Shown: one piece after another, positions 1 to 64,000 of the stretch
Layout: each line of letters opens with the position of its first letter
How positions within the stretch are numbered: the first letter of the stretch is position 1
DNA from: a virus
Virus record (IMG/VR): IMGVR_UViG_3300032315_000675
Location: 13,404-77,403 of that record
DNA length: 64,000 bases
Direction: 5' to 3' (one strand)
The notes under the pieces: model-generated
What the model was told of the DNA's origin: nothing
The model's database searches: none
Seen by the model: only the letters and a program-made list of their open reading frames with translations
Made by a program: the position numbers and the translations under genes

Positions 1-1
1 C

Positions 2-214
2 GGTATAGCAAAGTTGACTATCATCCCGGCAACTGGGTGTGAAGCACTTGCTGACATGCTCTACAAGTTCATCAACAGTGTCTATATCCCAGATCATTGG
101 GGTTCGGGTGAAGCTGAACGACTTTGGTGCTATCGAGTAGAAGTTCGTGAAACACAAAGCAACATGGCTTTCCGTGAAGGTCATCGTGAATGGAATGAGG
201 ATTTGATCGGATGA
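2..214 (+). CDS. queD: 6-carboxytetrahydropterin synthase QueD-like, C-terminal part (truncated by window edge)
   Basis: PATGCEALA...VEVRET resembles the T-fold QueD C-terminus; queE lies 1.1 kb downstream. Confidence 0.7.
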   Translation, partial: GIAKLTIIPATGCEALADMLYKFINSVYIPDHWGSGEAERLWCYRVEVRETQSNMAFREGHREWNEDLIG

Positions 215-375
215 AGTTAGTTGAAAAGAAAGTAACGGTAGGTGATGACCTCCTTCCAGTAATGACCGTTACTATGGAACTTAGCATGGAAAAGATCATG
301 GATGAACAAGCAATTGATCCTAATTTCTATGCGGAATTTGGTAGGAAGTTCTTTCAGGCACTTGAAAACAAATGA
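211..375 (+). CDS. hypothetical protein (54 aa, not in ORF track)
   Basis: ATGA overlap with queD stop; open to TGA at 373. Confidence 0.55.
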   Translation: MKLVEKKVTVGDDLLPVMTVTMELSMEKIMDEQAIDPNFYAEFGRKFFQALENK

Positions 376-387
376 GGATAAGAGATA

Positions 388-936
388 ATGACTAAGAAAG
401 TACACTACACAGAAAAACAAATCGACACCTTTATCCATACTATCATTCGACAACTAACCAATGATGATTGGAAACCTGACTATATAGTTGGTGTTACTCG
501 CGGAGGACTAGTGCCTGCTCTTAAGATCAGTCACTACTTTGATGTTCCGATGGAAACTCTCAAGGTTAATCTGCGCGATGGCGGTGAAAGTGAAACAAAC
601 TGCTGGATGTCAGAAGACGCATTCGGTTATGTTCCTGTATTAGAACGAGCAATCGTAAAGAGCCGCTGGGACACGAAGAAGCGTAAGAATATTCTTATCG
701 TAGATGATGTCAATGACACTGGTGCAACTCTAGAATGGATCAAGAAAAGTTGGGAAAGCTGCTGCTTACCCAACGAACCTACATGGGAAACAGTCTGGGG
801 GAACAATGTTCGCTTTGCTGTATTAGTTAACAATGACGCAAGTCCTACAGAAGTCAATTATATCGGGGAGTCTATCAATAAGACAGAAGACCCTCAGTGG
901 TGTGTTTTTCCCTGGGAGTGTTGGTGGAAACTTTAA
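388..936 (+). CDS. type I phosphoribosyltransferase (xanthine/guanine PRT-like)
   Basis: IVGVTRGGLVPA, PRPP-binding ILIVDDVNDTGAT, C-terminal W-x-x-FPWE. Confidence 0.9.
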   Translation: MTKKVHYTEKQIDTFIHTIIRQLTNDDWKPDYIVGVTRGGLVPALKISHYFDVPMETLKVNLRDGGESETNCWMSEDAFGYVPVLERAIVKSRWDTKKRKNILIVDDVNDTGATLEWIKKSWESCCLPNEPTWETVWGNNVRFAVLVNNDASPTEVNYIGESINKTEDPQWCVFPWECWWKL

Positions 937-1325
937 GAGACGACTTGATGGTGCAACAGCAGATAACGACTGATTGGGAACATATGGTCGGAGTGATCAT
1001 GCTGAACCAAACAGGAAGAAAGCCTGTGAAATACGTTCTGCCGAAATTCTTAAAAAAGTTTCCAAACCCAACAAGTCTCCTAAATAGCACAGTGGAGGAA
1101 GTGATCGATATCATCAAGCCACTTGGTATGTATAACATCAGAGAGAAACGGTTGCGCCGAATGTCAGAGGACTACTTGACTTGGAATAAACAAGATGCGT
1201 TAGCCCTTTACGGAATCGGTAAATACGGTAATGATAGTTATGAGATTTTCTTTAAACAAAACTACGACGTAACACCCACCGATAAAGAATTAGTGCGGTT
1301 CCTAAATGATAGAAAAGATAGTTGA
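924..1325 (+). CDS. HhH-GPD (MBD4-like) DNA glycosylase
   Basis: MLNQT, IIKPLGM, HhH motif LYGIGKYGNDSYEIF, PTDKEL; GTG start at 924 after GGAG. Confidence 0.8.
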   Translation: METLRDDLMVQQQITTDWEHMVGVIMLNQTGRKPVKYVLPKFLKKFPNPTSLLNSTVEEVIDIIKPLGMYNIREKRLRRMSEDYLTWNKQDALALYGIGKYGNDSYEIFFKQNYDVTPTDKELVRFLNDRKDS

Positions 1326-1327
1326 CA

Positions 1328-2170
1328 ATGGCTGTGATTAAAGTAAGCGAATTATTCTACTCAATTCAAGGTGAAGGACGATACATGGGCGTACCAAGTA
1401 TTTTCCTCAGAACGTTTGGCTGTAACTTCACTTGCGGCGGATTCGGAATGCCTAAAGGAGAGATGTCAGACGAGCGTGAGAAGTTAAATCCAAAAGATTA
1501 TACTGAGTATGGTTCTCTTCCGCTTCTCTCTACAGGCTGCGATTCATATGCATCCTGGGATCCTCGGTTTAAGCATCTGTCTCCTGTCAGAGACATCGAT
1601 TCTATCGTCGATAGTATTATGAAGCTGCTACCGTTTGGAGAATGGAGGGACGAACACCTTGTCATCACAGGAGGAGAACCTCTCTTAGGTTGGCAACGTG
1701 CTTATCCTGCGTTACTCGGTCATCCCAAAATGAAGGGTCTGAAGGAGATTACGTTTGAGACAAATGGTACACAAGAGTTGAGCGAAGAACTGTATGGGTT
1801 TTTGATCGACTGGGAAACTTCACAAAATAATCGACAGGTTACATTTAGTGTCAGTGCAAAACTAAGCTGTAGCGGTGAGTCTAGAGAACGGGCAATCTGC
1901 CCAGACATTGTCAGTAACTATGAGAATGTTGGGTATGCGTATCTCAAGTTTGTGATCGCTACCGAAGATGATGCTCAAGAAGCTCTTGAAGTAACCAAGC
2001 TTTATCGTGATAGCGGGTTCGAAGGACCCGTGTATTTCATGCCAGTAGGCGGTGTTGAAAGTGTCTACCATCTTAACAACAAGAATGTTGCACTGGCTGC
2101 GATGAAGCACGGTGTTCGCTATAGTGATCGTTTACAAGTCCCTCTTTTCAAAAATCAATGGGCAACTTAA
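1328..2170 (+). CDS. queE: 7-carboxy-7-deazaguanine synthase QueE (radical SAM)
   Basis: ELFYSIQGEG, FLRTFGCNFTC...GCDS, VITGGEPLL, FETNGT, LKFVI. Confidence 0.9.
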   Translation: MAVIKVSELFYSIQGEGRYMGVPSIFLRTFGCNFTCGGFGMPKGEMSDEREKLNPKDYTEYGSLPLLSTGCDSYASWDPRFKHLSPVRDIDSIVDSIMKLLPFGEWRDEHLVITGGEPLLGWQRAYPALLGHPKMKGLKEITFETNGTQELSEELYGFLIDWETSQNNRQVTFSVSAKLSCSGESRERAICPDIVSNYENVGYAYLKFVIATEDDAQEALEVTKLYRDSGFEGPVYFMPVGGVESVYHLNNKNVALAAMKHGVRYSDRLQVPLFKNQWAT

Positions 2171-2182
2171 GGAGATAACAAT

Positions 2183-2446
2183 ATGAAGAAAATTTATGAA
2201 GTGTTAGTAGCATATGACCCTGAATTAGGTCGTGATGTTCGTTGTAGATCAGACATTGATACCCAAGGTGGATTCACCCGATTGGAAGATGGTACTATAC
2301 TGCACCGAGATTCTAAGACTAAGAAACACAGACTTTTTATGCGAGTATATAAGGGTCCTGCCCGAGAAGCACACCAGCTTGCAGGAACGCTTAGGTTAGC
2401 ATATGATGGATTGGGGATTCCTCATTCTATTCTTAGGAGAGTATGA
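2183..2446 (+). CDS. hypothetical protein
   Basis: AAGGAG SD; ATGA overlap with next gene. Confidence 0.7.
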   Translation: MKKIYEVLVAYDPELGRDVRCRSDIDTQGGFTRLEDGTILHRDSKTKKHRLFMRVYKGPAREAHQLAGTLRLAYDGLGIPHSILRRV

Positions 2447-3780
2447 TAGTGAAGCGAATCGGGTTTCTAGTTAGTTCACAGACGCTAATTCCTCATGGCG
2501 GTATCGGTCAATTCACAAAGAGCTTTTGTGATATGATGGATGCTCGCGGCATCAAAGTAGACATCATTACCGACAAGTCGCCTCAGGGCGTTGCTGATGA
2601 GTTTATCAAAGAAATTAAAGCAAACATCATCTATCCAAAAAAAACTCGCACATACACGGATCATAGTGCCATTTTTATGTACGGTGATAGTTACTGCTAT
2701 GAACGTATGGCAAACTTTCGCAACGCAATTGTCAAGGCATTAACTACTAATATTTACGATGCCTTTGTTTGCAATACGTACGAGACCGTGCAAGTTGCAA
2801 GCACTATGGGACTTGAGGATTGTATTCAAGTCATTGCTTACACTCACCTCGAGAGCCAAATCTTCAAGGACACTAAGAATCCGTTCTTAGATAACGTCAA
2901 TGAAATGATGCGTAAGCAACTAGGCATCAACAACGTTGCCATTGGAACACAAAGCAAGTTCAATCAACTACAATTTTGGGAAGGAAATGCATTTCATCTT
3001 CCTATTCCCTTACCAGAGCAAGGGCTATTGCAAGAATACAATAAGCCACGTGAAGGTGTATTGTTCATCGGTCGATGGGAAGAAGGCAAGAACCCTGAAC
3101 TTTATCTCGATCTTATTGAACAGACTAAGTTGCCTGCCCGTGTTATGACTAACGCGAATGGTGCTAAGAAATTTGAAGACCGTTTGAAGAAGTTAGGGGT
3201 TGACTACAAGATTGCTGTCAGCGTCATTGGACAAGAGAAGGTAGATTTCATCACAAGCTGCCGAGTGGCATTCAATCCTAGCACAGTAGAAAGCTACGGT
3301 ATTGCGTTCCATGAACAGACTATTCAACTACCTACGTTTGCTCTTGAGAACCAACGCTGGACCCAAAACTTTGATAGCCGTTCATTCTTCACTACAAACA
3401 AGAAGAATATGGCAACAGACATTATAGAAGCATATAATAATTACGACACCGCAGAGAAGTGGTATGCTAACGGGTACCTTGAAGTATTCAAAGCACAAGA
3501 AGACCAAGTGTTCCATCATTGGAACGAGTGTTTCGGTAGCTTTACCGGCAAGCAATCTAACAGCAGTACTGCTAAGATATGTAATGAAACTACAGTAAAA
3601 TACGCTGACTTCATTGACGCACTGAAGCGTAACATCATTTGCATAGATGATGTCAGGTCAGTACTCACAAACAGACACAAGTTCCGTGTCATCTACACTG
3701 ACAAGGATACGTGGTTGACTAAGGATCCTTCTTTTGAACCATCAGAAGAAGTTACTGGATTAGGATTATTTGAGTTTTAA
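2443..3780 (+). CDS. GT-B (GT4-like) glycosyltransferase
   Basis: N-terminal PHGGIGQF, LFIGRWEEGKN, PSTVESYGIAFHE (ExxGxxxxE motif). Confidence 0.85.
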   Translation: MIVKRIGFLVSSQTLIPHGGIGQFTKSFCDMMDARGIKVDIITDKSPQGVADEFIKEIKANIIYPKKTRTYTDHSAIFMYGDSYCYERMANFRNAIVKALTTNIYDAFVCNTYETVQVASTMGLEDCIQVIAYTHLESQIFKDTKNPFLDNVNEMMRKQLGINNVAIGTQSKFNQLQFWEGNAFHLPIPLPEQGLLQEYNKPREGVLFIGRWEEGKNPELYLDLIEQTKLPARVMTNANGAKKFEDRLKKLGVDYKIAVSVIGQEKVDFITSCRVAFNPSTVESYGIAFHEQTIQLPTFALENQRWTQNFDSRSFFTTNKKNMATDIIEAYNNYDTAEKWYANGYLEVFKAQEDQVFHHWNECFGSFTGKQSNSSTAKICNETTVKYADFIDALKRNIICIDDVRSVLTNRHKFRVIYTDKDTWLTKDPSFEPSEEVTGLGLFEF

Positions 3781-3781
3781 T

Positions 3782-4630
3782 ATGAAAAAGGTTTTAGTGA
3801 CAGGCTGTTCAGGATACATCGGATCACATCTTTGCAAGCTACTTGAAAATGATTATGAGGTATACGGACTTGATGTGCGTCAACCTAATCATCCGGTAAA
3901 AGAATTCTTTCAGCTTGACATCAACAAGCCGTTCAAGACTGATAGAGAGTTTGACGCAGTTGTGCATCTGGCTGCGCTAGTCAACGTCAGTGAGAGTGAA
4001 GTGGTTCCAATCATGTATTACATCACTAACCTTAACGGCACGATGAATGTACTGAATAAGGTCAAGACGAAAAACTTTATCTTTGCTTCTACCGGCGCAG
4101 CAGCACTATGTGAGAGCGCATACGGTATTAGTAAGAGAGCCGCAGAAGATGTGGTCACCGAATATTGTACGCGCCACACCTCTACTCCTCACACGATTTT
4201 TAGGTTCTATAACGTTCTTGGTTCCTCAAGTTATCCTCCCACTAATCCAGATGGCTTGATGTATAAGATGATGGAATCTAGTTATACCAGAGAGTTCACG
4301 ATCTTCGGGGATGATTATGACACCCCAGACGGAACGTGTGTGCGTGACTACGTTCACGTTGATGAAATCTGCGAGGCTATCAAGCTAGCGATTGAAAAGC
4401 CAGCTAATAAGATCGAGTGTTTAGGTCACGGTGTAGGATACACTGTTAGAGAAATCTTTGACAAGTTCTTAGAAGTGAACGAAGAAGCATTGTATAAAGA
4501 CACTGATGAGGCAATTATTTGTAAAGTCGGTCCCCGTAGAAAAGGGGACGTACCTCATAGCGTACTAGAAGATGTGTCCCCTTATATGAAAAATCTCTAT
4601 ACTATAGAAGAGTTACTCAAACTACCTTAG
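3782..4630 (+). CDS. NAD-dependent NDP-sugar epimerase (GalE-like)
   Basis: VTGCSGYIGSH, HLAA, YGISK (YxxxK), FRFYNV, DGTCVRDYVHV. Confidence 0.92.
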   Translation: MKKVLVTGCSGYIGSHLCKLLENDYEVYGLDVRQPNHPVKEFFQLDINKPFKTDREFDAVVHLAALVNVSESEVVPIMYYITNLNGTMNVLNKVKTKNFIFASTGAAALCESAYGISKRAAEDVVTEYCTRHTSTPHTIFRFYNVLGSSSYPPTNPDGLMYKMMESSYTREFTIFGDDYDTPDGTCVRDYVHVDEICEAIKLAIEKPANKIECLGHGVGYTVREIFDKFLEVNEEALYKDTDEAIICKVGPRRKGDVPHSVLEDVSPYMKNLYTIEELLKLP

Positions 4631-5934
4631 TGCATCAATAGGAATGAGTTAAGAACGTCATTGCGATTGGCGGAGTCGTCGCCGTCGCCCGGCTTAACAA
4701 TGACGTTCCACTTACCTACTTCCTTACCTTGAGGTGTTTTCATCATCTCATCATAAGTCAAGATGGACTCCGGCTTTACGCTGTATTTTGCAGCAATGCG
4801 TTGCTTAAGCGAATTGATTGCGTTCTTGTCGATGTAGAACAGCTTTCCTTTCTCGTCTCGGTCAAGAAGGTCCTTGAATAGAACCTCGGGAACAACTCGA
4901 CTGTTCTTAGTTTTTTGGAAGTCAATCTGCTTCTCTTCTCCTGGCTTCGCACCCATCGAATAGTTAATCTTGAAGTTGTCTGGCTTTCCGCCCTGTGCAA
5001 CTGATGCTAGTTTGGTGTAAGCATAGAAATCTACATTAGGGTGCTTTTTAGCTAATGCATACGACATTGCAAGATATTGAGGAGAGAAGAAGTCGCCGGC
5101 ATCATGCCATCGAATAACAAGTTTAGTTTTCTTGTCTTTCTTGTTGAACTTCTTGTCGGCAGCATCAATTTCTCTGCTCATCATGTCCATGAAGCCGTCA
5201 GGGTCATTATACAAGAAGTTTAGAAGCTGCGTTTGTCCTTCAGCAACATTCTTCCACTGAACATATCCGCCCTTCATAGCATAACAGTAAGTCTGACATT
5301 CTCCTGCGCCCGGGCAAGTATCGATGATCACAAACTTCTTGTCGTCTTCGTCATATGCTAGTCCCTTTAGAGCAGGAAGACCGATGTTGTAAAACACACT
5401 AGTACTACCATCGCTATGCTGCATCTTTTCATTCTGCTTTAGAATCTTACCCGGACGCCGAGTGATCAAGTTCTGTAGAGCATCTAGGTCATACTTTTTA
5501 CCGTCTTGGTCAACGATAGGAACTACTGAACTTCGGTGAATGTAGGGCTGCTTGAACTTGTCCTGCTTAGTTTTGCCTGACACATACTTGTCAGTTCCGC
5601 GAGCGGTCTTTTTTGCTGCACCCGTCTTAGGGTCTGTGACAGGTTTACCCATGATACGATCTAGATAACCCTTCAATTCCTTTGGACTTAACTCACGAGA
5701 AGGTGCGTCAAGTTTAGCTTCTTCAATTTCCTCATCGTCCCAACGCTTATCATCTGCGTCGTCTTCGGGGTACTCCGGGGTGTCGCCTGGTTCTTCTTCA
5801 TCAGGTGTTACCACCCCCGCTGCATTGAGAAACTGATCCAATGTCATCACGTTCAGTTTATCCGAAAACGGAGAAGAACCCTTGACTTCTTCCGAATTCT
5901 CTGTTATAAGATTGAGTATGTTTCTAATATCCAT
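4627..5934 (-). CDS. GP88-like Cys-cluster protein with acidic N-terminal leader
   Basis: TCPGAGECQTYCYA, IRWHDAGDF, FYAYTK; late-type GATAAATA upstream at ~5964-5971. Confidence 0.7.
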   Translation of the reverse strand: MDIRNILNLITENSEEVKGSSPFSDKLNVMTLDQFLNAAGVVTPDEEEPGDTPEYPEDDADDKRWDDEEIEEAKLDAPSRELSPKELKGYLDRIMGKPVTDPKTGAAKKTARGTDKYVSGKTKQDKFKQPYIHRSSVVPIVDQDGKKYDLDALQNLITRRPGKILKQNEKMQHSDGSTSVFYNIGLPALKGLAYDEDDKKFVIIDTCPGAGECQTYCYAMKGGYVQWKNVAEGQTQLLNFLYNDPDGFMDMMSREIDAADKKFNKKDKKTKLVIRWHDAGDFFSPQYLAMSYALAKKHPNVDFYAYTKLASVAQGGKPDNFKINYSMGAKPGEEKQIDFQKTKNSRVVPEVLFKDLLDRDEKGKLFYIDKNAINSLKQRIAAKYSVKPESILTYDEMMKTPQGKEVGKWNVIVKPGDGDDSANRNDVLNSFLLMH

Positions 5935-5990
5935 GATAAATCCTAGTATCTTTGATGTGCTTGTATTTATCAATTTAAAAGAGGTTAGCT

Positions 5991-6581
5991 ATTAACATTT
6001 TTTATATACACTCTGACCCAACCATTGCTGCACAGTCGATGGTTGACCGTCACGTAGTTAAAATGATTTTGGAGACGGCCCAGCTACTCTCTACTGCACA
6101 TCGGGTGATCGATGGTGTAGAGTATGCGGGTCAGTCCCAGTCTGGTCGTAAAGCAAAACGATGGCGGTTGTCAGGTAATGCTGACGCTATTATGTATGCT
6201 GCTACTCATATCAATCATCCTTCAGCAGTTTGGGTTCGTGAAAACTCTGCCAACTATGTTTGGTTGTATGAACATCTATTAGCACTTGGTCGCGAGTATA
6301 CTTATCGGTATGGTCGTACCCATCTTACTATTGATAAGCTAAAGGATATTCTCAAGGAAGCTCCTGAGCAGATCACAGAAAGCAAAGTAATGACTAAGAT
6401 GCCATCTTGTATGGACAAGCAGTACATTGTTAGCCTGGACCCGATTGTCAACTATCGTAATTATTACAACTACGGAAAGACTGACTTACTGCGCTGGACT
6501 GACCGCGAACCTCCCGGCTGGATCGACGGTGAAGTTATTCAGCAGTCAGGTAAAAAGACGATATATACTATTGAAAGGTAA
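5991..6581 (+). CDS. pyrimidine-dimer DNA glycosylase / endonuclease V-like, probable ATT start
   Basis: (I)NIFYIHSDP...HVVKMILETAQLLSTAH, THINHPSAVW, YRNYY; GAGG SD precedes in-frame ATT at 5991. Confidence 0.8.
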   Translation: MNIFYIHSDPTIAAQSMVDRHVVKMILETAQLLSTAHRVIDGVEYAGQSQSGRKAKRWRLSGNADAIMYAATHINHPSAVWVRENSANYVWLYEHLLALGREYTYRYGRTHLTIDKLKDILKEAPEQITESKVMTKMPSCMDKQYIVSLDPIVNYRNYYNYGKTDLLRWTDREPPGWIDGEVIQQSGKKTIYTIER

Positions 6582-6585
6582 AAAT

Positions 6586-7032
6586 ATGTTTGACAAATTA
6601 AAGAAATGGTTCACTGACCCGATGTTTCCGGAAGAACAGCCGGCGGCTCCTGAACCAAAGCCTGAACCAAAACCTGAAGTGAAGGCACCTAGAAAGCCTA
6701 AGGTGGAACTCACTGACAAGGAAAAGGCTACTGCGGCTGGTGAACCCTACATCGCTATTCTCAAGGTTGATCTGGATCCAAATGACATCAACAATGGTGC
6801 ATTTGATCTTGACTGGAATGACAAGTTCCTTCTCAATCTAATTAAACAAGGGTACAAGATTCGTGCCGATGACACAGACGCCATGATCGTTGACCGTTGG
6901 TTCCAAACTGTTTGTCGAAATATCGCACTTGAGGTATACGAGCAAGAACAAGCTGATCCAGATAAGCGAGAAAGCGACATGCGTATTATTCAGCAGCGTG
7001 ATCTGGGCGGCGGATACACAGAAGTTAGCTGA
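6586..7032 (+). CDS. hypothetical protein
   Basis: AAGG SD before ATG 6586; Pro-rich linker followed by globular region. Confidence 0.7.
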   Translation: MFDKLKKWFTDPMFPEEQPAAPEPKPEPKPEVKAPRKPKVELTDKEKATAAGEPYIAILKVDLDPNDINNGAFDLDWNDKFLLNLIKQGYKIRADDTDAMIVDRWFQTVCRNIALEVYEQEQADPDKRESDMRIIQQRDLGGGYTEVS

Positions 7033-7078
7033 TAGTACAAATAAGATGATATTAACATATAAAAAGGAACTTGAATAA

Positions 7079-7564
7079 ATGCGATATCTTACTGATCTTG
7101 TAGAATACGTACATTCCAATCGTAGTATCGAAACAAAAAAATATATTATTCATCAAATGGTTAAAACGGTAGATTCCAATAAAGGGTATTTATGGGAAGA
7201 GGTATTAGAAAAGGCAATGTCCCACACGACACGATTGCCCGGTAACTCGGTTGGTATGGACTTTACCGATACTACAGATGCGAAGTTGGCTAGGTTCTCT
7301 AGAAAGAAAAACGCAAGTACACTAGAGGCTTCTATAAGCGGGATCGCTAATAAGGTTGGTCCTCTACGGGTGTGTTTGCTAGTTCCTGGACATGAATTCC
7401 ATCGTCTCATGTACATGTTTATTCCTTATGAAGCGTATGCGCCATACATAAGAGGGCATAGCAGTGCATTGAAAGTGACGTTGAGTCCACGGGGGAATGT
7501 TCAGGGACCTCTTTCCAAATATGTTTGTTCGTTCGATGAAGTATGCAAACCATATACTAATTAG
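7079..7564 (+). CDS. hypothetical protein, possibly PD-(D/E)xK nuclease fold
   Basis: GMDFTDTTDAK resembles D...D-x-K; weak match. Confidence 0.4.
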   Translation: MRYLTDLVEYVHSNRSIETKKYIIHQMVKTVDSNKGYLWEEVLEKAMSHTTRLPGNSVGMDFTDTTDAKLARFSRKKNASTLEASISGIANKVGPLRVCLLVPGHEFHRLMYMFIPYEAYAPYIRGHSSALKVTLSPRGNVQGPLSKYVCSFDEVCKPYTN

Positions 7565-7623
7565 GACTTGACAACTGCTCATAAATAGCGTATTATCTAC
7601 GTATATTATGATAAAGGTATCTC

Positions 7624-8628
7624 GTGAAATACGCACTGATCGACACTGCTAACACTTTCTTCCGCGCCCGCCATGTTGCTGCTCGCAACACTGATACGTG
7701 GGAGAAGATTGGCATGGCTATGCATCTAACGCTTTCGTCTGTAAATCAGGCTGTGCGTATGTTCAACATTGACCACGTTGTGTTCTGTCTTGAAGGACGT
7801 TCATGGCGTAAAGAATTCTACAAGCCCTACAAAGCGCATCGTGCTATTGATAACACTGCGTTGACTGAGGCTGAAATCGAAGAAAATAAGATGTTCTGGG
7901 AAACGTATGAAGCATTCACTACGTTCCTGTCGCAGAAGACTAATGCTAGTGTGTTGCGTCATCCTAATGCAGAAGCAGATGACCTTATCGCCCGCTTTGT
8001 TGACTTGCACCCCGAAGATGAACACTATATCATTTCGTCCGACACTGACTTCGTTCAGTTGATCAGCGAGAATGTGCATCAGTACAACGGTGTCGCAGGT
8101 CAGTTGATCAAGCTAGACGGGTATTTCAATGATCGAGGTAAGCCTGTCAAGGACAAGAAGACCGGTGAGCAAAAGCTGCTAGAAGATCCGGAATACCTTC
8201 TCTTTAAGAAGATCATTCGCGGCGATGCTACTGACAATGTGTTCTCTGCATACCCCGGTGTTCGTGAGAAGGGTTCTAAGAACTCTGTCGGCATCAAGGA
8301 AGCATTTGAAGATCGCAACAAGCAAGGATTCAACTGGAACAATCTGATGCTACAGCGTTGGTCTGATCACAACGGCGATGAACATCGTGTCAAGGATGAC
8401 TACGAACGCAACAAGACGCTGATTGATCTCCGAGCGCAACCAGCAGAAATCAAGGCTGCGGTCGACAGCGTGATCAAAGAGAACGTGCGTACAACTGTAA
8501 CCCCAATGGTTGGCATTCATCTTATGAAGTTCTGCGGCAAGTATGAACTCACAAAGATTTCTGAGCAAGCTGAAACTTATTCCAAGTGGCTCAACAATAC
8601 GTATAAAGGAGTTCTCAATGCCGATTGA
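7624..8628 (+). CDS. rnh: T4 RNase H-like 5'-3' exonuclease / flap endonuclease
   Basis: LIDTAN, SWRK..YKPYKAHR, AEADDLIA, ISSDTDFVQL, RGDATDNV. Confidence 0.92.
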   Translation: MKYALIDTANTFFRARHVAARNTDTWEKIGMAMHLTLSSVNQAVRMFNIDHVVFCLEGRSWRKEFYKPYKAHRAIDNTALTEAEIEENKMFWETYEAFTTFLSQKTNASVLRHPNAEADDLIARFVDLHPEDEHYIISSDTDFVQLISENVHQYNGVAGQLIKLDGYFNDRGKPVKDKKTGEQKLLEDPEYLLFKKIIRGDATDNVFSAYPGVREKGSKNSVGIKEAFEDRNKQGFNWNNLMLQRWSDHNGDEHRVKDDYERNKTLIDLRAQPAEIKAAVDSVIKENVRTTVTPMVGIHLMKFCGKYELTKISEQAETYSKWLNNTYKGVLNAD

Positions 8629-8920
8629 TCCTGTATATCTCTGTAAAGATTGTAAGTTTAGCAAGATGGATGTCTTGGATACTATTTTTACACTCGGTGG
8701 CCGAATGGGTGTTAGAGGATCTATGTACAATTGTGCTAAAACAGTAAAGCTAGCGCATAGCGTACTTGACCCTGTCACAGGTCCCGAAAGGGTGAAGCCT
8801 GAGATGCCATATTGCTCGGTTGAACGGAAGTACGGCGACTGCGGCCCTAATGCAAAGCATTGGGTACCTAAACACAAGAAAGATTTATTTAAAATGTTGA
8901 CAAAGGAATCACATGACTGA
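8618..8920 (+). CDS. Cys-rich hypothetical protein
   Basis: AAGGAG SD; CKDCKF...C...C...CGPNAKHW. Confidence 0.65.
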   Translation: MPIDPVYLCKDCKFSKMDVLDTIFTLGGRMGVRGSMYNCAKTVKLAHSVLDPVTGPERVKPEMPYCSVERKYGDCGPNAKHWVPKHKKDLFKMLTKESHD

Positions 8921-9371
8921 ACTAGTAGCGAAGCCAATCGTAAAGAATCAGTTTTGGATCGTCACTGACGGTAACAAGAAGGTAGGAAACATTGAAGTTA
9001 ATAATGACGGGTACGGTGTCCGGCTTAATGGCACGTTGTTGCAGTTCAATAACACTGACGAGTTGAAGAAAAAGACTCATATTCGTTTTGAGCCTATAAA
9101 GTCAAACAACAAGAAAGTTTCGCTTCCCTATCCTGAATATCCAACTACTGCTCGCACTTACAACTCGCTACTTGATGTTAAACGAGGACTGCATCTTTTT
9201 ACTAAGACACGCAAGTCTAAATGTCAGCATGCCGCAGGTTGGTTTGTGATGGATCAAAACGGTGTTAAGGTTGTTGTTTTTTGTCCTAAATACATCTTTG
9301 TCCAGCGCTATCCGTACTCCGGACCTTACAAAACAGAAGCTGAGGCGGAAGCTCAGATAAATACAACATGA
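8913..9371 (+). CDS. hypothetical protein
   Basis: AAGGA SD; overlap-coupled ORF. Confidence 0.75.
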   Translation: MTELVAKPIVKNQFWIVTDGNKKVGNIEVNNDGYGVRLNGTLLQFNNTDELKKKTHIRFEPIKSNNKKVSLPYPEYPTTARTYNSLLDVKRGLHLFTKTRKSKCQHAAGWFVMDQNGVKVVVFCPKYIFVQRYPYSGPYKTEAEAEAQINTT

Positions 9372-9568
9372 TGCATATTAACCGATTCATGGATAGGATG
9401 ACCGTAGCTGACTCCAAACAAAACAAAGATTTGGTGTTGCCGATGACGGATGCCCGTGGGTTGCGCGATGATATCTCTAGATTGCTTTTAGACTTGCACG
9501 AGTTGTCTAAGAATAAGAATCAAAACGAGGTAATACAAGTCGAAGTTAAGGGCGGATCATTCAAGTGA
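9368..9568 (+). CDS. hypothetical protein
   Basis: ATGA overlap; late-type GATAAATA just upstream. Confidence 0.7.
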   Translation: MMHINRFMDRMTVADSKQNKDLVLPMTDARGLRDDISRLLLDLHELSKNKNQNEVIQVEVKGGSFK

Positions 9569-9870
9569 GTAGAACGCAACCAAATGTACTATTAGAGCAT
9601 GTAGATAAGAAGACCTACAAGTGTGACCAGATTGTAGAGGCTGCTGGAATTTGGGCTGTGTTCTACGACGGTCAGCCTATCAACCTCAAGTCTTCACATT
9701 ATCTAGCAAACGACGCTGCTCCGAAATACAAGAAAACAAGTTTTTCAAATCCAGGCCATGCTAGGAACTTATGCAGAAAACTAAACTCACAATTTAAGAC
9801 TGACAAGTTTACTGTAGTGTTTATGAACACCGGTAGAACGGTCTACCCTGATGACCTATCCCAAGACTAA
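9565..9870 (+). CDS. hypothetical protein
   Basis: GTGA overlap; coupled ORF. Confidence 0.7.
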   Translation: MSRTQPNVLLEHVDKKTYKCDQIVEAAGIWAVFYDGQPINLKSSHYLANDAAPKYKKTSFSNPGHARNLCRKLNSQFKTDKFTVVFMNTGRTVYPDDLSQD

Positions 9871-10276
9871 AATTGAAATTGTCAAAACTATCTTGGCTGA
9901 AACTCGGGATGATCCGGACTTTCCTTGGAACAACCATGAACCTGACAAGCTGATATTTGAATGGTTTGTTACAGGGAGAAGAGGAAACGGCCTTAGACTA
10001 ACTGATGTTGGTGCTTCTGCCTTCACAAAAGCAAACATCGCTCACTACACATTTGACCTTAAGCAGGAGCTGTCGAACACGGTCTCGCCAACGGGGGCGA
10101 ACTGGGAGAGCTATGTTATGCTTCTAAACAAGAAGATACATTGCCCCTATTACATCGGCGCAACAATCGATGAGAAGAAGAAGAAAAAACCCTATATTAG
10201 AATCTACGATCATAAGATAGCTATGCTCATGACCTTGTACGGCACAGTAGATGAATATCTGGAATCGGTAAAATAG
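9851..10276 (+). CDS. hypothetical protein
   Basis: overlapping ORF ending the operon. Confidence 0.7.
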   Translation: MTYPKTKIEIVKTILAETRDDPDFPWNNHEPDKLIFEWFVTGRRGNGLRLTDVGASAFTKANIAHYTFDLKQELSNTVSPTGANWESYVMLLNKKIHCPYYIGATIDEKKKKKPYIRIYDHKIAMLMTLYGTVDEYLESVK

Positions 10277-10332
10277 TCATCTATGCCAACGGTACGTACT
10301 AAATATATGGTAGCCCCGCTTTAAACAGAGAG

Positions 10333-10362
10333 AAAATGTCTGAATCTTCGGGCATTTTTTTT
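10333..10362 (+). terminator. intrinsic terminator
   Basis: AAAATGTCTGAA-tc-TTCGGGCATTTT hairpin plus T8 tract. Confidence 0.7.
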
Positions 10363-10425
10363 GGATAAAAAGGTTGACATTGGCTTCGTATTTGTTATGA
10401 TTAGTATGTAGCAAGGAGATAGCAA

Positions 10426-10623
10426 ATGGCACAAGTTAATGTTAAGTTTCGTGTTCACTGCGTAGATTCAGAGCGTGGTTGGGGCCAAGACTACTGGCAC
10501 ATCGATTTCGATACCCGCGCTGAAGCTGAAAAGTTTAAGGCAGACATCAATGCTAAGAACACTGCAAGTGTTGCCCCTGACTTCTACAGCCAGGCAAATA
10601 GCATCGAAATGATTGAAGCATAA
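10426..10623 (+). CDS. hypothetical early protein
   Basis: TTGACA-N17-TATGAT promoter at 10374; AAGGAG SD. Confidence 0.75.
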   Translation: MAQVNVKFRVHCVDSERGWGQDYWHIDFDTRAEAEKFKADINAKNTASVAPDFYSQANSIEMIEA

Positions 10624-10690
10624 AAATCGTACCCGAGGTCATTTTTCGGTTGACTTCGGGTACCCATTTTGCTATATTGAATCATAGATT
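10622..10690 (+). promoter_or_regulatory. sigma70-type early promoter embedded in a stem-loop (repeat family)
   Basis: GTACCCGAGGTCA/TGACTTCGGGTAC inverted repeat; TTGACT(10650)-17 bp-TATATT(10673). Confidence 0.8.
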
Positions 10691-10710
10691 GAATCGAAGG
10701 ATACAACGAC

Positions 10711-10893
10711 ATGGACCGCAAAGACAATATGAATACGAAAGAGTGGCACGAAGAACGTGATGCCTCCGATGCCCCTGTTTGGATGTCTGTTGACGAAGCC
10801 AATGGATGGGCTAGCGGCTGGAACGCAGCCGTAGAAGCGGCAAAGGCCGAGGCTCCGTGGTGGGCCACCGGCGCTGGCCGTAGGGCCGACTAA
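10711..10893 (+). CDS. hypothetical protein
   Basis: AAGGA SD after promoter. Confidence 0.6.
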   Translation: MDRKDNMNTKEWHEERDASDAPVWMSVDEANGWASGWNAAVEAAKAEAPWWATGAGRRAD

Positions 10894-10918
10894 AAAAAAT
10901 TCAACAAAGAGGAAGACA

Positions 10919-11134
10919 ATGTCAACTGATGTGACTGACAAAACTTTCACGATGACAATGGCTCAAATGAAAGCCATGTTTGATGCTGGTGCTCGATGTG
11001 GTGAGGGGCCGTCCAGTACACCCTACGCTGACTTCGTTGAGGCTGTTTACGAATTCGTTAACGAGGGCATGAAGTGGGGCGAAGAAGGCCACACTGACTG
11101 GGATGTCGTTGAATCGATGGTTAAGAAGGGTTAA
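10919..11134 (+). CDS. hypothetical protein
   Basis: GAGGA SD. Confidence 0.65.
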   Translation: MSTDVTDKTFTMTMAQMKAMFDAGARCGEGPSSTPYADFVEAVYEFVNEGMKWGEEGHTDWDVVESMVKKG

Positions 11135-11137
11135 GGT

Positions 11138-11971
11138 ATGAACTACGAATTGACTAAAGAAGCAATGACAGCCACGTTGCGTAACCTTCTGCATGATCCT
11201 GTTAGGTCAGTTGAGATTCACGGACATCGTATTATGATCGCTGCTCCGGAACTCAGTGATGTCTTTCGTGACCACCTGAAAGAGCGGGAAGCTATGTTGC
11301 GACGGGAACTCAAGAACATCGAACATGTTCGAGATGGCTTCGAATCCGGTTCGCGGGCTATCGTTTCGGCTAGGCTTAAGAAAAACACGCAAGAACTTAA
11401 AGGAACTGGCATGAACTATGAATTGACAGATGAAACTATCGAACATGGTGGTCGGACGCTGTATCGCATTCGTGCGCTTATAGATATGCCGTATCATCGC
11501 GTTAAGGCGGGTGAGCTTGGCGGGTTTGTCGAGAATATCGAGAACCTTCAAGAGAATGCTTGGGTCTTTGACGATGCTCAGGTCTTTGACGATGCTGCGA
11601 TCTCTGGCAATGCTCGGGTCTCTAGTTTTGCCAAGGTCTATGGCGATGCTAAGGTATTTGGCGATGCTAGGATCTTTGGCAATGCTTTGGTCTATGGTAA
11701 TGCTATTGTCTATGGCGATGCTCAGGTCCGTAGTAATGCTATGGTCTTTGACAATGCTATGGTCTTTGACAATGCTAAGGTCTATGACAACGCTCTGGTT
11801 TTTGGTGATGCTTGGGTCTCCGGTGATGCTAAGGTCTCTGATAATGCCAGAGTCTATGGCAATGCTGAGGTCTCTGATAATGCTAGAGTCTATGGCAATG
11901 CTGAGGTCTATGGCAAGGCTTTGGTCTGTGGCACTGATGAGGTTTCTAGCGATGCTAAGGTCTCAAAATAA
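11138..11971 (+). CDS. hexapeptide-repeat (left-handed beta-helix) protein with extra N-terminal segment; internal start at 11411
   Basis: LYRIRAL...GELGGFVE then many (N/D)AxVxG repeats (18-nt tandem units); paralog at 63088-63594. Confidence 0.85.
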   Translation: MNYELTKEAMTATLRNLLHDPVRSVEIHGHRIMIAAPELSDVFRDHLKEREAMLRRELKNIEHVRDGFESGSRAIVSARLKKNTQELKGTGMNYELTDETIEHGGRTLYRIRALIDMPYHRVKAGELGGFVENIENLQENAWVFDDAQVFDDAAISGNARVSSFAKVYGDAKVFGDARIFGNALVYGNAIVYGDAQVRSNAMVFDNAMVFDNAKVYDNALVFGDAWVSGDAKVSDNARVYGNAEVSDNARVYGNAEVYGKALVCGTDEVSSDAKVSK

Positions 11972-12094
11972 CACTTGACATTAATTAGAGTCCTGTTATT
12001 ATGATAATAGGAAGTGAGAAAGAACTTGACTTCTTCTTAAAATCTGTTATATTGTTTACACACTACATCGACAACACAAACAAGGACTAATGCA

Positions 12095-12295
12095 ATGAAA
12101 CTAACTTTCAAGTGGGATGAGGACATGGGTGAGGCATTTCCGATCAAAAAGGATGTCACAGCCATCATGCAGGAACATCCATTGACTCTGGTTGACTTCC
12201 TCAATGATGTCATTGGTGAAGCCGAGGCCCTGCGCGAACATGCCATGCAGGGATTTAAAGACTGGTGTGAAGAGACTGCTCAGTCGGCAGAATAA
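12095..12295 (+). CDS. hypothetical protein
   Basis: upstream TTGACT promoter; AAGGA SD. Confidence 0.65.
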   Translation: MKLTFKWDEDMGEAFPIKKDVTAIMQEHPLTLVDFLNDVIGEAEALREHAMQGFKDWCEETAQSAE

Positions 12296-12347
12296 TTGTT
12301 GACACGCTGGCCCTGCTAGCGTATACACTCAAACAAAGGAAATTTTT

Positions 12348-12473
12348 ATGTTTACTTACGTGATTGTCGCTTTCATTCTTGGAATGGTTGTGATGGACTT
12401 TATGTGGGCCTACAAGATGGGCATTCCCCAGGCCATGTGGCGTCGTTGGAAAAATCGCAAAACCCGCATTTAA
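12348..12473 (+). CDS. small membrane protein (41 aa, not in ORF track)
   Basis: own TTGACA promoter and AAGGA SD; MFTYVIVAFILGMVVM hydrophobic stretch, basic tail. Confidence 0.6.
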   Translation: MFTYVIVAFILGMVVMDFMWAYKMGIPQAMWRRWKNRKTRI

Positions 12474-12537
12474 GGGTTGACTTCTTCACAAAGAATCTAT
12501 ACATTAAGATCATAGATTGAAGCAACGGAAGCGTCAC

Positions 12538-13197
12538 ATGTCTCGTTATAAAGCTCCCAAGATTTCTTATTCGACCGACGAAGTGTTTGCTGCTGCTTGT
12601 GCTGCACAGCGCATCAACGGTGAATATATCAAGGAAGACAAGCATCTTTACGATACTGACGGGTATGTCCTTTCGGTCGAGAAGGTCGCTAACAAAAAGC
12701 TGACTTCTCAGTTTCTTCGCGGTGATTTTGAAATCAGCGATGATGATCGTGAACAGGGGCAAGAGGTACGGCAGTACTGCAACTCTCTGACGTTCAAGAT
12801 CCTGCAAGGAAAGACTCTGAGTGAGTTTGAGCAGACCATGCTCAAGATTGCTGACAAAGAGATTGTTGACAGCTTCTATGATATTGCTGTTGTTTCGTCT
12901 CTCCCTGCTTCGTATGAGCGTTCTAAGGTTCGGCGCGAGCAGAGCAATCGTCTCCTCGATCATCAGGGTTGTCTGAATCAAGCAGCAGGTACCGTGGTTG
13001 ATCTTGAAATCGAAGTCGTGCGCTGCAACTATAGCAACAACTGGAACACTTATTATGTTACTGCTATTGTTGAAAATGCTGTAGTGTTTTTTGCGTTTCG
13101 TGATCAGATTGAACTTGGTTCTAAAATCCGTGTCAAGGGTAAGGTTAAATCCCACAAAGAAGATCGTACTCAACTTAGCCACGTGAAAGTTGTGTAA
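12538..13197 (+). CDS. hypothetical protein with OB-fold-like C-terminus
   Basis: LGSKIRVKGKVKSHKEDRTQLSHVKV; upstream promoter. Confidence 0.6.
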   Translation: MSRYKAPKISYSTDEVFAAACAAQRINGEYIKEDKHLYDTDGYVLSVEKVANKKLTSQFLRGDFEISDDDREQGQEVRQYCNSLTFKILQGKTLSEFEQTMLKIADKEIVDSFYDIAVVSSLPASYERSKVRREQSNRLLDHQGCLNQAAGTVVDLEIEVVRCNYSNNWNTYYVTAIVENAVVFFAFRDQIELGSKIRVKGKVKSHKEDRTQLSHVKVV

Positions 13198-13201
13198 GAG
13201 T

Positions 13202-13300
13202 TACAGGAAGCGGACAAGTCCCGAATGGCAGGTCGTATATTGGGTCTCCCTTAAGTGGGTTGTAAATTCCCTCAGTGTGCTGGCTTGTCCGCTTCTTGTA
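13202..13300 (+). ncRNA. putative structured small RNA (18-bp terminal stem around ~60 nt)
   Basis: TACAGGAAGCGGACAAGT pairs with GCTTGTCCGCTTCTTGTA; T-rich tail follows; intergenic. Confidence 0.55.
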
Positions 13301-13320
13301 TTTTCTTTTAGGGTTTATGT

Positions 13321-13695
13321 ATGACGGATTGGACGATACCAATTCAAAGTGTAGGGCGCTCTTGCCGTCCGAGTATGGAAGTCAAAATGCTTACCGCAGG
13401 AAAAGGCAAGTCTGTTTTTGTGGATATAGAATCCGATGCTTGGATCCCGATGGTATCGCGACTCCAATCTGTACTGAGCCCTCACTATGCTGAATATTTT
13501 GACTATGATACCGGTGAGACATACTGGAAGAAGTTCACTGGGATGCCTAAAATAGCAGACTTATATAGAGCAAACAATGTCATTCGCAAGAACGAAGACG
13601 GTTCATATGAATATGTTAAGAATCGTCAAACTGGCGAGGAGCGGCCGCTGACCGAACAAGAAGTTATTTGGCTTATTTTGAAAGCAGGAGCATAA
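13321..13695 (+). CDS. hypothetical protein (start uncertain)
   Basis: ORF abuts the next gene. Confidence 0.55.
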   Translation: MTDWTIPIQSVGRSCRPSMEVKMLTAGKGKSVFVDIESDAWIPMVSRLQSVLSPHYAEYFDYDTGETYWKKFTGMPKIADLYRANNVIRKNEDGSYEYVKNRQTGEERPLTEQEVIWLILKAGA

Positions 13696-13696
13696 A

Positions 13697-14035
13697 ATGC
13701 AAATCGCAATCGCAGACACTACCGGCAATGTTTCGCTTTGGTGCGAAGTCATCGGCATCAACAAAGATGGCTCCATCAATTTTAGTGTTATCAACGGTGC
13801 TTGGGATGGCAAGTATCACAATAATACAGTGTATGTAGAATATACTAAGGCAACCTATCCTGGCTTCCTTGTCTGGGTTGGTCAAGCTAAGTTCGGCGGT
13901 CAAGATTACAACGATGCTATTCCTTGGATTCAGGATCAGGTTGTTCATCCTGAATATGTGATGATCCAGCCTGATCAGTATGTTGGTCCTGTTAGAAAAC
14001 CGCGGTGGGTAGACCAAGACGACATTCCTTTTTGA
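13697..14035 (+). CDS. hypothetical protein
   Basis: AGGAG SD; ends DDIPF. Confidence 0.65.
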   Translation: MQIAIADTTGNVSLWCEVIGINKDGSINFSVINGAWDGKYHNNTVYVEYTKATYPGFLVWVGQAKFGGQDYNDAIPWIQDQVVHPEYVMIQPDQYVGPVRKPRWVDQDDIPF

Positions 14036-14054
14036 GCGATGTTGAAAGCATAAG

Positions 14055-14285
14055 ATGGCAAACCCTGTTCCCGAACACAAAGACAAGTTAGGTAGACTGC
14101 TCTCAGTAGGGGAGTACGTTGCCTACTCTGATAGCAATCAACTCCGTCTTGGAACTATCATAAAATTAAATCCAAAGATGTTAAAGATTAAGCCTCTAGG
14201 TAGCGCATGGGATATTAATAAATATCCTGATGACACCCTTAAGGTTGAAGGTCCTGACCTTACTTGGTATCTGCTGAAAAAGTAA
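14055..14285 (+). CDS. small SH3/KOW-like protein
   Basis: DKLGRLLSVGEYVAY...GTIIKLNPKMLKI. Confidence 0.6.
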   Translation: MANPVPEHKDKLGRLLSVGEYVAYSDSNQLRLGTIIKLNPKMLKIKPLGSAWDINKYPDDTLKVEGPDLTWYLLKK

Positions 14286-14341
14286 GGCTTGACTTTTGTT
14301 TGTCTTCGCTGTATAGTCGCTATATAAACTAAAGGAAACAC

Positions 14342-15715
14342 ATGTCTGCATCTTGGATTCAAAAGCTGACTGAAAGCGATTCTCGCCTTCATAAAGAAGA
14401 TGTCATTCTTCAAGCATTGACTGCCGCAAAGCTAGGCAATGACATCTCTTCGCGGTTTCTGCGAGGACTAAACGTATGCTATGATCCATACATCACGTTC
14501 GGTGTAAAGAAGATTCCCGACACAGTAGGTATCACTGGTGCAGAAAATCCAGTAGATGATTTCTACCAGCTTCTAGAAGACCTATTTGCTCGGCGCGTGA
14601 CCGGGCATGATGCGCGTGATGCTATTCAGGGGCTTGCTGAACGGTTTGACAGTGATGAGTGGAATTACTTCTACGCTCCTATCCTTCGTCGGGATATGCG
14701 TTGCGGCATCAGCGCGACCACAATCAACAAGATTGTTAAGAAAACGGTTTACGAAATTCCGATATTCAGTTGCCAGCTTGCTTCGAACAGCGAAGGCAGG
14801 CCTGAAATGCGCGGCACAAAGCGGCTTGAACCGAAACTAGACGGTGTGCGTGTTATTATGATTGTTCAGCCTAATTGGTCAATCGACGACCGTTCGATCA
14901 GTTCGGTTATTTGCTACAGCCGTAACGGCAAGTTGTTTGACAACTTCTCGCACATTGAAGACCAAATCTGCAACAACGTTAAAGAGCTTATCGCTGCTGC
15001 TGATAAAGTGGATGACATGCAGAGCGGCATTCTTAAGCAAGGATTTGTCCTTGACGGCGAAGTCGTCGGCAACACTTTCCAAGAACTGATGCGTCAGGCT
15101 CGTCGTAAAGAAAATGTCGATGCTGCTGACAGCGTGTTCCACGTATTTGATGTTCTCCCGCTTGCTGACTTCCAACGCGGTCATTGGAATGCACCGTTGA
15201 GCAAGCGTATCGCTTTGCTTGAAGCTATGCAGCCTGCCTTTGATAAGATGCCCAACGCTGAACTTCTTCTTCATCTTCAAGTTGACCTTGATACAAACGA
15301 AGGTAAGAACCAGACTGAACGTTACGCCAATGAAATGGTGAATGCAGGATTTGAAGGCATCATGATCAAGAATCTTGACGCACCTTATCTCTGTAAGCGT
15401 AGCACTGATTGGATGAAGTGGAAGCCTACTATCACAGTCGACCTTGAAGTGATCGGTCTTGAAGAAGGTACTGGTCGCAATAAGGGTCGGCTTGGCGCAT
15501 TGGTCTGCAATGGTGTTGATGATGGTAAGGAGATCACTGTCAACGCTGGCAGTGGATTCAGTGACGCAGAGCGAGACAGTCTATGGGAAGATCGTAATCT
15601 GATTGTTGGTCGCACTGTCGAGATTCTTGCTGATGCTGTTACGCAGAATCAAGATGGTACATATTCACTGCGCTTCCCGCGCTTTGTTCGATTCCGTGAT
15701 GATAAAGGAGAATGA
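14342..15715 (+). CDS. lig: ATP-dependent DNA ligase
   Basis: EPKLDGVR (KxDG), VLDGEV, FHVFD, EGIMIK, WMKWK, OB domain GSGFSD, SLRFPRF. Confidence 0.95.
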   Translation: MSASWIQKLTESDSRLHKEDVILQALTAAKLGNDISSRFLRGLNVCYDPYITFGVKKIPDTVGITGAENPVDDFYQLLEDLFARRVTGHDARDAIQGLAERFDSDEWNYFYAPILRRDMRCGISATTINKIVKKTVYEIPIFSCQLASNSEGRPEMRGTKRLEPKLDGVRVIMIVQPNWSIDDRSISSVICYSRNGKLFDNFSHIEDQICNNVKELIAAADKVDDMQSGILKQGFVLDGEVVGNTFQELMRQARRKENVDAADSVFHVFDVLPLADFQRGHWNAPLSKRIALLEAMQPAFDKMPNAELLLHLQVDLDTNEGKNQTERYANEMVNAGFEGIMIKNLDAPYLCKRSTDWMKWKPTITVDLEVIGLEEGTGRNKGRLGALVCNGVDDGKEITVNAGSGFSDAERDSLWEDRNLIVGRTVEILADAVTQNQDGTYSLRFPRFVRFRDDKGE

Positions 15716-15936
15716 TAATGAACATTAAAGAAAAATACAACACGTTGAGTGCCAAGACTAGAGCAGCTATCAAGACGGCTGCTATCATGACCTTTGCATT
15801 TGTAGTGCCGACTGCATTTGTTGCTATCCCGCAGATTATGCTTCCTGTTGCTGCGTTTGCTCTACTTGCAGGAGCTACATGGGCTATATACAATCTCGTG
15901 TTAAGCGACATCAAATACAACGATCGGCATAAATGA
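15712..15936 (+). CDS. membrane protein
   Basis: two hydrophobic stretches; AAGGAG SD. Confidence 0.65.
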   Translation: MIMNIKEKYNTLSAKTRAAIKTAAIMTFAFVVPTAFVAIPQIMLPVAAFALLAGATWAIYNLVLSDIKYNDRHK

Positions 15937-15937
15937 A

Positions 15938-16117
15938 ATGGGCAGGATTGTAGTTGTAGTTGAAGAGGAACCTCAACGGTGCGAATGCTGCGGTATTATT
16001 GCCGAAACCCGCCCGTATGGGTTGAATCATGAAGAAATCTGCTTTGATTGTGCTATGAAGGACGAGTCGCTTACAGAAATCCGAGCTAAAGAGTTTTTAT
16101 TCGGAGCGGAAGAATGA
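15938..16117 (+). CDS. small zinc-finger protein (59 aa, not in ORF track)
   Basis: CECCG...RPYG...ICFDC; ATGA overlap with next gene. Confidence 0.65.
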   Translation: MGRIVVVVEEEPQRCECCGIIAETRPYGLNHEEICFDCAMKDESLTEIRAKEFLFGAEE

Positions 16118-16332
16118 TATATTTAACCGTAGCTTTTAGTTTGTTGGTAGTATATGCATATTTTGCTACTTACATTGATAAACTTTTTGGGATTTATGGT
16201 CTTGGTTGGACCTTCACTATGGGTATTGTTGCATGTTTGGTTTGGCCATTGTTTCTCGGACTTTCTATTCTCATTGTACCGTTGGTGCTAGTCATGCGTT
16301 TAGGCGCAAAGCATAGAGGAGATAAAATCTAA
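16114..16332 (+). CDS. membrane protein
   Basis: hydrophobic; CLVWPLF. Confidence 0.65.
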   Translation: MIYLTVAFSLLVVYAYFATYIDKLFGIYGLGWTFTMGIVACLVWPLFLGLSILIVPLVLVMRLGAKHRGDKI

Positions 16333-16577
16333 TGATAGAAGACGATGAGGATATGGAGAAGGTAACAGCCGAATGGTCTGCGAAGCTATTAGGGCTTCAC
16401 CATACGTTTGAAGATGGTGATAGTATTGAAGTCACTCAAGTAAGACGTAGAGATACTGGTCCTTGGGTCACCTTTAATGTCAGGCAAGGTCCGGGTATCC
16501 CGAGAAAGTTGCTTATGGGTATAGACGAGTTTCTCGGGACATATGGCCACTTGTTCATCAAAGAAGAAAATAGTTAA
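16332..16577 (+). CDS. hypothetical protein
   Basis: GAGGAG SD; TAATG overlap. Confidence 0.65.
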   Translation: MIEDDEDMEKVTAEWSAKLLGLHHTFEDGDSIEVTQVRRRDTGPWVTFNVRQGPGIPRKLLMGIDEFLGTYGHLFIKEENS

Positions 16578-16611
16578 CTTTATCCTCAGGGGATAGTAGT
16601 ATAAATAAAGC

Positions 16612-18018
16612 ATGACTTTAAATAAAAAAATATTCAGTTTTGCAACTATCACCTTACTAGTTGCTCTTTCATTGAGTGCCGTTGCGGCTTGGTACTCTAT
16701 TCAGGGATTGATGGCTATCTTCGCTGCTGCGCTCATCCCTATCATGATCATGGGAGGCTCCCTAGAACTAGCTAAGATAGTCACAACTGTTTGGTTACAT
16801 AGATATTGGGATAGGTGCGGTTGGGTGATGAAGCTCTACCTTATTCCTGCAGTCGTCGCTCTTGCATTGTTGACTAGCATGGGTATCTTTGGCTTCTTGT
16901 CAAAAGCACACAGTGACCAGAACTTAATAAGCGGAGATGCAGCAGCTAGGGTTGAACTGGTTGATGAAAGGATTCGGATTTCTCAGGAAAACATTGCCAT
17001 GAACCAAAGGGCGATTGAGCAAATGAACAGCCAGGTTGACCAGTTACTAGGTAGAACAGATGACGACAGAGGGGCTAATCGTGCAATTCAGGTCCGCAGG
17101 CAACAAGCAACAGAGCGCAATCGACTACTCCAAGAGATAGCAGCCGAACAAGCCGAAATCGCACAGCTTAACGAAGAGGTTGCACCTATTCGTGCAGAGA
17201 TACGCAAGATTGAAGCAGAAGTAGGTCCTATCAAATATATTGCTGCAATGATCTACGGGGATAACCCCGATACAAACCTGTTAGAACGTGCAGTACGATG
17301 GATGATCGTTCTCATCGTTCTTGTCTTTGATCCTCTAGCTCTTATGCTCATGATAGCTGCACAGGGTAGTTACAAGTGGGATGAAGAGGACGCAAAGAAA
17401 GAAAAAAACAAGACTGACAGTAAGGATGAACCCGATGTTAAGCCAGCTAGTGTTGAGGAAATTAAAGATTATGTCTCAGATACAAGAGTATTACAAGACG
17501 ATGTTGCTCAAGTCGATGACACGGTGGGAGAACCACTACCTGAAGAACCTATTCCCGATGCCGATGAGTCGGAACCGAGTGGGGCAGAGCCTGCAGAAAG
17601 AGTAGAAATCCAAACTGAGGGCGTAACGCTTCATGAAATACAGGAAGGCTATTACGACGTTGAGGGGAAATCTATGAGTAAGGCTGCGCTATTAGGAATG
17701 CGCCCTGAATTGTTTTCTGCTAAACCTGATACTGAGCCAAGTAACACTAACTTTGGAACCGAGTTTCCTAAATTTGCGAAGAAGTCTGACATATTTGTTC
17801 GCGTGGATGTTCTTCCTAATAAAGTTTTTAAATTTGACGGTCACAAGTGGATTGAAATCAGTAAAGAAAATAGTGATTCGTACTTGTATGACGAAGCATA
17901 TGTTCGCCACCTCATAAGCAAGGTTGGGTCCGGTGAGTATGATGTTGACTTGCTTTCAGAAAACGAGAAGGCACAGATTGAAGAATATCTTCAACGAAAT
18001 CAGTCCCAAGATAAGTAA
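16612..18018 (+). CDS. membrane-anchored coiled-coil protein
   Basis: three N-terminal TM segments, coiled coil, fourth TM (VFDPLAL), acidic tail; TATAAATA upstream. Confidence 0.75.
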   Translation: MTLNKKIFSFATITLLVALSLSAVAAWYSIQGLMAIFAAALIPIMIMGGSLELAKIVTTVWLHRYWDRCGWVMKLYLIPAVVALALLTSMGIFGFLSKAHSDQNLISGDAAARVELVDERIRISQENIAMNQRAIEQMNSQVDQLLGRTDDDRGANRAIQVRRQQATERNRLLQEIAAEQAEIAQLNEEVAPIRAEIRKIEAEVGPIKYIAAMIYGDNPDTNLLERAVRWMIVLIVLVFDPLALMLMIAAQGSYKWDEEDAKKEKNKTDSKDEPDVKPASVEEIKDYVSDTRVLQDDVAQVDDTVGEPLPEEPIPDADESEPSGAEPAERVEIQTEGVTLHEIQEGYYDVEGKSMSKAALLGMRPELFSAKPDTEPSNTNFGTEFPKFAKKSDIFVRVDVLPNKVFKFDGHKWIEISKENSDSYLYDEAYVRHLISKVGSGEYDVDLLSENEKAQIEEYLQRNQSQDK

Positions 18019-18023
18019 GACAC

Positions 18024-19217
18024 ATGACTGATAAGATACAAAACTGTTCTTTCTGCGGAAACCACAAAGACCAAGTAAAAAAATTAATAGTAAGTGAAGA
18101 CGTTTCGATTTGCAGCAGTTGTATTTCGTTATGCACCCAGCTACTGGAAGAAGAGAACAGTGAGGGGAAAAAGGAAATAGAATCTAAAAACTTCGACGCA
18201 TATAGCATTAAAAAACATTTGGATCAGTTGGTCATTGGACAAAATGACGCCAAAGAGGTGTTAGCAGTTGCGATATCTAATCACTACAAGCGAATCAATC
18301 ACCCGCCCAAAAACCTTGAGATTCAGAAGGGTAACGTTTTATTGATTGGTCCAACTGGATCAGGAAAGACTTTACTCGCTAGGGCAGTTGCAAAGTATCT
18401 TAATGTGCCGTTTGTGGTTGCAGATGCAACTAGCCTTACTGAAGCAGGTTATGTAGGCGAAGATGTAGAGAGTATGATTTCGATGCTGCTTGCTTTGGCA
18501 GACAATGATGTTAGCAAAGCAGAGCGCGGAATCGTGTTTATCGATGAAATTGATAAGATTGCCCGCAAGAGCGAAAGCACTAGCATTACTCGTGATGTGA
18601 GCGGCGAAGGTGTGCAGCAAGCACTTCTAAAGTTAGTAGAAGGTACCAAGTGCAGAGTGAGTGCTGCGGGAAAGCGTAAGCATCCGCAGGGAGAATCAAT
18701 CGAAGTTGATACTAAGAACATTCTATTCATTGCAGGCGGAGCATTCGTTGGACTTGAGAATGTTATTAAGTCTAGGACTCAAGGAACCTCTATCGGCTTC
18801 GGAGCTGACGTAAAGTCCAAAAACGAAAAGCCTAACATCAATCAAGTCACCCCCGATGATCTAACTCGTTTCGGAATGATTCCAGAATTCATCGGTAGGT
18901 TCACCACTACAATCACGCTACAAGAATTGACCCTACCACAACTGATAGAAGTCTTAACTGATATCAAGAACAGCTTTATTAAGCAGTATGCCTATCTGTT
19001 TTCGATTGATGATATCAATCTCTCGTTCACCGATCAGGCTATCGAAAAAATTGCACAGAACTGCATAGATTTAAAGACAGGTGCCCGCGGACTTCATACT
19101 GAGATTGAGCGTGTACTGATGCCGCACCTCTTCCACATCAATAAGTATAAAGAGAATAATCTAACTGATTTGATCATTGACGTAGAACATATCAATGAGC
19201 CTAAATCTATCTTTTAG
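18024..19217 (+). CDS. clpX: ATP-dependent Clp protease ATPase ClpX
   Basis: CSFCG/CSSC zinc domain, [25 protein letters not shown] and IGF loops, GARGL. Confidence 0.96.
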
Positions 19218-19322
19218 TCCCGAAATACTATATTTTTTTACGTAATAGTATACACTAAATAATATCGTAGATGCTTTAATAGGTCTACGATAATAGTCTT
19301 GCTAACACATAGGAGATAAAAC

Positions 19323-19784
19323 ATGACTAATGCACATCTAAGCCTTCGTTCCCTCGACATTCCGTCGATTCATAAATTTGCTGTAGGATTCGACAACGTC
19401 TTTGACGAACTTCTACGAATCAATGCACAGCAAGCAAACGGATCAAATTATCCCCCATACAACGTAGTAAAGCATGATGACGATCATTTCGCCATTGAAC
19501 TTGCTGTGGCTGGGTTTAACATCGGGGACATCTCTATCACAGTAGAGAAGAATCTTCTAACCATCAAGGGTGAGCAAACACAAAGTCTTGATGAACTAGA
19601 GAAGGAAGTCGAATACCTGCATCGCGGTATTTCAGCCCGTAGCTTCTCTCGCACATTCACTTTGGCGGAGCATGTCGAAGTGACAGGGGCAACATCAGAG
19701 AACGGTATTCTCAATATTGAACTTGAGCGTAGGGTTCCTGACGAACAAAAGCCCAAAACAATTGCTATTTCGTACAATAAATAA
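19323..19784 (+). CDS. small heat-shock protein Hsp20 (IbpA-like)
   Basis: NYPPYNVV, ELAVAGF, YLHRGIS, ENGILNIEL, KTIAI. Confidence 0.93.
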   Translation: MTNAHLSLRSLDIPSIHKFAVGFDNVFDELLRINAQQANGSNYPPYNVVKHDDDHFAIELAVAGFNIGDISITVEKNLLTIKGEQTQSLDELEKEVEYLHRGISARSFSRTFTLAEHVEVTGATSENGILNIELERRVPDEQKPKTIAISYNK

Positions 19785-19846
19785 TAGAAGTAACATAGTG
19801 CTTGCAGTCATTGTGGCTGCAAGCACTTCTTAAAGGAATCATATTA

Positions 19847-20155
19847 ATGGCAAATGCAGAACCAAAAGCTAAGATTAGACCCAACGTTGCTCTCAAGGAG
19901 CCGCCCCTATACAAGGTCATCTACATGAATGATGAACACACATCGATGGAATTTGTGATTGAAAGTCTATGTGAATATTTCAACTACAATCCGGACACTG
20001 CTACGCAGATTACAGTAGATGTTCACGAAAAGGGTAGTGCAGTTGTTGCAGTTTTGCCTTATGAAATTGCAGAACAAAAGGGTATCGAAGTGACACTTGA
20101 TGCACGTGCCCAAGGATTTCCGCTTCAGGTCAAAGTCGAAGCAGAATCAGACTGA
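19847..20155 (+). CDS. clpS: N-degron adaptor ClpS
   Basis: PPLYKVIYMNDEHTSMEFV, VHEKGSAVV, YEIAEQK, FPL. Confidence 0.93.
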   Translation: MANAEPKAKIRPNVALKEPPLYKVIYMNDEHTSMEFVIESLCEYFNYNPDTATQITVDVHEKGSAVVAVLPYEIAEQKGIEVTLDARAQGFPLQVKVEAESD

Positions 20156-20848
20156 CAATGTTATTCTCTTGGCCCAATAAGGTTGCTTATAGGGGCGAGG
20201 GTTATTGACATAATTTACGTTACCTAAACAAGTGTCAACCATCTTATCATAGGTTCCAAATACCCAATGCGTTACTTTGCGTTCAGTATCAATTTTTAAA
20301 GCAACGTGCAAGGGTATTTGGGCCGCTGTTACTTCAGGAGTTTCTTTGAAATACAAGTCTGGGTGAGGTACTGCATTAGTTACAACAATGACTTTCGTGA
20401 TATCCAAATGTCTTTGAAGTTTTTCAATAGATTTATATAGATATGTTGTATCTTCTTCTCTCGACGCTGCTTCCATTAAGTTTTCTAATGTTAGGTTGTC
20501 GGTATCAACGTTAGACCATCCGTTAGCACCAATGATGGCAATTCCGTCAATCATCACTACATGGTGATGTAGTATGCAAACATTAGGAATAGGAAGAGTT
20601 AAATTCATCAACTCTTCTGTCCTAGACTGAATGTCAGTGGCAGTCTCATACTCTAATGTACCCGGAACGAAAAACACACCCTGATAACAAGTACCAAGAT
20701 GTGCTAACGTTTGAAGTATAGTTCGCAAGTCAGAACTAATGTTGCCCGACACAATACAGTACAAACTAGACGCCTTGTTTTCCCAATTGAAGCTGTCTTC
20801 GGGTGATAAGTTTAGATCACCGAGGACATCAAAGCCGATATCTTGCAT
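20147..20848 (-). CDS. degenerate calcineurin-like metallophosphoesterase
   Basis: GDLNL, SGNI, VPGTLEY, VTNAVP, WVFG, VNNPR: fold motifs present but His ligands lost. Confidence 0.6.
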   Translation of the reverse strand: MQDIGFDVLGDLNLSPEDSFNWENKASSLYCIVSGNISSDLRTILQTLAHLGTCYQGVFFVPGTLEYETATDIQSRTEELMNLTLPIPNVCILHHHVVMIDGIAIIGANGWSNVDTDNLTLENLMEAASREEDTTYLYKSIEKLQRHLDITKVIVVTNAVPHPDLYFKETPEVTAAQIPLHVALKIDTERKVTHWVFGTYDKMVDTCLGNVNYVNNPRPYKQPYWAKRITLSV

Positions 20849-20859
20849 CTTTAGTTAGA

Positions 20860-21126
20860 TTACTTTGCAATCTTAATCTTAGGCTTCTTGATCGGTTTTT
20901 TAACAGCTTCTTCCGCTTCATGAATTTCCTCTGACGGAGAATCCATCTGAGGAACGTCCGTGATCTCAACTTCCTCGATCTCAGGCTCCGGTGGCCAGAC
21001 TTCTGGTAAAACTTCTTTATCGATGACGGGTTCTGATTCTTCATTGCGTCTGTCAGTATACTTCTTATATGCGTGATAACCGACAAAAAGTGCTAATGCG
21101 GCTAAGAGAGCTAGTGCGATTTCCAT
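20860..21126 (-). CDS. small membrane-anchored protein
   Basis: N-terminal TM, acidic middle, Lys-rich tail; TATAAATA and AGGAG upstream. Confidence 0.7.
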   Translation of the reverse strand: MEIALALLAALALFVGYHAYKKYTDRRNEESEPVIDKEVLPEVWPPEPEIEEVEITDVPQMDSPSEEIHEAEEAVKKPIKKPKIKIAK

Positions 21127-21200
21127 ATGATTCTCCTATTAAGTATGGTATCCATACTGTATTTATATACGACTACATAACCCGAAAGAATAAATAATTA

Positions 21201-21242
21201 ATGCATGACCTTGTAGACAGATTGGAACTTATCAACGAATGA
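21201..21242 (+). CDS. 13-aa leader ORF MHDLVDRLELINE, possibly the frameshift-separated N-terminus of the next gene
   Basis: follows ATAAATA; its TGA overlaps the ATG at 21239. Confidence 0.5.
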   Translation: MHDLVDRLELINE

Positions 21243-22567
21243 GTACAGGACTGGCTGGCAGAGGAACGGGTGACGTTTTTCGCAATAGCGACGGTGACGA
21301 GATCACTTTCGACAACATCATTTTTGTCCCCGGACAGGGAGGAAAATTAGAGTATAAGGAGCTAAACGACGCTCTAATTTCCGTTGACAGTGCCGTGCAA
21401 TGGTTGAACACCCGCACCGGTCGTACGGGAGGGTATGCTATTGCTACCTTTAATGGTCCTGCTGGTCCTTTATATTTTGGTAGATATTTAGAAAATGTCA
21501 AGGCTAACTTCGTATCTAACTTTGTTCCTAATCATGTAGCAGGGTATAAACTTGCAACTAAGACGGCACTGAAAGCCCAAGCCGGGCTGACCCCTCAGGA
21601 ACTTCTGACAGAAAAGACAGACCTAACGGTAAATAATATTGTTACTCAGCTTTCAATAAGCTTAGGTACCGACAGCCCGCTGTATGCAGTTGCACATAGG
21701 CTGGCTGAAGGTGATCCGCTACCAATGACCTTTTCGGCTCCTGCCGGGACTAGCTTCTCTGCATTTAGAGATTACTTTTGTGAAATCTTGCAACCTATCG
21801 CCCTCCAAAGAGGTCAATGTACAGGTAATGCAGATGAAGCTGCTAAAATCTTTTTGGGCGGTAGCTTTGACGATACTCTAATCTCATTTGATTTCAGCAA
21901 GACTGCTGGATTGAGTGATAGTACGATGTCTAAAGAAGACGGCAAATATATAAAGGTTAGTAGCAAAGGCGGCACCGGTGCAACTGCTAGTACAAAGAAT
22001 CTCATCACTAGCCTTGATGAACTAGCTCACACTCCTGACGGTAAAAAGTTGTTAGCTGAACATTCCGAAGTTGTAGAAATGTTGCGTGAGATAGCTGCAT
22101 CAGGACAAGTAGGTGCTCCTCTTGGTTTAGGAGTTAAGTTTGGTATCATCGATGAAGAAGATGCTGTACAGATTCGTGACTTAAAGGACATCCCGCCGAC
22201 CAAAGAAGATAAGATCGATGATCTTGGGTTAAGCGATAATCTTATAAGGTTAGCTAAATCTAGAAAGCCGGATAACCCAGAAAGAATCAGTTTATACTTC
22301 CATCTAATCGCTGCAATAGCACACAAAGTTGCAAAGGAAGTAAACGAGACTACTGGATTCAGCAAGGCAGCCGCAGACATCCTAAACAACGGTGCGTTGA
22401 TACAGGTTTATACTGAGGCCAAGGAAGACAAGGAAAATTGGATACTAGATAAGTTCAACGCAGTTTATCCCGGCAATAGCATCAAGGGTGTCTATCTATC
22501 GGCTTCTAAGACGTACTACAGCACCGGCATCAAGGGTAACTTCACGTTCAAGATTGATCGAGGTTAG
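21239..22567 (+). CDS. hypothetical late protein, possible PD-(D/E)xK-like domain
   Basis: 442-aa ORF; FCEIL...LSDS...KVSSKGG. Confidence 0.6.
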   Translation: MSTGLAGRGTGDVFRNSDGDEITFDNIIFVPGQGGKLEYKELNDALISVDSAVQWLNTRTGRTGGYAIATFNGPAGPLYFGRYLENVKANFVSNFVPNHVAGYKLATKTALKAQAGLTPQELLTEKTDLTVNNIVTQLSISLGTDSPLYAVAHRLAEGDPLPMTFSAPAGTSFSAFRDYFCEILQPIALQRGQCTGNADEAAKIFLGGSFDDTLISFDFSKTAGLSDSTMSKEDGKYIKVSSKGGTGATASTKNLITSLDELAHTPDGKKLLAEHSEVVEMLREIAASGQVGAPLGLGVKFGIIDEEDAVQIRDLKDIPPTKEDKIDDLGLSDNLIRLAKSRKPDNPERISLYFHLIAAIAHKVAKEVNETTGFSKAAADILNNGALIQVYTEAKEDKENWILDKFNAVYPGNSIKGVYLSASKTYYSTGIKGNFTFKIDRG

Positions 22568-22674
22568 GGGTACTCAATGATAAGGCGTTCATTGCGAAAG
22601 TAATAGGTATCCAAACTCTTTGCTTTTAGCACCAAAGTAGTCTATCATTATTAAATCATTAAGAAGGATATTAC

Positions 22675-23268
22675 ATGAGCCTAGTCCCAATCGTACTCGA
22701 ACAAACCAGCCGCGGCGAACGCAGCTACGACATTTATTCACGTTTGCTCAGGGAGCGTGTCATTTTGCTTGAGGGCGAAGTGCATGATCAGATGGCTAAC
22801 TTGATTGTTGCACAGCTTCTTTATCTTGAATCAGAAGATTCAGATAAGGATATTTCTCTCTACATCAATAGCCCTGGCGGTAGCGTCACTGCTGGTATGG
22901 CGATCTATGACACCATGATGTTTATCAAGCCGGAAATCACTACGATTGTGATGGGGCAGGCTTGTTCGATGGGTTCGCTTCTTGCACAAGCAGGTGCGCC
23001 CGGTAAGCGAATGATGCTTCCACACGCTCGACATATGATTCACCAGCCCTCGGGAGGCGCACGTGGTCAGGCTACTGATATGGAAATTCAAGTTCGTGAA
23101 ATTCTTGCTGCGAAGAAGTCGTTGACCGAAATCTATGTCAAGCACAATAGCGGTGGTAAGACGTATGAGCAACTCGCCGCTGATATGGAACGAGACTATT
23201 TTATGAGTGCAGAAGAAGCACGAATCTATGGTCTGATTGACAAGGTCGTAACCAGCAGGAATCCATGA
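22675..23268 (+). CDS. clpP: Clp protease proteolytic subunit ClpP
   Basis: [26 protein letters not shown] (Ser), MIHQP (His), ERDYFM (Asp). Confidence 0.97.
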
Positions 23269-23428
23269 TCAGGGCCCGAGAGCTACATCTCACCGTTTTG
23301 TGCGTTAGCGTATAAATAAGAGTGAGCGCAATTCACATTTCGGTGAAAAAAGGTTGACTTCGGGTACGCTCTTTGTTAGAGTGCATCATAAGCTGAGAAA
23401 CACAAAATTCAAGGACATCAGATTTAAA

Positions 23429-23638
23429 ATGCTTTTTCAAAAAGTCTTTACACTTCGGGTCATTTACAAGAGTGGTTATGCCATTGACTTTGAAGTCACT
23501 GAATATGAGATCGGTCCGTCTAGCGCCAAGTGGGTTTCTGCCAACGACGAGTTTCGTCCGATCCATCTGAACTACGATGAAGTAGCTTCGGTGTGGAAAG
23601 TCGGTCAACGTCTGCGCCTCAAGTTTTTCAAGAAATAA
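23429..23638 (+). CDS. hypothetical early protein
   Basis: downstream of TTGACTTCGGGTAC promoter at 23354. Confidence 0.65.
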   Translation: MLFQKVFTLRVIYKSGYAIDFEVTEYEIGPSSAKWVSANDEFRPIHLNYDEVASVWKVGQRLRLKFFKK

Positions 23639-23649
23639 GGAAATATAAA

Positions 23650-23865
23650 ATGTCAGAAAAGTATGATGAACGTCACGGAGGTCCCTGGGACCGAGGCTCG
23701 GCTGATAGCTACTACGGTCGGGGTAGTAACCCTCATTACTACAAAGGTGGTAGCTATTCCAGCGAAAGGGTTGAGAAGGAGCGGATGACTCCTGAGGAAA
23801 TCGAAGCCTATCTTGCAGGATACGCAGGAAACGAAGCCGAAGGTAACTTTAAAAACTGGAATTAA
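23650..23865 (+). CDS. hypothetical protein
   Basis: RHGGPWDRGSADSYYGR; AAGGA SD. Confidence 0.75.
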   Translation: MSEKYDERHGGPWDRGSADSYYGRGSNPHYYKGGSYSSERVEKERMTPEEIEAYLAGYAGNEAEGNFKNWN

Positions 23866-23940
23866 AATCGTACCCGAAGTCGTTTTTGGTTGACTTCGGG
23901 TACCTTTTTGTCTATATTAAATCATAAGCTGAGAAATAGG
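23864..23940 (+). promoter_or_regulatory. stem-loop early promoter cassette (repeat family)
   Basis: GTACCCGAAGTC/GACTTCGGGTAC inverted repeat; TTGACT(23890)-17-TATATT(23913); ATAAGCTGAGAAA. Confidence 0.8.
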
Positions 23941-23948
23941 AATATATT

Positions 23949-24356
23949 ATGGCTGAACAAGATCAAACAATCATCCTGACCTGTAAAGGATCGGGCACCG
24001 AACAGTGGACGGCGGTATGTCCTGACTATCCGAAGGACGTTACCTCGGGGCACACTGCTTCGCAGGCCCTTCAGGCTTACAACATCATGCTCTGGCGGAA
24101 GCACTACGATAAGCGGGCGCGCATGGACAAATGCCGTGGCCTGCTACGTGATGAGGTCCGTCGTGCTGCTGGTATCCCTGAATGGGCTTTGCGTTTCCCG
24201 CGTTGGCTTCTCTGGAATAAGAAGGAACGGGATAGTCAGTACGACCGTATGGCCGAGATTGTGAGGCGTATCAGTGCAGCGCCCAATCTCCAGGATGCCA
24301 CTTATGAGGAAGTGACCAAGCTCAGTATTGCCGAGTTCAAGGGTTTGGTTAAGTAA
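23949..24356 (+). CDS. hypothetical protein; N-terminus weakly HicB-like
   Basis: WTAVCPDYPKDVTSGHTASQAL. Confidence 0.55.
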   Translation: MAEQDQTIILTCKGSGTEQWTAVCPDYPKDVTSGHTASQALQAYNIMLWRKHYDKRARMDKCRGLLRDEVRRAAGIPEWALRFPRWLLWNKKERDSQYDRMAEIVRRISAAPNLQDATYEEVTKLSIAEFKGLVK

Positions 24357-24492
24357 TAATTGATGTCTGGAAATGCTAAAGTTTCAAAATAACTGTTGCT
24401 TTTTCCTGTAAAGCGTATGTAATAGAGTATAAGCTGAGAAACAGAGATTTGATAATGTTTGAAGTAACTACCGAGAAGCTCGGAGAATCACA

Positions 24493-25275
24493 ATGACCCC
24501 GTTTATGCCGACAGTCACCCTGTCCCCGGATGCCCTTGTGCGTATCGAGGGTGGCGAGGTTATAACATGGGCCGAGTGCGAACGCCGTTTACTTGCCGCC
24601 CGCACCCCTGACAAAGCCGGCAAAAGACGCCTAAAACTATACCCCTCTGATCCAAAAGGACCGCCCATGTTAAGAAAGCAAATGACCGCCCATGCACCAG
24701 AGGGTGAGCCGCTGTTTGTTAGCGTGACTTGCGGAGGCGAACTCTGCTGGTGCGGAAAGCCTGCGGTCCGAAAGGTTGGGGAGGAGTTTGCGTATGACGA
24801 GCCGAACCCTGAACGACACAACCTCACTCGGTATATCTGCGCCTATCACTTCGCTGAACTCATGGGGCCTGCAGGTGCGCGATCTGTCGGCATTGCCCCT
24901 GCCCCAGAGGGGGAGGCGTGGCGGACTGTTCCGGTAGAGCCGACCGAAGCGATGTTGGACGCGATGTTCACCGCGTATGTCGGCAGCGAAGGCAGTTACC
25001 GAGCCGCCTACTGTGCAATGCTCGCAGCATCCCCTGTCGTTCCGGTAGAGGTGAGCAGGGAGATTGATTTCCCCACAGTTGACGAGCCGATGGCAGACGG
25101 CTTTTTGTATCGAACCACAGTTACCGGCGAGCGCCACATCGTTCATGCCGATACTGGGTTTGTCCTAGTCAAGTTACCCTACGACTATCGTTTTACCGAC
25201 AACGCGACGCAGCGTAGTAACGCCGACGCCATCCTCGCAGCCCTTCGCCCTACCGATACAGGGAGGGAAGGGTGA
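24493..25275 (+). CDS. mosaic hypothetical protein (GC-rich block)
   Basis: contains shared linkers PEGEA, ASPVVPV, ILAALRPTDTGRE; VPVEPTEAML motif. Confidence 0.7.
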   Translation: MTPFMPTVTLSPDALVRIEGGEVITWAECERRLLAARTPDKAGKRRLKLYPSDPKGPPMLRKQMTAHAPEGEPLFVSVTCGGELCWCGKPAVRKVGEEFAYDEPNPERHNLTRYICAYHFAELMGPAGARSVGIAPAPEGEAWRTVPVEPTEAMLDAMFTAYVGSEGSYRAAYCAMLAASPVVPVEVSREIDFPTVDEPMADGFLYRTTVTGERHIVHADTGFVLVKLPYDYRFTDNATQRSNADAILAALRPTDTGREG

Positions 25276-25496
25276 TGGTTCGGCAGAGTTTTCGTTGTGA
25301 TTTGTTCGGACACAAAATGCCGGAACAAGGGTGGTGGGGAGACGGGCTTTATGGCCGGGTCGTTCCCGGCGGCACTGACGGTATCGGTCGATCACATTTT
25401 GACGTTGTTCTCACCTGCCCGCGATGCGGCGCAGATTGGACCACCGCCCGCTTCCACGGTCATCAAGTAGAAAAATACATGGAGCGTCCCCAATGA
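25272..25496 (+). CDS. small Cys/His protein
   Basis: CDLFGHK...CPRCG; GTGA overlap. Confidence 0.65.
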   Translation: MMVRQSFRCDLFGHKMPEQGWWGDGLYGRVVPGGTDGIGRSHFDVVLTCPRCGADWTTARFHGHQVEKYMERPQ

Positions 25497-25765
25497 CCAC
25501 CCCTGACATAGCCGATCTGTTGCACGAGCCTTACCCGCACCCCGCAGTGCCGGTTTACGATCGGACCCGCGATGAGTTTGCAATGACTGCACTGACGGGG
25601 CTTCTATCGGGTCGCGCGTTCTGGTACACCGACGCCTCTAACTATGCAAAAGCTGCCTACATCATTGCCGACGCCATGCTAGCAGAGAGAAACATCATGA
25701 CCCCCGACGAACTCCCCGCTGACGCAAAGCCCGAGCCGCCCTTAAAGGAGAAGACTAATGAATGA
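25493..25765 (+). CDS. hypothetical phage protein
   Basis: RDEFAMTALTGLL...AYIIADAMLAER, a motif common in temperate-phage early genes. Confidence 0.7.
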   Translation: MTTPDIADLLHEPYPHPAVPVYDRTRDEFAMTALTGLLSGRAFWYTDASNYAKAAYIIADAMLAERNIMTPDELPADAKPEPPLKEKTNE

Positions 25766-25952
25766 GATCGATGCAATCCGTCACGTCCGTAAACAGTCAG
25801 AGACTCAGTTTGAGCCCGTCATGCGTAATCTTATTACAGCTATCGGGCAAGCGGAGCGCTTAGGTACGCTAACGCAAGAGCAATTCGATCAACTACATCA
25901 GGCAGCTGATCGACTCCTTACTGCTGCACAGACATCAAAATTGCTAAAATAA
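25758..25952 (+). CDS. hypothetical protein
   Basis: AAGGAG SD. Confidence 0.65.
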   Translation: MNEIDAIRHVRKQSETQFEPVMRNLITAIGQAERLGTLTQEQFDQLHQAADRLLTAAQTSKLLK

Positions 25953-26015
25953 AGGTTGCTTTATTCTTATAAAGTGTATACATTAAATTATAAGCTGAGA
26001 CACAGAGAGATACAC

Positions 26016-26486
26016 ATGAAATTGTTTCTGGTAAAATTCACTGTTTCGTCGTCAACGTATATGAATGACGATGAACGCGACGATGAATACACCCGTATGG
26101 TGGAAGCGGTTGACGAAGACCATGTCGAACGTATTATCAAAAATCAACCAGAGTTTAAAACCGATGAGTATTCGGTTTATCGTCGGGTCTATTTTAATGA
26201 AATTACTACGGTCTTGAGGGATTCGTCAAATTCATCCCCCGACGAACTCCCCGCTGATATGGAGGCGGTTGTCGCGCGGCTTGAGGTGTCGGCAATCGAC
26301 CCTGTTCCGTGGTCGGACCTCCGCGCCCTCCTGAAAGCATACCAAGAGCAGCGCCGGGCTTTGGTGGCCTGTCGGGGTGCCGCCGCGCCGCTGCTGGAGC
26401 AATCCGAAGACCGTGTCTGGCGTCGCGCCAAGATGATCGTGGACACGGTTGACACCGCCCTCAACCAGAAAGGTGATGAACGATGA
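26016..26486 (+). CDS. chimeric hypothetical protein (AT-rich N-half fused to GC-rich C-half at PDELPAD linker)
   Basis: composition shift at ~26236, at a 22-bp repeat shared with 25701. Confidence 0.65.
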   Translation: MKLFLVKFTVSSSTYMNDDERDDEYTRMVEAVDEDHVERIIKNQPEFKTDEYSVYRRVYFNEITTVLRDSSNSSPDELPADMEAVVARLEVSAIDPVPWSDLRALLKAYQEQRRALVACRGAAAPLLEQSEDRVWRRAKMIVDTVDTALNQKGDER

Positions 26487-26986
26487 GCGAGAAACTGTTA
26501 CCTTGTCCGTTCTGTGGGGGCGAAAGTAACCTTTGGCACAACCCGCCGCACAGTTTTGGCGTGGTCTGCGATGCTTGCGGCTGCGAAATTACTGGGCCGG
26601 ACAACACTCGCGCGGGAGCCATCGCAGCATGGAACCGCCGCACCCCTGCACCAGAGGGGGAGGCTTCGCTTTGGGGCTGCGCTGACGGGAACGGAATAGA
26701 CCCACGGTTGGTCTTCCGTGACAGGCCCACTGCCGAACAGGTCGCCGCTGATATGAATATGGTGGTCCAGCCCCTCTACGCATCCCCTGTCGTTCCGGTA
26801 GGGGTGAGCGAAAGAATGGATGAAGTCAAAAGCTGGGTGGAAGACGCGGAGTGCAGCCGAGGTTGCTCGTCTTGGCGTCCTGACGTTCACGGGCGATCAC
26901 GTTGTGACTGTGGGCGAGGGGATGCGCTTGAAGCCACCGACGCCATCCTCGCAGCCCTTCGCCCTACCGATACAGGGAGGGAGTGA
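26483..26986 (+). CDS. Lar-family restriction alleviation protein fused to variable modules
   Basis: LLPCPFCGG...VVCDACG...AIAAWNRR. Confidence 0.8.
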   Translation: MSEKLLPCPFCGGESNLWHNPPHSFGVVCDACGCEITGPDNTRAGAIAAWNRRTPAPEGEASLWGCADGNGIDPRLVFRDRPTAEQVAADMNMVVQPLYASPVVPVGVSERMDEVKSWVEDAECSRGCSSWRPDVHGRSRCDCGRGDALEATDAILAALRPTDTGRE

Positions 26987-27378
26987 TGGGACGCAAACTC
27001 TACCCGTCAAACCCAAAAGCACCGCCGCCTAAACAGGAACCCCCAATGACCACCACTGACATAGCCGGTCTGTGCGAAGGGTTTGACGAACTTCTGATTT
27101 CCCTTCGCAGTGAGACCGATAGCCATCCTCGTGGGGGTCGGAGGCTTGTAAATCCCGATGGCCCCGAAGCAGCCGACACCCTTGAACTCCTAGTCGCTGA
27201 GGTGGAGCGGATGCGGGAGGCTTTGGAGTTCTACGCTGACGAAGATAACTGGTTCGGAGTTTACATGACTGGTTGCGGACCAATGGCTGATGATTGGTCC
27301 ATCGACGGTCACCCCTACTGGCCAGATGGAAAGCCCGGAAAAACCGCCCGAGCCGCCCTTAAAGGAGAAGACCAGTGA
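26983..27378 (+). CDS. hypothetical phage protein
   Basis: NPDGPEAAD, MREALEFYA, ARAALKGE. Confidence 0.7.
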   Translation: MMGRKLYPSNPKAPPPKQEPPMTTTDIAGLCEGFDELLISLRSETDSHPRGGRRLVNPDGPEAADTLELLVAEVERMREALEFYADEDNWFGVYMTGCGPMADDWSIDGHPYWPDGKPGKTARAALKGEDQ

Positions 27379-27525
27379 GCCTAAGACTTTCACGTAAGAC
27401 ACAATTTGTCGAAGGTGGCCTTCTTGATCTTTTATCTTATTTGGATTCTATATCCGGATGGGTAAACTATTGTGAAATTACATTTCTTGAAAGAGGTTAC
27501 GTTGTCCGCACAGGAGAATAATAAT

Positions 27526-27837
27526 ATGGAAGAACTTAAAAATTGGAAACCAATCTCAGACGCACCTAAAGACGGCGCGGCGATCTATACTCACGATGGA
27601 GCGAATCCTGTTATTGCCGCTTGGTGTTCTTGGCCCAACCACAGTTTCGAAGAGGAAGGTCCGTGGTGGAACCGAAGAAAGGTCAAAGTAGAAAAGCCCA
27701 ACACAGAGGGCTGGTATGCCGTATATTGTGTCCGTGGTAAATGGACCGCTTCTCACCAGATTTTCCCATCACTTTGGAGGCCCTTGCCAAAGATGCCTTG
27801 GGAATGCATCCCTACCGATACAGGGGTGGAAGGGTGA
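27526..27837 (+). CDS. DUF551-like phage protein
   Basis: WKPISDAPKDG...PSLWRPLP; AGGAG SD. Confidence 0.7.
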   Translation: MEELKNWKPISDAPKDGAAIYTHDGANPVIAAWCSWPNHSFEEEGPWWNRRKVKVEKPNTEGWYAVYCVRGKWTASHQIFPSLWRPLPKMPWECIPTDTGVEG

Positions 27838-27941
27838 TGGGCTTCGTAATCGGCATAGTGATCGTTTCGGGTCTCGTCATCGCCATAGGCTTCGCTCCTG
27901 CGAAGAAAGACTATCGCACCCTGACATGTGACTTCGACTAG
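27837..27941 (+). CDS. small membrane peptide
   Basis: TGATG overlap; hydrophobic. Confidence 0.45.
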   Translation: MGFVIGIVIVSGLVIAIGFAPAKKDYRTLTCDFD

Positions 27942-27955
27942 AAAGGTGATGAACG

Positions 27956-28147
27956 ATGACCGATACAGTAGAAGAATTATTCCGAATGCAAGTTGCACAT
28001 GGGCTGGAGAAGTCCACGTTGCTAAAAGACTCCGGAGGTTGGCCGGACTACCAAGAAATTTCTGATTACATTGATCGAATGGACAAAACAGAGTTTCTTT
28101 TGTATCTATCGATAGCGATTGAAGATCGACTTAGAAATCTGGAATGA
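27956..28147 (+). CDS. hypothetical protein
   Basis: AAGGTG SD within the shared linker. Confidence 0.6.
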   Translation: MTDTVEELFRMQVAHGLEKSTLLKDSGGWPDYQEISDYIDRMDKTEFLLYLSIAIEDRLRNLE

Positions 28148-28174
28148 CATGTCATCTTGCACATACTAGTAATT

Positions 28175-28260
28175 AAAAATCGTATCCGAGGTCATTTTTT
28201 GTTTGACTTCGGGTACCCGTTTTGCTACATTGAATCATAGACAGCAGCAAACGGAGATAT
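28175..28260 (+). promoter_or_regulatory. stem-loop early promoter cassette (repeat family)
   Basis: near copy of 10622; TTGACT(28203)-17-TACATT(28226)-GAATCATAGACAG. Confidence 0.8.
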
Positions 28261-28264
28261 CACG

Positions 28265-28516
28265 ATGAATACTATGTTCTTCAAAGTCCGCGCAAAACCC
28301 ACCGACGCGCAAGTGATCCAGCTTAGTGCTGACTTTTACGAAAACTTTACCAACAAAAACGCGATGTACTTCACCGAGATTGCGATTAACGCAGACACTA
28401 CGCTTGCTACCGTGCAAAACAAAGCAGAAGTGATTGCGAACTGGCAACGCGCCCGTGCCGTAGTCGCTTACCAAAGTAAAGTAGTGAAACTGCTCACCCA
28501 ATCGCAACGCAAATAA
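28265..28516 (+). CDS. hypothetical early protein
   Basis: GGAG SD after promoter. Confidence 0.65.
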   Translation: MNTMFFKVRAKPTDAQVIQLSADFYENFTNKNAMYFTEIAINADTTLATVQNKAEVIANWQRARAVVAYQSKVVKLLTQSQRK

Positions 28517-28607
28517 AAGATCATTTACCCGATCTTTTCGGTTGACATTGGTTACCCTCTTTGCTACATTGAATCATAGACAGACACAAACAAACGGAGA
28601 TACGAAC

Positions 28608-28883
28608 ATGATCTACACTCTCAAGATTTATCGTTATGATCGTCGCTGCAAGAGCGGTGAACGCTTCGTCAAGACCTACGAGTATGATCGCCCGGACGAT
28701 GCTTCGATGGATCGTGAAGTCAACGCTCTCCGTGGCTGCGGCTACTTTGACGACATGTTCCGCATCGAATATGCTCCCAAGTTCATCACTGTCAAGAACC
28801 TGATGAGCGGCAAGGATGTGCAGGTTGCTGCTGATACTCCCTACTACCTTCGTCCCGACTCTGAATCCTACTGGTGCAACTAA
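28608..28883 (+). CDS. hypothetical early protein
   Basis: own promoter at 28542; DRRCKSGE...NLMSGK...TPY...PDSESYW. Confidence 0.75.
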   Translation: MIYTLKIYRYDRRCKSGERFVKTYEYDRPDDASMDREVNALRGCGYFDDMFRIEYAPKFITVKNLMSGKDVQVAADTPYYLRPDSESYWCN

Positions 28884-28884
28884 G

Positions 28885-29076
28885 ATGACTATGACGACCG
28901 AAATGACCAACCCCGAACTTCTCAACTATTTGATTGAGTCCGCAACTGTTCCCGCAGAAGCAAAGACTGCATATTCTGCTGGTTACTTTGAGGGAACTCT
29001 GCTGACCCTGATGGAACGTTTTCCTGAGGTTCGTGCAGAGATTGAAGACCGCGTAAACTATCGTAGGAGCAACTAA
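28885..29076 (+). CDS. hypothetical protein
   Basis: closely spaced ORF; AYSAGYFEG. Confidence 0.65.
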   Translation: MTMTTEMTNPELLNYLIESATVPAEAKTAYSAGYFEGTLLTLMERFPEVRAEIEDRVNYRRSN

Positions 29077-29077
29077 G

Positions 29078-29260
29078 ATGGTGACCGACAATGATCACGC
29101 CCTGCGCATCGTCCAGAAGATGGCGAAAGAACGCAACAAGACCATCGGGGATGTTCTTGCTGAATTTATCAAGTGGGAAAAGAATAATGAGTGCCAGCAT
29201 TTTTGGCCCGATGAAAACACGGCATGTCTCATGCTGATTAAGCGACGAGCGAGTCAGTAA
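29078..29260 (+). CDS. hypothetical protein
   Basis: AGGAG SD. Confidence 0.55.
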   Translation: MVTDNDHALRIVQKMAKERNKTIGDVLAEFIKWEKNNECQHFWPDENTACLMLIKRRASQ

Positions 29261-29307
29261 TGCTGCAATATATCCCTTCAAAAGTCAACATCTACAAGGA
29301 AAATAAA

Positions 29308-29523
29308 ATGGAAACTGTCGTTAAGGTTGTCGGTATCGCTGTTGTCGGTATCGCTGTTATCGTTGTCCTCGGGCTTATTCTTAGCCTGCCGGTCATGTGG
29401 CTTTGGAATGCCTGTCTCGTTGCCGCTATTCCTGGAATCAAGGAAATCGGGTGGCTCCAGGCTTGGGGTATCTTGATTCTGTGTGGATTGCTCTTTAAGA
29501 ATACGTCTTCGTCTTCTAACTAA
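29308..29523 (+). CDS. membrane protein
   Basis: MWLWN...IGWLQAWGILIL; AAGGA SD. Confidence 0.75.
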   Translation: METVVKVVGIAVVGIAVIVVLGLILSLPVMWLWNACLVAAIPGIKEIGWLQAWGILILCGLLFKNTSSSSN

Positions 29524-29609
29524 GAAAACTTAGAGTTTGGTATAAATATAGGCATACCAGATAATAACTAAAATCTAAAAATCAAAATTAATATTACAGG
29601 AGAATAAAA

Positions 29610-29831
29610 ATGCTAAAAACTATTACTGCACTAATGATCGGAGCTAGCCTAGTTGCTGGTCAAGCCATTGCTCAAAACAGCGCACTGACACCTCGGGTCG
29701 GTGATCGGGTCGGTTCTCAGGCCGACATGTCTAGCGAGATTGCCGGCATGCCGCTGTCAGTGCTACTGATTGGTTCTATCGTAGCTGTTGTCGCTTACAA
29801 AGCACTAGACGACAAACCTGCAAGTAACTAA
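29610..29831 (+). CDS. small exported/membrane protein
   Basis: signal peptide ending AIA, C-terminal TM; TATAAATA upstream. Confidence 0.7.
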   Translation: MLKTITALMIGASLVAGQAIAQNSALTPRVGDRVGSQADMSSEIAGMPLSVLLIGSIVAVVAYKALDDKPASN

Positions 29832-29930
29832 ACAAAATAACACTTGACAACTGCTTAGGTTGGGCGTATAGTTGATATATATTTCGACTATGGGGTCAGT
29901 CATGGACTGCAAGTGCGGTGCTAGAATAAG

Positions 29931-30137
29931 ATGAATGCAGCTAAAGAAAACACATTTAGGGCATTGCGTGATGAGGAGTTGCTTGTGACCAGTTTTTGGT
30001 GTAGGTTTGGTTGGCACACTTGGACCAAATATCGTGAACCCGAACTTGTTCGTGAGGGCATCCATAAGCTGACCATTCAAGAACGCAGATGCGGGTCTTG
30101 TAACATCGCCAATCGTAAAGTCTTGAATAAGGATTAA
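29931..30137 (+). CDS. small Cys/His protein
   Basis: WCRFGWHTW...RRCGSC. Confidence 0.65.
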   Translation: MNAAKENTFRALRDEELLVTSFWCRFGWHTWTKYREPELVREGIHKLTIQERRCGSCNIANRKVLNKD

Positions 30138-30146
30138 GCAGTGTCA

Positions 30147-30506
30147 ATGCACCTAGCACCTGTGTTCGTTAGCACGATCAATCAGGGTAAGATCAAAAAG
30201 AAACTCACTGCACCCCAGCAACGAGCATTAGCTGAACACGAGGCCTGGCTACGCAAGCGCGGGCTTCATAGCGATCAACTTAACGCAAGGAAACCTAAAA
30301 AGCGGGTCGCAGAAGAAAGCACCTTCACCTACGAGTCTCGCTGCACCGTTCCTACCTCAAACACGGTGGGCAATGGGTTCAAGAAAGAAGAAAATACCTA
30401 TACAGGCACCTTGATTAAAGGAGTGGCTACGATGCATAAGAGCAATGCCGTTCCTGTCATTGACAAAAAACAAATGGAAGAAATCTCCCGGATGCGTCGG
30501 GGCTGA
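30147..30506 (+). CDS. hypothetical protein of a type seen in T4-like phages
   Basis: YTGTLIKGVATMHKSNAVPV...MRR. Confidence 0.75.
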   Translation: MHLAPVFVSTINQGKIKKKLTAPQQRALAEHEAWLRKRGLHSDQLNARKPKKRVAEESTFTYESRCTVPTSNTVGNGFKKEENTYTGTLIKGVATMHKSNAVPVIDKKQMEEISRMRRG

Positions 30507-30537
30507 TCTACTACGAGATTCGCAAGAAGGAAGAATA

Positions 30538-31377
30538 ATGAAAATTGCATTAGCTAGTGATTTACATCTAGAGTTTCAGACTATCACGCTCCCCAACACT
30601 GAGGGGGCGAAGGTCCTTATTCTGTCCGGCGATATCTGCGTAGCACATTCATTGCATGATCATCCCATTGACAAGCCTGTGCCTAAAGACGCAATGAAGC
30701 CTGGACGTAATCAAAGTGCTGCATATAAGTACCGTGAGTTCTTCCAACATGTCAGTGCAGAGTATGACCACGTAGTTTACATTGCAGGCAACCACGAGTT
30801 CTATCATGGTCGCTTCCCTGATGCCTATGACTGGCTGCGGGAAGAAATGAAGAATTATACTAACATTCACTTCCTTGATAAAGAGCATGTTGAGATTGAT
30901 GGTGTGACCTTCGTAGGCGGCACCCTCTGGACGGATATGAACAAGAATGATCCTACTACTATGCAAGTCATTGAGGGTATGATAAATGACTTTCGAATCA
31001 TTCGTAACAGTCAGCGCAACTATTCTAGATTTACTCCTCTGGATTCCGTAGTCCATCATAAGGAGACGGTAGAGTACATCAAGAATGTAGTTGACAGTGA
31101 CCCTGCGAAGAAGTACGTTGTAGTTGGACACCATGCTCCTACGTCCTTGAGTATCCACGAAAAGTACAAGAAAGATGTATGGATGAACGGCGGCTACTAT
31201 AGTGACCTGTCTGAGTTCATACTAGATCGCCCTCAGATCGCCCTCTGGACACATGGACACATGCACGATCCTCATGACTACATGATGGGAGAGACACGCA
31301 TTGTGTGCAATCCTAGGGGCTATAAGGGGCACGATCCTCACGCTGACCACTTTCAATTAAAGTTTTTGGAGATTTGA
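30538..31377 (+). CDS. calcineurin-like metallophosphoesterase
   Basis: SDLHLE, SGDI, AGNHEFY, GHHAP, HGHMH, CNPRGY. Confidence 0.92.
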   Translation: MKIALASDLHLEFQTITLPNTEGAKVLILSGDICVAHSLHDHPIDKPVPKDAMKPGRNQSAAYKYREFFQHVSAEYDHVVYIAGNHEFYHGRFPDAYDWLREEMKNYTNIHFLDKEHVEIDGVTFVGGTLWTDMNKNDPTTMQVIEGMINDFRIIRNSQRNYSRFTPLDSVVHHKETVEYIKNVVDSDPAKKYVVVGHHAPTSLSIHEKYKKDVWMNGGYYSDLSEFILDRPQIALWTHGHMHDPHDYMMGETRIVCNPRGYKGHDPHADHFQLKFLEI

Positions 31378-31379
31378 GT

Positions 31380-31595
31380 ATGACTGGTATTATTTGGGAA
31401 TCGAAGTTGGATGAAGTGTTCGATTGTAAGGTCGAACGTATTGACGAGAGCCGCGGTAAGCTGACTGTCGTTGATCAATTTGATCGTATCCTTCTTGACA
31501 CGGAAGTTGGACTGTCATATGGTGCAATGTTTGGACCTGACGTAGCAGACGTTGCCCTTTGGGAAGACATGGTCATTAAGGTTATTGACGGATAA
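31380..31595 (+). CDS. hypothetical protein
   Basis: GGAG SD; GLSYGAMFGPDVADV. Confidence 0.65.
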   Translation: MTGIIWESKLDEVFDCKVERIDESRGKLTVVDQFDRILLDTEVGLSYGAMFGPDVADVALWEDMVIKVIDG

Positions 31596-31659
31596 TTACC
31601 CGTTTCACTTGTGTTAATCATCAAATGGTTGTATTATGATAACACGCTGTAATTATACA

Positions 31660-31697
31660 AAAGGTTCGAGGGGTCCTTTCAAAACCCCTCATTTTTT
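31660..31697 (+). terminator. GC hairpin plus T tract, alternatively an H-type pseudoknot
   Basis: GAGGGG/CCCCTC stem and AAAGG/CCTTT stem interleaved. Confidence 0.55.
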
Positions 31698-31714
31698 GGT
31701 ATGAAGGTATCACA

Positions 31715-32248
31715 ATGAGGGTAAAACTCGGACGCTATCTTAAGTCAAAAGAACGGAAGATAGATATTCAAATTGACAAGTTTGATACGTGGTCGTTTGA
31801 CCACACCTTGTCTTTGATCATCTTGCCAGCCCTCATTCAACTAAGACAGACTAAGACCGGAACGCCTGGAAATTTTGTGAATGATAGCGCAGAAGATTAT
31901 CATGATCAAGCTACATTTGACTTCATGAAAGAAGACAAGGATGAAGTTTTCCAAAAAGGATGCGATGAATGGGACAACACGCTTGATAAGATGATTTGGT
32001 CTTTTCAGCAGATTGCGTTGGTTGACTATGACAGCAAGTATCATCATGGTGAGATGAATATCAGTTGGGAGAAGTCAGACAAGCAGTGGCCAAATCCTAT
32101 AACAGGAAAGATGGAGGGCACGTATGAGATGGTCGACAACAATCCCGGTGAACACTGGTATGATTCTGTCGGACATCGTCTGCATGAGGAGCGCATCCAA
32201 GAAGGTTTAGAACTGTTTGGTAAGCATTTTCGCTCACTCTGGGATTAG
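31715..32248 (+). CDS. hypothetical protein of a type seen in T4-like phages
   Basis: IDKFDTWSFDHTL...LDKMIWSF...GLELFGKHFRSLWD. Confidence 0.8.
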   Translation: MRVKLGRYLKSKERKIDIQIDKFDTWSFDHTLSLIILPALIQLRQTKTGTPGNFVNDSAEDYHDQATFDFMKEDKDEVFQKGCDEWDNTLDKMIWSFQQIALVDYDSKYHHGEMNISWEKSDKQWPNPITGKMEGTYEMVDNNPGEHWYDSVGHRLHEERIQEGLELFGKHFRSLWD

Positions 32249-32287
32249 GTTATCTTTAATCCTATAAGTCGTAATGAAAGATTTAAA

Positions 32288-32716
32288 ATGAAACCTAAAT
32301 ACATATCCCTTTATATGGACATCGCTGAAAGAATAAGCCAGATGTCACACGCCAAAAGACTTCAAGTAGGTAGCGTGATTGTAAAGAACGATACTATTCT
32401 CTCATATGGTTGGAATGGTATGCCTGCAGGATGGCCGAATACTTGTGAGGTTATACAAGAAGACGGTTCACTAAAAACTAAGCCCGAAGTTCTCCATTCT
32501 GAAATGAATGCCCTGATGAAGGTAGCGCAGTCTACTGAATCTTCGTCAGGAGCAACATTGTTTTGCACCCATGCCCCGTGCATCGATTGTGCAAAAGCCA
32601 TCTTCCAAGCCGGTATCTCTGATCTGTACTACCGAGAAGAATACCGCTCAACGGCGGGAACACAGTTTTTGAAGATATCGGGAGTAAATGTCCATAGATA
32701 TTCCGACCGCACATAA
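32288..32716 (+). CDS. dCMP deaminase
   Basis: QVGSVIVK, GWNG, HSEMNA, THAPCIDC. Confidence 0.93.
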   Translation: MKPKYISLYMDIAERISQMSHAKRLQVGSVIVKNDTILSYGWNGMPAGWPNTCEVIQEDGSLKTKPEVLHSEMNALMKVAQSTESSSGATLFCTHAPCIDCAKAIFQAGISDLYYREEYRSTAGTQFLKISGVNVHRYSDRT

Positions 32717-32876
32717 AATTGAAGTAAAATTTCCGTTTGGCGAACTCGATTCTATGATCGAGTGGTGCGGCAAGAACTGCCAAGCTGAGTGGAAGTTTGA
32801 TGATAGTGACAATGGCTACACATTTTATTTTGAGTCTGAGAAAGACTATGTTGCATTTATGATTTGGAAAACGTAA
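32688..32876 (+). CDS. hypothetical protein
   Basis: EWCGKNC...W...FYFESEKDYVAF. Confidence 0.65.
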   Translation: MSIDIPTAHKIEVKFPFGELDSMIEWCGKNCQAEWKFDDSDNGYTFYFESEKDYVAFMIWKT

Positions 32877-33145
32877 TGAAGTACTACGTGTTTAAGAGGG
32901 AATCCAATAAGTTTGATGACATTCTCAACGATGTAGCATTAAAGCCGGTTGCCAGGCACAAGATTAGATTCAAGAACCATTTGATACTCGGATTTGCAGA
33001 CGATGATGAAAAGATCATGTCATTCATGACTATCAAGTACGGTGATGACATGATCTCTTTGAGCGACATTGCGCCTGATAGAACTCCTATCATGGGCAAA
33101 GATTATACACCTATTCGTAGAGACAAAAAGGTTGTTAGCCCTTAA
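32876..33145 (+). CDS. hypothetical protein
   Basis: TAATG overlap. Confidence 0.65.
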   Translation: MKYYVFKRESNKFDDILNDVALKPVARHKIRFKNHLILGFADDDEKIMSFMTIKYGDDMISLSDIAPDRTPIMGKDYTPIRRDKKVVSP

Positions 33146-33761
33146 TAAGTCCTAACATTACAGCGTACTTTTTAGTTTTGTCTTTGCGATCATCAAGCCC
33201 GTGAGTGCCGCCGTTAATTCTCTTTGTTAAAGCTAGAATAGTAGCATCGTCTACTCCTTTGTCGCAAATAGCCCATAAGTTATTTGTTTCAAAGAAGAAC
33301 ATCGCACTCTCAAAAGAATATTTGGTCGCAACAACGTCAGGGTTAGTCATGACCTCTGGATCACCGATGTGCTTTGAGAATGCTAGATAGTTGTCTTTGC
33401 CAGTCAACTGAATAGCTCCGCGACCACGATATTTCCATCCGTCACCGCTCTTTTCGTCACCGTTTCCCATACGATTTGCGTAAACACGATTGGCAATCAT
33501 TTCCGGCTTGCGCTCATACTTTGCAGCAGTAGCAGCATCAGGGAAATACTTCTTAAAAGTGCCTTGTAGACCTTTAGCACCATAGTTAAGATTTTCGTTG
33601 AATGCTTTGAACCCACCGCTTTCGTGGGCGCATTGTGCAAAGAAGTGTGCTGCACGACTCGGCGTCATCTTATAGTGAGCTATGGCAGCCTTTAATGTGC
33701 CTGGACCAAATGCTCCGTCAGCAGTAACACCTACTTTTTCTTGAAGATGTATCAAACTCAT
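33135..33761 (-). CDS. GH19 endolysin with PG-binding N-terminus
   Basis: LQ..VGVTADGAFGPGT; FFAQCAHESGGF, YRGRGAIQLTG, TKRINGG. Confidence 0.93.
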   Translation of the reverse strand: MSLIHLQEKVGVTADGAFGPGTLKAAIAHYKMTPSRAAHFFAQCAHESGGFKAFNENLNYGAKGLQGTFKKYFPDAATAAKYERKPEMIANRVYANRMGNGDEKSGDGWKYRGRGAIQLTGKDNYLAFSKHIGDPEVMTNPDVVATKYSFESAMFFFETNNLWAICDKGVDDATILALTKRINGGTHGLDDRKDKTKKYAVMLGLIKG

Positions 33762-33771
33762 TTAACTCTCC

Positions 33772-34272
33772 TTAGAATGTTTTCCATTCATCTTTTGGAT
33801 CAAAATCATTAGTTGGCAAGTACTTAGTTGACTTACCGTCTTTCTTTGCGATCAATTTCTGTTTGCGATTGCCGCCTTCTTTCTTGATAGAAGCATGTAC
33901 CCATCCTGAGTTCTTGTCACCTTCTACGTAGAATTCCAAAATTATTTGGTCAAACTCTAGGTTATCAGCAATCCAGTCTGCTACGATTTTGTTTGAAATA
34001 CCATTGATTTCAAAGTCAATAGCTTGACCATTAACATGCTGACTGGTCTTTGAACCGCCGACAGCAGCATTAACCTTCGGTGCGCGGTATGATGAATTGA
34101 TTGATATCGGCTTACCAAAGTGCTTGCGTACTGGCTCAAGAATCTTTTCGCAGCAATAACGCATATTTTCAATATGTTCTGGTGTAGGGGTATTCGACAA
34201 ACCTAAGCGTTGGGCGGTAGGTGATACAATCATTTCTTCTAGTGTAAAGTGTTCTGTTAGTTTAGTTGGCAT
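33772..34272 (-). CDS. peptidase M15A (Zn D-Ala-D-Ala type)
   Basis: HFTLEEM, SSYR, SQHVNGQAID, WVHAS; start reassigned to ATG 34272. Confidence 0.9.
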   Translation of the reverse strand: MPTKLTEHFTLEEMIVSPTAQRLGLSNTPTPEHIENMRYCCEKILEPVRKHFGKPISINSSYRAPKVNAAVGGSKTSQHVNGQAIDFEINGISNKIVADWIADNLEFDQIILEFYVEGDKNSGWVHASIKKEGGNRKQKLIAKKDGKSTKYLPTNDFDPKDEWKTF

Positions 34273-34350
34273 ACATTTGCTCCCTCGTCCGGCAGATGTA
34301 TTTATACAAAAGGACTTGACTTCGCCTATATGACATGCTATATATAGTAT

Positions 34351-34902
34351 ATGAAAATAGTTAAATTTATGGAAAATCCCGTTTCGGCAGGAAACACGAA
34401 ACCCATCGTATATGTTGATATGGATGGGGTCTTGGCTGACCTCTACAATCATGCCGCTGAAATCCATGACGTTGAACATTACAACGAAATGACTAGAGAT
34501 GAATGGGAGACGTTCTTTAAAGATAGCAACGCACATCATCTGTTTCGTGACATTCCTCCCTTCGCTACCGCTAATCAATTGCTCAATCTCGTAAAGAAGT
34601 ATGCTAGCGGATATTGTATTCTCAGCAGCCCATTGAACTTTGACCGTGAAGGTAGCATCAAGGGCAAGCGTGAATGGCTTGCAAAACATATCAATGTTCC
34701 TGCTGATGAGATCATCTTCGAACATGAAAAATACAAATACGCTGTGCAGCCTGACGGTACTCCTAACGTATTGATTGATGACTACGGAGTGAACACTCGT
34801 GCATGGGACAACGCAGGCGGCATCGCTTGCAAATATCAGGCTGACGAGAATGACCTTAGTGTAGTAGAGGATGTTCTAAAAGAAACGTTCGGGGATAAAT
34901 AG
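34351..34902 (+). CDS. HAD-family 5'(3')-deoxyribonucleotidase
   Basis: VYVDMDGVLAD, ILSSP, K..WL, LIDDY. Confidence 0.9.
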   Translation: MKIVKFMENPVSAGNTKPIVYVDMDGVLADLYNHAAEIHDVEHYNEMTRDEWETFFKDSNAHHLFRDIPPFATANQLLNLVKKYASGYCILSSPLNFDREGSIKGKREWLAKHINVPADEIIFEHEKYKYAVQPDGTPNVLIDDYGVNTRAWDNAGGIACKYQADENDLSVVEDVLKETFGDK

Positions 34903-34924
34903 TATTATACATTCGGAGATTGCA

Positions 34925-36988
34925 ATGAGTGATGCTAGAGACCTTTACAAGCTATTCAGAGAGCTTGAGAACCAACACCAAGTAAATGACACCGTGGGTT
35001 TGCATGACAGTTTTGATTTAGAACTTAACGAACACTTCGTCATTGAAAGCGGAGTAGTTGGCTTTATGGAAGATGGTGTCATCATCCAGCTTGACGAACA
35101 AGCATTAGAGTTTCTAGACTTTAGCGGGATGCTCACAGAATCTTTGCAAGAAGTTGGTCTTAAAGATCATGAGCCAAGAAAAGTAGAAGGTGTGTACGGG
35201 GTGAATGCGAAGCCTTTTACTAAGAAGTTCAATAATCTAAAAGCGATGAATAAATTTTTCGACCACCCCGACAATGAGGGAAACTATCAAATAGAACGTA
35301 TTTCAAAGGTCTCCGAATCAGTTGAACTTAATGAGATATCTGACGAATTGATGGCAAGATATTTCGTCAAGACTCAGCCCAAAAGAGGTGAGACTGTCCC
35401 CGATAAAAGACAGCCCTTTAGGCAACGGGCCAGAGGCGGCGCCGATAGATATTGGGACAAGCAGATAAAAGATAACGACGCTGCCGATGTACAAAAAGTG
35501 TTGGCTAGAACCCCCAAAGTTCATGACCTAAGACATATGAGTCATGGAGAAGTCTATGATCTCACACAAACTTCCGATGACATTCGTGATGGAGATGTTC
35601 TTCATGTAAAGGATGGCTCTGCCGTCATGTTTAAGGCTTGGCCTACAATGGTAAACGGCAATAGCAAATCTCTGCACTCATTCGATACAGGATACTCATG
35701 GGACGACGAGGATTTAAGCCACTATAAGCGAGCAGTTGATATCGCCAAATCTTTGAAAGAAGAAATGGGGCCAAACTCGTCCAGACGATCCACAAACGAG
35801 TCATTACTAGCAGAAGGTTCTAGTCAAGGTGTAGCAAACGCCATCCTTAATAGAATCATCCATCGTCATGCAGATGTTCTTGGTAAATACGGTCCAATCA
35901 GAGTCCCGGCAGCCGTTGACGAGGTAGCAGCTAGACTAGATGACCTAGAAGAAATCGGTTCAAGCGATGTAAGTATTTGGACTAATCAAGTCATCGCTAA
36001 CCTAGAAAAAGGTTGGTATGATGATATGGATCCAGAGTCTCCGGTCAGACGAGCCGTGGGCGAATCAGCAGAAGATTCTGACATTTTTGAGAGAATCGTA
36101 AAGAGCGATGACGCCTTCGAATTAATTTACAAAGGTATCACGGGTCGCCTTGGTGAAGCGGCACGTGGCAAGCTTCAAAAAATCTACGATGTCGTAGCTC
36201 GTGATAACGGTCTCGATCCAGGTGATGATCTTGAGGAGATCATTGATGGTATGATTCCCCGCATTCATGAACTTTATGATATTGGTTTTGATAACTCAGC
36301 TCCAAGAAAAGACGAGCTAGATGAAATCAAGAAACTTGCATTTGGACGAGACGCTTTAGAAGAAAATCCTATGTTGATGGCTTTGGGGACGGCGGCTGCT
36401 ACTGGCGCAGGCCGAGAGCTTGCGGGCAGAGTCGCTGACAAGATTGGACTAGAAGAAAAGTTCGTAGATGAAGGATGGGGTAAGAACCTTGCAGGGGCCG
36501 GTGCTGTGATTGGCGCGCTTGCTGCTATTGCCGGTATCGATAAGATGGAAGCAGATCGTCTAATGAAATCTGAACCGCAGCTAGTCACCTTGACTCAAAT
36601 GCGCCAAGAAGCAGAGCAAGAGGGCGACAAAAGGGCTGTTGATGCCCTCGATCACCGAATCAGAGTGACACTTAATTCTATCCGTAATACTGGAAGACCT
36701 GTAATGGGTCCAGACGGTGAGCCAGTCGATCCTAGAAAATCATTAGGCGAAGCAGAATATCAAGGACGAAAGGTTACCCTCAATAAGCCGATGCAGGGAG
36801 ATGTTGCAAAAAGCAAAGTATATGTCAAGAAGCCAGACGGTAAGGTCGTGAAGGTAAACTTCGGCGATAAGAATATGACTATCAAGAAGTCTAATCCGGC
36901 GCGCCGCAAATCATTCCGTGCAAGACACAACTGTGAAAATCCGGGACCAAAATGGAAGGCCAGATACTGGTCATGCCGAGCTTGGTAA
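34925..36988 (+). CDS. large late protein, probable capsid-internal polyprotein
   Basis: GATAAATA upstream; repeated (L/I/V)xE boundaries; C-terminal AEYQGRKV...RKSFRARHNC...ARYWSC domain. Confidence 0.65.
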   Translation: MSDARDLYKLFRELENQHQVNDTVGLHDSFDLELNEHFVIESGVVGFMEDGVIIQLDEQALEFLDFSGMLTESLQEVGLKDHEPRKVEGVYGVNAKPFTKKFNNLKAMNKFFDHPDNEGNYQIERISKVSESVELNEISDELMARYFVKTQPKRGETVPDKRQPFRQRARGGADRYWDKQIKDNDAADVQKVLARTPKVHDLRHMSHGEVYDLTQTSDDIRDGDVLHVKDGSAVMFKAWPTMVNGNSKSLHSFDTGYSWDDEDLSHYKRAVDIAKSLKEEMGPNSSRRSTNESLLAEGSSQGVANAILNRIIHRHADVLGKYGPIRVPAAVDEVAARLDDLEEIGSSDVSIWTNQVIANLEKGWYDDMDPESPVRRAVGESAEDSDIFERIVKSDDAFELIYKGITGRLGEAARGKLQKIYDVVARDNGLDPGDDLEEIIDGMIPRIHELYDIGFDNSAPRKDELDEIKKLAFGRDALEENPMLMALGTAAATGAGRELAGRVADKIGLEEKFVDEGWGKNLAGAGAVIGALAAIAGIDKMEADRLMKSEPQLVTLTQMRQEAEQEGDKRAVDALDHRIRVTLNSIRNTGRPVMGPDGEPVDPRKSLGEAEYQGRKVTLNKPMQGDVAKSKVYVKKPDGKVVKVNFGDKNMTIKKSNPARRKSFRARHNCENPGPKWKARYWSCRAW

Positions 36989-37122
36989 AAAAGTTTGTGC
37001 TTGGAACAGAGACTAAATATTGTTATGACTGATCGGACACCGAAAGAAGCAAAGAGCGGCGTTTTTCCAATGCCGATATTCCTTTGATATTTCATCGCTT
37101 GGGAAGAATTGCAGCATAATAC

Positions 37123-37290
37123 ATGTCTGACACCCGATTCGAAGTAATTACCCAAGAAGATCCGGACACCGGAGACCTGATTATACCTATCCCTATTCCT
37201 CTTCTTAAGCATTTAGGCTGGAAAGAGGGCGATGACGTTCAGATTGACGTTGGGGAAGATGGACAAATCTATTTGAGGAAAGCAAACTAA
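37123..37290 (+). CDS. AbrB/MazE/SpoVT-like DNA-binding protein (55 aa, not in ORF track)
   Basis: GDLIIPIP..LLKHLGWKEGDDV...GQIYLRK. Confidence 0.75.
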   Translation: MSDTRFEVITQEDPDTGDLIIPIPIPLLKHLGWKEGDDVQIDVGEDGQIYLRKAN

Positions 37291-37652
37291 TGAGCCTATC
37301 CGTTGGATCGCCGCTGACCGGCACACTCACAACACAGTCTACTATAGCTACTCAACCTACAATAACCTATACGGGTACGCCATCTACTATAACAAATGGC
37401 TGGCTCAATGCAAATACAGGACCTACAACTCTTAAAGTTGCAGGCGATGCTGAATTTGGCGGGGATATAAAGATCAAAGGCGTAAATCTAACTTCAAGAC
37501 TAGACGCGATTGAAGAACGTTTAGGTATCCTACGCCCGAACAATGATCTTGAAGGTAAGTGGGAGAAGCTAAAGGCACTCGGTGAAGAATATCGGGCGCT
37601 AGAAAAAGATATTCTTGAGAGGGAGAAGATTTGGGACTTGCTCAGAAAATGA
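37290..37652 (+). CDS. hypothetical protein (Thr-rich N-terminus, coiled-coil C-terminus)
   Basis: TAATG overlap. Confidence 0.7.
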   Translation: MSLSVGSPLTGTLTTQSTIATQPTITYTGTPSTITNGWLNANTGPTTLKVAGDAEFGGDIKIKGVNLTSRLDAIEERLGILRPNNDLEGKWEKLKALGEEYRALEKDILEREKIWDLLRK

Positions 37653-37672
37653 ATAGTTCTATAAGTTGATTT

Positions 37673-37888
37673 ATGTCTAAAGAAAATACACTTAAAGTTG
37701 AAGGAGATGTGATTGACGTACTCCCGAACGCAACATTCAAAGTCAAGCTTGATAACGATATGATTGTATTGAGTTACATATCAGGAAAGATGCGACAGCA
37801 TGAGATTCGCATTTTGCTAGGAGACAAGGTTGAACTTGAGGTCAGCCCCTATGACTTATCAAGAGGCAGGATAGTTCGGCGCAAGTAA
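37673..37888 (+). CDS. infA: translation initiation factor IF-1
   Basis: [18 protein letters not shown]...[28 protein letters not shown]. Confidence 0.96.
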
Positions 37889-37911
37889 TAGCCGAAGTGA
37901 TAAATAGTCTC

Positions 37912-38472
37912 ATGAGAGAATTTATCACGCTTCTTGAGGAAAAGTCAAAACCCCAAGACATAGAAATCATCCCACTTAACTTCACCGAGCGTGAGGTTTC
38001 TCCCGTTATGGGGGGAGACACCTTAGACTTGCACTACAATAAGCTCGCTAAGGGATACGCACAACGCTACAATGACAAAGAAGGTGACCCTGAGTTTAAC
38101 TACGCAGGGGCATTCCTGCACAATACGTGGTTTCCTCAGTTCAGAGAAGTGAGAAACAACAACAAACCAAATGGTCCTATGGTAGGGTTCATCAACAAGC
38201 ACTTCGGTAACTTCGATGACTTCAAGGACGACGTAGAAGAAGTCGCTATGACGATACAAGGTTCTGGTTGGGTCTATCTAGCTTATGACGGTAAGATCAA
38301 GACGATCAAGAATCATGAAGTGCGTGACGACATCTTGCTGCTGATTGACTGGTGGGAACACGCTTGGATTCTTGATTATGGGAGTGACAAGAAGAAGTAT
38401 CTCAAAGAGCTTTGGAAGATCATCAACTGGAACGTGGTTTCTACCCGTTTAGGAAAATTCTGGTCGTCGTAG
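37912..38472 (+). CDS. Fe/Mn superoxide dismutase
   Basis: LHY, FLHN, QGSGWVYL, DWWEHAW; late-type GATAAATA upstream. Confidence 0.88.
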   Translation: MREFITLLEEKSKPQDIEIIPLNFTEREVSPVMGGDTLDLHYNKLAKGYAQRYNDKEGDPEFNYAGAFLHNTWFPQFREVRNNNKPNGPMVGFINKHFGNFDDFKDDVEEVAMTIQGSGWVYLAYDGKIKTIKNHEVRDDILLLIDWWEHAWILDYGSDKKKYLKELWKIINWNVVSTRLGKFWSS

Positions 38473-38655
38473 ATGGACACTAATGATCTAAAAAGACTAG
38501 CAGGTATTGTTGATAGTAGAGGTAAGCCTACTCATGCGGAGCCCATTGACCGTAGCAAGATCACCGCTAAGCCCGGCACAGACGAATGGTTCAAAGCTAT
38601 GTTCCCTATAAACGACACTCAAATGCCAGTCGGGTTCAGAGGTCGTAAGAAATGA
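38473..38655 (+). CDS. hypothetical protein
   Basis: DLKRLAGI...KPGTDEWFK. Confidence 0.7.
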   Translation: MDTNDLKRLAGIVDSRGKPTHAEPIDRSKITAKPGTDEWFKAMFPINDTQMPVGFRGRKK

Positions 38656-38987
38656 GAGCTAAAGAATTCTTGTATGAGTCCGACACACAGACAGCATATC
38701 ATGCTACCCCTAGAGATAACTTAGGAAGTGTACTGCATAAAGGATTGGTTCCAAAAAAGAGCAAGCATTATCCCAGTGCAGGTAAAAGAGTATACCTTTT
38801 TCCGTCAATTGATGCAGCAAACGAAGCACTTTTGGATTGGTTAGAAGATAGGTTTTCGAATGATATTCTATCATTATTAAAGATTGATCTTCGTGGATTA
38901 TCTGTATTTGAGGATTTTGACGAACTTTATACTACCGATCCAATATCACCTGATAGAATTTCAGTAATAGACGAGCATTGGGGATAA
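38652..38987 (+). CDS. ART/Tpt1-like fold protein with capsid-targeting-like leader
   Basis: MRAKEFLYE; AYHATPRDNLGSVLHKGLVP, VYLF, LLKID, ISPDRI. Confidence 0.6.
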   Translation: MRAKEFLYESDTQTAYHATPRDNLGSVLHKGLVPKKSKHYPSAGKRVYLFPSIDAANEALLDWLEDRFSNDILSLLKIDLRGLSVFEDFDELYTTDPISPDRISVIDEHWG

Positions 38988-38988
38988 G

Positions 38989-40137
38989 ATGAGAGCTAGA
39001 GAATTTATCACCGAAAATCGTAATAGGTATTTAGAAATCGAGTTTGTCTGCGTAAACAAGAACGTTTCGGGTTCTACCTCCCCCAAAGACCAAGACGCCT
39101 TGTTTCAGGCTTTAAAGCAGGTCCCGAATATCATTGTGTACCGTCAGGACTTTGACGAGTCTGAAGAACACACCTCAGGCGGCAAGAGTATGGCTGTCAT
39201 TGTCGTTAAGGGCGGCAATACAACCGCTACTAAAGTTCGGGCACTAGCAGCACAGCATGGTGTAATGATTGATCTAACTACATACCGAGATGATAGATTT
39301 ATTGATCGGTTGTATAATGACCGTGTGCCTGCAGTGACTAGCTGGTATGATAATAGCAGTCCTGCTGTAACCGAAAACATTGAAATCCCTATCGGGCGGG
39401 GTCGTGCTAATACTTCTGTACCAGACATTTTATATCATAGTTTGCGTGGAAGGGCACTTAACATGTCAGGTGGAATTGACGCATATGTACCGGGAAATCC
39501 GCAGGAATGGCGTGAACTCGGCTCTAGGTTTAAGCAACCGATACAAGGACTCGTGTATCTTAGTAACAAACCATTGGATCAGAGTGCTTTGGCGATTGAT
39601 GTACACAAACTTAATCCAAACCTACTTAGATATACCGGTCAGTCCGAAGGTTATCTAATATACGGTGACAATATTCCTGCAGATGCTATCATTGATGTTT
39701 CCAGACAAGAAATTGATGAGAACGACGAACCTGTAACAATCAAAATTGGCGGAACTGATCCCAAAGTTAAAGCATGGATTCAAAAAGTATATGACATGTT
39801 CCCGCAGCAATTTGGAAACAAGCATGTCATGCCTCTAGGCGGAGAAGGGGACGATCAGGAGTTTGCATTGTTTGAGCTTGTTACTAGTTTCAGCAAGCGA
39901 GGCGCAGTAGAAGTTAAATGGATTGAAGCCTATCCGCTCAGACAGGGGGTAGGTAGTAAAGCCATGAAGATACTGCAAGACTTAGCAAAACAAGACGGTA
40001 TTGCTCTTACTGTCTACCCTTGGGATAAAGGACAGGTATCCCAATCAAAGCTCATGAAGTTTTATAAGAAACAAGGCTTCGTGCCAAGAAGCACAGGCTC
40101 TAAAAACATGATATGGGAACCCTCACCCGATAAGTGA
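38989..40137 (+). CDS. three-domain protein: unknown domain + ART-like domain + GNAT acetyltransferase
   Basis: MRAREFITE; LYHS...VYLS...IPADAI; RQGVGSKAM...LMKFYKKQGF. Confidence 0.65.
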   Translation: MRAREFITENRNRYLEIEFVCVNKNVSGSTSPKDQDALFQALKQVPNIIVYRQDFDESEEHTSGGKSMAVIVVKGGNTTATKVRALAAQHGVMIDLTTYRDDRFIDRLYNDRVPAVTSWYDNSSPAVTENIEIPIGRGRANTSVPDILYHSLRGRALNMSGGIDAYVPGNPQEWRELGSRFKQPIQGLVYLSNKPLDQSALAIDVHKLNPNLLRYTGQSEGYLIYGDNIPADAIIDVSRQEIDENDEPVTIKIGGTDPKVKAWIQKVYDMFPQQFGNKHVMPLGGEGDDQEFALFELVTSFSKRGAVEVKWIEAYPLRQGVGSKAMKILQDLAKQDGIALTVYPWDKGQVSQSKLMKFYKKQGFVPRSTGSKNMIWEPSPDK

Positions 40138-40179
40138 TTTCAGCCCAAATTGATAAATACTATCAATAGGGACTGAGAA

Positions 40180-43100
40180 ATGAGCATAAACGGTCAACAA
40201 ATAATTAACATTGGATTGCCTAATGAATCTGCAGGCAGCGACTCCCTGTACGAGGCGTTCAACAAGACAGAAGACAACTTTACAACCTTATTCACCTGTG
40301 CTAGCCCTTATACTAATTTTGTGGCGCTTACTGGCATCAGTGTGAATTCTAATGCTAACGCAGGTACAGTGTCTATCACTAACACCGGCGTTACTAACAT
40401 CATTGCTGGTACAAACATAACAATCAATCAATCTAACGGAAACGTTACTATTTCGTCAACCGGCGGCGGTAACGGTGGAGGAAGTGGCACTGTTACTAGC
40501 GTAGGACTTGCACCAGTATCAAATAGTAGAATCGTTGTGACTAATTCACCTATCGTTTCTTCAGGGAACATCGGCATTGACCTAGCTACAACAGGTGTTG
40601 TTCCTGGAACATACACTGCCCCTACAGTAACACTTGACGCATATGGCAGAATCACTTCTGCTGCTAATACAACTAGCAGCGGTACTGTAACAAGCGTAGG
40701 AATTATCCCTGGTTCAGGCATCGGAGTTGCAAGCAGCCCGGTTACTACTGTCGGAAACGTGACTGTAACAAATACGGGTGTCGTGAGATTGACTGCTGGA
40801 CTTGGCATCACGCTTTCAGCACCTAACGGAATTGTTCAGGTTTCTTCGGTTTATACAGGAACTGTAACTTCAGTAGGAATCAGTAGCAATACACTGACCG
40901 TATCAAGCAGTCCTATAACTGCATCAGGTAATATTGCAGTTGAGTTGCCCTCATCGATCACGCTTAGTGGAAACATCACTGCTGCAAACGGAAATCTTGG
41001 AAATCTAGCAACAGCAAATTTCTTCTCGGGCGACGGCGGATTGTTGTCAAATCTTGCTGGTGCTGTTGGAACACAAACAACTATAGCTAACGGCACGAGC
41101 AATGTAAGAGTCTTTACTAACGGAAACGTTACTACTAGTGTTGCCGGTAACGCGAACATAGTGATCGTCACTGGAACTGGCGCCAACATTGCCGGCACTG
41201 CTAATATCTCAGGCAATGCAAATGTTGGGAATATCGGTGCTTCATCCGGGGTGTTCACATCAAATGTAACATCCGGCAACGTCTATGCTAACTCAGGCAC
41301 AGTTGGAGCTTCATTGCTAGCAGGTACACTAACAACTGCGGCACAGCCAAACATCACTAGTGTTGGTACATTAGGCTCACTAACTGTAACAGGTAAAGTA
41401 ACTGCTGGTCAATTACAAGGTGACGGTGGCAACATCAGTAACATTCAAGGCGGCAATGTGTCTGGTGCAGTAGCTACTGCAACTACTGCCGCGACTGTCA
41501 CAACTGCCGCGCAACCAAACATCACATCTGTTGGTACGCTGACTTCGTTGACTACTTCAGGAAATACATTCTTGGCGACTTCAAGTGGTAACGTCGGCAT
41601 CAACACTACGAACCCCACCTCCGCCCTGGTAGTTGGTGGCTCTCAGGCAGGAAACGCAGGCCTAGAGGTCGTCCCCGGTTCGGGGGTAGTCCTTCAGGGC
41701 TACAACCGAAGTACATCTGCCTACACTAGTCTGAACTTAGATGGCGCTACGATCGGGTTCCGCCCTAATGGGTCTACTCGTTTAACTGTAGACGCATCCG
41801 GTGCTAACGTAACCGGTACTTTCGGGGTAAGCGGGAACGCTAACGTAGGTAATTTGGGCACTGCGGGTTTGGTTGTTGCAACGGGAAATGTTACTGGAGG
41901 CAATTTAGTTACCGGAGGCGTCGTGGCCGCAACAGGTAACGTAGTTGCCGGAAACCTATATGCTAATTCGGGTACACTTGGAGTCGCTATCCTTAATGTA
42001 TCTGGTATAAGTAATCTCAACGCGGTTGGTAATGTAAGAATTTCGGGCGGCAGCGCGAACCAAATATTAAAAACAGATGGTGCAGGAAACTTAACCTGGG
42101 TTGATCCAAACGGCGGATACTATTTACATACGCAAAACTCATCAAGTAGTACATGGACTGTAACTCACAATCTTAATAGACAATATGTGACAGTTGAAGC
42201 GATTGATGCTAATGGAAATTCATACACCGGTCGTTATGATTATCCAACAATCAACTATACCAATGCGAATGCATTGACAATGACGTTTGCTTCCGCAGTC
42301 CAAGGATACGCTGCTGTTACCGGCGGCGGCACAAACATCAATAGCGTTAGTGTGGGGAACTCCACACCCGGCGGGGTCAACACTCAAGTACAATTCAACG
42401 ATGCGGGTGCATTAGCAGGCAGTTCAGGCCTTGTATATAACAAGACTACAGGAACATTGACCGCTACGCTATATGCCGGATCAGGCGCAAATTTAACCAA
42501 TATCGCAGGTGCTAATGTTACAGGGGCAGTGTCCTTTGCATCAACTGCTAATGCAGTAGCTGGCGCAAATGTCTCAGGCACAGTGTCTAGTGCAACTACT
42601 GCTGCAACTGTAACAACTGCTGCACAACCAAACATCACATCAGTTGGTACATTGGCTAATCTCAACGTCTCCGGCAATGTAAGTTTCACCGGATCCAACG
42701 TCTCTTTGGGTTCCAACGCAAATGTAAGAATCACAGGTGGTTCGTCTGGACAAATATTGTCTACTGATGGTTCCGGAAATCTAAGTTGGGTTCCTACTGG
42801 AACAGCTACAACTGCTGCAACAGTCACAACTAACGCACAGCCAAACATCACATCTGTTGGTACACTGACATCATTGAGTGTGTCGGGCAACATCAGCGGT
42901 GCTAATCTAACAGGTAATCATTTCGGGAACGGGGCATCATTATCAAGTATCACCGGTGCCAATGTTACAGGCACTGTACCTACTGCAAACAACTCTGCAT
43001 TCTTGGGTGGTACCGCAGCCGCAAGTTATCTTTTGACAACTGGTACTGGTAGCTCACTTACTGCAATTGCAGGTGCTAATGTTACAGGCACTGTTGCTAA

Positions 43101-43611
43101 TGCGACAACAGTAACAGGTGCAACTCAAAACAATATCACAACACTGGGAGCCTTGACAGTGTTAAGCTCCGGTGCAAACACGACGGCAGGTACTATCACA
43201 GGTAATTGGTCACTCTCTACTGGTTCGCGATTATCTGCTACCTACGCTGACTTAGCAGAATATTATCAAGCTGACGCAACGTATGAACCAGGAACTGTTC
43301 TCATGTTTGGCGGTGACAATGAAGTTACACTCGCAGAGGAAGCAACGAATAGAGTTGCCGGCGTAGTATCTACAAACCCTGCGTATGCAATGAATTCTGG
43401 TTGCCCTGATATTGCAGTAGCAATCGCACTGCAAGGTAGAGTACCTTGCAAAGTTCAGGGTACTGTTAGAAAAGGTGACATGATGATCAGCGCAGGCAGC
43501 GGCTACGCGGTAGCTTGCAGCGAACCTCGTTTAGGACAAGTCATCGGTAAAGCATTAGAAAACTTTGATCTCAGCGACGGCGTGATTGAAATCGTAGTCG
43601 GCAGATTATAA
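40180..43611 (+). CDS. long tail-fibre-like protein with C-terminal autocleaving chaperone (peptidase G2-like) domain
   Basis: G/N/T/S-rich repeats, four AQPNITSVGTL; YADLAEYY...GVVST.PAY...ALQGRVPCKV. Confidence 0.85.
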   Translation: MSINGQQIINIGLPNESAGSDSLYEAFNKTEDNFTTLFTCASPYTNFVALTGISVNSNANAGTVSITNTGVTNIIAGTNITINQSNGNVTISSTGGGNGGGSGTVTSVGLAPVSNSRIVVTNSPIVSSGNIGIDLATTGVVPGTYTAPTVTLDAYGRITSAANTTSSGTVTSVGIIPGSGIGVASSPVTTVGNVTVTNTGVVRLTAGLGITLSAPNGIVQVSSVYTGTVTSVGISSNTLTVSSSPITASGNIAVELPSSITLSGNITAANGNLGNLATANFFSGDGGLLSNLAGAVGTQTTIANGTSNVRVFTNGNVTTSVAGNANIVIVTGTGANIAGTANISGNANVGNIGASSGVFTSNVTSGNVYANSGTVGASLLAGTLTTAAQPNITSVGTLGSLTVTGKVTAGQLQGDGGNISNIQGGNVSGAVATATTAATVTTAAQPNITSVGTLTSLTTSGNTFLATSSGNVGINTTNPTSALVVGGSQAGNAGLEVVPGSGVVLQGYNRSTSAYTSLNLDGATIGFRPNGSTRLTVDASGANVTGTFGVSGNANVGNLGTAGLVVATGNVTGGNLVTGGVVAATGNVVAGNLYANSGTLGVAILNVSGISNLNAVGNVRISGGSANQILKTDGAGNLTWVDPNGGYYLHTQNSSSSTWTVTHNLNRQYVTVEAIDANGNSYTGRYDYPTINYTNANALTMTFASAVQGYAAVTGGGTNINSVSVGNSTPGGVNTQVQFNDAGALAGSSGLVYNKTTGTLTATLYAGSGANLTNIAGANVTGAVSFASTANAVAGANVSGTVSSATTAATVTTAAQPNITSVGTLANLNVSGNVSFTGSNVSLGSNANVRITGGSSGQILSTDGSGNLSWVPTGTATTAATVTTNAQPNITSVGTLTSLSVSGNISGANLTGNHFGNGASLSSITGANVTGTVPTANNSAFLGGTAAASYLLTTGTGSSLTAIAGANVTGTVANATTVTGATQNNITTLGALTVLSSGANTTAGTITGNWSLSTGSRLSATYADLAEYYQADATYEPGTVLMFGGDNEVTLAEEATNRVAGVVSTNPAYAMNSGCPDIAVAIALQGRVPCKVQGTVRKGDMMISAGSGYAVACSEPRLGQVIGKALENFDLSDGVIEIVVGRL

Positions 43612-43630
43612 ACATTATAGGATTTCAAGA

Positions 43631-46600
43631 ATGATTGATAGCATTAAGATTACGAGTTTAACTAACATAGGTGCAAATCTATCCTACACCTCTATATTCC
43701 CGGTAGTAAACATAACGGGAACTCCGATCACTAACAAAGCTAATCTGCAAATTATAGGTAACTACATTCTTAGCCAAGCCGGCGGCGCAAACATGGTTCA
43801 AGCTGCTCAAGCTACTCTTGCTCAATCGGTAGTCAATGCTGCACAGCCAAACATCACATCAGTTGGCACATTGAGCATCAGCACATTGAAAATCTCAGGT
43901 GGTGTTAGCGGGTATATTCTTAGAACTGATGGTGCAGGAAATCTAACTTGGATTGCTTCAACTGCGACTGTATCAGGTTCAAACACTCAAATCCAATTTA
44001 ACAATGCCGGTAGCTTTGGTAGTTCAGCCAACCTTACCTATAACAATACAACCGGTATCTTTACTGCACCGTTCGTAGCAGGTAATGGCAATGGTTTATC
44101 AAATATTCAAGGTGCTAACGTATCGGGATTTGTTGCTAATGCTAATATTGCTAATACTGCATTTGCAGTAGCAGCCGCAAACGTGTCCGGTTTAGGTAAT
44201 ATTGCAACAATCAATTTAACCGGTAGCAATGCTAATGTGTTATACGGTAATGGCGTATTTGCGGCAATAGCAGGTGGTGCTAATACAGGCAATATAACAT
44301 TTGTTAATACCACTATTTCAGCACCAAATGATGATGATATCGTTGTGCAAGCAATGGACAGTGATGGCATTGTAAGTTCATCTTTAGAGCTGTCGCCCGG
44401 CGATACAACCCGCTTGGAACAATGGAGCAGTCAACAGAGCGACACCTTCACTACAGCCGACTGGACTACGGGTGTTTACATAAATCAAGGCGGACAAGGC
44501 GCAATTCAATTTACTGGTGCTGCCAACATCATTGCCTTTGTTAATTCTCTAGATGGAGTTGGTCATATTTACTACAGTGTAAACGGTGGACCGCAGTTGG
44601 TCTATGACGGTACTAGCGATGGTGGGGGAAACATCACATTTTACACACCCACACTGCCAGCAACTGATCCTACAGTAGTAACTAGTTTTGAATATTTTTA
44701 CAGTTATAATTCAGGTTTTGAAATAGTTTCTGGTGAAGGCACTGAAGTCAATATCTATGGCGGCTATGCTGATATCAATTTACGAACTACAGGTCAACAG
44801 GATATCAATTTAGACTCCTCAGGTGATGTAATATTAACTGCTAACAGTACAGTAAATTGGACATTTGCCTCAACTGGTAACTTAACACTACCAGGCAATA
44901 CATTTGCTGTTAACTACGCTAACGGTACTCAAGTATCAATTGGTGGCGGTGGTGCTAATACAGGTAATGTGACATTTAGCGACCAAATCGTATTAGGCAC
45001 TGGCAGCAATGATGGCAGTGGCGGATTGTATTTGGCTCCTGGAAGTAATAGTATTGCTAATAGTGCATTACAATACCTGAGAGTGCGCGGTGGTGATGTT
45101 GTCACACACATTCACCTTGACACAGGCAACAACGCCTTTTATGACCAATACTTTGGTAATGATGCTAAGTATGTAAAATTAGAAGCAGGTGATGCAGGCA
45201 ATGTCGTAATCGGTACTGATGATGCCAATGGTAATCAGTACAGTTGGTCATTTACTAGTGACGGTAATTTAATCCTAGCAGATGGCAACAGTATAATTAC
45301 GAGCATTGCTAATAGTTCGCTGGATCCAAATAATGCAAATGTCAGCACAATGGTCTTTACACCGGATCAAAATTATACCTCACAAGCATTAGTAATTGAC
45401 CCAACTGGACCAAGTCATATTCACTTACGAGCACCAGGTGCAAATATTGACGAACCAGATGCTAATATATTCTTAGGTGGCGAAGAATCAAGTTTTGAAG
45501 TAGGTTACTATAACGGTGCCGCTCCCAACTTATTCATTCACAGTAATAACAATACTTGGACATTTGATAATGGTGGAACTCTACTATTCCCGCGTGATAC
45601 TGATCCTAATACTGCTGATCCTATCTTAGCTATTGTCGGTGGTGCAAATCCTAGCATTAGTGCAATTGATGCAAGTTTAGCTGGGCCCGCCAATCTTGGT
45701 ATTTCGGCTCTTACTACTATATTCAGTGGCGTCAGCGGTGACGAAATTAAGATTTATCCTGATGATGGCGAAATCAGTTCAACAGCAAATCTTCAGATTT
45801 GGGCTAACTCGGGCGGCAATACTGAATACAGTTGGACGTTTGGTACAGATGGTAGTTTAACATTACCAATTGGTGTATCAATTGATTATAACGAAAACGT
45901 TCAGTATCCTAAGATTATTGCAGACAGTGGCAAGTTATTCAGCGTTCAAGGACAAGGTAATACTGGTTCTGCGGCACTAGCGTGGACTATAGATCCTAAT
46001 GCGGCATCTCAGTATGCGGCTGTCGCTGTTACCAGAGCCGGCGGAGACGATCTTGCCAAGGTGGTATTACAAGCACAATCTAATTCAGGTGATGTTGCAA
46101 CTGCAAAGACTTGGCAATTTAGTGAAACTGGTAACTTGACCTTGCCATTAGGCAGTATTGTTTATGAAACCAACATTCCAGACCAATCACTTAGTGGTAG
46201 TGCTATTGCTTTAAAACCAATAGGTGGAACTACTGCCAATCAACAGTTATTAATATATCCAACAGCGGCTGACGGTGACCATATACATATGACAAGTGGA
46301 AACTTGTATACAACCGAGTTATTCTTAGGTAGTGATAACTTCTATGTCAAGTTAGCAAATACAGGTAATGTTGTTATCAACAGTAACAATGGTAATAGCA
46401 ATACTGCTATGTGGACATTTGACACTGCCGGTAACCTGACGGCGCCCGGGGTAGTAGATGCTACAGGATTTACAGGCGATGGCAGTACATTATCTAATGT
46501 CGCTACCAAAGTAACAAGTAGTTGGACACTCGCGTCCGGTAATAATACAGTGAGCATTTCTGTGCCCGGTAGCGGCACTTATACAATTTGGATTAATGGT

Positions 46601-46867
46601 AATATTCCAAACGGTATCGTAACTTACATTGCTACTGCGGTTGTCACAAATACAAATGTACCAGTACTAGGTGATCAATATGGTTGGTATTACGAAGTTG
46701 GGAATGCGTTAGTGCTTACGTCAATACCTAATCAGTTTGTAGGAACTGCGGGTGCAATCAGCAATGTTAATACTTACTTAGGCAACACAGCTAACGTGTT
46801 TACATTCGGCATCACTAACAATAGCGGTAATGCAGCAGTTGTTAATTATGGTTACACTAAACTATAA
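43631..46867 (+). CDS. second fibre-like structural protein
   Basis: AQPNITSVGTL, TDGAGNLTW, QIQFNNAG; six WxFxxxGxLxxP repeats. Confidence 0.8.
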   Translation: MIDSIKITSLTNIGANLSYTSIFPVVNITGTPITNKANLQIIGNYILSQAGGANMVQAAQATLAQSVVNAAQPNITSVGTLSISTLKISGGVSGYILRTDGAGNLTWIASTATVSGSNTQIQFNNAGSFGSSANLTYNNTTGIFTAPFVAGNGNGLSNIQGANVSGFVANANIANTAFAVAAANVSGLGNIATINLTGSNANVLYGNGVFAAIAGGANTGNITFVNTTISAPNDDDIVVQAMDSDGIVSSSLELSPGDTTRLEQWSSQQSDTFTTADWTTGVYINQGGQGAIQFTGAANIIAFVNSLDGVGHIYYSVNGGPQLVYDGTSDGGGNITFYTPTLPATDPTVVTSFEYFYSYNSGFEIVSGEGTEVNIYGGYADINLRTTGQQDINLDSSGDVILTANSTVNWTFASTGNLTLPGNTFAVNYANGTQVSIGGGGANTGNVTFSDQIVLGTGSNDGSGGLYLAPGSNSIANSALQYLRVRGGDVVTHIHLDTGNNAFYDQYFGNDAKYVKLEAGDAGNVVIGTDDANGNQYSWSFTSDGNLILADGNSIITSIANSSLDPNNANVSTMVFTPDQNYTSQALVIDPTGPSHIHLRAPGANIDEPDANIFLGGEESSFEVGYYNGAAPNLFIHSNNNTWTFDNGGTLLFPRDTDPNTADPILAIVGGANPSISAIDASLAGPANLGISALTTIFSGVSGDEIKIYPDDGEISSTANLQIWANSGGNTEYSWTFGTDGSLTLPIGVSIDYNENVQYPKIIADSGKLFSVQGQGNTGSAALAWTIDPNAASQYAAVAVTRAGGDDLAKVVLQAQSNSGDVATAKTWQFSETGNLTLPLGSIVYETNIPDQSLSGSAIALKPIGGTTANQQLLIYPTAADGDHIHMTSGNLYTTELFLGSDNFYVKLANTGNVVINSNNGNSNTAMWTFDTAGNLTAPGVVDATGFTGDGSTLSNVATKVTSSWTLASGNNTVSISVPGSGTYTIWINGNIPNGIVTYIATAVVTNTNVPVLGDQYGWYYEVGNALVLTSIPNQFVGTAGAISNVNTYLGNTANVFTFGITNNSGNAAVVNYGYTKL

Positions 46868-46897
46868 TTAGACTAAATAAAACAAAGGAAACATAGC

Positions 46898-47227
46898 ATG
46901 GCAGTAACAGTTGGATCAGGAATAGGCATAGGCCCCGGCATTACGCTCACCAGCAGCGTATTGGTCACGACCAGCTCTGGCCAAAACGTTGGCGGCAGCC
47001 CAAACACTCAAGGATTTTTCTTTGCTGTGTTAAACAGAAGCGAACCGGGTTGGGATTACTTTGCAGCCAATGGTAACAACGGAAATTGGACAGCCACTGG
47101 TGATTTTGGTAGCGGTACTGCCACTGTTCCTGTACTCAGCGTTCCACAAGATGCTGATTCAGTTTACCCAATAGTAAGCGGCGGCCAATTCCAGCCTGGA
47201 TTGTTTTATACTTTTAGCGGATATTAA
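46898..47227 (+). CDS. small fibre-associated protein 1
   Basis: N-terminus MAVTVGSGIGIGPGITL. Confidence 0.7.
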   Translation: MAVTVGSGIGIGPGITLTSSVLVTTSSGQNVGGSPNTQGFFFAVLNRSEPGWDYFAANGNNGNWTATGDFGSGTATVPVLSVPQDADSVYPIVSGGQFQPGLFYTFSGY

Positions 47228-47229
47228 AA

Positions 47230-47964
47230 ATGGCAATCAACATCGGCGGCGGAATCAACATTGGAACAGGCATCTCAATAGGTGTTGGTGAGCCGATCAA
47301 CGGCAGTGCCCAGTTCAACGGCAGCAACTACCTATCCGTTGCTGGTGGTGCAGGCACAGCAATGGGAACCGGTGATTTTACCTGGGAATCATGGGTATAC
47401 CCAACCAGCAGTTTGGACTATCAGTGTTTTATAGACACTAGAACACAGCCATTGACAGGTGGTGACGACACTGGCTTCTACTTTGGAACAAACTTCAATA
47501 CATTGGCACCAATATACTATACTACAAACCTACAGTTTGAATCAACGGTCAGCATGACTCTAAACGCTTGGAACCATGTGGCGTTGACCAGAAATAACGG
47601 AACAGTAACCTTATGGGTAAACGGTGCCAGTGGTGGAACACAATCAAACGCTACAGATTTAACACAGCAACGAGTCTTGATAGGCGGTGACGGACTAGGC
47701 ACCGCGTTGAACCTAATAGGTAGTATATCCAATCTACGCATGGTAAAAGGCGTGGCGGTTTATACAGGTGCATTCACTGTGCCCACAGCACCACTTGCGG
47801 CCACGCAGAGCGCAGGCACAAACATCTCGGCTATTACAGGCACACAAACATCTTTGTTGTTGAACACAGTAGTTGGTGCCAACTTCTTGGCAGACAGTAG
47901 CACCAATAACTTCACCGTTACCAATAATGGCAGTGTGACAAGCAACGCATCAAATCCGTTCTAA
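47230..47964 (+). CDS. LamG/ConA-like lectin-fold protein 2
   Basis: MAINIGGGINIGTGISI; DFTWESWVYP, WNHVAL, LWVNG, ISNLRMVKG. Confidence 0.85.
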   Translation: MAINIGGGINIGTGISIGVGEPINGSAQFNGSNYLSVAGGAGTAMGTGDFTWESWVYPTSSLDYQCFIDTRTQPLTGGDDTGFYFGTNFNTLAPIYYTTNLQFESTVSMTLNAWNHVALTRNNGTVTLWVNGASGGTQSNATDLTQQRVLIGGDGLGTALNLIGSISNLRMVKGVAVYTGAFTVPTAPLAATQSAGTNISAITGTQTSLLLNTVVGANFLADSSTNNFTVTNNGSVTSNASNPF

Positions 47965-47993
47965 CAATAAATATTCAGTTAAGGAAATAACAA

Positions 47994-48413
47994 ATGACAA
48001 TAACAATCGCAAGCGGAATACAAGTAGGGCCTGGAATTTCATTAGGTGGAACGGGTGGCGGCGGTACTCCGGGCGTAGACAATGTAATTGGTTACAACGA
48101 AGTGCCTCCTCCGGTCACGGCGCTCGGAACATTAGAAGATCCAACTGCTACTATTAACAGCCCAACTGGATTCACAATCAATGACGATACTAAAACAGGT
48201 ATTGCTATTAGTGGATTGACTGCAAGTAACCAAGCTTGGTTTGCGGCAAACTATCTGACTATGCCAGGCACATATACTTGTACATGGGGGCCTGGTAGCA
48301 CCGCGGCATCAAGTAGTATTACTGTTTTTCAACTCGCAGGAAGTCTTCTTGTGTTCCGTGTTCTAGGGCAATCCGGCCCTACAACATATAACTATCCATT
48401 CACATTCAGCTAA
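47994..48413 (+). CDS. small fibre-associated protein 3
   Basis: MTITIASGIQVGPGISL. Confidence 0.7.
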   Translation: MTITIASGIQVGPGISLGGTGGGGTPGVDNVIGYNEVPPPVTALGTLEDPTATINSPTGFTINDDTKTGIAISGLTASNQAWFAANYLTMPGTYTCTWGPGSTAASSSITVFQLAGSLLVFRVLGQSGPTTYNYPFTFS

Positions 48414-48425
48414 AGGAAATATAAC

Positions 48426-49175
48426 ATGGCAACAACTCTCACATTAGGACCAGGAATACAAATAGGAGCCGGAATAACTCTCGGTTCTTTACCGCCTGCT
48501 CCACCGCCCCCCGCGGCAGAAGGTAGTCTAGTTTTCAACCGCAGCAACTATCTATCTATTCCCAATAATTCAGCATTTGATCAGAACGCCGGTGCTTGGA
48601 CAGTAGAATGTTTTGCATATCCAAATCCAGATAACACCAGCCAAATCGGCACGATCTATAATCAAGGTGAAGTCAGTAGATTTTTGGGACTTTATTATGA
48701 AAATGCTAGGTTTGGGATTATACAGAGCAGCGGTGGCTTCCTGCCTGGTCCTAATTCCTTTCCTAAAAACAACTGGTACCACGTAGCCATGGTATATAAC
48801 GGATCCAATTTGGTAACTTTGTATGTTAACGGAAATAGTGTAGCATCTGCAAATCCCGGCGCTATGGCCGCATCTGGAGCAGATACTTTCATTGGCACCT
48901 GGTCTCTCGGGTACACAGATGGAAAATTCAAAGGTAACCTATCAAACCTCCGTGTAGTTAAGGGCGTTGCAGTTTATACTGGTAATTTCACAGTACCGAC
49001 AGCGCCGTTAACGGTCACTCAAAGCAGTGGTACAAATATTTCAGCAATCACTTCAGGTCAGACTCAACTACTGTTGAACACCGCTGCTCCTGATTACTTC
49101 TTGGATGCTTCAACGAATGCGTTTACTGTCACTAACGTTGGTTCAGTAGCAACAAGCACCGATAACCCATTTTAA
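48426..49175 (+). CDS. LamG/ConA-like lectin-fold protein 4
   Basis: TLTLGPGIQIGAGITL; WTVECFAYP, WYHVAMV, LYVNG, LSNLRVVKG. Confidence 0.85.
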   Translation: MATTLTLGPGIQIGAGITLGSLPPAPPPPAAEGSLVFNRSNYLSIPNNSAFDQNAGAWTVECFAYPNPDNTSQIGTIYNQGEVSRFLGLYYENARFGIIQSSGGFLPGPNSFPKNNWYHVAMVYNGSNLVTLYVNGNSVASANPGAMAASGADTFIGTWSLGYTDGKFKGNLSNLRVVKGVAVYTGNFTVPTAPLTVTQSSGTNISAITSGQTQLLLNTAAPDYFLDASTNAFTVTNVGSVATSTDNPF

Positions 49176-49188
49176 TAAGGAATAGAAC

Positions 49189-49896
49189 ATGACATTAACA
49201 ATCGGAGCAGGAATCTCAGTAGGTCCTGGAATCAGCTTTAGTTCATCAGTGCCTGGTGATCCCTATATAGCAGACGTAATCTCTTTAATTCCTATGACAG
49301 GAACAGTAGGCGATGCACCCACTGTTACGTATGGCACAACTAACACGCTCACCGCTGTCGGCACACCACCGTTGATCTCTGCTGCACAGTCTAATTGGGG
49401 AACAACTTCTACCGCGTTTAGCGCCATCGGGTCTCTATATTTGTCAGTACTTCCTGCTATGACCGGGGACCTCACTTGGGAAACTTTTGTATATCCAACT
49501 GAAGTTTCGGGTTCGGGCTTCCATATACTTACTAATTGGAATAGTCCAGCCGGTCGTCTACTTTATATACAATCAGGTGCACTGAATTTTTACAACAGCA
49601 ATGCACCGACGCAGGCAATATCAGGTGGAACCGTAACAGTCAATCAATGGCACCATGTTGCGATATCTCGTACTTCTGGAAACACAAAACTTTTCCTGAA
49701 CGGACAGCAAGTAGGAAGTACGGTATTGAATGATAACTCTAATTTTAGCGGTGCATCAACAAGTTTGGGAATCGGTGGATATTCAGGGAGTTCTGGTGAC
49801 TTTAAAGGTTACATGAACGATGTTCGTATCACAGTCGGCGTTGGCAGATACACTTCTAACTTCACACCAGCTGCACAGCCGTTCCCAGCGTTCTAA
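49189..49896 (+). CDS. LamG/ConA-like lectin-fold protein 5
   Basis: MTLTIGAGISVGPGISF; TWETFVYP, WHHVAISR, LFLNG, GYMNDVRIT.GVGRY. Confidence 0.85.
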   Translation: MTLTIGAGISVGPGISFSSSVPGDPYIADVISLIPMTGTVGDAPTVTYGTTNTLTAVGTPPLISAAQSNWGTTSTAFSAIGSLYLSVLPAMTGDLTWETFVYPTEVSGSGFHILTNWNSPAGRLLYIQSGALNFYNSNAPTQAISGGTVTVNQWHHVAISRTSGNTKLFLNGQQVGSTVLNDNSNFSGASTSLGIGGYSGSSGDFKGYMNDVRITVGVGRYTSNFTPAAQPFPAF

Positions 49897-49912
49897 TTAA
49901 AAAGGAACAGGT

Positions 49913-50752
49913 ATGAAATATCCGCGCCCCGTAGTCGATGCAACACAAGATCCGGGATTACATCGCCGCCCTATCGAGTTTAAGCCGGCTAAATTGCCGA
50001 TCGACATTGCTAAATTTCATTGGGTTCGTGACAAGCCTGACCGCAGAGATTATCTCTACATACCAACTACTACAAAAACACCGTCTACGGTCGACTTGAG
50101 AGAGTTCACGACGCCCGTAGAAGATCAAGGTAGCTTGGGTAGCTGCACGGGACATGCTGTTGCAAGCGCGATTGAATTGATCAATAAGAAGAATAAGATT
50201 GTCAACGAAATTAGTAGATTGTTCATATACTACTACGAACGTCTGTTGATTGGCACTGTACACTACGATAGCGGAGCGTACATCAGAGATGGAATCAAAG
50301 CTACAAACCGCTGGGGCGCACCAGTAGAAAACTTATGGCCCTATAACATATCTAAGTTTAGGGTAGCTCCATCTCGCCCTGCTATCATGGATGCGTCAAA
50401 GCGCAAAGTCACCCGGTATGAACGTGCTATTAACTTCAACGCCTGCATTGATGCACTGTCAAACGGGTACCCGGTCATTGTCGGATTCACTGTTTACAGC
50501 AGCTTCATAAGCGGCAATTGGCATCGTACTACTGCTGTCATGCCCTACCCTAATACCCGCTCAGAGAGAGTATTAGGGGGACACGCAGTGCTTCTAGTAG
50601 GATACAACAATTCCACTCAACGCTTCATTGTCAAGAATAGCTGGGGAACCAATTGGGGCGATGGAGGATACTTTTACATGCCGTATCAGGTAATACAGAA
50701 CACTAGAATGAGCGCAGATTTTTGGGTTATCAAGGGTGTGAATAATCCGTAA
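49913..50752 (+). CDS. papain-like cysteine protease (C1A)
   Basis: DQGSLGSCTGHA, GGHAVLLVGY, KNSWG..WGDGGY. Confidence 0.93.
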   Translation: MKYPRPVVDATQDPGLHRRPIEFKPAKLPIDIAKFHWVRDKPDRRDYLYIPTTTKTPSTVDLREFTTPVEDQGSLGSCTGHAVASAIELINKKNKIVNEISRLFIYYYERLLIGTVHYDSGAYIRDGIKATNRWGAPVENLWPYNISKFRVAPSRPAIMDASKRKVTRYERAINFNACIDALSNGYPVIVGFTVYSSFISGNWHRTTAVMPYPNTRSERVLGGHAVLLVGYNNSTQRFIVKNSWGTNWGDGGYFYMPYQVIQNTRMSADFWVIKGVNNP

Positions 50753-50774
50753 AAGCCCCCGAAAGGGGGCTTTT
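50751..50774. terminator. bidirectional intrinsic terminator
   Basis: AAAAGCCCCC-GAAA-GGGGGCTTTT between convergent gene blocks. Confidence 0.9.
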
Positions 50775-50778
50775 ATTC

Positions 50779-50856
50779 TTAGCGATCTTCTTAGCGATCT
50801 TTCTCTTTACAAATCAACAACTAACGATCTTATTAGCGATCTTCTTAGCGATCTTC
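50779..50856. repeat. five 12-bp direct repeats TTAGCGATCTTC
   Basis: units at 50779, 50791, 50821, 50833, 50845. Confidence 0.9.
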
Positions 50857-50866
50857 TTAAAATCTG

Positions 50867-51328
50867 TCAACTGTTGTCTTCGTCCTGCGTCAGAAAATCG
50901 GAAACAAGTCCGACCGTGTCCGGACCACTGTAGGACAACGCCTCTTCTTTTTGAGTATCTGTAAGTGTTGCAAGAAAACCCGTCATGCGGGCTGGCGGGG
51001 TCACATCCCAGTCATTCCACATATCTTCTGAAAACAGGACCGGATCGTACCCAGGCCAGATGCGCGGTGACCCTTGATCGGACGCCAGCACTATCTCGGC
51101 AGCGGTCCGACGGTCAACGAAGCGTCCTCGATTGGTGATGAACCCTTGATCGTCGTACGGCTTACCGAGAAAGTTCAGCCAATTTATGCAATCACCATGA
51201 CGACCTGGTCTCTCGACAAGCACTATTACCCCATCGACACGCACCGCAGCAGCAACGATCAGTTCAGTCTGAGCCTCAATACGGTCTTTGATATCTGCGT
51301 GTTCGGCGTCGGTAAGTGGGGAAGCCAT
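50867..51328 (-). CDS. hypothetical protein
   Basis: IVAAA...RHGDC...DQGFITNRGRFVDR...LFSEDMW. Confidence 0.75.
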   Translation of the reverse strand: MASPLTDAEHADIKDRIEAQTELIVAAAVRVDGVIVLVERPGRHGDCINWLNFLGKPYDDQGFITNRGRFVDRRTAAEIVLASDQGSPRIWPGYDPVLFSEDMWNDWDVTPPARMTGFLATLTDTQKEEALSYSGPDTVGLVSDFLTQDEDNS

Positions 51329-51342
51329 TACATCCCTCTTAT

Positions 51343-51546
51343 TTAGCGATCACGCGGAAGAGAGTCAATCTCTGCCAGCATTGCTGAAACTTCAGCGAGG
51401 TCCTTAGCAACGAGCTTCACATTGTGCCAGTCATCGCCCGAATCACGCCCGCTAACTTCTACCATATAAGCATTGTCATAGAAGTAGACGTTTACGCATT
51501 CACAAGCCCTAGACAGCTTGTCTCCGAACTTTGTAATCTTAGTCAT
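51343..51546 (-). CDS. hypothetical protein
   Basis: short ORF overlapping the upstream stop. Confidence 0.7.
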   Translation of the reverse strand: MTKITKFGDKLSRACECVNVYFYDNAYMVEVSGRDSGDDWHNVKLVAKDLAEVSAMLAEIDSLPRDR

Positions 51547-51901
51547 TCACCGCCTCCAGTACGTCTTCGACAGTGACATCCTTGCGGGGGCGAGACTTGA
51601 TAGTCTCAAGCGAGGGCTTCGACTTCACGCGAACTTCGCCTCTACCGGCTTCACGTTCTTTGTCGTAAAGAGTCTCCTCAATAGTAGCTTGATCTTCAAG
51701 CGACGAGAACTCCTTTCGAGTAAGCATATACTTGAGAGCCTCGATCTTGGTCATTTCATTGGGTAGCTCGATGAAGTCACATCGAGTAGCGCCACCCTTC
51801 GTAAACTGCTTCACACGACGAACCATGTCTTCTGTGAAGCGAACCTTAGCATTGCCATTATGCACGGTAATGCCAACAACCTTAAAAACTTGTGTAGTCA
51901 T
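51539..51901 (-). CDS. hypothetical protein
   Basis: AAGGAG SD; own promoter. Confidence 0.75.
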   Translation of the reverse strand: MTTQVFKVVGITVHNGNAKVRFTEDMVRRVKQFTKGGATRCDFIELPNEMTKIEALKYMLTRKEFSSLEDQATIEETLYDKEREAGRGEVRVKSKPSLETIKSRPRKDVTVEDVLEAVND

Positions 51902-51935
51902 AGTATCTCCTTCATAGTGCGAAATTGCACATTAG

Positions 51936-51980
51936 TAATATTAACAAAATAGGGTACCAAAGTCAAAGACTTTGGTACCC
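51936..51980 (-). promoter_or_regulatory. stem-loop promoter cassette
   Basis: perfect GGGTACCAAAGTC-aaa-GACTTTGGTACCC inverted repeat overlapping the TTGACT -35. Confidence 0.7.
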
Positions 51981-51988
51981 AAAATGCT

Positions 51989-52135
51989 TTAGAAAGCACA
52001 CGCCCCCTGAGAAATCAGGGTCGATCCAAAGATCGCCCGAGCCTTCTGAATAGCCTCATATGCGTTCGATGCCTGAAGCGTCATCTTCATCGGTGAACCG
52101 TTCGAGTTACGAATAAGAACCCAGTAGTTATACAT
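51989..52135 (-). CDS. hypothetical protein (48 aa, not in ORF track)
   Basis: GGAGG SD; MYNYWVLIRN...ASNAYEAIQKARAIFG. Confidence 0.65.
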   Translation of the reverse strand: MYNYWVLIRNSNGSPMKMTLQASNAYEAIQKARAIFGSTLISQGACAF

Positions 52136-52247
52136 AGTTAGCCTCCAAATGCCAAAACAAGAATAAGAAAAGAGCTACACACAATAAACTCACTATAATA
52201 CGCCGTGTAGCAGAGCATATTAAAAACGATTTCTTTTACTTTTTGCA

Positions 52248-52598
52248 TTACGCCTCCAACACGTAGGGCTTGTTCCACTTGCCAACGTTGACATCAACGT
52301 AGTAAGCAATATCAAAATAGTCAATCTCCGCGCGGGTATTATTATACCATCCTGCGCTCTTGAGAGCAACAAACGCTTCGGTGAGAAACTCCTTAGCGAC
52401 ACCTTCGTAATGCTCGTGGAACCAATAGGGGTTAACCTGTTCGCGGGCAGAACCGAAATCAATCTTGCCAGACTTAAGAGTCAACACGATGCTAGAATGA
52501 TCACGGACAGAAAGGGTGCCCTTCATGTTGTACTTTTTGAGGATAGGCTTCAAGTTAGAAGCGATGATTGCTTTACGCTCTTGATTCATATAAGCCAT
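52248..52598 (-). CDS. hypothetical early protein
   Basis: MAYMNQERK...DYFDIAYY...GKWNKPY; promoter copy upstream. Confidence 0.8.
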   Translation of the reverse strand: MAYMNQERKAIIASNLKPILKKYNMKGTLSVRDHSSIVLTLKSGKIDFGSAREQVNPYWFHEHYEGVAKEFLTEAFVALKSAGWYNNTRAEIDYFDIAYYVDVNVGKWNKPYVLEA

Positions 52599-52609
52599 CT
52601 GAGTAACTC

Positions 52610-52668
52610 CGTTTGTGTGTGTCTGTCTATGATTCAATGTAGCAAATCAAATACCCGAAGTCAAGCCT
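52610..52668 (-). promoter_or_regulatory. early promoter (repeat family)
   Basis: reverse complement TTGACTTCGGGTATTTGATTTGCTACATTGAATCATAGACAGAC matches the copies at 28203 and 28542. Confidence 0.8.
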
Positions 52669-52683
52669 TTTCTCACCGAAAAA

Positions 52684-52908
52684 TCAACTCAGATTGAACT
52701 TTTTTTCCAGTTCAACGTGCCCGGCAATCGCTTCACTACGAGTCTGGTACAGAGCCAGAATCTCAGATTCTCCCGAACTGAACAAGCAGGACTCATACGT
52801 ATACCCAAGGTCAAACCAAGGCACGTGAGGCAGTTCTACTGTAGACAGTTCAATAGTAGGTTCCTTAAAAAACCCACCGTTGTTGCTGATCATCTGAAAG
52901 CGGTTCAT
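52684..52908 (-). CDS. hypothetical protein
   Basis: LSTV...YESCLF...EAIAGH; own promoter. Confidence 0.7.
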   Translation of the reverse strand: MNRFQMISNNGGFFKEPTIELSTVELPHVPWFDLGYTYESCLFSSGESEILALYQTRSEAIAGHVELEKKFNLS

Positions 52909-52994
52909 AATGGAAAATCCCTCATTTCAAGCTATAGATAAACTATATGCCCGAAACGAGGGAATGTCAACCTTTTTATATGGTGTTATCCGTT

Positions 52995-53618
52995 TTATGT
53001 GTAGAAGACATGCGCCCCGATTTGTCCTAATCGTTGCACGTTTCTCCAACCGGGTCTAACGTAAATAGCATGAAAATAAAGTGCTTCTTCCATGCCTTTG
53101 ACTCGTTTGCCATTTTCTAGCACATCTAACGCGATGTATATTGCTTCTTGCCAGCTAGGTCCTTGAGGAATAGTCCGGCGTCGACTGGGATTGCTTGTCC
53201 ACGAAAATTGGGACGGAGCGTATACAACATCACAGATGCTACCTCCAAATCTTGAATCCCGGACGCGGTTAAGTGTAACCTGAGCGACAGCGTATCTACC
53301 CGTTATAGGTTCGCCGCGCGCCTCATAGTAAATGTTCTTTGCTAGGCAAAGAAAGTCTGCATCGGTGTATTGAATTGTCTCTGCGGTTTCTACTACTGAA
53401 AAGAGCCTGGCATTAGCATATTGCTGCTCAAGCATTTCTTCTCTTGTGAGAACCGGAGGAAGTGTAGATATCTGTATAGTCGGATCTACTACGGGGTCTT
53501 CATTAGCGTAAGTTTTTGTAGATGTAGTTTGCCATATAAAAGTTATTGATAGTACTGCTAGTAAAACTTTCCACATAGCAGTTGTTCGTTTAGTATCTAA
53601 AAGTTGAGAATTACACAT
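52995..53618 (-). CDS. SleB-type cell wall hydrolase (Hydrolase_2)
   Basis: CLAKNIYYEARGE, VAQVTLNRV, QFSW, ALYFHA, IGAHVFY; N-terminal signal/TM. Confidence 0.92.
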   Translation of the reverse strand: MCNSQLLDTKRTTAMWKVLLAVLSITFIWQTTSTKTYANEDPVVDPTIQISTLPPVLTREEMLEQQYANARLFSVVETAETIQYTDADFLCLAKNIYYEARGEPITGRYAVAQVTLNRVRDSRFGGSICDVVYAPSQFSWTSNPSRRRTIPQGPSWQEAIYIALDVLENGKRVKGMEEALYFHAIYVRPGWRNVQRLGQIGAHVFYT

Positions 53619-53883
53619 ATTATTTCCTTAATTGGGCCGCCATAATGTTGTCTAAGCAAGAGGCCTAGCAATCTTAAAGTAGCACTTCCGATAAAGTATG
53701 TGTAAAAGGAAAAGCCGCAATTTCTTGCGGCTATGCAATTTTTCATACTCTATAAGCACAATCAACTGAAATATCAGTTAATTAAGACCTTCATCGGGCT
53801 AACCCAAATCTGATCCTTTTGTCAGAATTCTCACAACTGACATATATATTTATCAGCACTCCCCCCTAGAAAAGTGCTTATAT

Positions 53884-54198
53884 TTAACCGTCGACTCGAT
53901 GAGACTTAAACTCAAGCTGCGTCACATTACGAATAGTGAAGCTGCGCCAAGCCTTTGCTTCCAAATCGTAGACAGCCATCGTATTGTCGTTGACTGCTCT
54001 CTTTTTCTTTGGCTCACCTGATTCGTTAATCGGAGCAGGGGGCAATAGAGTTGCATCGAGGGTGCATTGCATGACACGTTCAGTTCCGTCTTTCTTAGTG
54101 AACGTGATCGTTGCAGAGCCAACCTTGAGCATACCCTTTAGCCAAGGACCAAAGTTTTCCCATTCAGTCTCGGTCATACTATCGTTAAATTGGTTCAT
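53884..54198 (-). CDS. WYL-like/SH3 beta-barrel phage protein
   Basis: ITFTKKDGTERVMQCTL...VYDLEAKAWRSF. Confidence 0.75.
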   Translation of the reverse strand: MNQFNDSMTETEWENFGPWLKGMLKVGSATITFTKKDGTERVMQCTLDATLLPPAPINESGEPKKKRAVNDNTMAVYDLEAKAWRSFTIRNVTQLEFKSHRVDG

Positions 54199-54496
54199 TG
54201 GTCTTTTCTTTCCAAGGTGTAAAAAAGTTCTTGATCATAAGATCGTCCGTCCAGTCAGATGCATAAGCATTGCGTTCATCACACAGTGCCAATGCTTCTT
54301 CTTTAGACACTACTTTATGTCCAAGAATGATATCGGTCGGTAGCAAATGCACCTGACTAAATTCGGTGGCTTCTTCCATAGCAACCGTGTCTAATGCGTA
54401 TTCAGCTTTACCTTTCGGCACTTCAACCATGTAGCTAATCTTAAACTGCGACAGGGTTTCTACTAGAACCCACTCTGTCTCATTGGCGTCTTGCAT
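54185..54496 (-). CDS. hypothetical protein
   Basis: WVLVET...YALDTV...EFSQVHL. Confidence 0.75.
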   Translation of the reverse strand: MQDANETEWVLVETLSQFKISYMVEVPKGKAEYALDTVAMEEATEFSQVHLLPTDIILGHKVVSKEEALALCDERNAYASDWTDDLMIKNFFTPWKEKTNEPI

Positions 54497-54782
54497 TTTT
54501 ACACCTATCTAACCGTGTTTTCAACAAATCATATATCAAAACGAAACCATAACTAAGGTAAATAATACACATCACCGTCAGGTACACTAACAATAGCAAA
54601 AATGCGAAAATTAGAAATACCGTCAAGACTAGAATGCTGTTCAGATTATTAGACACCGACTTTGGTTTCTGCTAATTGACTAATATTCATCGTGTTTCCT
54701 TTATACTTTAAATTATAGATAACTCTTGATTCAATCGCAACACATAAGGGTAGATTCGGCTGGTGTTTCACAGCCGAATCTT

Positions 54783-55106
54783 TCACTTAGGTGCAATAGG
54801 CTTACGAATTTTTAGAATCTTACGATCTTCCTCACTTAGCCTATTCCACACCGCTTGCTTGATTTCATACAAGCGTTGCTTCTCTTTGCGCTGTGCAACT
54901 TTGGTAGCAGCAGCCTTTGCTAGCTTTGCCCAGTATTCACGAGTCTCGTCATCCGCAAGGAACAAGAAGGTAGCGTGACCGGACTTTACCAAAGAAACTA
55001 GGGACTTACGAGCAATACGCTCGTCCAACCTAACGTAGTTCTTTTGATCAGTACCACGAAGGATTTCTTCGTAAATTTCAGGTGCGATGTGTTGGTCTTC
55101 GCTCAC
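54783..55106 (-). CDS. hypothetical protein
   Basis: GTGA overlap; C-terminal RLSEEDRKILKI. Confidence 0.7.
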   Translation of the reverse strand: MSEDQHIAPEIYEEILRGTDQKNYVRLDERIARKSLVSLVKSGHATFLFLADDETREYWAKLAKAAATKVAQRKEKQRLYEIKQAVWNRLSEEDRKILKIRKPIAPK

Positions 55107-55558
55107 TTCTTTGCTCCTTTCTTGTTTAGGCCGAACGCAGCGAGTTCTTCTGGAGTCAGCTTTTCTGCTACCGCAGCACGAATCTCATCTTCCTGACGCT
55201 GCTTTTCAGCTAGCTTAGCCTGACGGGCGGCTTCACGCTGACAAGCAGCTTTGGCCCTGTCGCGGTCAGCGATCATTTGACCGTACCAAACCTTAACAGT
55301 CTTGTTTGACTTTAGCAGATCCTCAAGAGAGATGCCGGCTTCAAGCGCCTCTAGTGCAGCCTGAGCAACATCACCGTCTCTAGTGTCATACTGGGTCTTG
55401 CTATATGAGTACATATTCTTCTCTCGTTCTACATGCTTTAGTGCATCATAAATGTTTTTGGTTGACATGCTACTTACATTATCTATGGACCAGCTAGTGG
55501 AAACATAACTTTTATTAAGTAGGTCTGCTACTCTCGCAATCCATTCATCATCGTTCAT
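55103..55558 (-). CDS. hypothetical protein
   Basis: C-terminal KLTPEELAAFGL resembles the neighbour's tail. Confidence 0.7.
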   Translation of the reverse strand: MNDDEWIARVADLLNKSYVSTSWSIDNVSSMSTKNIYDALKHVEREKNMYSYSKTQYDTRDGDVAQAALEALEAGISLEDLLKSNKTVKVWYGQMIADRDRAKAACQREAARQAKLAEKQRQEDEIRAAVAEKLTPEELAAFGLNKKGAKK

Positions 55559-55567
55559 AATCTACCC

Positions 55568-56167
55568 TCACATGATAGGTCCGTTACCGTTCTTGAAACC
55601 AACCTGACCACCCTGATCTTTGATGCGCTGAATAACTTCTTCAAACAGGATAGGAGTGAAGTCAGTGTGTTCAACACATACAGAGAAGTAATCAGGATCA
55701 ATCTCATCACTGTACAAGATTTCACCGGTCTTCACGTTAACACCGCGCATCTTGCGAACACGATTTCCGTGAGTATGACCGTGAATGTTACACCCGAAAC
55801 GAGCAAGACTATCCTTGCTGATTGGAATGTGAGTCAAGATCATTCCATTCATCACATGACAACCCCGGACATCACGGAAATAAGGAGTGTAGTCAGACAG
55901 TCTAAAGATATCGTGATTGCCCCTGATCAAAACTTTATCGCCGTTGAGACGATCCATGATGGCGAGAGCCTTACGATTGATAACAACGTCACCCAGATGG
56001 TAGACCTTATCGTTCGGACCCACAGTGTCGTTCCACCGCTTGACCATTTCTTCGTCCATTTCCTGAACGTCATCCCATGGGCGCACAGGAGAACCATCGT
56101 AGTTCGTGAACTTGCAGATGTTGGTGTGACCGAAGTGAGTATCACTAGTCAAGAATACAGATGGCAT
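55568..56167 (-). CDS. calcineurin-like phosphoesterase
   Basis: SDTHFGH, HLGDV, RGNHD, THIP, HGHTH. Confidence 0.92.
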   Translation of the reverse strand: MPSVFLTSDTHFGHTNICKFTNYDGSPVRPWDDVQEMDEEMVKRWNDTVGPNDKVYHLGDVVINRKALAIMDRLNGDKVLIRGNHDIFRLSDYTPYFRDVRGCHVMNGMILTHIPISKDSLARFGCNIHGHTHGNRVRKMRGVNVKTGEILYSDEIDPDYFSVCVEHTDFTPILFEEVIQRIKDQGGQVGFKNGNGPIM

Positions 56168-56243
56168 TTTAATCTCCTTATTTTTTTATATTACATAGTT
56201 TTGGTTTAAATGTCAAGACCTTTTTATCCATATAAATATCTCA

Positions 56244-56696
56244 ATGATAGGGCAACTCTCATTGATCACGTTTGATGAAATCTATCCGATCTGGAGTACT
56301 TACCTATGGCCCGATAGACTAAGCGATATCACACCCAACAGTGCGATGTGCTTCTTAGAAGGTTATGATTCGTTTAATATGGAAATGACACCCGCGTTCT
56401 TCGCCATTCTTATCAATGGAGAGATCGCGGGTGTCAATAGCGGGCATATGTGCAAGGACCTTCAATATCGTTCAAGAGGTCTTTTTGTGTTTGAAAAGTT
56501 TAGGGGAAAGAATCTCGGAAGAGACTTGCTGCTAGCAACAATTGATCAAGCACGAAACGAAGGTGCTGTTATGTGCTGGAGCTATCCTAGAAAATCGAGT
56601 TGGAAGTCATATCTTTCTGCTGGTTTCGAATTAGCTTCTGACTGGGAGTGTTCTGAAACTAGCGATGCAAATGCATATTGCAAGATAAATTTATGA
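56244..56696 (+). CDS. GNAT acetyltransferase
   Basis: GLFV..KFRGKNLGRDLL...YLSAGF; TATAAATA upstream. Confidence 0.85.
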   Translation: MIGQLSLITFDEIYPIWSTYLWPDRLSDITPNSAMCFLEGYDSFNMEMTPAFFAILINGEIAGVNSGHMCKDLQYRSRGLFVFEKFRGKNLGRDLLLATIDQARNEGAVMCWSYPRKSSWKSYLSAGFELASDWECSETSDANAYCKINL

Positions 56697-56699
56697 TGG

Positions 56700-57188
56700 T
56701 TAAAACCATATTCCTTCAAAGCGCATTCTTTTAATGAATGACAGATAGTTACTGATCACACCATAACATCTAAACTTCACTGTACTAAGCAATCCTCTAT
56801 CTACTCGTTCAGGTATGAACATGATGTTGTTAGCAGCTAGCGGAACATTTCCAGGGACAATCACTTGTCCCCCGCTTGTAGTTGGCGTGTTTGATTCAGT
56901 GTCATTCGAGAACTGAAAATAGTTCGGATATAGTTTTGGTGGTTGACTCTGTAACCAGGTGTACATGTCGGCGTTACTAGCATTTAGCCAAAACCTATTG
57001 CCTCTCAAATACTCTGCTGTGACAGGTATGAGAGGTTGGTCAGTACCTAAATATATTTGATCGTCTACTCTCCATACGTCAACCATACACGAGAAGCCGT
57101 GATTGAACGCTCTTCCAATTTGGTCAGGAGTGTTGGCATCTTGAAAATTAGTGCCATCGTAGATGCCTTGATACGCTATGTAAATCAT
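56700..57188 (-). CDS. degenerate GDPD/PLC-like phosphodiesterase fold
   Basis: IAYQG...NTPDQI...GFSCMVDVW...YLGTD; catalytic His residues appear replaced. Confidence 0.55.
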   Translation of the reverse strand: MIYIAYQGIYDGTNFQDANTPDQIGRAFNHGFSCMVDVWRVDDQIYLGTDQPLIPVTAEYLRGNRFWLNASNADMYTWLQSQPPKLYPNYFQFSNDTESNTPTTSGGQVIVPGNVPLAANNIMFIPERVDRGLLSTVKFRCYGVISNYLSFIKRMRFEGIWF

Positions 57189-57210
57189 AACGTATTTATC
57201 TTAAAAGATT

Positions 57211-57285
57211 TGGAGCGGGCAGGGGGATTCGAACCCCCGACATTCACCTTGGCAAGGTGACGCTCTACCACTGAGCTATGCCCGC
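57211..57285 (-). tRNA. tRNA-Gly(GCC)
   Basis: cloverleaf; anticodon loop TTGCCAA; encoded CCA. Confidence 0.95.
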
Positions 57286-57286
57286 A

Positions 57287-57715
57287 TTAAGTTGATTCAG
57301 TGAACTTATCAACAAAGTCTTTATTATGTGATATAACCCTAATACTGTTTTTTTGTCTATAAACGATATTTTCGATCTTACCAGAGTTTACCATACCGAC
57401 AGCCCAATCAACGACTTCTAGTGAGATTTCGTTACCGGCAGACACTATACTTACGTAAGGAATGCCGTCTTTCACTGCATCGATCATTATCATCCCGATT
57501 TCATCAGGTTTAAATGAGATAGGAACTGCTACGTTAGATTTCCAAACACACTTGAATCCTTGACAAGGATTAGCGGGCCTAAGAGGATAGATAGAACATC
57601 CTGTCTTAGATGCGAAGTGACACGGTTTTCCCGGATACATTTCAAAGCCGTATATAGTAGCAGTCAAGTGTCCCTGACAGCATTTATTACAACCGTCACA
57701 TTTTCTGTCAATCAT
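57287..57715 (-). CDS. CxxCxxCC (YkgJ-like) Cys-cluster protein
   Basis: CDGCNKCC...CHF...CSIY..RP..C..FKC. Confidence 0.8.
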   Translation of the reverse strand: MIDRKCDGCNKCCQGHLTATIYGFEMYPGKPCHFASKTGCSIYPLRPANPCQGFKCVWKSNVAVPISFKPDEIGMIMIDAVKDGIPYVSIVSAGNEISLEVVDWAVGMVNSGKIENIVYRQKNSIRVISHNKDFVDKFTEST

Positions 57716-57731
57716 ATCTCACGTACTGTTT

Positions 57732-57805
57732 TGGAGCGGCATAAGGGAATCGAACCCTTCTAGTCAGCTTGGAAGGCTGGAGCATTACCACTATGCTAAT
57801 GCCGC
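57732..57805 (-). tRNA. tRNA-Gly(TCC)
   Basis: cloverleaf; loop CTTCCAA; CCA. Confidence 0.93.
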
Positions 57806-57812
57806 TTAGTAT

Positions 57813-57891
57813 TGGTTGCGGGAGTTGGATTTGAACCAACGATTTCCGATTTATGAGACCGGCGAGGACGACCCAACTCCTCTACCCCGCG
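57813..57891 (-). tRNA. tRNA-Met(CAT), initiator-like
   Basis: C1xA72 mismatch, A11-U24, TTCAAAT T-loop; anticodon stem lacks the three G-C pairs. Confidence 0.88.
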
Positions 57892-57896
57892 ATAAA

Positions 57897-58033
57897 CTAT
57901 TTTGAAGAACACTGACTTACCTCAATATCGTAGCTCGGGCTGCATCAGATATATCTTGGTTATTCCGCTAAGAACCAACTATCTTCATCCCTCTTTTACT
58001 CTGGATAGTCGGCATCAGTATTCATCAAAATAG
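57897..58033 (-). ncRNA. stem-bounded small RNA B
   Basis: CTATTTTGATGAATACTGA...TCAGTGTTCTTCAAAATAG terminal stem. Confidence 0.6.
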
Positions 58034-58034
58034 A

Positions 58035-58130
58035 CTATTTTGAAGAACACAGCAGCTTCACCTTACTCCCTGTTAGGGCTGGGAAACGGACATCTTGCGA
58101 TGCTGCCATATACTGTGTTCATCAAAATAG
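58035..58130 (-). ncRNA. stem-bounded small RNA A
   Basis: CTATTTTGATGAACACAG...CTGTGTTCTTCAAAATAG terminal stem; internal GCAA tetraloop hairpin. Confidence 0.6.
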
Positions 58131-58155
58131 TCTAATATTATTTAGTCTATTTATA

Positions 58156-59045
58156 ACCCACCCTGAGATTACGGGCTTGTAGCGAGTGTCTTTGGTCATT
58201 ACCGAATCCCTTGCGAGGACCGTTCTACCGTTATCCACTAACGCCTTTTACGGTCAGTTAGTAACACTCAATGCTGCCTTTTTGAGAGTCTGGCGTTTGA
58301 CTCGTCGCATATGTCTACTCGACCATCTATCCTTCGCCTGCCTTGCGAGCAGTTCGATTCCGCTAAGAACCTACGCTTTCTTTCCGATCAATCAGTTCCG
58401 CCTTGCGAGCATCCCTGAACCACATTCCCTTGCGAGTGTGGTATTAAGCACCTTTAAACATATACCGGAGCAGTCTTTCGCTTTTGTGAGACAAACTAGG
58501 AGTTGAACCTAGATCGACAGTATCTAAAACTGTTGCATTACCATTATGCAATTTGCGAACCTACGAAGATGTGCTGCTCCAGTTGCTCCATATCTTGTTA
58601 GATACAGAATACAACACACCTAGTATCTTTCTCCTTGCGGGATACTCAATCATACTTCACGACTCCGGTCATCCCTTCATCGCTTGTATTGCTATCTTGC
58701 CTTTCCTTGCAAGGTCAGACTCAATAACTACCTGTTAGTATTCAGCATTCATCAGTTTGGCTAGTTGAAGTTCGGGCGCCAACCCTCTTAGAACTCACCG
58801 ACTGGCTCTGTTCCTATCCTTTCGGACTTCAACTCTGATTTACTGCCTACCGCCTTTCTACAGACGGGAGTTGCTTTCGCTTAAGCGAGTCAACTCTAAC
58901 TCAGGCTTGCATAGATGGACCATTGCTGGCGCAAGTTTATAGGAAACCTTGCTTTGACAGAGATTACTCCCTGCTACCCTAGTGAGGCTATGCCCCCAAT
59001 TCTTGTACTCATTAGAAGAATGTAGTGCCTTGCCGCAACAACACA
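58156..59045 (-). ncRNA. large ornate ncRNA, GOLLD-like
   Basis: ~890 nt without a credible ORF; many C-GCAA-G and GAAA tetraloop hairpins; GGAGCAG/CTGCTCC long-range pairing; embedded tRNA fold; lies within a tRNA cluster. Confidence 0.7.
58490..58556 (-). tRNA. tRNA-like domain inside the large RNA (TAG at anticodon position, no CCA)
   Basis: D arm GCAT/ATGC, anticodon arm ACAGT-TTTAGAT-ACTGT, T arm CTAGG-TTCAACT-CCTAG; 5-bp acceptor stem. Confidence 0.65.
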
Positions 59046-59047
59046 AT

Positions 59048-59119
59048 TGAATACGGTGCCTCGGAATCGAACCGTCCCACCGGACTATCGCCCAGCTGCT
59101 CACCCTAGCTTCACCGCAC
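59048..59119 (-). ncRNA. degenerate tRNA-like element
   Basis: GTGCGGTG/CACCGTAT acceptor-like stem, GGTTCGATTCC T-loop, non-canonical anticodon loop, ends TTCA. Confidence 0.5.
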
Positions 59120-59151
59120 ACTACACTCATCTAATGAGTATATCATTAACA

Positions 59152-59222
59152 ATTTCAAAGAACGTCAAGCCGATCTCTCGACTTGATTTACGTAATATAC
59201 TTATTCTTGACCTCAATGTCAA
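59152..59222 (-). promoter_or_regulatory. sigma70 promoter followed by boxB-like hairpin and boxA-like antitermination site
   Basis: TTGACA-17-TATATT; TCAAGTCGA-GAGA-TCGGCTTGA; CGTTCTTTGAAA. Confidence 0.7.
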
Positions 59223-59253
59223 GAACTTTTTTGCCTATTATTTAAAAAAATAC

Positions 59254-59517
59254 AGAAGGAAAAAAGTAAGTGATAGACTGTGCAATCTGCATCGGTGTCT
59301 CATACGAGAACAACCTGTCAAACAACTTACAAGCGACAACGTGCAAAAACTAACTTATACTCAAACCACAATATGCAACAAAACAGGTTTGACTCATGCT
59401 AGTATGGAGCGTTTCAAGCGCCTGATCAATGTTTCATAAAAAGTGAAACGTAAGTGCCTACTCTCGTCTCTCTTTTCCTTCCGGGTAGTTTACCCCTACT
59501 AGAGGGGCCGACCTACC
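59254..59517 (-). ncRNA. putative structured RNA with 7-nt periodic UUG loop
   Basis: GGAAGGAAAA/TTTTCCTTCT terminal pairing; AACCTGT/ACAGGTT stem closing TTGNNNN heptads. Confidence 0.6.
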
Positions 59518-59521
59518 AAAC

Positions 59522-59941
59522 TCATCGATAATCGTGATCTAACTTAACGTCGGTTAGACCGGCAATCATCTGAAACTGTTCCCATGCATTTTTAGCAGCA
59601 GGGTTACGCTCTAGCTCAGAGTCAGTAAGAACTGTCTCCAACCAAATCTCCGGACGACGATAAGGGAGAGCCCCGAACTTGCGTGGTTGATGCAACTTGC
59701 CTTTATTGTAGAGATCCAGTGTTACATCACGGAATTTCTGTTCATCTTCATCCGTGTAGCCATACCATTCTACATGGCTAAACCCGCCGCCGTATGTATA
59801 CCCTTGCCAGATTGACTTCCATTGCCCATCATTAGTAGGATCAAAGTCCGTGCGGGCGATCAACACCAATACATCATCGATGTTGACCTTACCCTCAACG
59901 ATATCCTTAACACAGCGACTGTAGCTAAGACCGATCTTCAT
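59522..59941 (-). CDS. hypothetical protein
   Basis: IGLSYSRCVKDI...GKLHQPR; AAGGA SD. Confidence 0.75.
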   Translation of the reverse strand: MKIGLSYSRCVKDIVEGKVNIDDVLVLIARTDFDPTNDGQWKSIWQGYTYGGGFSHVEWYGYTDEDEQKFRDVTLDLYNKGKLHQPRKFGALPYRRPEIWLETVLTDSELERNPAAKNAWEQFQMIAGLTDVKLDHDYR

Positions 59942-59950
59942 CTTTGATCC

Positions 59951-60523
59951 TTAGAGAATGTTCTCGTTGGTGAGCGTAGCAACAGTTGCATCTGAAAACT
60001 CAATTTCAGTGCGGACGTTCAACTCGAGGAGTTCATCCTGCAGCTTCTGCTTCTGCTTCTTAGCAGCAGAAACGATGCCCTTGAAACCTTCAACTTCAGC
60101 TTCAGTGAAGATAGAGGTCTCAACCGTCTCGCCGCGGAAAGAATAAGCATCTTCCTTGCGGTTACGGATCTTCTCTAGCTTGCCAGCAATCACAGCAGAG
60201 TCGGCGATGACAGAAGCCTTTGCATACGTGCTGTAGAACTGAAGGTCTTTTTCAAGACGAGCAACATCAGCAAGACGACGGTCGATGCCTGTGCGTAGCG
60301 AATTGGCGTTTGCTGACGCAACAGCCTTACGAATCTCGTAAAGGGCATCAAGCAAAGCAACACGCCGAGCAAGGTTGCGGCTGAACTTGCTGGACGCAGC
60401 AAGAATTTCCTTGTCAGCGTCTTGGAACTCGTTAATGCTAGCAGAAGCATTGAATTCAAGGCCCTTGACAGTTTCGTTGATCGCTACTTGAATAGCGTTG
60501 GCCTTGCGTAGATTGATCTTCAT
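59951..60523 (-). CDS. alpha-helical coiled-coil protein
   Basis: MKINLRKANAIQ...IRKAVASAN...KQKLQDELLELNVRTEI; GAAGGA SD. Confidence 0.75.
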   Translation of the reverse strand: MKINLRKANAIQVAINETVKGLEFNASASINEFQDADKEILAASSKFSRNLARRVALLDALYEIRKAVASANANSLRTGIDRRLADVARLEKDLQFYSTYAKASVIADSAVIAGKLEKIRNRKEDAYSFRGETVETSIFTEAEVEGFKGIVSAAKKQKQKLQDELLELNVRTEIEFSDATVATLTNENIL

Positions 60524-60594
60524 GTGTGTTTCCTTCTTATTTACTGACTATAGTATAACCGATCACTGTTGTACAGTGTTTTGGGTATTAAAAA

Positions 60595-60671
60595 TGGCGA
60601 CTCGTACGGGACTCGAACCCGTGATCTCCAGCGTGACAGGCTGGCGTCTTGACCAACTCGACTAACGAGCC
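60595..60671 (-). tRNA. tRNA-Asp(GTC)
   Basis: cloverleaf; loop CTGTCAC; GCCA end. Confidence 0.95.
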
Positions 60672-60679
60672 ATTAAGTT

Positions 60680-60756
60680 TGGTAACGGAGGAAGGACTTG
60701 AACCTTCGACATCCAGAATATGAGTCTGGCGCTCTGACCAACTGAGCTACCCCGTC
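60680..60756 (-). tRNA. tRNA-Met(CAT), probably elongator
   Basis: cloverleaf; loop CTCATAT; ACCA end. Confidence 0.88.
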
Positions 60757-60757
60757 A

Positions 60758-61156
60758 TTAAGTAAACGTCTTTAGTGCTTTCAAATCTTCACCGATGTTA
60801 TCTTCTGCAATCGGACCAAGTCCCAAGCACGTGATAGTCGGTTCATTGAATACAGTGAAACCTGCATCAGTCACTAGTGAAGTGCCACATACATTCTTGT
60901 ATGCTTCTTGCAATGCCTTCAACTCGTCAACGGTATCTACGATAAGAGTGATCTTGTACGCATGATCGCTATTTTGATAGCGTTCGGCATCACTAGGTTC
61001 GTCGTTAGAAAATCCGTGTTGTCCAGGAAACCGTTCTACAGAATCCCAAAATGCGTGTAGATAAGCATGACCTGCCTGCGCACACATTTTGCCACGGATA
61101 CCGTTCATCTTCTGAACGCTCTCCTTAGCAAAGATACAGTACATCCTATGTTTCAT
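60758..61156 (-). CDS. peptidyl-tRNA hydrolase type 2
   Basis: GKMCAQAGHA, KITL, VTDAGFT, TCLGLGP. Confidence 0.88.
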   Translation of the reverse strand: MKHRMYCIFAKESVQKMNGIRGKMCAQAGHAYLHAFWDSVERFPGQHGFSNDEPSDAERYQNSDHAYKITLIVDTVDELKALQEAYKNVCGTSLVTDAGFTVFNEPTITCLGLGPIAEDNIGEDLKALKTFT

Positions 61157-61314
61157 TTATTTTTCTTTCGATTGCCGTAATGCTTTTTCCACGCTTCGTC
61201 CGTATATCCCGGGCCATACATGCTAAGAAGCTGTATACGTTCGTCAGCGTCTAACTTAACCCATTCTTCATGAGTATAACGCTTGCCCGACTTCGCTAAT
61301 GTCATTGCTGGCAT
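61153..61314 (-). CDS. hypothetical protein
   Basis: AAGGAG SD before ATG 61314; ATGA overlap with PTH2. Confidence 0.6.
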   Translation of the reverse strand: MPAMTLAKSGKRYTHEEWVKLDADERIQLLSMYGPGYTDEAWKKHYGNRKKNK

Positions 61315-61338
61315 GATGCTCTCCTTATATTGCTTCGT

Positions 61339-61500
61339 TTGCCGATGGGTAGACATCACATCTACTAAGAGTAATTACTTCCATATGTCTAGGAGCGACC
61401 TAGCTTCATCGGCAACTCAAAAATTTGTGACACTCGGCAGCTACCTGCCTATTTTACAACGCACCGCACCTAAATGCATCAACCCGGGCGCCCGGGATTG
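61339..61500 (-). ncRNA. putative structured RNA
   Basis: TTGCCGATG/CATCGGCAA closing stem with two internal hairpins, plus upstream GC hairpins. Confidence 0.45.
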
Positions 61501-61503
61501 TAT

Positions 61504-61589
61504 TGGAGGACGTAGTGAGGTTCGAACTCACAAGGCATTTCTGCGGCAGATTAAGAGTCTGCTGGACCAACCAATTGTCCAATACGTCC
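61504..61589 (-). tRNA. tRNA-Lys(CTT) with long variable arm
   Basis: GCAGA-CTCTTAA-TCTGC; 14-nt variable region with GCA-GAAA-TGC hairpin; TCCA end. Confidence 0.85.
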
Positions 61590-61762
61590 TAAAACTTTGT
61601 ATCTACGCTATGTGTTTCAATAGAATAGTTGTTGTCGTCGAAAAAGTCTTCGTTATCATCTAGGTTCTTGCGATGCTTTTCAGCTTCAGCAAGATTGTCA
61701 TACACCGCAATAATTCTGGATAAACCATGTATCTCGCGGTTGATAAGGATATAGACTTTCAT
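61589..61762 (-). CDS. hypothetical protein
   Basis: MKVYIL...IIAVYDNLAEAEK...YSIET. Confidence 0.65.
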   Translation of the reverse strand: MKVYILINREIHGLSRIIAVYDNLAEAEKHRKNLDDNEDFFDDNNYSIETHSVDTKF

Positions 61763-61788
61763 ATCAGTTCTTTCGTTAGTTGAACCTG

Positions 61789-62154
61789 TCAATTAGCAAG
61801 TAGTTCTTTCTTGAAAGATACGTCTTCTGAATAGTACCCGTTCGAAGAACCGAAGAACCGAACAGTCACAAATCCCTTGAAGGTTGCGAAGTTGTAGAAC
61901 GTCCACGTATAGCTTTCTTCGTCTTTCATTTCCGGACCATCAACGCTCGTATCTTCTCTGGAGACTAGCATAGGCCAACCCTCCAAATCTGCCAAGTCAC
62001 CGCATATGTCTTCAACGTAAACGTTTTCGCAACAATCCTGAGCGTGATAGAGCGTATAACGCACCTCATCATTTTCAAACGTCACCGTCTCGTTATCAGA
62101 CCAAACCTTAGAGAAAGTCTGACCGAGCATTTCATCAACTTTTGGCCATTCCAT
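61789..62154 (-). CDS. hypothetical protein
   Basis: YHAQDCCENV.VEDICGDL, TWTFY, GSSNGYYSE; AAGGAG SD. Confidence 0.8.
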   Translation of the reverse strand: MEWPKVDEMLGQTFSKVWSDNETVTFENDEVRYTLYHAQDCCENVYVEDICGDLADLEGWPMLVSREDTSVDGPEMKDEESYTWTFYNFATFKGFVTVRFFGSSNGYYSEDVSFKKELLAN

Positions 62155-62175
62155 TGCCTTCTCCTTTCTAGAATT

Positions 62176-62251
62176 TGGTAGGCGAAGCCGGACTCGAACC
62201 GACAACTATTCTGTTATGAGCAGAAGGTTCCACCAATTGAACTATTCGCCT
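62176..62251 (-). tRNA. tRNA(CAT), probably Ile2 (lysidine type)
   Basis: AGGCGAA/TTCGCCT acceptor; loop CTCATAA; Ile2 assignment is inferred from it being the third CAT tRNA. Confidence 0.8.
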
Positions 62252-62732
62252 TTAATTTTTTTATTGCCCACGCATCACGAAGTTTTTGTTTATGTTCTTC
62301 AGATTTGGGTTTACCTTTATTAGCTAGACCGCCTTTTCTTCCGTTACCTACAAGGTCCAATTTAGGTCTAGCAGCTAGATTGCCCTTTTTACCGTTCTCG
62401 GATAATTGTTCTTTTGTCAATTTTTTCAGTGATGCTTCATTACCCTTACGTGCATTCTCTTTAGTAAATCCACCTACTCCACCTAATCGCATGTTATAGT
62501 TTTCACGTGAGGTAAAATCTTCTGTTAATTTCTTCTCATATGCATATGCTTCATCTTTAGATTCGGTAACAAAAATAATCTCTTTGATAAAATTTTCTCT
62601 ACCGTATTCTTTAATAGCAGATTTGATCGCACGACCTGAACCCATATATGAATCATTTGGGTTCATTGTCATATGAACGCCGATATAGTATTTGTCATTT
62701 GTTTTGTTAGTAATTTTGTAAACAGTATACAT
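62214..62732 (-). CDS. GIY-YIG homing endonuclease (Seg-like) with NUMOD3-like tail
   Basis: TVYKITN...YYIGVH, YMGSG, YGRENF, YN...GG.GG, KSEEHKQKLR. Confidence 0.9.
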   Translation of the reverse strand: MYTVYKITNKTNDKYYIGVHMTMNPNDSYMGSGRAIKSAIKEYGRENFIKEIIFVTESKDEAYAYEKKLTEDFTSRENYNMRLGGVGGFTKENARKGNEASLKKLTKEQLSENGKKGNLAARPKLDLVGNGRKGGLANKGKPKSEEHKQKLRDAWAIKKLKANSSIGGTFCS

Positions 62733-62766
62733 ATAATTCTCCTTATATGTATTTATACAAAACTTA

Positions 62767-62797
62767 CGAACGGCTCTAACCATTGAGCTATCAGCGC
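62767..62797 (-). pseudogene. orphan 5' half of a tRNA
   Basis: GCGCTGA-TA-GCTC-AATGGTTA-GAGC-CGTTCG, then interrupted by the endonuclease promoter. Confidence 0.75.
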
Positions 62798-62805
62798 ATT
62801 AGTTT

Positions 62806-62887
62806 TGGAGCACCGGGTAGGAATCGAACCTACTCTACTTACGAAGCGGATTTGCAGTCCACCGCATTCCCAATCTGCCACCGGTGC
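62806..62887 (-). tRNA. tRNA-Cys(GCA) with enlarged variable region
   Basis: GTGGA-CTGCAAA-TCCGC; 12-nt variable region; U73; CCA. Confidence 0.88.
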
Positions 62888-62901
62888 ATTATAACATGAT
62901 G

Positions 62902-63021
62902 TTAAGCCCTGATGCAATCACCGTGATTGCCGAGAGGAGTCATAACAACATAAAGTTTACCATCGATATCGAAACCGCGATAAATCAGGCCCTTGATAGT
63001 AACCAAACGATGCTTGTTCAT
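62902..63021 (-). CDS. small hypothetical protein
   Basis: promoter cassette and GGAG SD upstream. Confidence 0.5.
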   Translation of the reverse strand: MNKHRLVTIKGLIYRGFDIDGKLYVVMTPLGNHGDCIRA

Positions 63022-63087
63022 GTCTTTGTAACTCCGTTTTCTCAGCTTATAATTTAATATAGACTCTTTATGAGAATAAAGCAACTG

Positions 63088-63594
63088 TTATTTTGAGACA
63101 ACAGCATTGCCATAGACCTTAGCATTGCTAAAGACCTCAGCATCGCCATAGAACTTAGCATCGCCATAGACCTTAGCATTGCCAAAGACCTTAGCATCGT
63201 CAAAGACCTTAGCATCGTCAAAGACCCGAGCATTTTCATAGACCCGAGCATTGTCATAGACAATAGCATTGTCATAGACCCGAGCATTGTCATAGACCCG
63301 AGCATCGCCATAGACTTTAGCATTGCCAAAGACAATAGCATTGCCACAGACCCAAGCATCACCGTGGACCTCAGCATCGCCGTAGACCCAAGCATTGTCA
63401 TAGACCCGAGCATTTCCATATACCCTAGCGTTACCAGAGACCCAAGCATTCCCTTGAAGATTCTCGTATTTCTCGATAAAGCCGCCAAGATCACCAGCCT
63501 TCACTCCGTGTTGGGGCATATCGACCAGCGCCTTAATACGATAGAGAGTCCTATCGGCGTGTTGAATGGTCTCATTAGTCAGTTCGTAGTTCAT
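63088..63594 (-). CDS. hexapeptide-repeat beta-helix protein (paralog of 11411-11971)
   Basis: MNYELTNETI...LYRIKAL...GDLGGFIE plus NAxVxG repeats. Confidence 0.88.
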   Translation of the reverse strand: MNYELTNETIQHADRTLYRIKALVDMPQHGVKAGDLGGFIEKYENLQGNAWVSGNARVYGNARVYDNAWVYGDAEVHGDAWVCGNAIVFGNAKVYGDARVYDNARVYDNAIVYDNARVYENARVFDDAKVFDDAKVFGNAKVYGDAKFYGDAEVFSNAKVYGNAVVSK

Positions 63595-63671
63595 AATCAA
63601 TTCCTATTTCTTAGCTTATAGTTCACTGTAGCAAAACGGATAACCAATGTCAACTGTTATTTTTAAAATCT

Positions 63672-63761
63672 TGGCGGAGAGTGAGGGATTCGAACCCTCG
63701 GTACAGTTGCCCGTACAACACCTTAGCAGGGTGCCGCTTTCGACCGCTCAGCCAACTCTCC
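63672..63761 (-). tRNA. tRNA-Ser(GCT)
   Basis: class II cloverleaf; loop CTGCTAA; GCCA end. Confidence 0.95.
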
Positions 63762-63766
63762 ATACT

Positions 63767-64000
63767 CTAGATATCTAGATGCTTCTTAGCATTCTCGATA
63801 TATGCGATAATTCGCTCTTTCCCTATTGGGTTCTTAGAATGAACCACATACTTCGGGAACTTTCGCTTATTATCTTCACAAAAGTCTACTAGCCATTTAG
63901 CAGCATCATATCCCGTTTTTTCAGGACCATAGTCTGCTGGAAGACCTTGCGCTTCTGCTATCATAGCCTCATAGTGCTGATCACCTAGATCGTGATCAAA
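63767..64000 (-). CDS. cyclic-phosphate-processing receiver-domain protein, C-terminal part
   Basis: FDHDLG...TGYDAAKWL...VHSKNPIG. Confidence 0.8.
   Translation of the reverse strand, partial: FDHDLGDQHYEAMIAEAQGLPADYGPEKTGYDAAKWLVDFCEDNKRKFPKYVVHSKNPIGKERIIAYIENAKKHLDI

What the first reader, a model, noticed from the sequence alone, without database searches (positions are those of the whole stretch)
58156..59119. ~900-nt GOLLD-like ornate RNA carrying two non-canonical tRNA folds
Seen: no convincing ORF; at least five CGCAAG tetraloop-type motifs plus GAAA loops on the minus strand; GGAGCAG/CTGCTCC long-range complementarity flanking an internal cloverleaf (58490-58556). That cloverleaf has TAG at the anticodon position, a short variable loop unlike tRNA-Leu, a 5-bp acceptor stem and no CCA. 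A second degenerate cloverleaf (59048-59119) abuts the 5' end. Established: GOLLD RNAs are ~800-nt GNRA-rich phage-associated RNAs near tRNA genes, sometimes with an internal tRNA, and their function is unknown. Inference: this is a GOLLD member, and its tRNA parts may be processing signals or decoys rather than chargeable tRNAs.
Basis: partly seen in the sequence, partly recalled or inferred. Interest (0 to 1): 0.75.

Follow-up and report, generated by a model that had tools for sequence, protein, structure and literature searches.

The report
Phage GOLLD RNA with tRNA mimic
This stretch is a genuine member of the known giant phage RNA family GOLLD, sitting in the tRNA island of a huge uncultured phage, and the tRNA-shaped piece in its middle is a mimic that lacks the end needed to carry an amino acid.

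Summary
Rfam's GOLLD model (RF02032) hits window 58160-58622 (-) over its full length at 191.6 bits (cut-off 150). A structured 5' domain (58997-58623) brings the core to about 840 nt. Thirty related IMG/VR sequences support 160 base pairs, 113 of them with compensatory changes.

The internal cloverleaf (58558-58488, anticodon TAG) is real but not a normal tRNA:
- It has five acceptor pairs, no CCA, C73 and a 4-nt variable loop.
- The same defect appears across the clade. In 28 distinct linker modules only pairs 4-69 to 7-66 are kept, and none encodes CCA, against 439 of 447 free tRNAs in the same loci.
- The anticodon is not conserved. There are ten triplets, and a relative 97.5% identical to the window has TAT instead of TAG.

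The "second cloverleaf" is weak. It is a degenerate tRNA-like tip of a leader hairpin, replaced or absent in close relatives, and lies outside the conserved GOLLD.

GOLLD, its cage structure and pseudo-tRNAs in its linker are already in print. This scan also noted acceptor-less linker mimics on other DNA (e1-6036292). I class this as a new member of a known kind, useful mainly for the quantified tRNA-mimic features.

The parts
59194..59222 (-). Sigma-70-like promoter, TTGACA-17-TATATT (11 of 12 matches). The predicted start lies near 59187.
   Evidence: Both hexamers are kept while the spacer varies in L075, L003 and L074 (alignment A1).
59165..59186 (-). 5'-terminal hairpin, 9 bp with a GAGA tetraloop. 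It is probably a transcript-stabilising stem rather than a terminator.
   Evidence: One compensatory change (U-G to A-U) is seen in L003.
59013..59142 (-). Long leader hairpin with base stem UACUCAUUAGA/UCUAAUGAGUA.
   Evidence: The region 59000-59190 folds with z -4.1. The tip is called only by ARAGORN at -ps80, and Rfam finds no tRNA. The tip is replaced in L074/L075, and the whole hairpin is absent in L003.
58623..58997 (-). GOLLD 5' domain (variable 'cap' domain), not covered by the Rfam model.
   Evidence: It is alignable in 54 IMG/VR loci through the motif at 58931. Many helices show compensatory changes.
58160..58622 (-). GOLLD 3' domain (conserved 'ring' domain), including the linker.
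   Evidence: RF02032 at 191.6 bits against a cut-off of 150, model positions 1-416.
58574..58580 (-). 5' strand (GGAGCAG) of the helix that closes the linker.
   Evidence: It pairs with 58473-58467. Four of its seven pairs show double changes in 30 sequences (columns 496-502 with 624-630).
58467..58473 (-). 3' strand (CTGCTCC) of the helix that closes the linker.
58488..58558 (-). Linker tRNA mimic. The D arm (with G18 G19), anticodon arm (loop UUUAGAU) and T arm (UUCAACU) are intact. The acceptor has only 5 pairs, there is no CCA, and the variable loop is 4 nt.

Best explanation
Window 58997-58160 (minus strand) encodes a GOLLD RNA of about 840 nt, in the tRNA island of an uncultured jumbo phage (a 77-kb fragment, CheckV 22% complete, so a genome of roughly 350 kb).

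Transcription (inferred): the RNA is made from its own sigma-70-like promoter at 59222-59194. It is probably part of a longer precursor that also holds a structured leader, two downstream long hairpins and tRNA-Met/tRNA-Gly, and it is trimmed out by host RNases.

Assembly (inferred by homology to the solved env-38 and S. agalactiae GOLLDs): the 5' and 3' domains fold separately, and the RNA assembles into a closed 12- to 14-mer cage with the linker pointing inwards.

Linker module: in this clade the linker is a tRNA-shaped module closed by a covarying 7-bp helix. It keeps the tRNA elbow, the anticodon stem and U33, but has only a 4-5-bp acceptor stub and no CCA. It is therefore a tethered tRNA mimic that stays part of GOLLD, not a gene for a decoding tRNA-Leu.

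Likely role (inference only): the mimic presents a tRNA-like surface to a tRNA-binding host or phage factor inside or at the cage.

Shown: family membership, structure conservation, the mimic's defects, and anticodon turnover. Inferred: the transcript ends, cage formation, and any ligand.
For: - Family membership: RF02032 hit at 191.6 bits over the full model. GOLLDs in cultured phages score similarly: Cp1R7A-A1 193.5, Vibrio D69 186.2, DSS3_MAL1 160.5.
- Structure: 160 consensus pairs, 113 with compensatory changes, across both domains in 30 homologues.
- Promoter hexamers are conserved.
- Acceptor in the 28 distinct mimics: pairs 4-69 to 7-66 are paired in 27-28 of 28, with CG/GC/AU/UA switches. 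Pairs 1-72 to 3-70 are mismatched in 11-16 of 28.
- CCA: 0 of 28 mimics against 439 of 447 free tRNAs in the same loci. 397 of those 447 free tRNAs have a perfect acceptor stem. All nine free tRNAs in the window have CCA and an acceptor with at most one mismatch.
- Anticodon: ten triplets occur, including Leu and Ser anticodons on class-I bodies. TAG versus TAT at 97.5% backbone identity, and CTT at 92.7%. U33 changes once on the tree while position 34 changes nine times.
- Two cultured-phage GOLLDs show the same stub and no CCA.
- Literature: a 14-mer cage with the linker inside and tRNAs sometimes in the linker (PMC12286853); a pseudo-tRNA in mycobacterial GOLLD with no separate transcript seen on Northern blots (PMC6582537); an 'inhibited storage' idea (PMC12990946).
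Against:
- Cage formation is inferred from homologues whose 5' domains differ, and the stoichiometry varies between solved GOLLDs.
- RNase P and tRNase Z can cut some substrates with short or imperfect acceptor stems, and host CCA-adding enzyme could add CCA, so release of a small RNA is not excluded.
- In one subclade positions 35-36 stay UU in every member, so the triplet is not free of all constraint there.
Confidence: 0.8

Rival explanations
1. The linker cloverleaf is a working tRNA gene. RNase P and tRNase Z cut it out, CCA is added, and it decodes CUA/CUG. GOLLD is then split into two halves that may still assemble.
For: ARAGORN and Rfam both call a tRNA. The D, anticodon and T arms covary like a real tRNA. 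U33 and mostly A37 are conserved. GenBank records annotate such elements as tRNA-Arg or tRNA-Leu.
Against: Only 5 acceptor pairs are present, and the outer pairs are unpaired across the clade. CCA is encoded in 0 of 28 against 98% of free tRNAs. The short variable loop and C73 conflict with the established bacterial LeuRS identity rules (A73, class-II body). The anticodon changes between 97.5%-identical relatives. In 9 of 29 loci the same anticodon is already supplied by a canonical neighbour. No separate pseudo-tRNA transcript was seen in a mycobacterial GOLLD (PMC6582537).
Confidence: 0.1
2. The mimic is bait or a sponge for tRNA-targeting defence enzymes such as anticodon nucleases. It is held in many copies by the cage, and its anticodon loop is retargeted as hosts change.
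For: The anticodon stem, U33 and R37 are kept while the triplet turns over. Lys and Asn triplets, known targets of anticodon nucleases (established knowledge: PrrC, RloC, colicin E5), dominate with 19 of 28. Whole modules are swapped between GOLLDs that are 99.5% identical (L080 versus L106). The same idea was reached independently on other DNA (e1-6036292).
Against: Anticodon columns are not exceptionally fast: they fall at the 54th to 90th percentile of all columns. The linker anticodon shows no association with the free tRNA set of the same locus (9 of 29 observed, 10.3 expected). According to cryo-EM the linker lies inside a closed cage. No nuclease is known for tRNA-Leu(UAG). Only 8 of 90 GOLLD 3' domains in a broad sample carry any linker tRNA.
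Confidence: 0.2
3. The mimic is a decaying relic of a tRNA that was captured in the linker, with no present function.
For: Some clade members have degenerate T loops or a truncated module (L087, L106, L093). Most GOLLDs lack a linker tRNA altogether.
Against: 33 of 34 distinct clade members keep the module. Compensatory changes occur in all three arms and in acceptor pairs 4-7. G18 G19, the T loop and U33 are conserved across backbones only about 70% identical.
Confidence: 0.08

Closest known systems
GOLLD RNA (Rfam RF02032; Weinberg et al. 2009; cryo-EM of env-38 and S. agalactiae GOLLD, PMC12286853 and PMC12990946)
   Same: Full-length match to the 3'-domain model. A ~400-nt structured 5' domain, many GNRA (CGCAAG) hairpins, a total of about 840 nt (env-38 is 833 nt), a phage origin, a place inside a tRNA array, and a linker between the domains.
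   Different: The 5' domain belongs to one sub-type, shared by 54 IMG/VR loci. The linker is almost always a tRNA mimic in this clade (33 of 34), against 8 of 90 in a broad sample of GOLLD 3' domains.
Pseudo-tRNA or tRNA embedded in the GOLLD linker J13/15 (Mycobacterium tRNA-array GOLLD, PMC6582537; tRNA-Phe noted in PMC12990946)
   Same: A tRNA-shaped insert lies at the same place and points into the cage. It has already been judged a pseudo-tRNA with no separate transcript.
   Different: Here the defect is defined precisely (a 4-5-bp acceptor stub, no CCA). The anticodon is Leu-type TAG on a class-I body, and it differs from the nearest relatives (TAT, CTT).
GOLLDs of the cultured phages Mesorhizobium phage Cp1R7A-A1 and Bacteriophage DSS3_MAL1
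   Same: Both give Rfam GOLLD hits (193.5 and 160.5 bits) with linker tRNA-like modules that lack CCA and have 3-4-bp acceptor stubs, inside tRNA arrays whose free tRNAs encode CCA.
   Different: DNA identity is only about 70% over part of the 3' domain. Their anticodons are CAG and TCT, and GenBank annotates the modules as ordinary tRNAs.
ROOL RNA (RF03087)
   Same: A large cage-forming phage RNA found in tRNA islands.
   Different: Its sequence and fold are unrelated. No ROOL hit was found in the window or in related loci.

Membership tests
GOLLD RNA (RF02032) | Covariance-model score at or above the curated gathering score (150 bits) over the whole 3'-domain model | tested here: met
   191.6 bits, E 2e-52, model positions 1-416 of 416, not truncated.
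GOLLD RNA (RF02032) | A second, less conserved, structured 5' domain of about 400 nt upstream of the conserved 3' domain | tested here: met
   58997-58623 aligns with 30+ homologues, and helices throughout show compensatory changes. There is no public model for this domain, so homology to the P1-P13 helices of solved GOLLDs was not tested.
GOLLD RNA (RF02032) | Encoded by phages or prophages, typically in or beside tRNA clusters | tested here: met
   The source is an IMG/VR virus record. Nine free tRNAs lie within 6 kb, and phage-type neighbours include a homing endonuclease and an endolysin.
GOLLD RNA (RF02032) | Self-assembly into a closed homo-oligomeric cage | not testable with these tools
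   This is known only from cryo-EM of other members (PMC12286853, PMC12990946).
Canonical elongator tRNA (RF00005), applied to the internal cloverleaf 58558-58488 | D, anticodon and T arms with the elbow nucleotides | tested here: met
   Rfam tRNA scores 49.3 bits (cut-off 29), but only over model positions 4-67. ARAGORN gives a cloverleaf. GG is present in the D loop and UUCAACU in the T loop.
Canonical elongator tRNA (RF00005), applied to the internal cloverleaf 58558-58488 | Seven-base-pair acceptor stem | tested here: not met
   Pairs 1-72 and 2-71 are mismatched and 3-70 is G-U. Across the clade only pairs 4-69 to 7-66 are conserved.
Canonical elongator tRNA (RF00005), applied to the internal cloverleaf 58558-58488 | 3' CCA, which is genomically encoded in these phages' tRNAs | tested here: not met
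   The discriminator C is followed by ACA. CCA is found in 0 of 28 linker modules against 439 of 447 free tRNAs.
Canonical elongator tRNA (RF00005), applied to the internal cloverleaf 58558-58488 | Body matching the anticodon's amino-acid class (bacterial tRNA-Leu: long variable arm, A73) and an anticodon conserved among orthologues | tested here: not met
   The variable loop is 4 nt and the discriminator is C73. Orthologous modules carry ten different anticodons, with TAT in a relative that is 97.5% identical.
tRNA, applied to the 'second cloverleaf' 59125-59051 | Detection by tRNA models at normal thresholds | tested here: not met
   Rfam gives no hit at E <= 10. ARAGORN detects it only at -ps80, with a 6-nt anticodon loop and a 3-bp T stem. 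The fold z-score is -0.68.

The most novel reading that the evidence does not exclude
The tethered, acceptor-less tRNA mimic is the business end of this GOLLD subfamily. On this reading the cage holds a dozen or so copies of a tRNA look-alike that captures or diverts a tRNA-directed host enzyme, such as an anticodon nuclease or a modification enzyme. The anticodon loop is retargeted by point mutation or module swapping as phage lineages meet different hosts: TAG here, TAT and CTT in relatives that are 97.5% and 92.7% identical.
Probability: 0.2. Interest if true: 0.8.

Novelty: new member of a known kind. Interest (0 to 1): 0.35.

Why it matters
GOLLD is one of the largest bacterial or phage non-coding RNAs, and its function is still unknown even though its cage structure has been solved.

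This locus belongs to a sizeable environmental jumbo-phage clade in which the inward-facing linker is almost always a tRNA mimic. The mimic has a sharply defined defect (a 4-5-bp acceptor stub, no CCA) and an anticodon that changes between near-identical relatives.

That gives a concrete handle for experiments: does the mimic stay tethered, what binds it, and does the triplet matter? It also warns annotators that 'tRNA' calls inside GOLLD should not be counted as decoding tRNAs.

Tried and rejected
- T-box-like 'specifier' search: I looked for a triplet anywhere in GOLLD that stays complementary to the linker anticodon across 30 homologues. The best column reached 0.50, against a shuffled-label 95th percentile of 0.47 and a maximum of 0.57, so there is no signal.
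- Linker anticodon versus free tRNAs of the same locus: present in 9 of 29 loci against 10.3 expected by permutation, so there is neither avoidance nor enrichment.
- Anticodon hypervariability: Fitch steps on a backbone tree put positions 34, 35 and 36 at the 90th, 63rd and 54th percentile of all columns. That is relaxed evolution, not exceptional.
- Rfam scan of 14 related jumbo-phage loci that share the upstream ORF but lack GOLLD: nothing was found, not even tRNAs, so there is no replacement RNA at that spot. Only 5 of 50 related records carry GOLLD, and the two near-complete genomes carry none.
- Other Rfam families for the leader and downstream hairpins: only noise, such as MIR860 at 23 bits.
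- Literature: the original GOLLD paper and the Mycobacterium tRNA-array GOLLD paper are not held in the library.
- Protein-coding reading of the region: only short, unconserved frames overlap it, and the covariation pattern is that of RNA helices.

Full report
**1. Observation**

The Rfam scan of the whole window gives one GOLLD (RF02032) match at 58160-58622 on the minus strand. It scores 191.6 bits against a gathering score of 150, with E 2e-52, covers model positions 1-416 of 416 and is not truncated (repeated).

ARAGORN and the Rfam tRNA model both find a cloverleaf inside this match, at 58488-58558, with anticodon TAG. The tRNA model aligns only over its positions 4-67.

Five CGCAAG motifs lie on the minus strand between 58210 and 58639. 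The window-wide density predicts about 0.13 in that span. Only short, unconserved ORFs overlap the region.

**2. Context**

The window is the last 64 kb of a 77.4-kb IMG/VR virus record that CheckV rates 22% complete, which implies a jumbo phage of roughly 350 kb.

The GOLLD lies in a minus-strand tRNA island. Nine free tRNAs lie within 6 kb, all with encoded CCA and at most one acceptor mismatch. Phage-type genes are interspersed, including a homing endonuclease.

A strong sigma-70-like promoter (TTGACA-17-TATATT) sits at 59222-59194. Its hexamers are conserved in three close relatives while the spacer varies.

The upstream ORF (59522-59941) has relatives on 67 IMG/VR contigs, including genomes of 347-349 kb. 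Only 5 of 50 of those records carry a GOLLD, and the two near-complete genomes carry none. Fourteen such loci have no Rfam hit at all near that ORF. The tRNA/GOLLD island is therefore an insertion specific to this lineage.

**3. Extent and structure**

Close relatives (L075, L074, L003) and a diverged one (L071) align from about window 58997 to 58160.

A motif from the 5' domain retrieved 54 IMG/VR loci, many from contigs of 100-364 kb. These include 34 distinct full-length sequences.

RNAalifold on 30 of them predicts 160 pairs, and 113 of these show at least one double compensatory change. The supported pairs are spread over both the 5' domain (58997-58623) and the Rfam-covered 3' domain.

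It closes the linker.

The conserved GOLLD core is thus about 840 nt, close to the 833-nt env-38 GOLLD whose structure was solved (PMC12286853).

**4. The internal cloverleaf is a tRNA mimic, not a decoding tRNA**

The acceptor in the window:
- It has four Watson-Crick pairs plus one G-U.
- Pairs 1-72 and 2-71 are mismatched.
- The discriminator is C and is followed by ACA.
- The variable loop is 4 nt.

The same holds across the clade. Of the 34 distinct full-length members, 33 carry the module. ARAGORN distinct modules across the retrieved loci (full-length or not), and those were analysed:
- Pairs 4-69 to 7-66 are formed in 27-28 of 28, with CG/GC/AU/UA switches.
- Pairs 1-72, 2-71 and 3-70 are mismatched in 15, 16 and 11 of 28.
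- None of the 28 encodes CCA. By contrast, 439 of 447 distinct free-standing tRNAs in the same loci do, and 397 of those 447 have no acceptor mismatch.

The D, anticodon and T stems all show compensatory changes. G18 G19, the T loop and U33 are conserved. Selection therefore maintains a tRNA-shaped body with a 4-bp stub.

The anticodon is not maintained:
- Ten triplets occur: GTT 11, CTT 4, TTT 4, TAG 2, TCT 2, and one each of TCA, GCT, TTC, TAT and TGA.
- Leu and Ser anticodons sit on class-I bodies.
- The window (TAG) and L105 (TAT) are 97.5% identical in backbone and 98.3% in tRNA body.
- L098, at 92.7% backbone identity, has CTT.
- L080 and L106 are 99.5% identical in backbone but carry different modules, which indicates cassette exchange.

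On a backbone tree, position 34 changes nine times, position 35 five times, position 36 four times and U33 once. This is relaxed evolution, not exceptional hypervariability. In one subclade positions 35-36 remain UU throughout.

Two cultured-phage GOLLDs, Cp1R7A-A1 and DSS3_MAL1, show the same stub and lack of CCA. The GOLLD of Vibrio phage D69 has no linker tRNA. In a broad sample only 8 of 90 distinct GOLLD 3' domains have a detectable linker tRNA.

**5. The second cloverleaf**

The element at 59125-59051 has an acceptor-like stem and a GGTTCGATTCC motif. The support for it as a tRNA is poor:
- ARAGORN calls it only at the 80% threshold, with a 6-nt anticodon loop and a 3-bp T stem.
- Rfam gives no tRNA hit at E <= 10.
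- Its fold is no better than shuffled sequence (z -0.68).

It forms the tip of a long leader hairpin at 59142-59013 (z -4.1 for 59000-59190). In L074/L075 the same hairpin base carries a different aberrant tRNA-like tip. In L003 the whole hairpin is missing, yet the GOLLD begins at the same place.

In other clade members, normal CCA-bearing tRNAs lie at a comparable distance upstream. I read the element as a decayed or remodelled upstream tRNA, outside GOLLD proper.

**6. Mechanism**

Shown here:
- Family membership.
- A conserved two-domain structure.
- A linker closed by a helix.
- A tRNA-shaped but acceptor-less, CCA-less module.

Inferred from cryo-EM of homologues (PMC12286853, PMC12990946): assembly into a closed 12- to 14-mer cage with the linker, and so the mimic, inside.

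Inferred from the mimic's defects, and from the absence of a separate pseudo-tRNA transcript in a mycobacterial GOLLD (PMC6582537): the module stays tethered. What it binds is unknown.

The bait hypothesis, in which the mimic diverts tRNA-cutting defence enzymes, is attractive but unsupported beyond the Lys/Asn bias and the triplet turnover. Three tests I could run gave no positive signal: specifier covariation, association with the free tRNA set, and hypervariability.

**7. Novelty**

The following are already in print:
- GOLLD as a family.
- Its association with phages and tRNA islands.
- Its cage structure.
- The occasional tRNA or pseudo-tRNA in its linker.

I reached the same pattern independently.

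This instance is a new member of a known kind. Its added value is the quantified contrast with free tRNAs and the TAG/TAT/CTT switch among near-identical relatives.

Noticed in passing
window 58134-58030 and 58040-57900 (minus strand): Two long hairpin modules lie between GOLLD and tRNA-Met. Each is closed by the inverted repeat CUAUUUUGAUGAA / UUCUUCAAAAUAG, and 57892-58160 folds with z -5.5. Module A recurs with a different tip in L074/L075, while module B is unique to the window. Module B contains a GGUUCUUAGCGGAAU hairpin nearly identical to one inside the GOLLD 3' domain (58373-58355). They may be RNase III-type processing stems or small RNAs.
   Followed up: partly
window 61504-61589 and 62806-62887 (minus strand): The free tRNA-Lys(CTT) is 86 nt and has a stem-loop in the variable region, like a class-II tRNA. 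The tRNA-Cys has an 11-nt variable loop. Both have perfect acceptors and CCA. These are unusual bodies for those anticodons.
   Followed up: no
L080 versus L106 (IMG/VR loci): These two GOLLDs are 99.5% identical outside the linker but carry different tRNA-like modules (59% identity). This points to cassette replacement by recombination rather than point mutation.
   Followed up: partly
L074:700-990 (relative of the window): A duplicated copy of the GOLLD promoter plus a small ORF is inserted between the promoter and the leader hairpin in this relative.
   Followed up: no
L130:2042-2458 (Bacteriophage DSS3_MAL1): A two-piece (permuted) alpha-proteobacterial-type tmRNA lies immediately downstream of that phage's GOLLD (Rfam 113-119 bits). 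GenBank annotates it as ssrA.
   Followed up: no
L079, L128, L129 linker; L154 linker: Some GOLLD linker mimics carry stop-codon-reading triplets: TCA in three loci (one distinct sequence) and CTA in one.
   Followed up: no
window 24001-28000: A G+C-rich island (0.54 against about 0.43 elsewhere) appears in the composition profile.
   Followed up: no
window 62214-62783 (minus strand): A homing-endonuclease ORF (phrog_314, E 4e-37) sits inside the tRNA array. Similar endonucleases flank the GOLLD/tRNA islands in Vibrio phage D69 and in the mycobacterial arrays.
   Followed up: no

What the first reader, a model, noticed from the sequence alone, without database searches (positions are those of the whole stretch)
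59254..60523. Candidate new ribonucleoprotein: RNA with a 7-nt-periodic UUG loop downstream of a coiled-coil gene
Seen: on the minus strand, after the 190-aa helical ORF (59951-60523) and the 139-aa ORF, lies ~260 nt with no credible ORF. Its ends pair (GGAAGGAAAA 59482-59473 with TTTTCCTTCT 59263-59254). Inside, a perfect 7-bp stem (AACCTGT 59312-59318 / ACAGGTT 59383-59389) closes a ~64-nt U/G-rich loop; an alternative GTCAAAC/GTTTGAC register also exists. The loop reads TTGCATA TTGTGGT TTGAGTA ... TTGCACG TTGTCGC TTGTAAG TTGTTTG. On the plus strand, CAA recurs at 59323, 59330, 59337, 59344 and at 59362, 59369, 59376: exact period 7 with variable spacers. Established: a fixed triplet with variable spacer at constant period is how ring oligomers such as TRAP read RNA. 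Inference: the loop is a multivalent binding track for an oligomer of the co-transcribed coiled-coil protein (ring, filament or toxin-antitoxin-like pair). Period 7 is not a codon artefact.
Basis: partly seen in the sequence, partly recalled or inferred. Interest (0 to 1): 0.85.

Follow-up and report, generated by a model that had tools for sequence, protein, structure and literature searches.

The report
Phage protein paired with heptad-UUG RNA
A large tRNA-rich phage carries an uncatalogued ~290-nt structured RNA that displays UUG triplets exactly 7 nt apart and is always inherited together with one small helical protein gene, which points to a new phage RNA-protein particle of unknown function that can now be tested in cultured Caulobacter phages.

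Summary
Window 59236-59527 (minus strand) is a ~290-nt structured RNA. On 31 distinct relatives, 93.9% of cells are paired and 43 of 52 pairs show double changes. G·U outnumbers A·C 159 to 26, so selection acts on RNA from this strand.

An unpaired track holds 4-6 UUG(Y) units at exact period 7 with free spacers. A hairpin loop carries two more units. No Rfam family matches.

The RNA co-occurs with the 190-aa helical protein gene in both directions:
- 41 of 43 gene loci have it; one exception is cut short and one carries a diverged form.
- 31 of 31 RNAs found by a protein-independent pattern have the gene.
- 0 of 63 control loci have it.

The RNA lies downstream of the gene, after an interposed ORF, or directly upstream with its own promoter. 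Distant homologues (~27% identity) and cultured Caulobacter and Brevundimonas jumbo phages carry diverged versions with the same topology and track.

Its inner stem and single 64-nt loop are wrong.

Best reading (0.55): an oligomer of the protein reads the phased UUGs, forming a discrete particle within phage tRNA arrays. Binding was not tested.

This scan had already found the same module on other genomes (e1-5984361, e1-6007087). I re-derived it independently here.

The parts
59951..60523 (-). Gene of the 190-aa helical protein, the proposed protein partner. It is preceded by tRNA-Asp (60595-60671) and a weak promoter-like site at 60575-60547.
   Evidence: ORF. More than 2056 homologues, no Pfam family. 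PHROG 25230, unknown function. AF2 model with pLDDT 88.5, long helices. Conserved R6, K7, Q12, R65, N72, K155, K156, K158, Q159, Q162 and N169.
59522..59941 (-). 139-aa ORF interposed between the protein gene and the RNA in this clade only. It is not part of the module.
   Evidence: It is absent between gene and RNA in L073, L074, L075 and L089. 63 loci that carry only this gene have no RNA.
59236..59527 (-). The heptad-UUG RNA (full covariance-model match). It starts at the stop codon of the 139-aa ORF.
   Evidence: R1 match of 293.6 bits over model positions 1-298. Single copy in the 77-kb record. No Rfam match up to E=10.
59484..59517 (-). P1, the 5' hairpin: GGUA/UACC (59517-59514 with 59487-59484) enclosing the variable hairpin CCCCU/AGGGG (59507-59503 with 59497-59493).
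   Evidence: All 4 consensus pairs show double changes. The inner hairpin is read from the sequence.
59470..59483 (-). P2 5' strand (CGGAAGGAAAAGAG) of the long closing helix. It pairs with 59253-59266.
Evidence: 14 pairs, all with double changes, 97.1% paired.
59253..59266 (-). P2 3' strand (CUUUUUUCCUUCUG).
59456..59465 (-). P2b 5' strand (GAG.GUAGGC). It pairs with 59268-59278 (GUCUAUC.UU) and continues the closing helix past an internal loop.
   Evidence: 9 pairs, 8 with double changes, 91.7% paired.
59408..59449 (-). Two small variable hairpins: GUUUCA/UGAAAC (59449-59444 with 59436-59431) and GGCG/CGCU (59422-59419 with 59411-59408).
   Evidence: Compensatory changes are visible in the alignment (TCCAC/GTGGA, TCCGG/CCGGA; GACT/AGTC, ATAGC/GCTAT). 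They are not in the RNAalifold consensus because their lengths vary.
59349..59403 (-). Composite hairpin. P5a is 59403-59398 with 59354-59349. P5b is 59392-59386 with 59367-59361. Its 18-nt loop (59385-59368) shows two UUG units (UUGCAUAUUG; TTG at 59378 and 59371).
   Evidence: P5b: 6 of 6 pairs with double changes. P5a: 4 of 6. The loop consensus tTGca..TTG is conserved at 70-90%.
59319..59347 (-). Unpaired heptad track UUGCACG UUGUCGC UUGUAAG UUGUUUG (TTG at 59346, 59339, 59332, 59325).
   Evidence: The 90% consensus is TG....TTGT...TTG....TTG in 31 distinct sequences. Unit logo: U 86%, U 100%, G 100%, Y 97%, then three free positions. The 3-bp helix predicted inside it has no double changes.
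59281..59315 (-). Small 3' hairpins: GGU/ACC with UCUC/GAGA (59315-59294) and UGC/GCA (59291-59281). Some subgroups lack them.
   Evidence: Helices 7-9, with coordinates. Many sequences have gaps here.
59244..59250 (-). U7 run directly after the closing helix. It looks terminator-like in this clade only.
   Evidence: Sequence. Other clades have CCACCCUU or run straight into the gene here.
59194..59222 (-). Consensus sigma-70 promoter (TTGACA-17-TATATT) of the downstream GOLLD/tRNA unit. It marks the 3' boundary of the module and is not part of it.
   Evidence: 11 of 12 matches. Conserved in relatives.

Best explanation
Window 59236-59527 (minus strand) encodes a discrete structured RNA of about 290 nt.

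Architecture: a long closing helix brings its two ends together. The helix frames a junction that presents two sets of single-stranded U-U-G-Y units at exact 7-nt spacing. Two units lie in a hairpin loop, and four to six lie in an unpaired track.

Genetics: the RNA is made in one transcription unit with the 190-aa helical protein gene and is inherited with it.

Proposed mechanism: several copies of that protein bind side by side on the RNA, one per heptad. Each copy reads the invariant UUG and ignores the spacer. The result would be a particle of defined size in which the RNA fixes the number and arrangement of protein copies. The module sits inside phage tRNA arrays, where tRNA-processing enzymes would release the RNA.

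Shown here: the RNA, its structure, the conserved phased UUGs, the strand, and the strict genetic coupling to the protein.

Inferred: direct binding, oligomer formation, one protomer per heptad, and everything about what the particle does.
For: Structure:
- RNAalifold on 10 relatives gives 52 pairs, 21 of them compensatory.
- On 31 distinct covariance-model hits, 93.9% of cells are paired against 36-48% when partners are slid.
- 43 of 52 pairs have double changes. The covariation score is 0.577, against 0.243 shuffled and about 0.1 slid.

RNA and strand: 159 G·U cells against 26 A·C cells in paired columns.

Phased motif:
- UG at period 7 is invariant with variable spacers.
- Across 2.9 Mb of fetched loci, chains of at least 4 TTG number 53 at period 7, against 0, 5, 6, 3 and 0 at periods 5, 6, 8, 9 and 10.

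Coupling to the protein:
- Model R1 finds full-length hits in 41 of 43 loci with a homologue of at least 34% identity, always on the gene's strand.
- The two exceptions are a contig that ends 247 nt after the gene and a diverged copy with a 6-unit track.
- There are no hits in 63 control loci (474 kb) from the same phage group.
- In the reverse test, 31 of 31 pattern-derived, model-confirmed RNAs have the gene within 1.6 kb on the same strand. None of the 15 chance pattern hits does.
- The order varies: gene then RNA, gene-ORF-RNA, or promoter-RNA-gene with 9-17 nt between RNA and start codon.

Depth of the family:
- Homologues at about 27% identity carry a diverged RNA of about 250 nt with the same topology (50 pairs, 19 compensatory). 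Its unit is UUUGAYN.
- Cultured Caulobacter phages CcrColossus and CcrPW have six UUG units at period 7 in the unannotated gap after the homologous gene. Brevundimonas phage Domovoi has five UG units.
- Two marine MAG contigs also carry the pair.

Protein: a confident helical model with conserved Arg, Lys, Gln and Asn residues at the N-terminus and in the long C-terminal helix.

Precedent: the HutP hexamer reads XAG triplets with 4-nt sequence-independent spacers at two sites (PMC2425495).

Release of the RNA: 34 of 38 loci have tRNAs, all on the module's strand, and in 9 loci a tRNA abuts the RNA.
Against: - No experiment or model here shows binding or oligomerisation.
- No expression data could be obtained.
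- The protein has no recognised RNA-binding domain. Its fold matches only 3KDQ, a protein of unknown function, plus generic helical bundles. Its overall charge is near neutral, pI about 6-8.
- Genetic linkage would also arise if the two act in one pathway without touching.
- The three RNA subgroups are not linked by covariance-model searches. Their common origin therefore rests on topology, the hallmark track and protein homology.
- The covariation counts on A4 come from an alignment fitted to the model.
Confidence: 0.55

Rival explanations
1. Autoregulatory operator. The protein binds the RNA only to control its own synthesis or the stability of its mRNA. The RNA is a cis element of that mRNA and not a working partner.
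For: The RNA and gene always share a transcription unit. In the upstream-type loci the RNA ends 9-17 nt before the start codon, so bound protein could block initiation.
Against: In most loci the RNA lies after the stop codon, after an interposed ORF, or up to 1.6 kb away. Translational repression cannot act from there. A 290-nt multi-helix scaffold conserved down to about 27% protein identity is far more than known operators need. In 9 loci tRNA processing would cut the RNA away from the mRNA.
Confidence: 0.15
2. The RNA and protein work in the same pathway but do not bind each other. The phased UUGs would be read by another factor, such as a host protein that covers about 7 nt per domain, or another phage protein.
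For: Binding is untested. The protein lacks a known RNA-binding domain.
Against: The heptad consensus shifts together with the protein subfamily: UUGY in the main group and UUUGAY in the distant group. That is not expected for a conserved host reader across hosts as different as freshwater, marine and Caulobacter. No third gene is consistently linked; the neighbours differ between loci.
Confidence: 0.15
3. An RNA-only device. The phased UUGs would make tertiary or quaternary RNA contacts, for example self-assembly as in the neighbouring GOLLD RNA, or a ribozyme or ligand pocket. The protein would be a chaperone or unrelated.
For: The module lies in an island of ornate RNAs that includes GOLLD, which forms RNA-only assemblies (bioRxiv 10.1101/2024.12.08.627333, listed). 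The closing helix is purine/pyrimidine-rich in this clade.
Against: The purine-rich nature of the helix is not conserved: it becomes GCGGUUGAA or GAACCAAGU in other clades. That argues against a triplex with the U-rich track. Free spacers with fixed triplets at a fixed period are the signature of repeated identical readers, not of a single folded pocket. The distance between the two UUG sites varies from 29 to 40 nt.
Confidence: 0.08
4. A DNA-level element (iterons or an origin for a DNA-binding protein), or a chance pattern in a T/G-rich spacer.
For: A short repeated motif lies next to a promoter.
Against: The G·U to A·C ratio of 159:26 and 43 pairs with compensatory changes show selection on a folded transcript of one strand. 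A 7-bp period does not place sites on one face of duplex DNA. Chance is excluded by conservation in more than 70 loci and by the period controls.
Confidence: 0.02

Closest known systems
HutP and the hut leader RNA of Bacillus subtilis (PMC2425495)
   Same: Triplets are repeated with 4-nt sequence-independent spacers, giving period 7. There are two separate triplet clusters on one RNA, joined by a linker. A homo-oligomer reads them, one triplet per subunit.
   Different: - The triplet is XAG, not UUG.
- There are three units per site, not 2 plus 4-6.
- HutP is an alpha/beta protein with its own Pfam family, whereas this protein is all-helical with no family.
- The hut RNA is a short terminator/antiterminator leader of a metabolic operon. 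It is not a 290-nt closed scaffold that moves with the protein gene.
- No ligand control is evident here.
TRAP and the trp leader of Bacillus
   Same: A ring oligomer reads phased triplets in single-stranded RNA with free spacers.
   Different: TRAP reads (G/U)AG with 2-3 nt spacers, in 9-11 units, using an 11-mer beta-sandwich ring. It is a regulatory leader and not a stand-alone RNA. There is no sequence or fold relation.
Bacterial ornate or large ncRNAs with dedicated protein partners (OLE RNA with OapA-C; Y RNA with Ro60/Rsr)
   Same: A structured ncRNA is genetically linked to a small dedicated protein gene. Its ends are closed by a long helix, as in Y RNA. It occurs in phages near tRNAs and GOLLD.
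   Different: No Rfam model matches. The partner is neither a TROVE-domain nor an Oap protein. None of those RNAs has a phased-triplet track.
Type III toxin-antitoxin systems (ToxIN, CptIN, TenpIN)
   Same: An RNA gene and a protein gene form a two-part module, and the RNA contains repeats.
   Different: Antitoxin RNAs are tandem repeats of about 34-36 nt that the endoribonuclease toxin processes. Here the repeats are 7-nt units inside one large fold (TRF finds none). The protein is helical with no nuclease or defence-model hit. The gene order is variable.
GOLLD RNA (RF02032), the immediate neighbour
   Same: Same strand, same ncRNA/tRNA island, same phage group.
   Different: It is a separate transcription unit with its own promoter. 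The Rfam match covers only 58160-58622. L073 keeps the heptad RNA but has no GOLLD downstream of the promoter. In other loci GOLLD lies kilobases away or is absent from the locus.

Membership tests
HutP / hut leader | Triplets spaced by 4 sequence-independent nt (period 7) in two clusters | tested here: met
   Period 7 with free spacers, in a loop site plus a track. The HutP rule was checked in PMC2425495.
HutP / hut leader | The triplet is XAG | tested here: not met
   The unit is U-U-G-Y, with U 100% and G 100%.
HutP / hut leader | The protein belongs to the HutP family or fold | tested here: not met
   No Pfam or NCBIfam hit for any of 31 members. The model is all long helices. The PDB profile search finds nothing.
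TRAP / trp leader | (G/U)AG triplets with 2-3 nt spacers, and a TrpBP beta-sandwich 11-mer | tested here: not met
   UUG with 4-nt spacers. Helical protein with no Pfam hit.
Type III toxin-antitoxin | Tandem direct repeats of about 34-36 nt forming the antitoxin RNA | tested here: not met
   TRF finds no tandem repeat in 59150-59950. The RNA is one 290-nt fold.
Type III toxin-antitoxin | The toxin is an endoribonuclease of the ToxN, CptN or TenpN type | tested here: inconclusive
   No PADLOC hit for the window protein, and no nuclease among the fold matches. A missing fold match is not proof of absence.
GOLLD RNA (RF02032) | Match to the Rfam covariance model | tested here: not met
   The GOLLD match is confined to 58160-58622. 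Nothing matches in 59236-59527 up to E=10.
Any Rfam 15 family | A covariance-model match at or near the gathering score | tested here: not met
   No match on the window element or on eight divergent loci.
Heptad-UUG RNA / 190-aa protein module (family defined in this scan) | A closed structured RNA of about 250-300 nt with at least 3 UG units at exact period 7 in unpaired RNA | tested here: met
   Window units are at 59346, 59339, 59332 and 59325, plus the loop units.
Heptad-UUG RNA / 190-aa protein module (family defined in this scan) | Same-strand adjacency to a homologue of the helical protein of about 190 aa | tested here: met
   The gene is at 59951-60523, 424 nt upstream on the same strand. 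Family-wide co-occurrence is shown.
Heptad-UUG RNA / 190-aa protein module (family defined in this scan) | Physical complex of the protein and the RNA | not testable with these tools

The most novel reading that the evidence does not exclude
This is a new class of phage ribonucleoprotein. A closed RNA scaffold with heptad-phased UUG sites acts as a ruler that assembles a fixed number of copies of a helical protein of a new family. The particle is produced from within tRNA arrays and acts on the tRNA or translation apparatus, or on host defences that target it.
Probability: 0.45. Interest if true: 0.88.

Novelty: categorically new. Interest (0 to 1): 0.8.

Why it matters
Large, widespread structured RNAs with unknown function are rare. 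Each one that has been solved has exposed new biology. This one comes with three things that make it testable.

- An obvious candidate partner: the protein family has more than 2000 metagenomic members and no annotation.
- A simple sequence rule: UUG every 7 nt. That predicts exactly which mutations should break the complex.
- Cultured carriers: Caulobacter phages CcrColossus and CcrPW grow on C. crescentus CB15, a model host.

The module lies inside phage tRNA arrays next to GOLLD RNA, whose own function is unknown. Solving it may therefore also show what these phage RNA islands are for. If the protein does read heptad-phased triplets, it would be a third, structurally unrelated solution to phased-triplet RNA recognition, after TRAP and HutP.

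Tried and rejected
- Part of GOLLD: rejected. There is a separate promoter, the Rfam match ends at 58622, and L073 keeps the RNA without GOLLD.
- Linked to the adjacent 139-aa gene: rejected. 63 loci with that gene alone have no RNA.
- Intrinsic terminator as the element's role: the U-run after the closing helix exists only in this clade.
- Known RNA families: no Rfam hit on the window or on divergent loci.
- Known protein families:
  - Pfam, NCBIfam and PADLOC give nothing credible. The TIR-model hit of one distant member (E 3e-4 over a helical stretch) and the L7Ae-like hit (E 0.02) are treated as noise.
  - PHROG 25230 has unknown function.
  - The PDB sequence-profile search found nothing.
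- Fold searches: only 3KDQ (unknown function; Z 9.3, rmsd 5.5, 145 aligned) covers the whole chain. The other matches are generic helical hairpins within the range expected for helical models.
- ESM Atlas: only unnamed viral clusters.
- Fused longer forms of the protein: none found, which is weak evidence.
- tblastn of the window's own protein against cultured phages: no hit. Only a distant-subgroup query reached them, and another query did not.
- Covariance model R2 from the distant subgroup does not detect the main group or the Caulobacter-phage elements. R1 does not detect the distant subgroup.
- Literature searches found no description of the module. A survey of 8495 unnamed candidate RNAs in IMG/VR (PMC10690425) could include a fragment of it, and I could not check that.
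Full report
**What is at the site**

The window is a fragment (77-kb record, about 22% complete) of a large uncultured phage. Its right-hand part is a minus-strand island of ten tRNA genes and a GOLLD RNA at 58160-58622 (191.6 bits).

The finding lies between the stop codon of a 139-aa ORF (59522) and a consensus sigma-70 promoter. That promoter (TTGACA-17-TATATT, 59222-59194, 11 of 12 matches) drives the GOLLD/tRNA unit.

TTG on the minus strand starts at 59378, 59371 and 59364, and at 59346, 59339, 59332 and 59325. That gives five pairs at distance 7, against 0-2 at any other period. About 1% of dinucleotide shuffles of the stretch do as well with any motif and any period. The only other such place in 64 kb is an A-run. 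On its own this is suggestive, not compelling. The comparative data settle it.

**A conserved structured RNA**

The 190-aa and 139-aa proteins were used to fetch 135 related loci from IMG/VR. The non-coding stretch is conserved in a graded series of relatives.

An alignment of ten of them shows blocks of invariant sequence separated by helices with obvious compensatory changes. RNAalifold gives 52 pairs, 21 of them compensatory.

A covariance model (R1) finds full-length matches in the window and in 41 loci. On the 31 distinct sequences:
- 93.9% of cells pair, against 36-48% when the partners are slid by 1-3 columns.
- 43 of 52 pairs show double changes.
- The covariation score is 0.577, against 0.243 for shuffles and about 0.1 for slid controls. 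This alignment was fitted to the model, so the numbers lean towards it. The changes in the long closing helix are nevertheless wholesale, for example GGAAAAGAG/CUUUUUUCC becoming GCGGUUGAA/UUCACCGC or GAACCAAGU/ACUUGGGUC.

In paired columns G·U outnumbers A·C by 159 to 26. So the selected object is an RNA read from the minus strand of the window, not DNA and not the other strand. No Rfam 15 family matches, either here (E up to 10) or in eight divergent loci.

**Anatomy in window coordinates**

- A 5' hairpin (59517-59484) that starts right at the upstream stop codon.
- A closing helix of 14 + 9 bp (59483-59470 with 59266-59253; 59465-59456 with 59278-59268).
- Two small variable hairpins (59449-59431, 59422-59408).
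- A composite hairpin (59403-59398 with 59354-59349; 59392-59386 with 59367-59361). Its 18-nt loop reads UUGCAUAUUG.
- An unpaired track: UUGCACG UUGUCGC UUGUAAG UUGUUUG (59347-59319).
- Two small hairpins (59315-59281).

Its 7-bp inner stem is not conserved (64.8% paired, no better than slid controls). Its '64-nt loop' is really a hairpin loop plus a separate track.

**The phased UUGs are the hallmark of the family**

In all 31 distinct sequences the track keeps UG at exact 7-nt spacing while the three or four spacer bases vary freely. The unit logo from 132 units is U 86%, U 100%, G 100%, Y 97%, then three unconstrained positions. The hairpin loop keeps two more units.

The distance between the two sites varies from 29 to 40 nt and is not in phase. 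Over all fetched loci (2.9 Mb counting both strands), chains of at least four TTG number 53 at period 7, and 0, 5, 6, 3 and 0 at periods 5, 6, 8, 9 and 10.

**Coupling to the 190-aa protein gene**

- R1 hits 41 of the 43 loci whose protein is at least 34% identical, always on the gene's strand. One exception is a contig that ends 247 nt after the gene. The other has a diverged copy with a six-unit track.
- None of the 63 loci (474 kb) that carry only the 139-aa gene has a hit, and none has a chain of at least four units.
- For a protein-independent test I scanned IMG/VR with a DNA pattern taken from the RNA. Of 46 matches R1 confirmed 31. All 31 have the gene on the same strand within 1.6 kb, including 11 loci on contigs not seen before. 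None of the 15 chance matches does.

The arrangement varies:
- The RNA starts at the gene's stop codon.
- The RNA follows an interposed ORF. The 139-aa gene is one such insertion, specific to this clade.
- The RNA lies up to 1.6 kb downstream.
- The RNA lies directly upstream, with its own consensus promoter placed just before the conserved 5' GUUUUG, and with the gene starting 9-17 nt after its 3' end.

A linkage that survives these rearrangements, with orientation always kept, indicates functional coupling within one transcription unit.

**Depth of the family**

The loci whose protein is only about 27% identical are not detected by R1. In 22 of 25, however, there is a chain of 3-5 TTG units at period 7 about 190 nt after the gene.

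Aligned on their own, they give an element of about 250 nt with 50 consensus pairs, 19 of them compensatory, and the same topology:
- outer closing helices;
- small hairpins;
- a 16-bp hairpin with UUGAUGUUUGAUG in its loop;
- then the unpaired track, here with the unit UUUGAYN.

A query from this subgroup reaches cultured jumbo phages: Caulobacter CcrColossus and CcrPW, and Brevundimonas Domovoi and Papperlapapp. In each fetched locus an unannotated gap of 284-313 nt follows the gene. It contains six UUG units (Caulobacter phages) or five UG units (Domovoi) at period 7 and none at periods 5, 6, 8 or 9. A long closing helix encloses the element.

Two marine MAG contigs carry the main-group pair.

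One caveat applies. The subgroups are not connected by covariance-model searches in either direction. Their common ancestry is inferred from topology, the hallmark track and protein homology.

**The protein**

It belongs to a family of more than 2000 metagenomic proteins of 186-197 aa, with no Pfam, NCBIfam or PADLOC family. No fused forms were found.

AlphaFold2 gives a confident model (pLDDT 88.5) of long helices. Fold searches return only 3KDQ, a Corynebacterium protein of unknown function, over the full length. Otherwise they return uncharacterised phage proteins, including the CcrColossus one.

The most conserved residues are polar and basic: R6, K7, Q12, R65, N72, K155, K156, K158, Q159, Q162 and N169. 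That is compatible with nucleic-acid contact but does not prove it.

**Context**

In 34 of 38 loci there are tRNA genes within the locus, and every one is on the module's strand. In nine loci a tRNA abuts the RNA. RNase P and the 3' tRNA-processing enzymes would therefore release the RNA with defined ends. This is an inference. In the window, tRNA-Asp lies 72 nt upstream of the protein gene.

**Interpretation**

Fixed triplets with free spacers at a fixed period, in single-stranded RNA, are how homo-oligomers read RNA. HutP reads XAG with 4-nt spacers, that is period 7, at two sites on one RNA (PMC2425495). TRAP reads (G/U)AG with 2-3 nt spacers (established knowledge).

- The RNA is co-inherited with one protein gene.
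- The unit consensus changes with the protein subfamily.
- No third gene is consistently linked.

I put 0.55 on a discrete RNA-protein particle in which the RNA sets the number and arrangement of protein copies. The rivals are:
- a purely autoregulatory operator (0.15);
- another reader of the track (0.15);
- an RNA-only device (0.08);
- a DNA element or chance (0.02).

This is not a member of the HutP, TRAP, type III toxin-antitoxin or GOLLD families. The defining features tested were not met.

**Novelty and earlier notes**

I found no description in Rfam or in the searchable literature. A survey of unnamed IMG/VR candidate RNAs could contain a piece of it.

This scan had already flagged the same module on other genomes (e1-5984350, e1-5984361, e1-6007087). 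I read those notes only after reaching the conclusions above. I tested the cultured-phage claim of e1-5984361 myself, and it holds for four phages.

Noticed in passing
window 58160-59183 (-): GOLLD RNA (RF02032, 191.6 bits, 58160-58622) with an embedded tRNA-Leu(UAG)-like cloverleaf at 58488-58558. It has its own consensus promoter at 59222-59194. The ~560 nt between the promoter and the Rfam match are conserved in relatives, so the transcript is probably about 1 kb.
   Followed up: partly
L072 5274-6437; L079 5122-6258: In two relatives an ORF of about 380 aa (N-terminus MFFYIGTNCP...) is inserted between the heptad RNA and the GOLLD promoter. It may be a mobile gene that uses this junction as an insertion point.
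   Followed up: no
L073 4565-5200: This relative keeps the heptad RNA and the following promoter. It has lost the 139-aa gene, of which only the last ~50 nt remain, and it has lost GOLLD. This shows that the three units are independent.
   Followed up: partly
L145 5460-5711: A sub-threshold match to bacterial RNase P RNA class A (61.8 bits, gathering score 100, whole model in 252 nt). It lies between tRNAs right after the heptad RNA and may be a minimised phage RNase P-like RNA.
   Followed up: no
L103 5038-5108: A freshwater-2 RNA motif just under the gathering score (45.6 against 49.9 bits), immediately downstream of the heptad RNA.
   Followed up: no
window 60758-61156 (-): A PTH2-type peptidyl-tRNA hydrolase gene (Pfam PF01981, E 4e-15) inside the tRNA island, two tRNAs upstream of the module.
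   Followed up: no
38 module loci: Every tRNA gene found near the module (up to 18 per locus) is on the module's strand. The protein gene plus RNA is often wedged between tRNAs with gaps of a few nucleotides, so an mRNA is embedded in a tRNA array.
   Followed up: partly
window 63088-63600 (-): A 170-aa ORF made almost entirely of GNA(K/R)V(Y/F) hexapeptide-like repeats. A 146-aa ORF in another frame of the same strand overlaps it.
   Followed up: no
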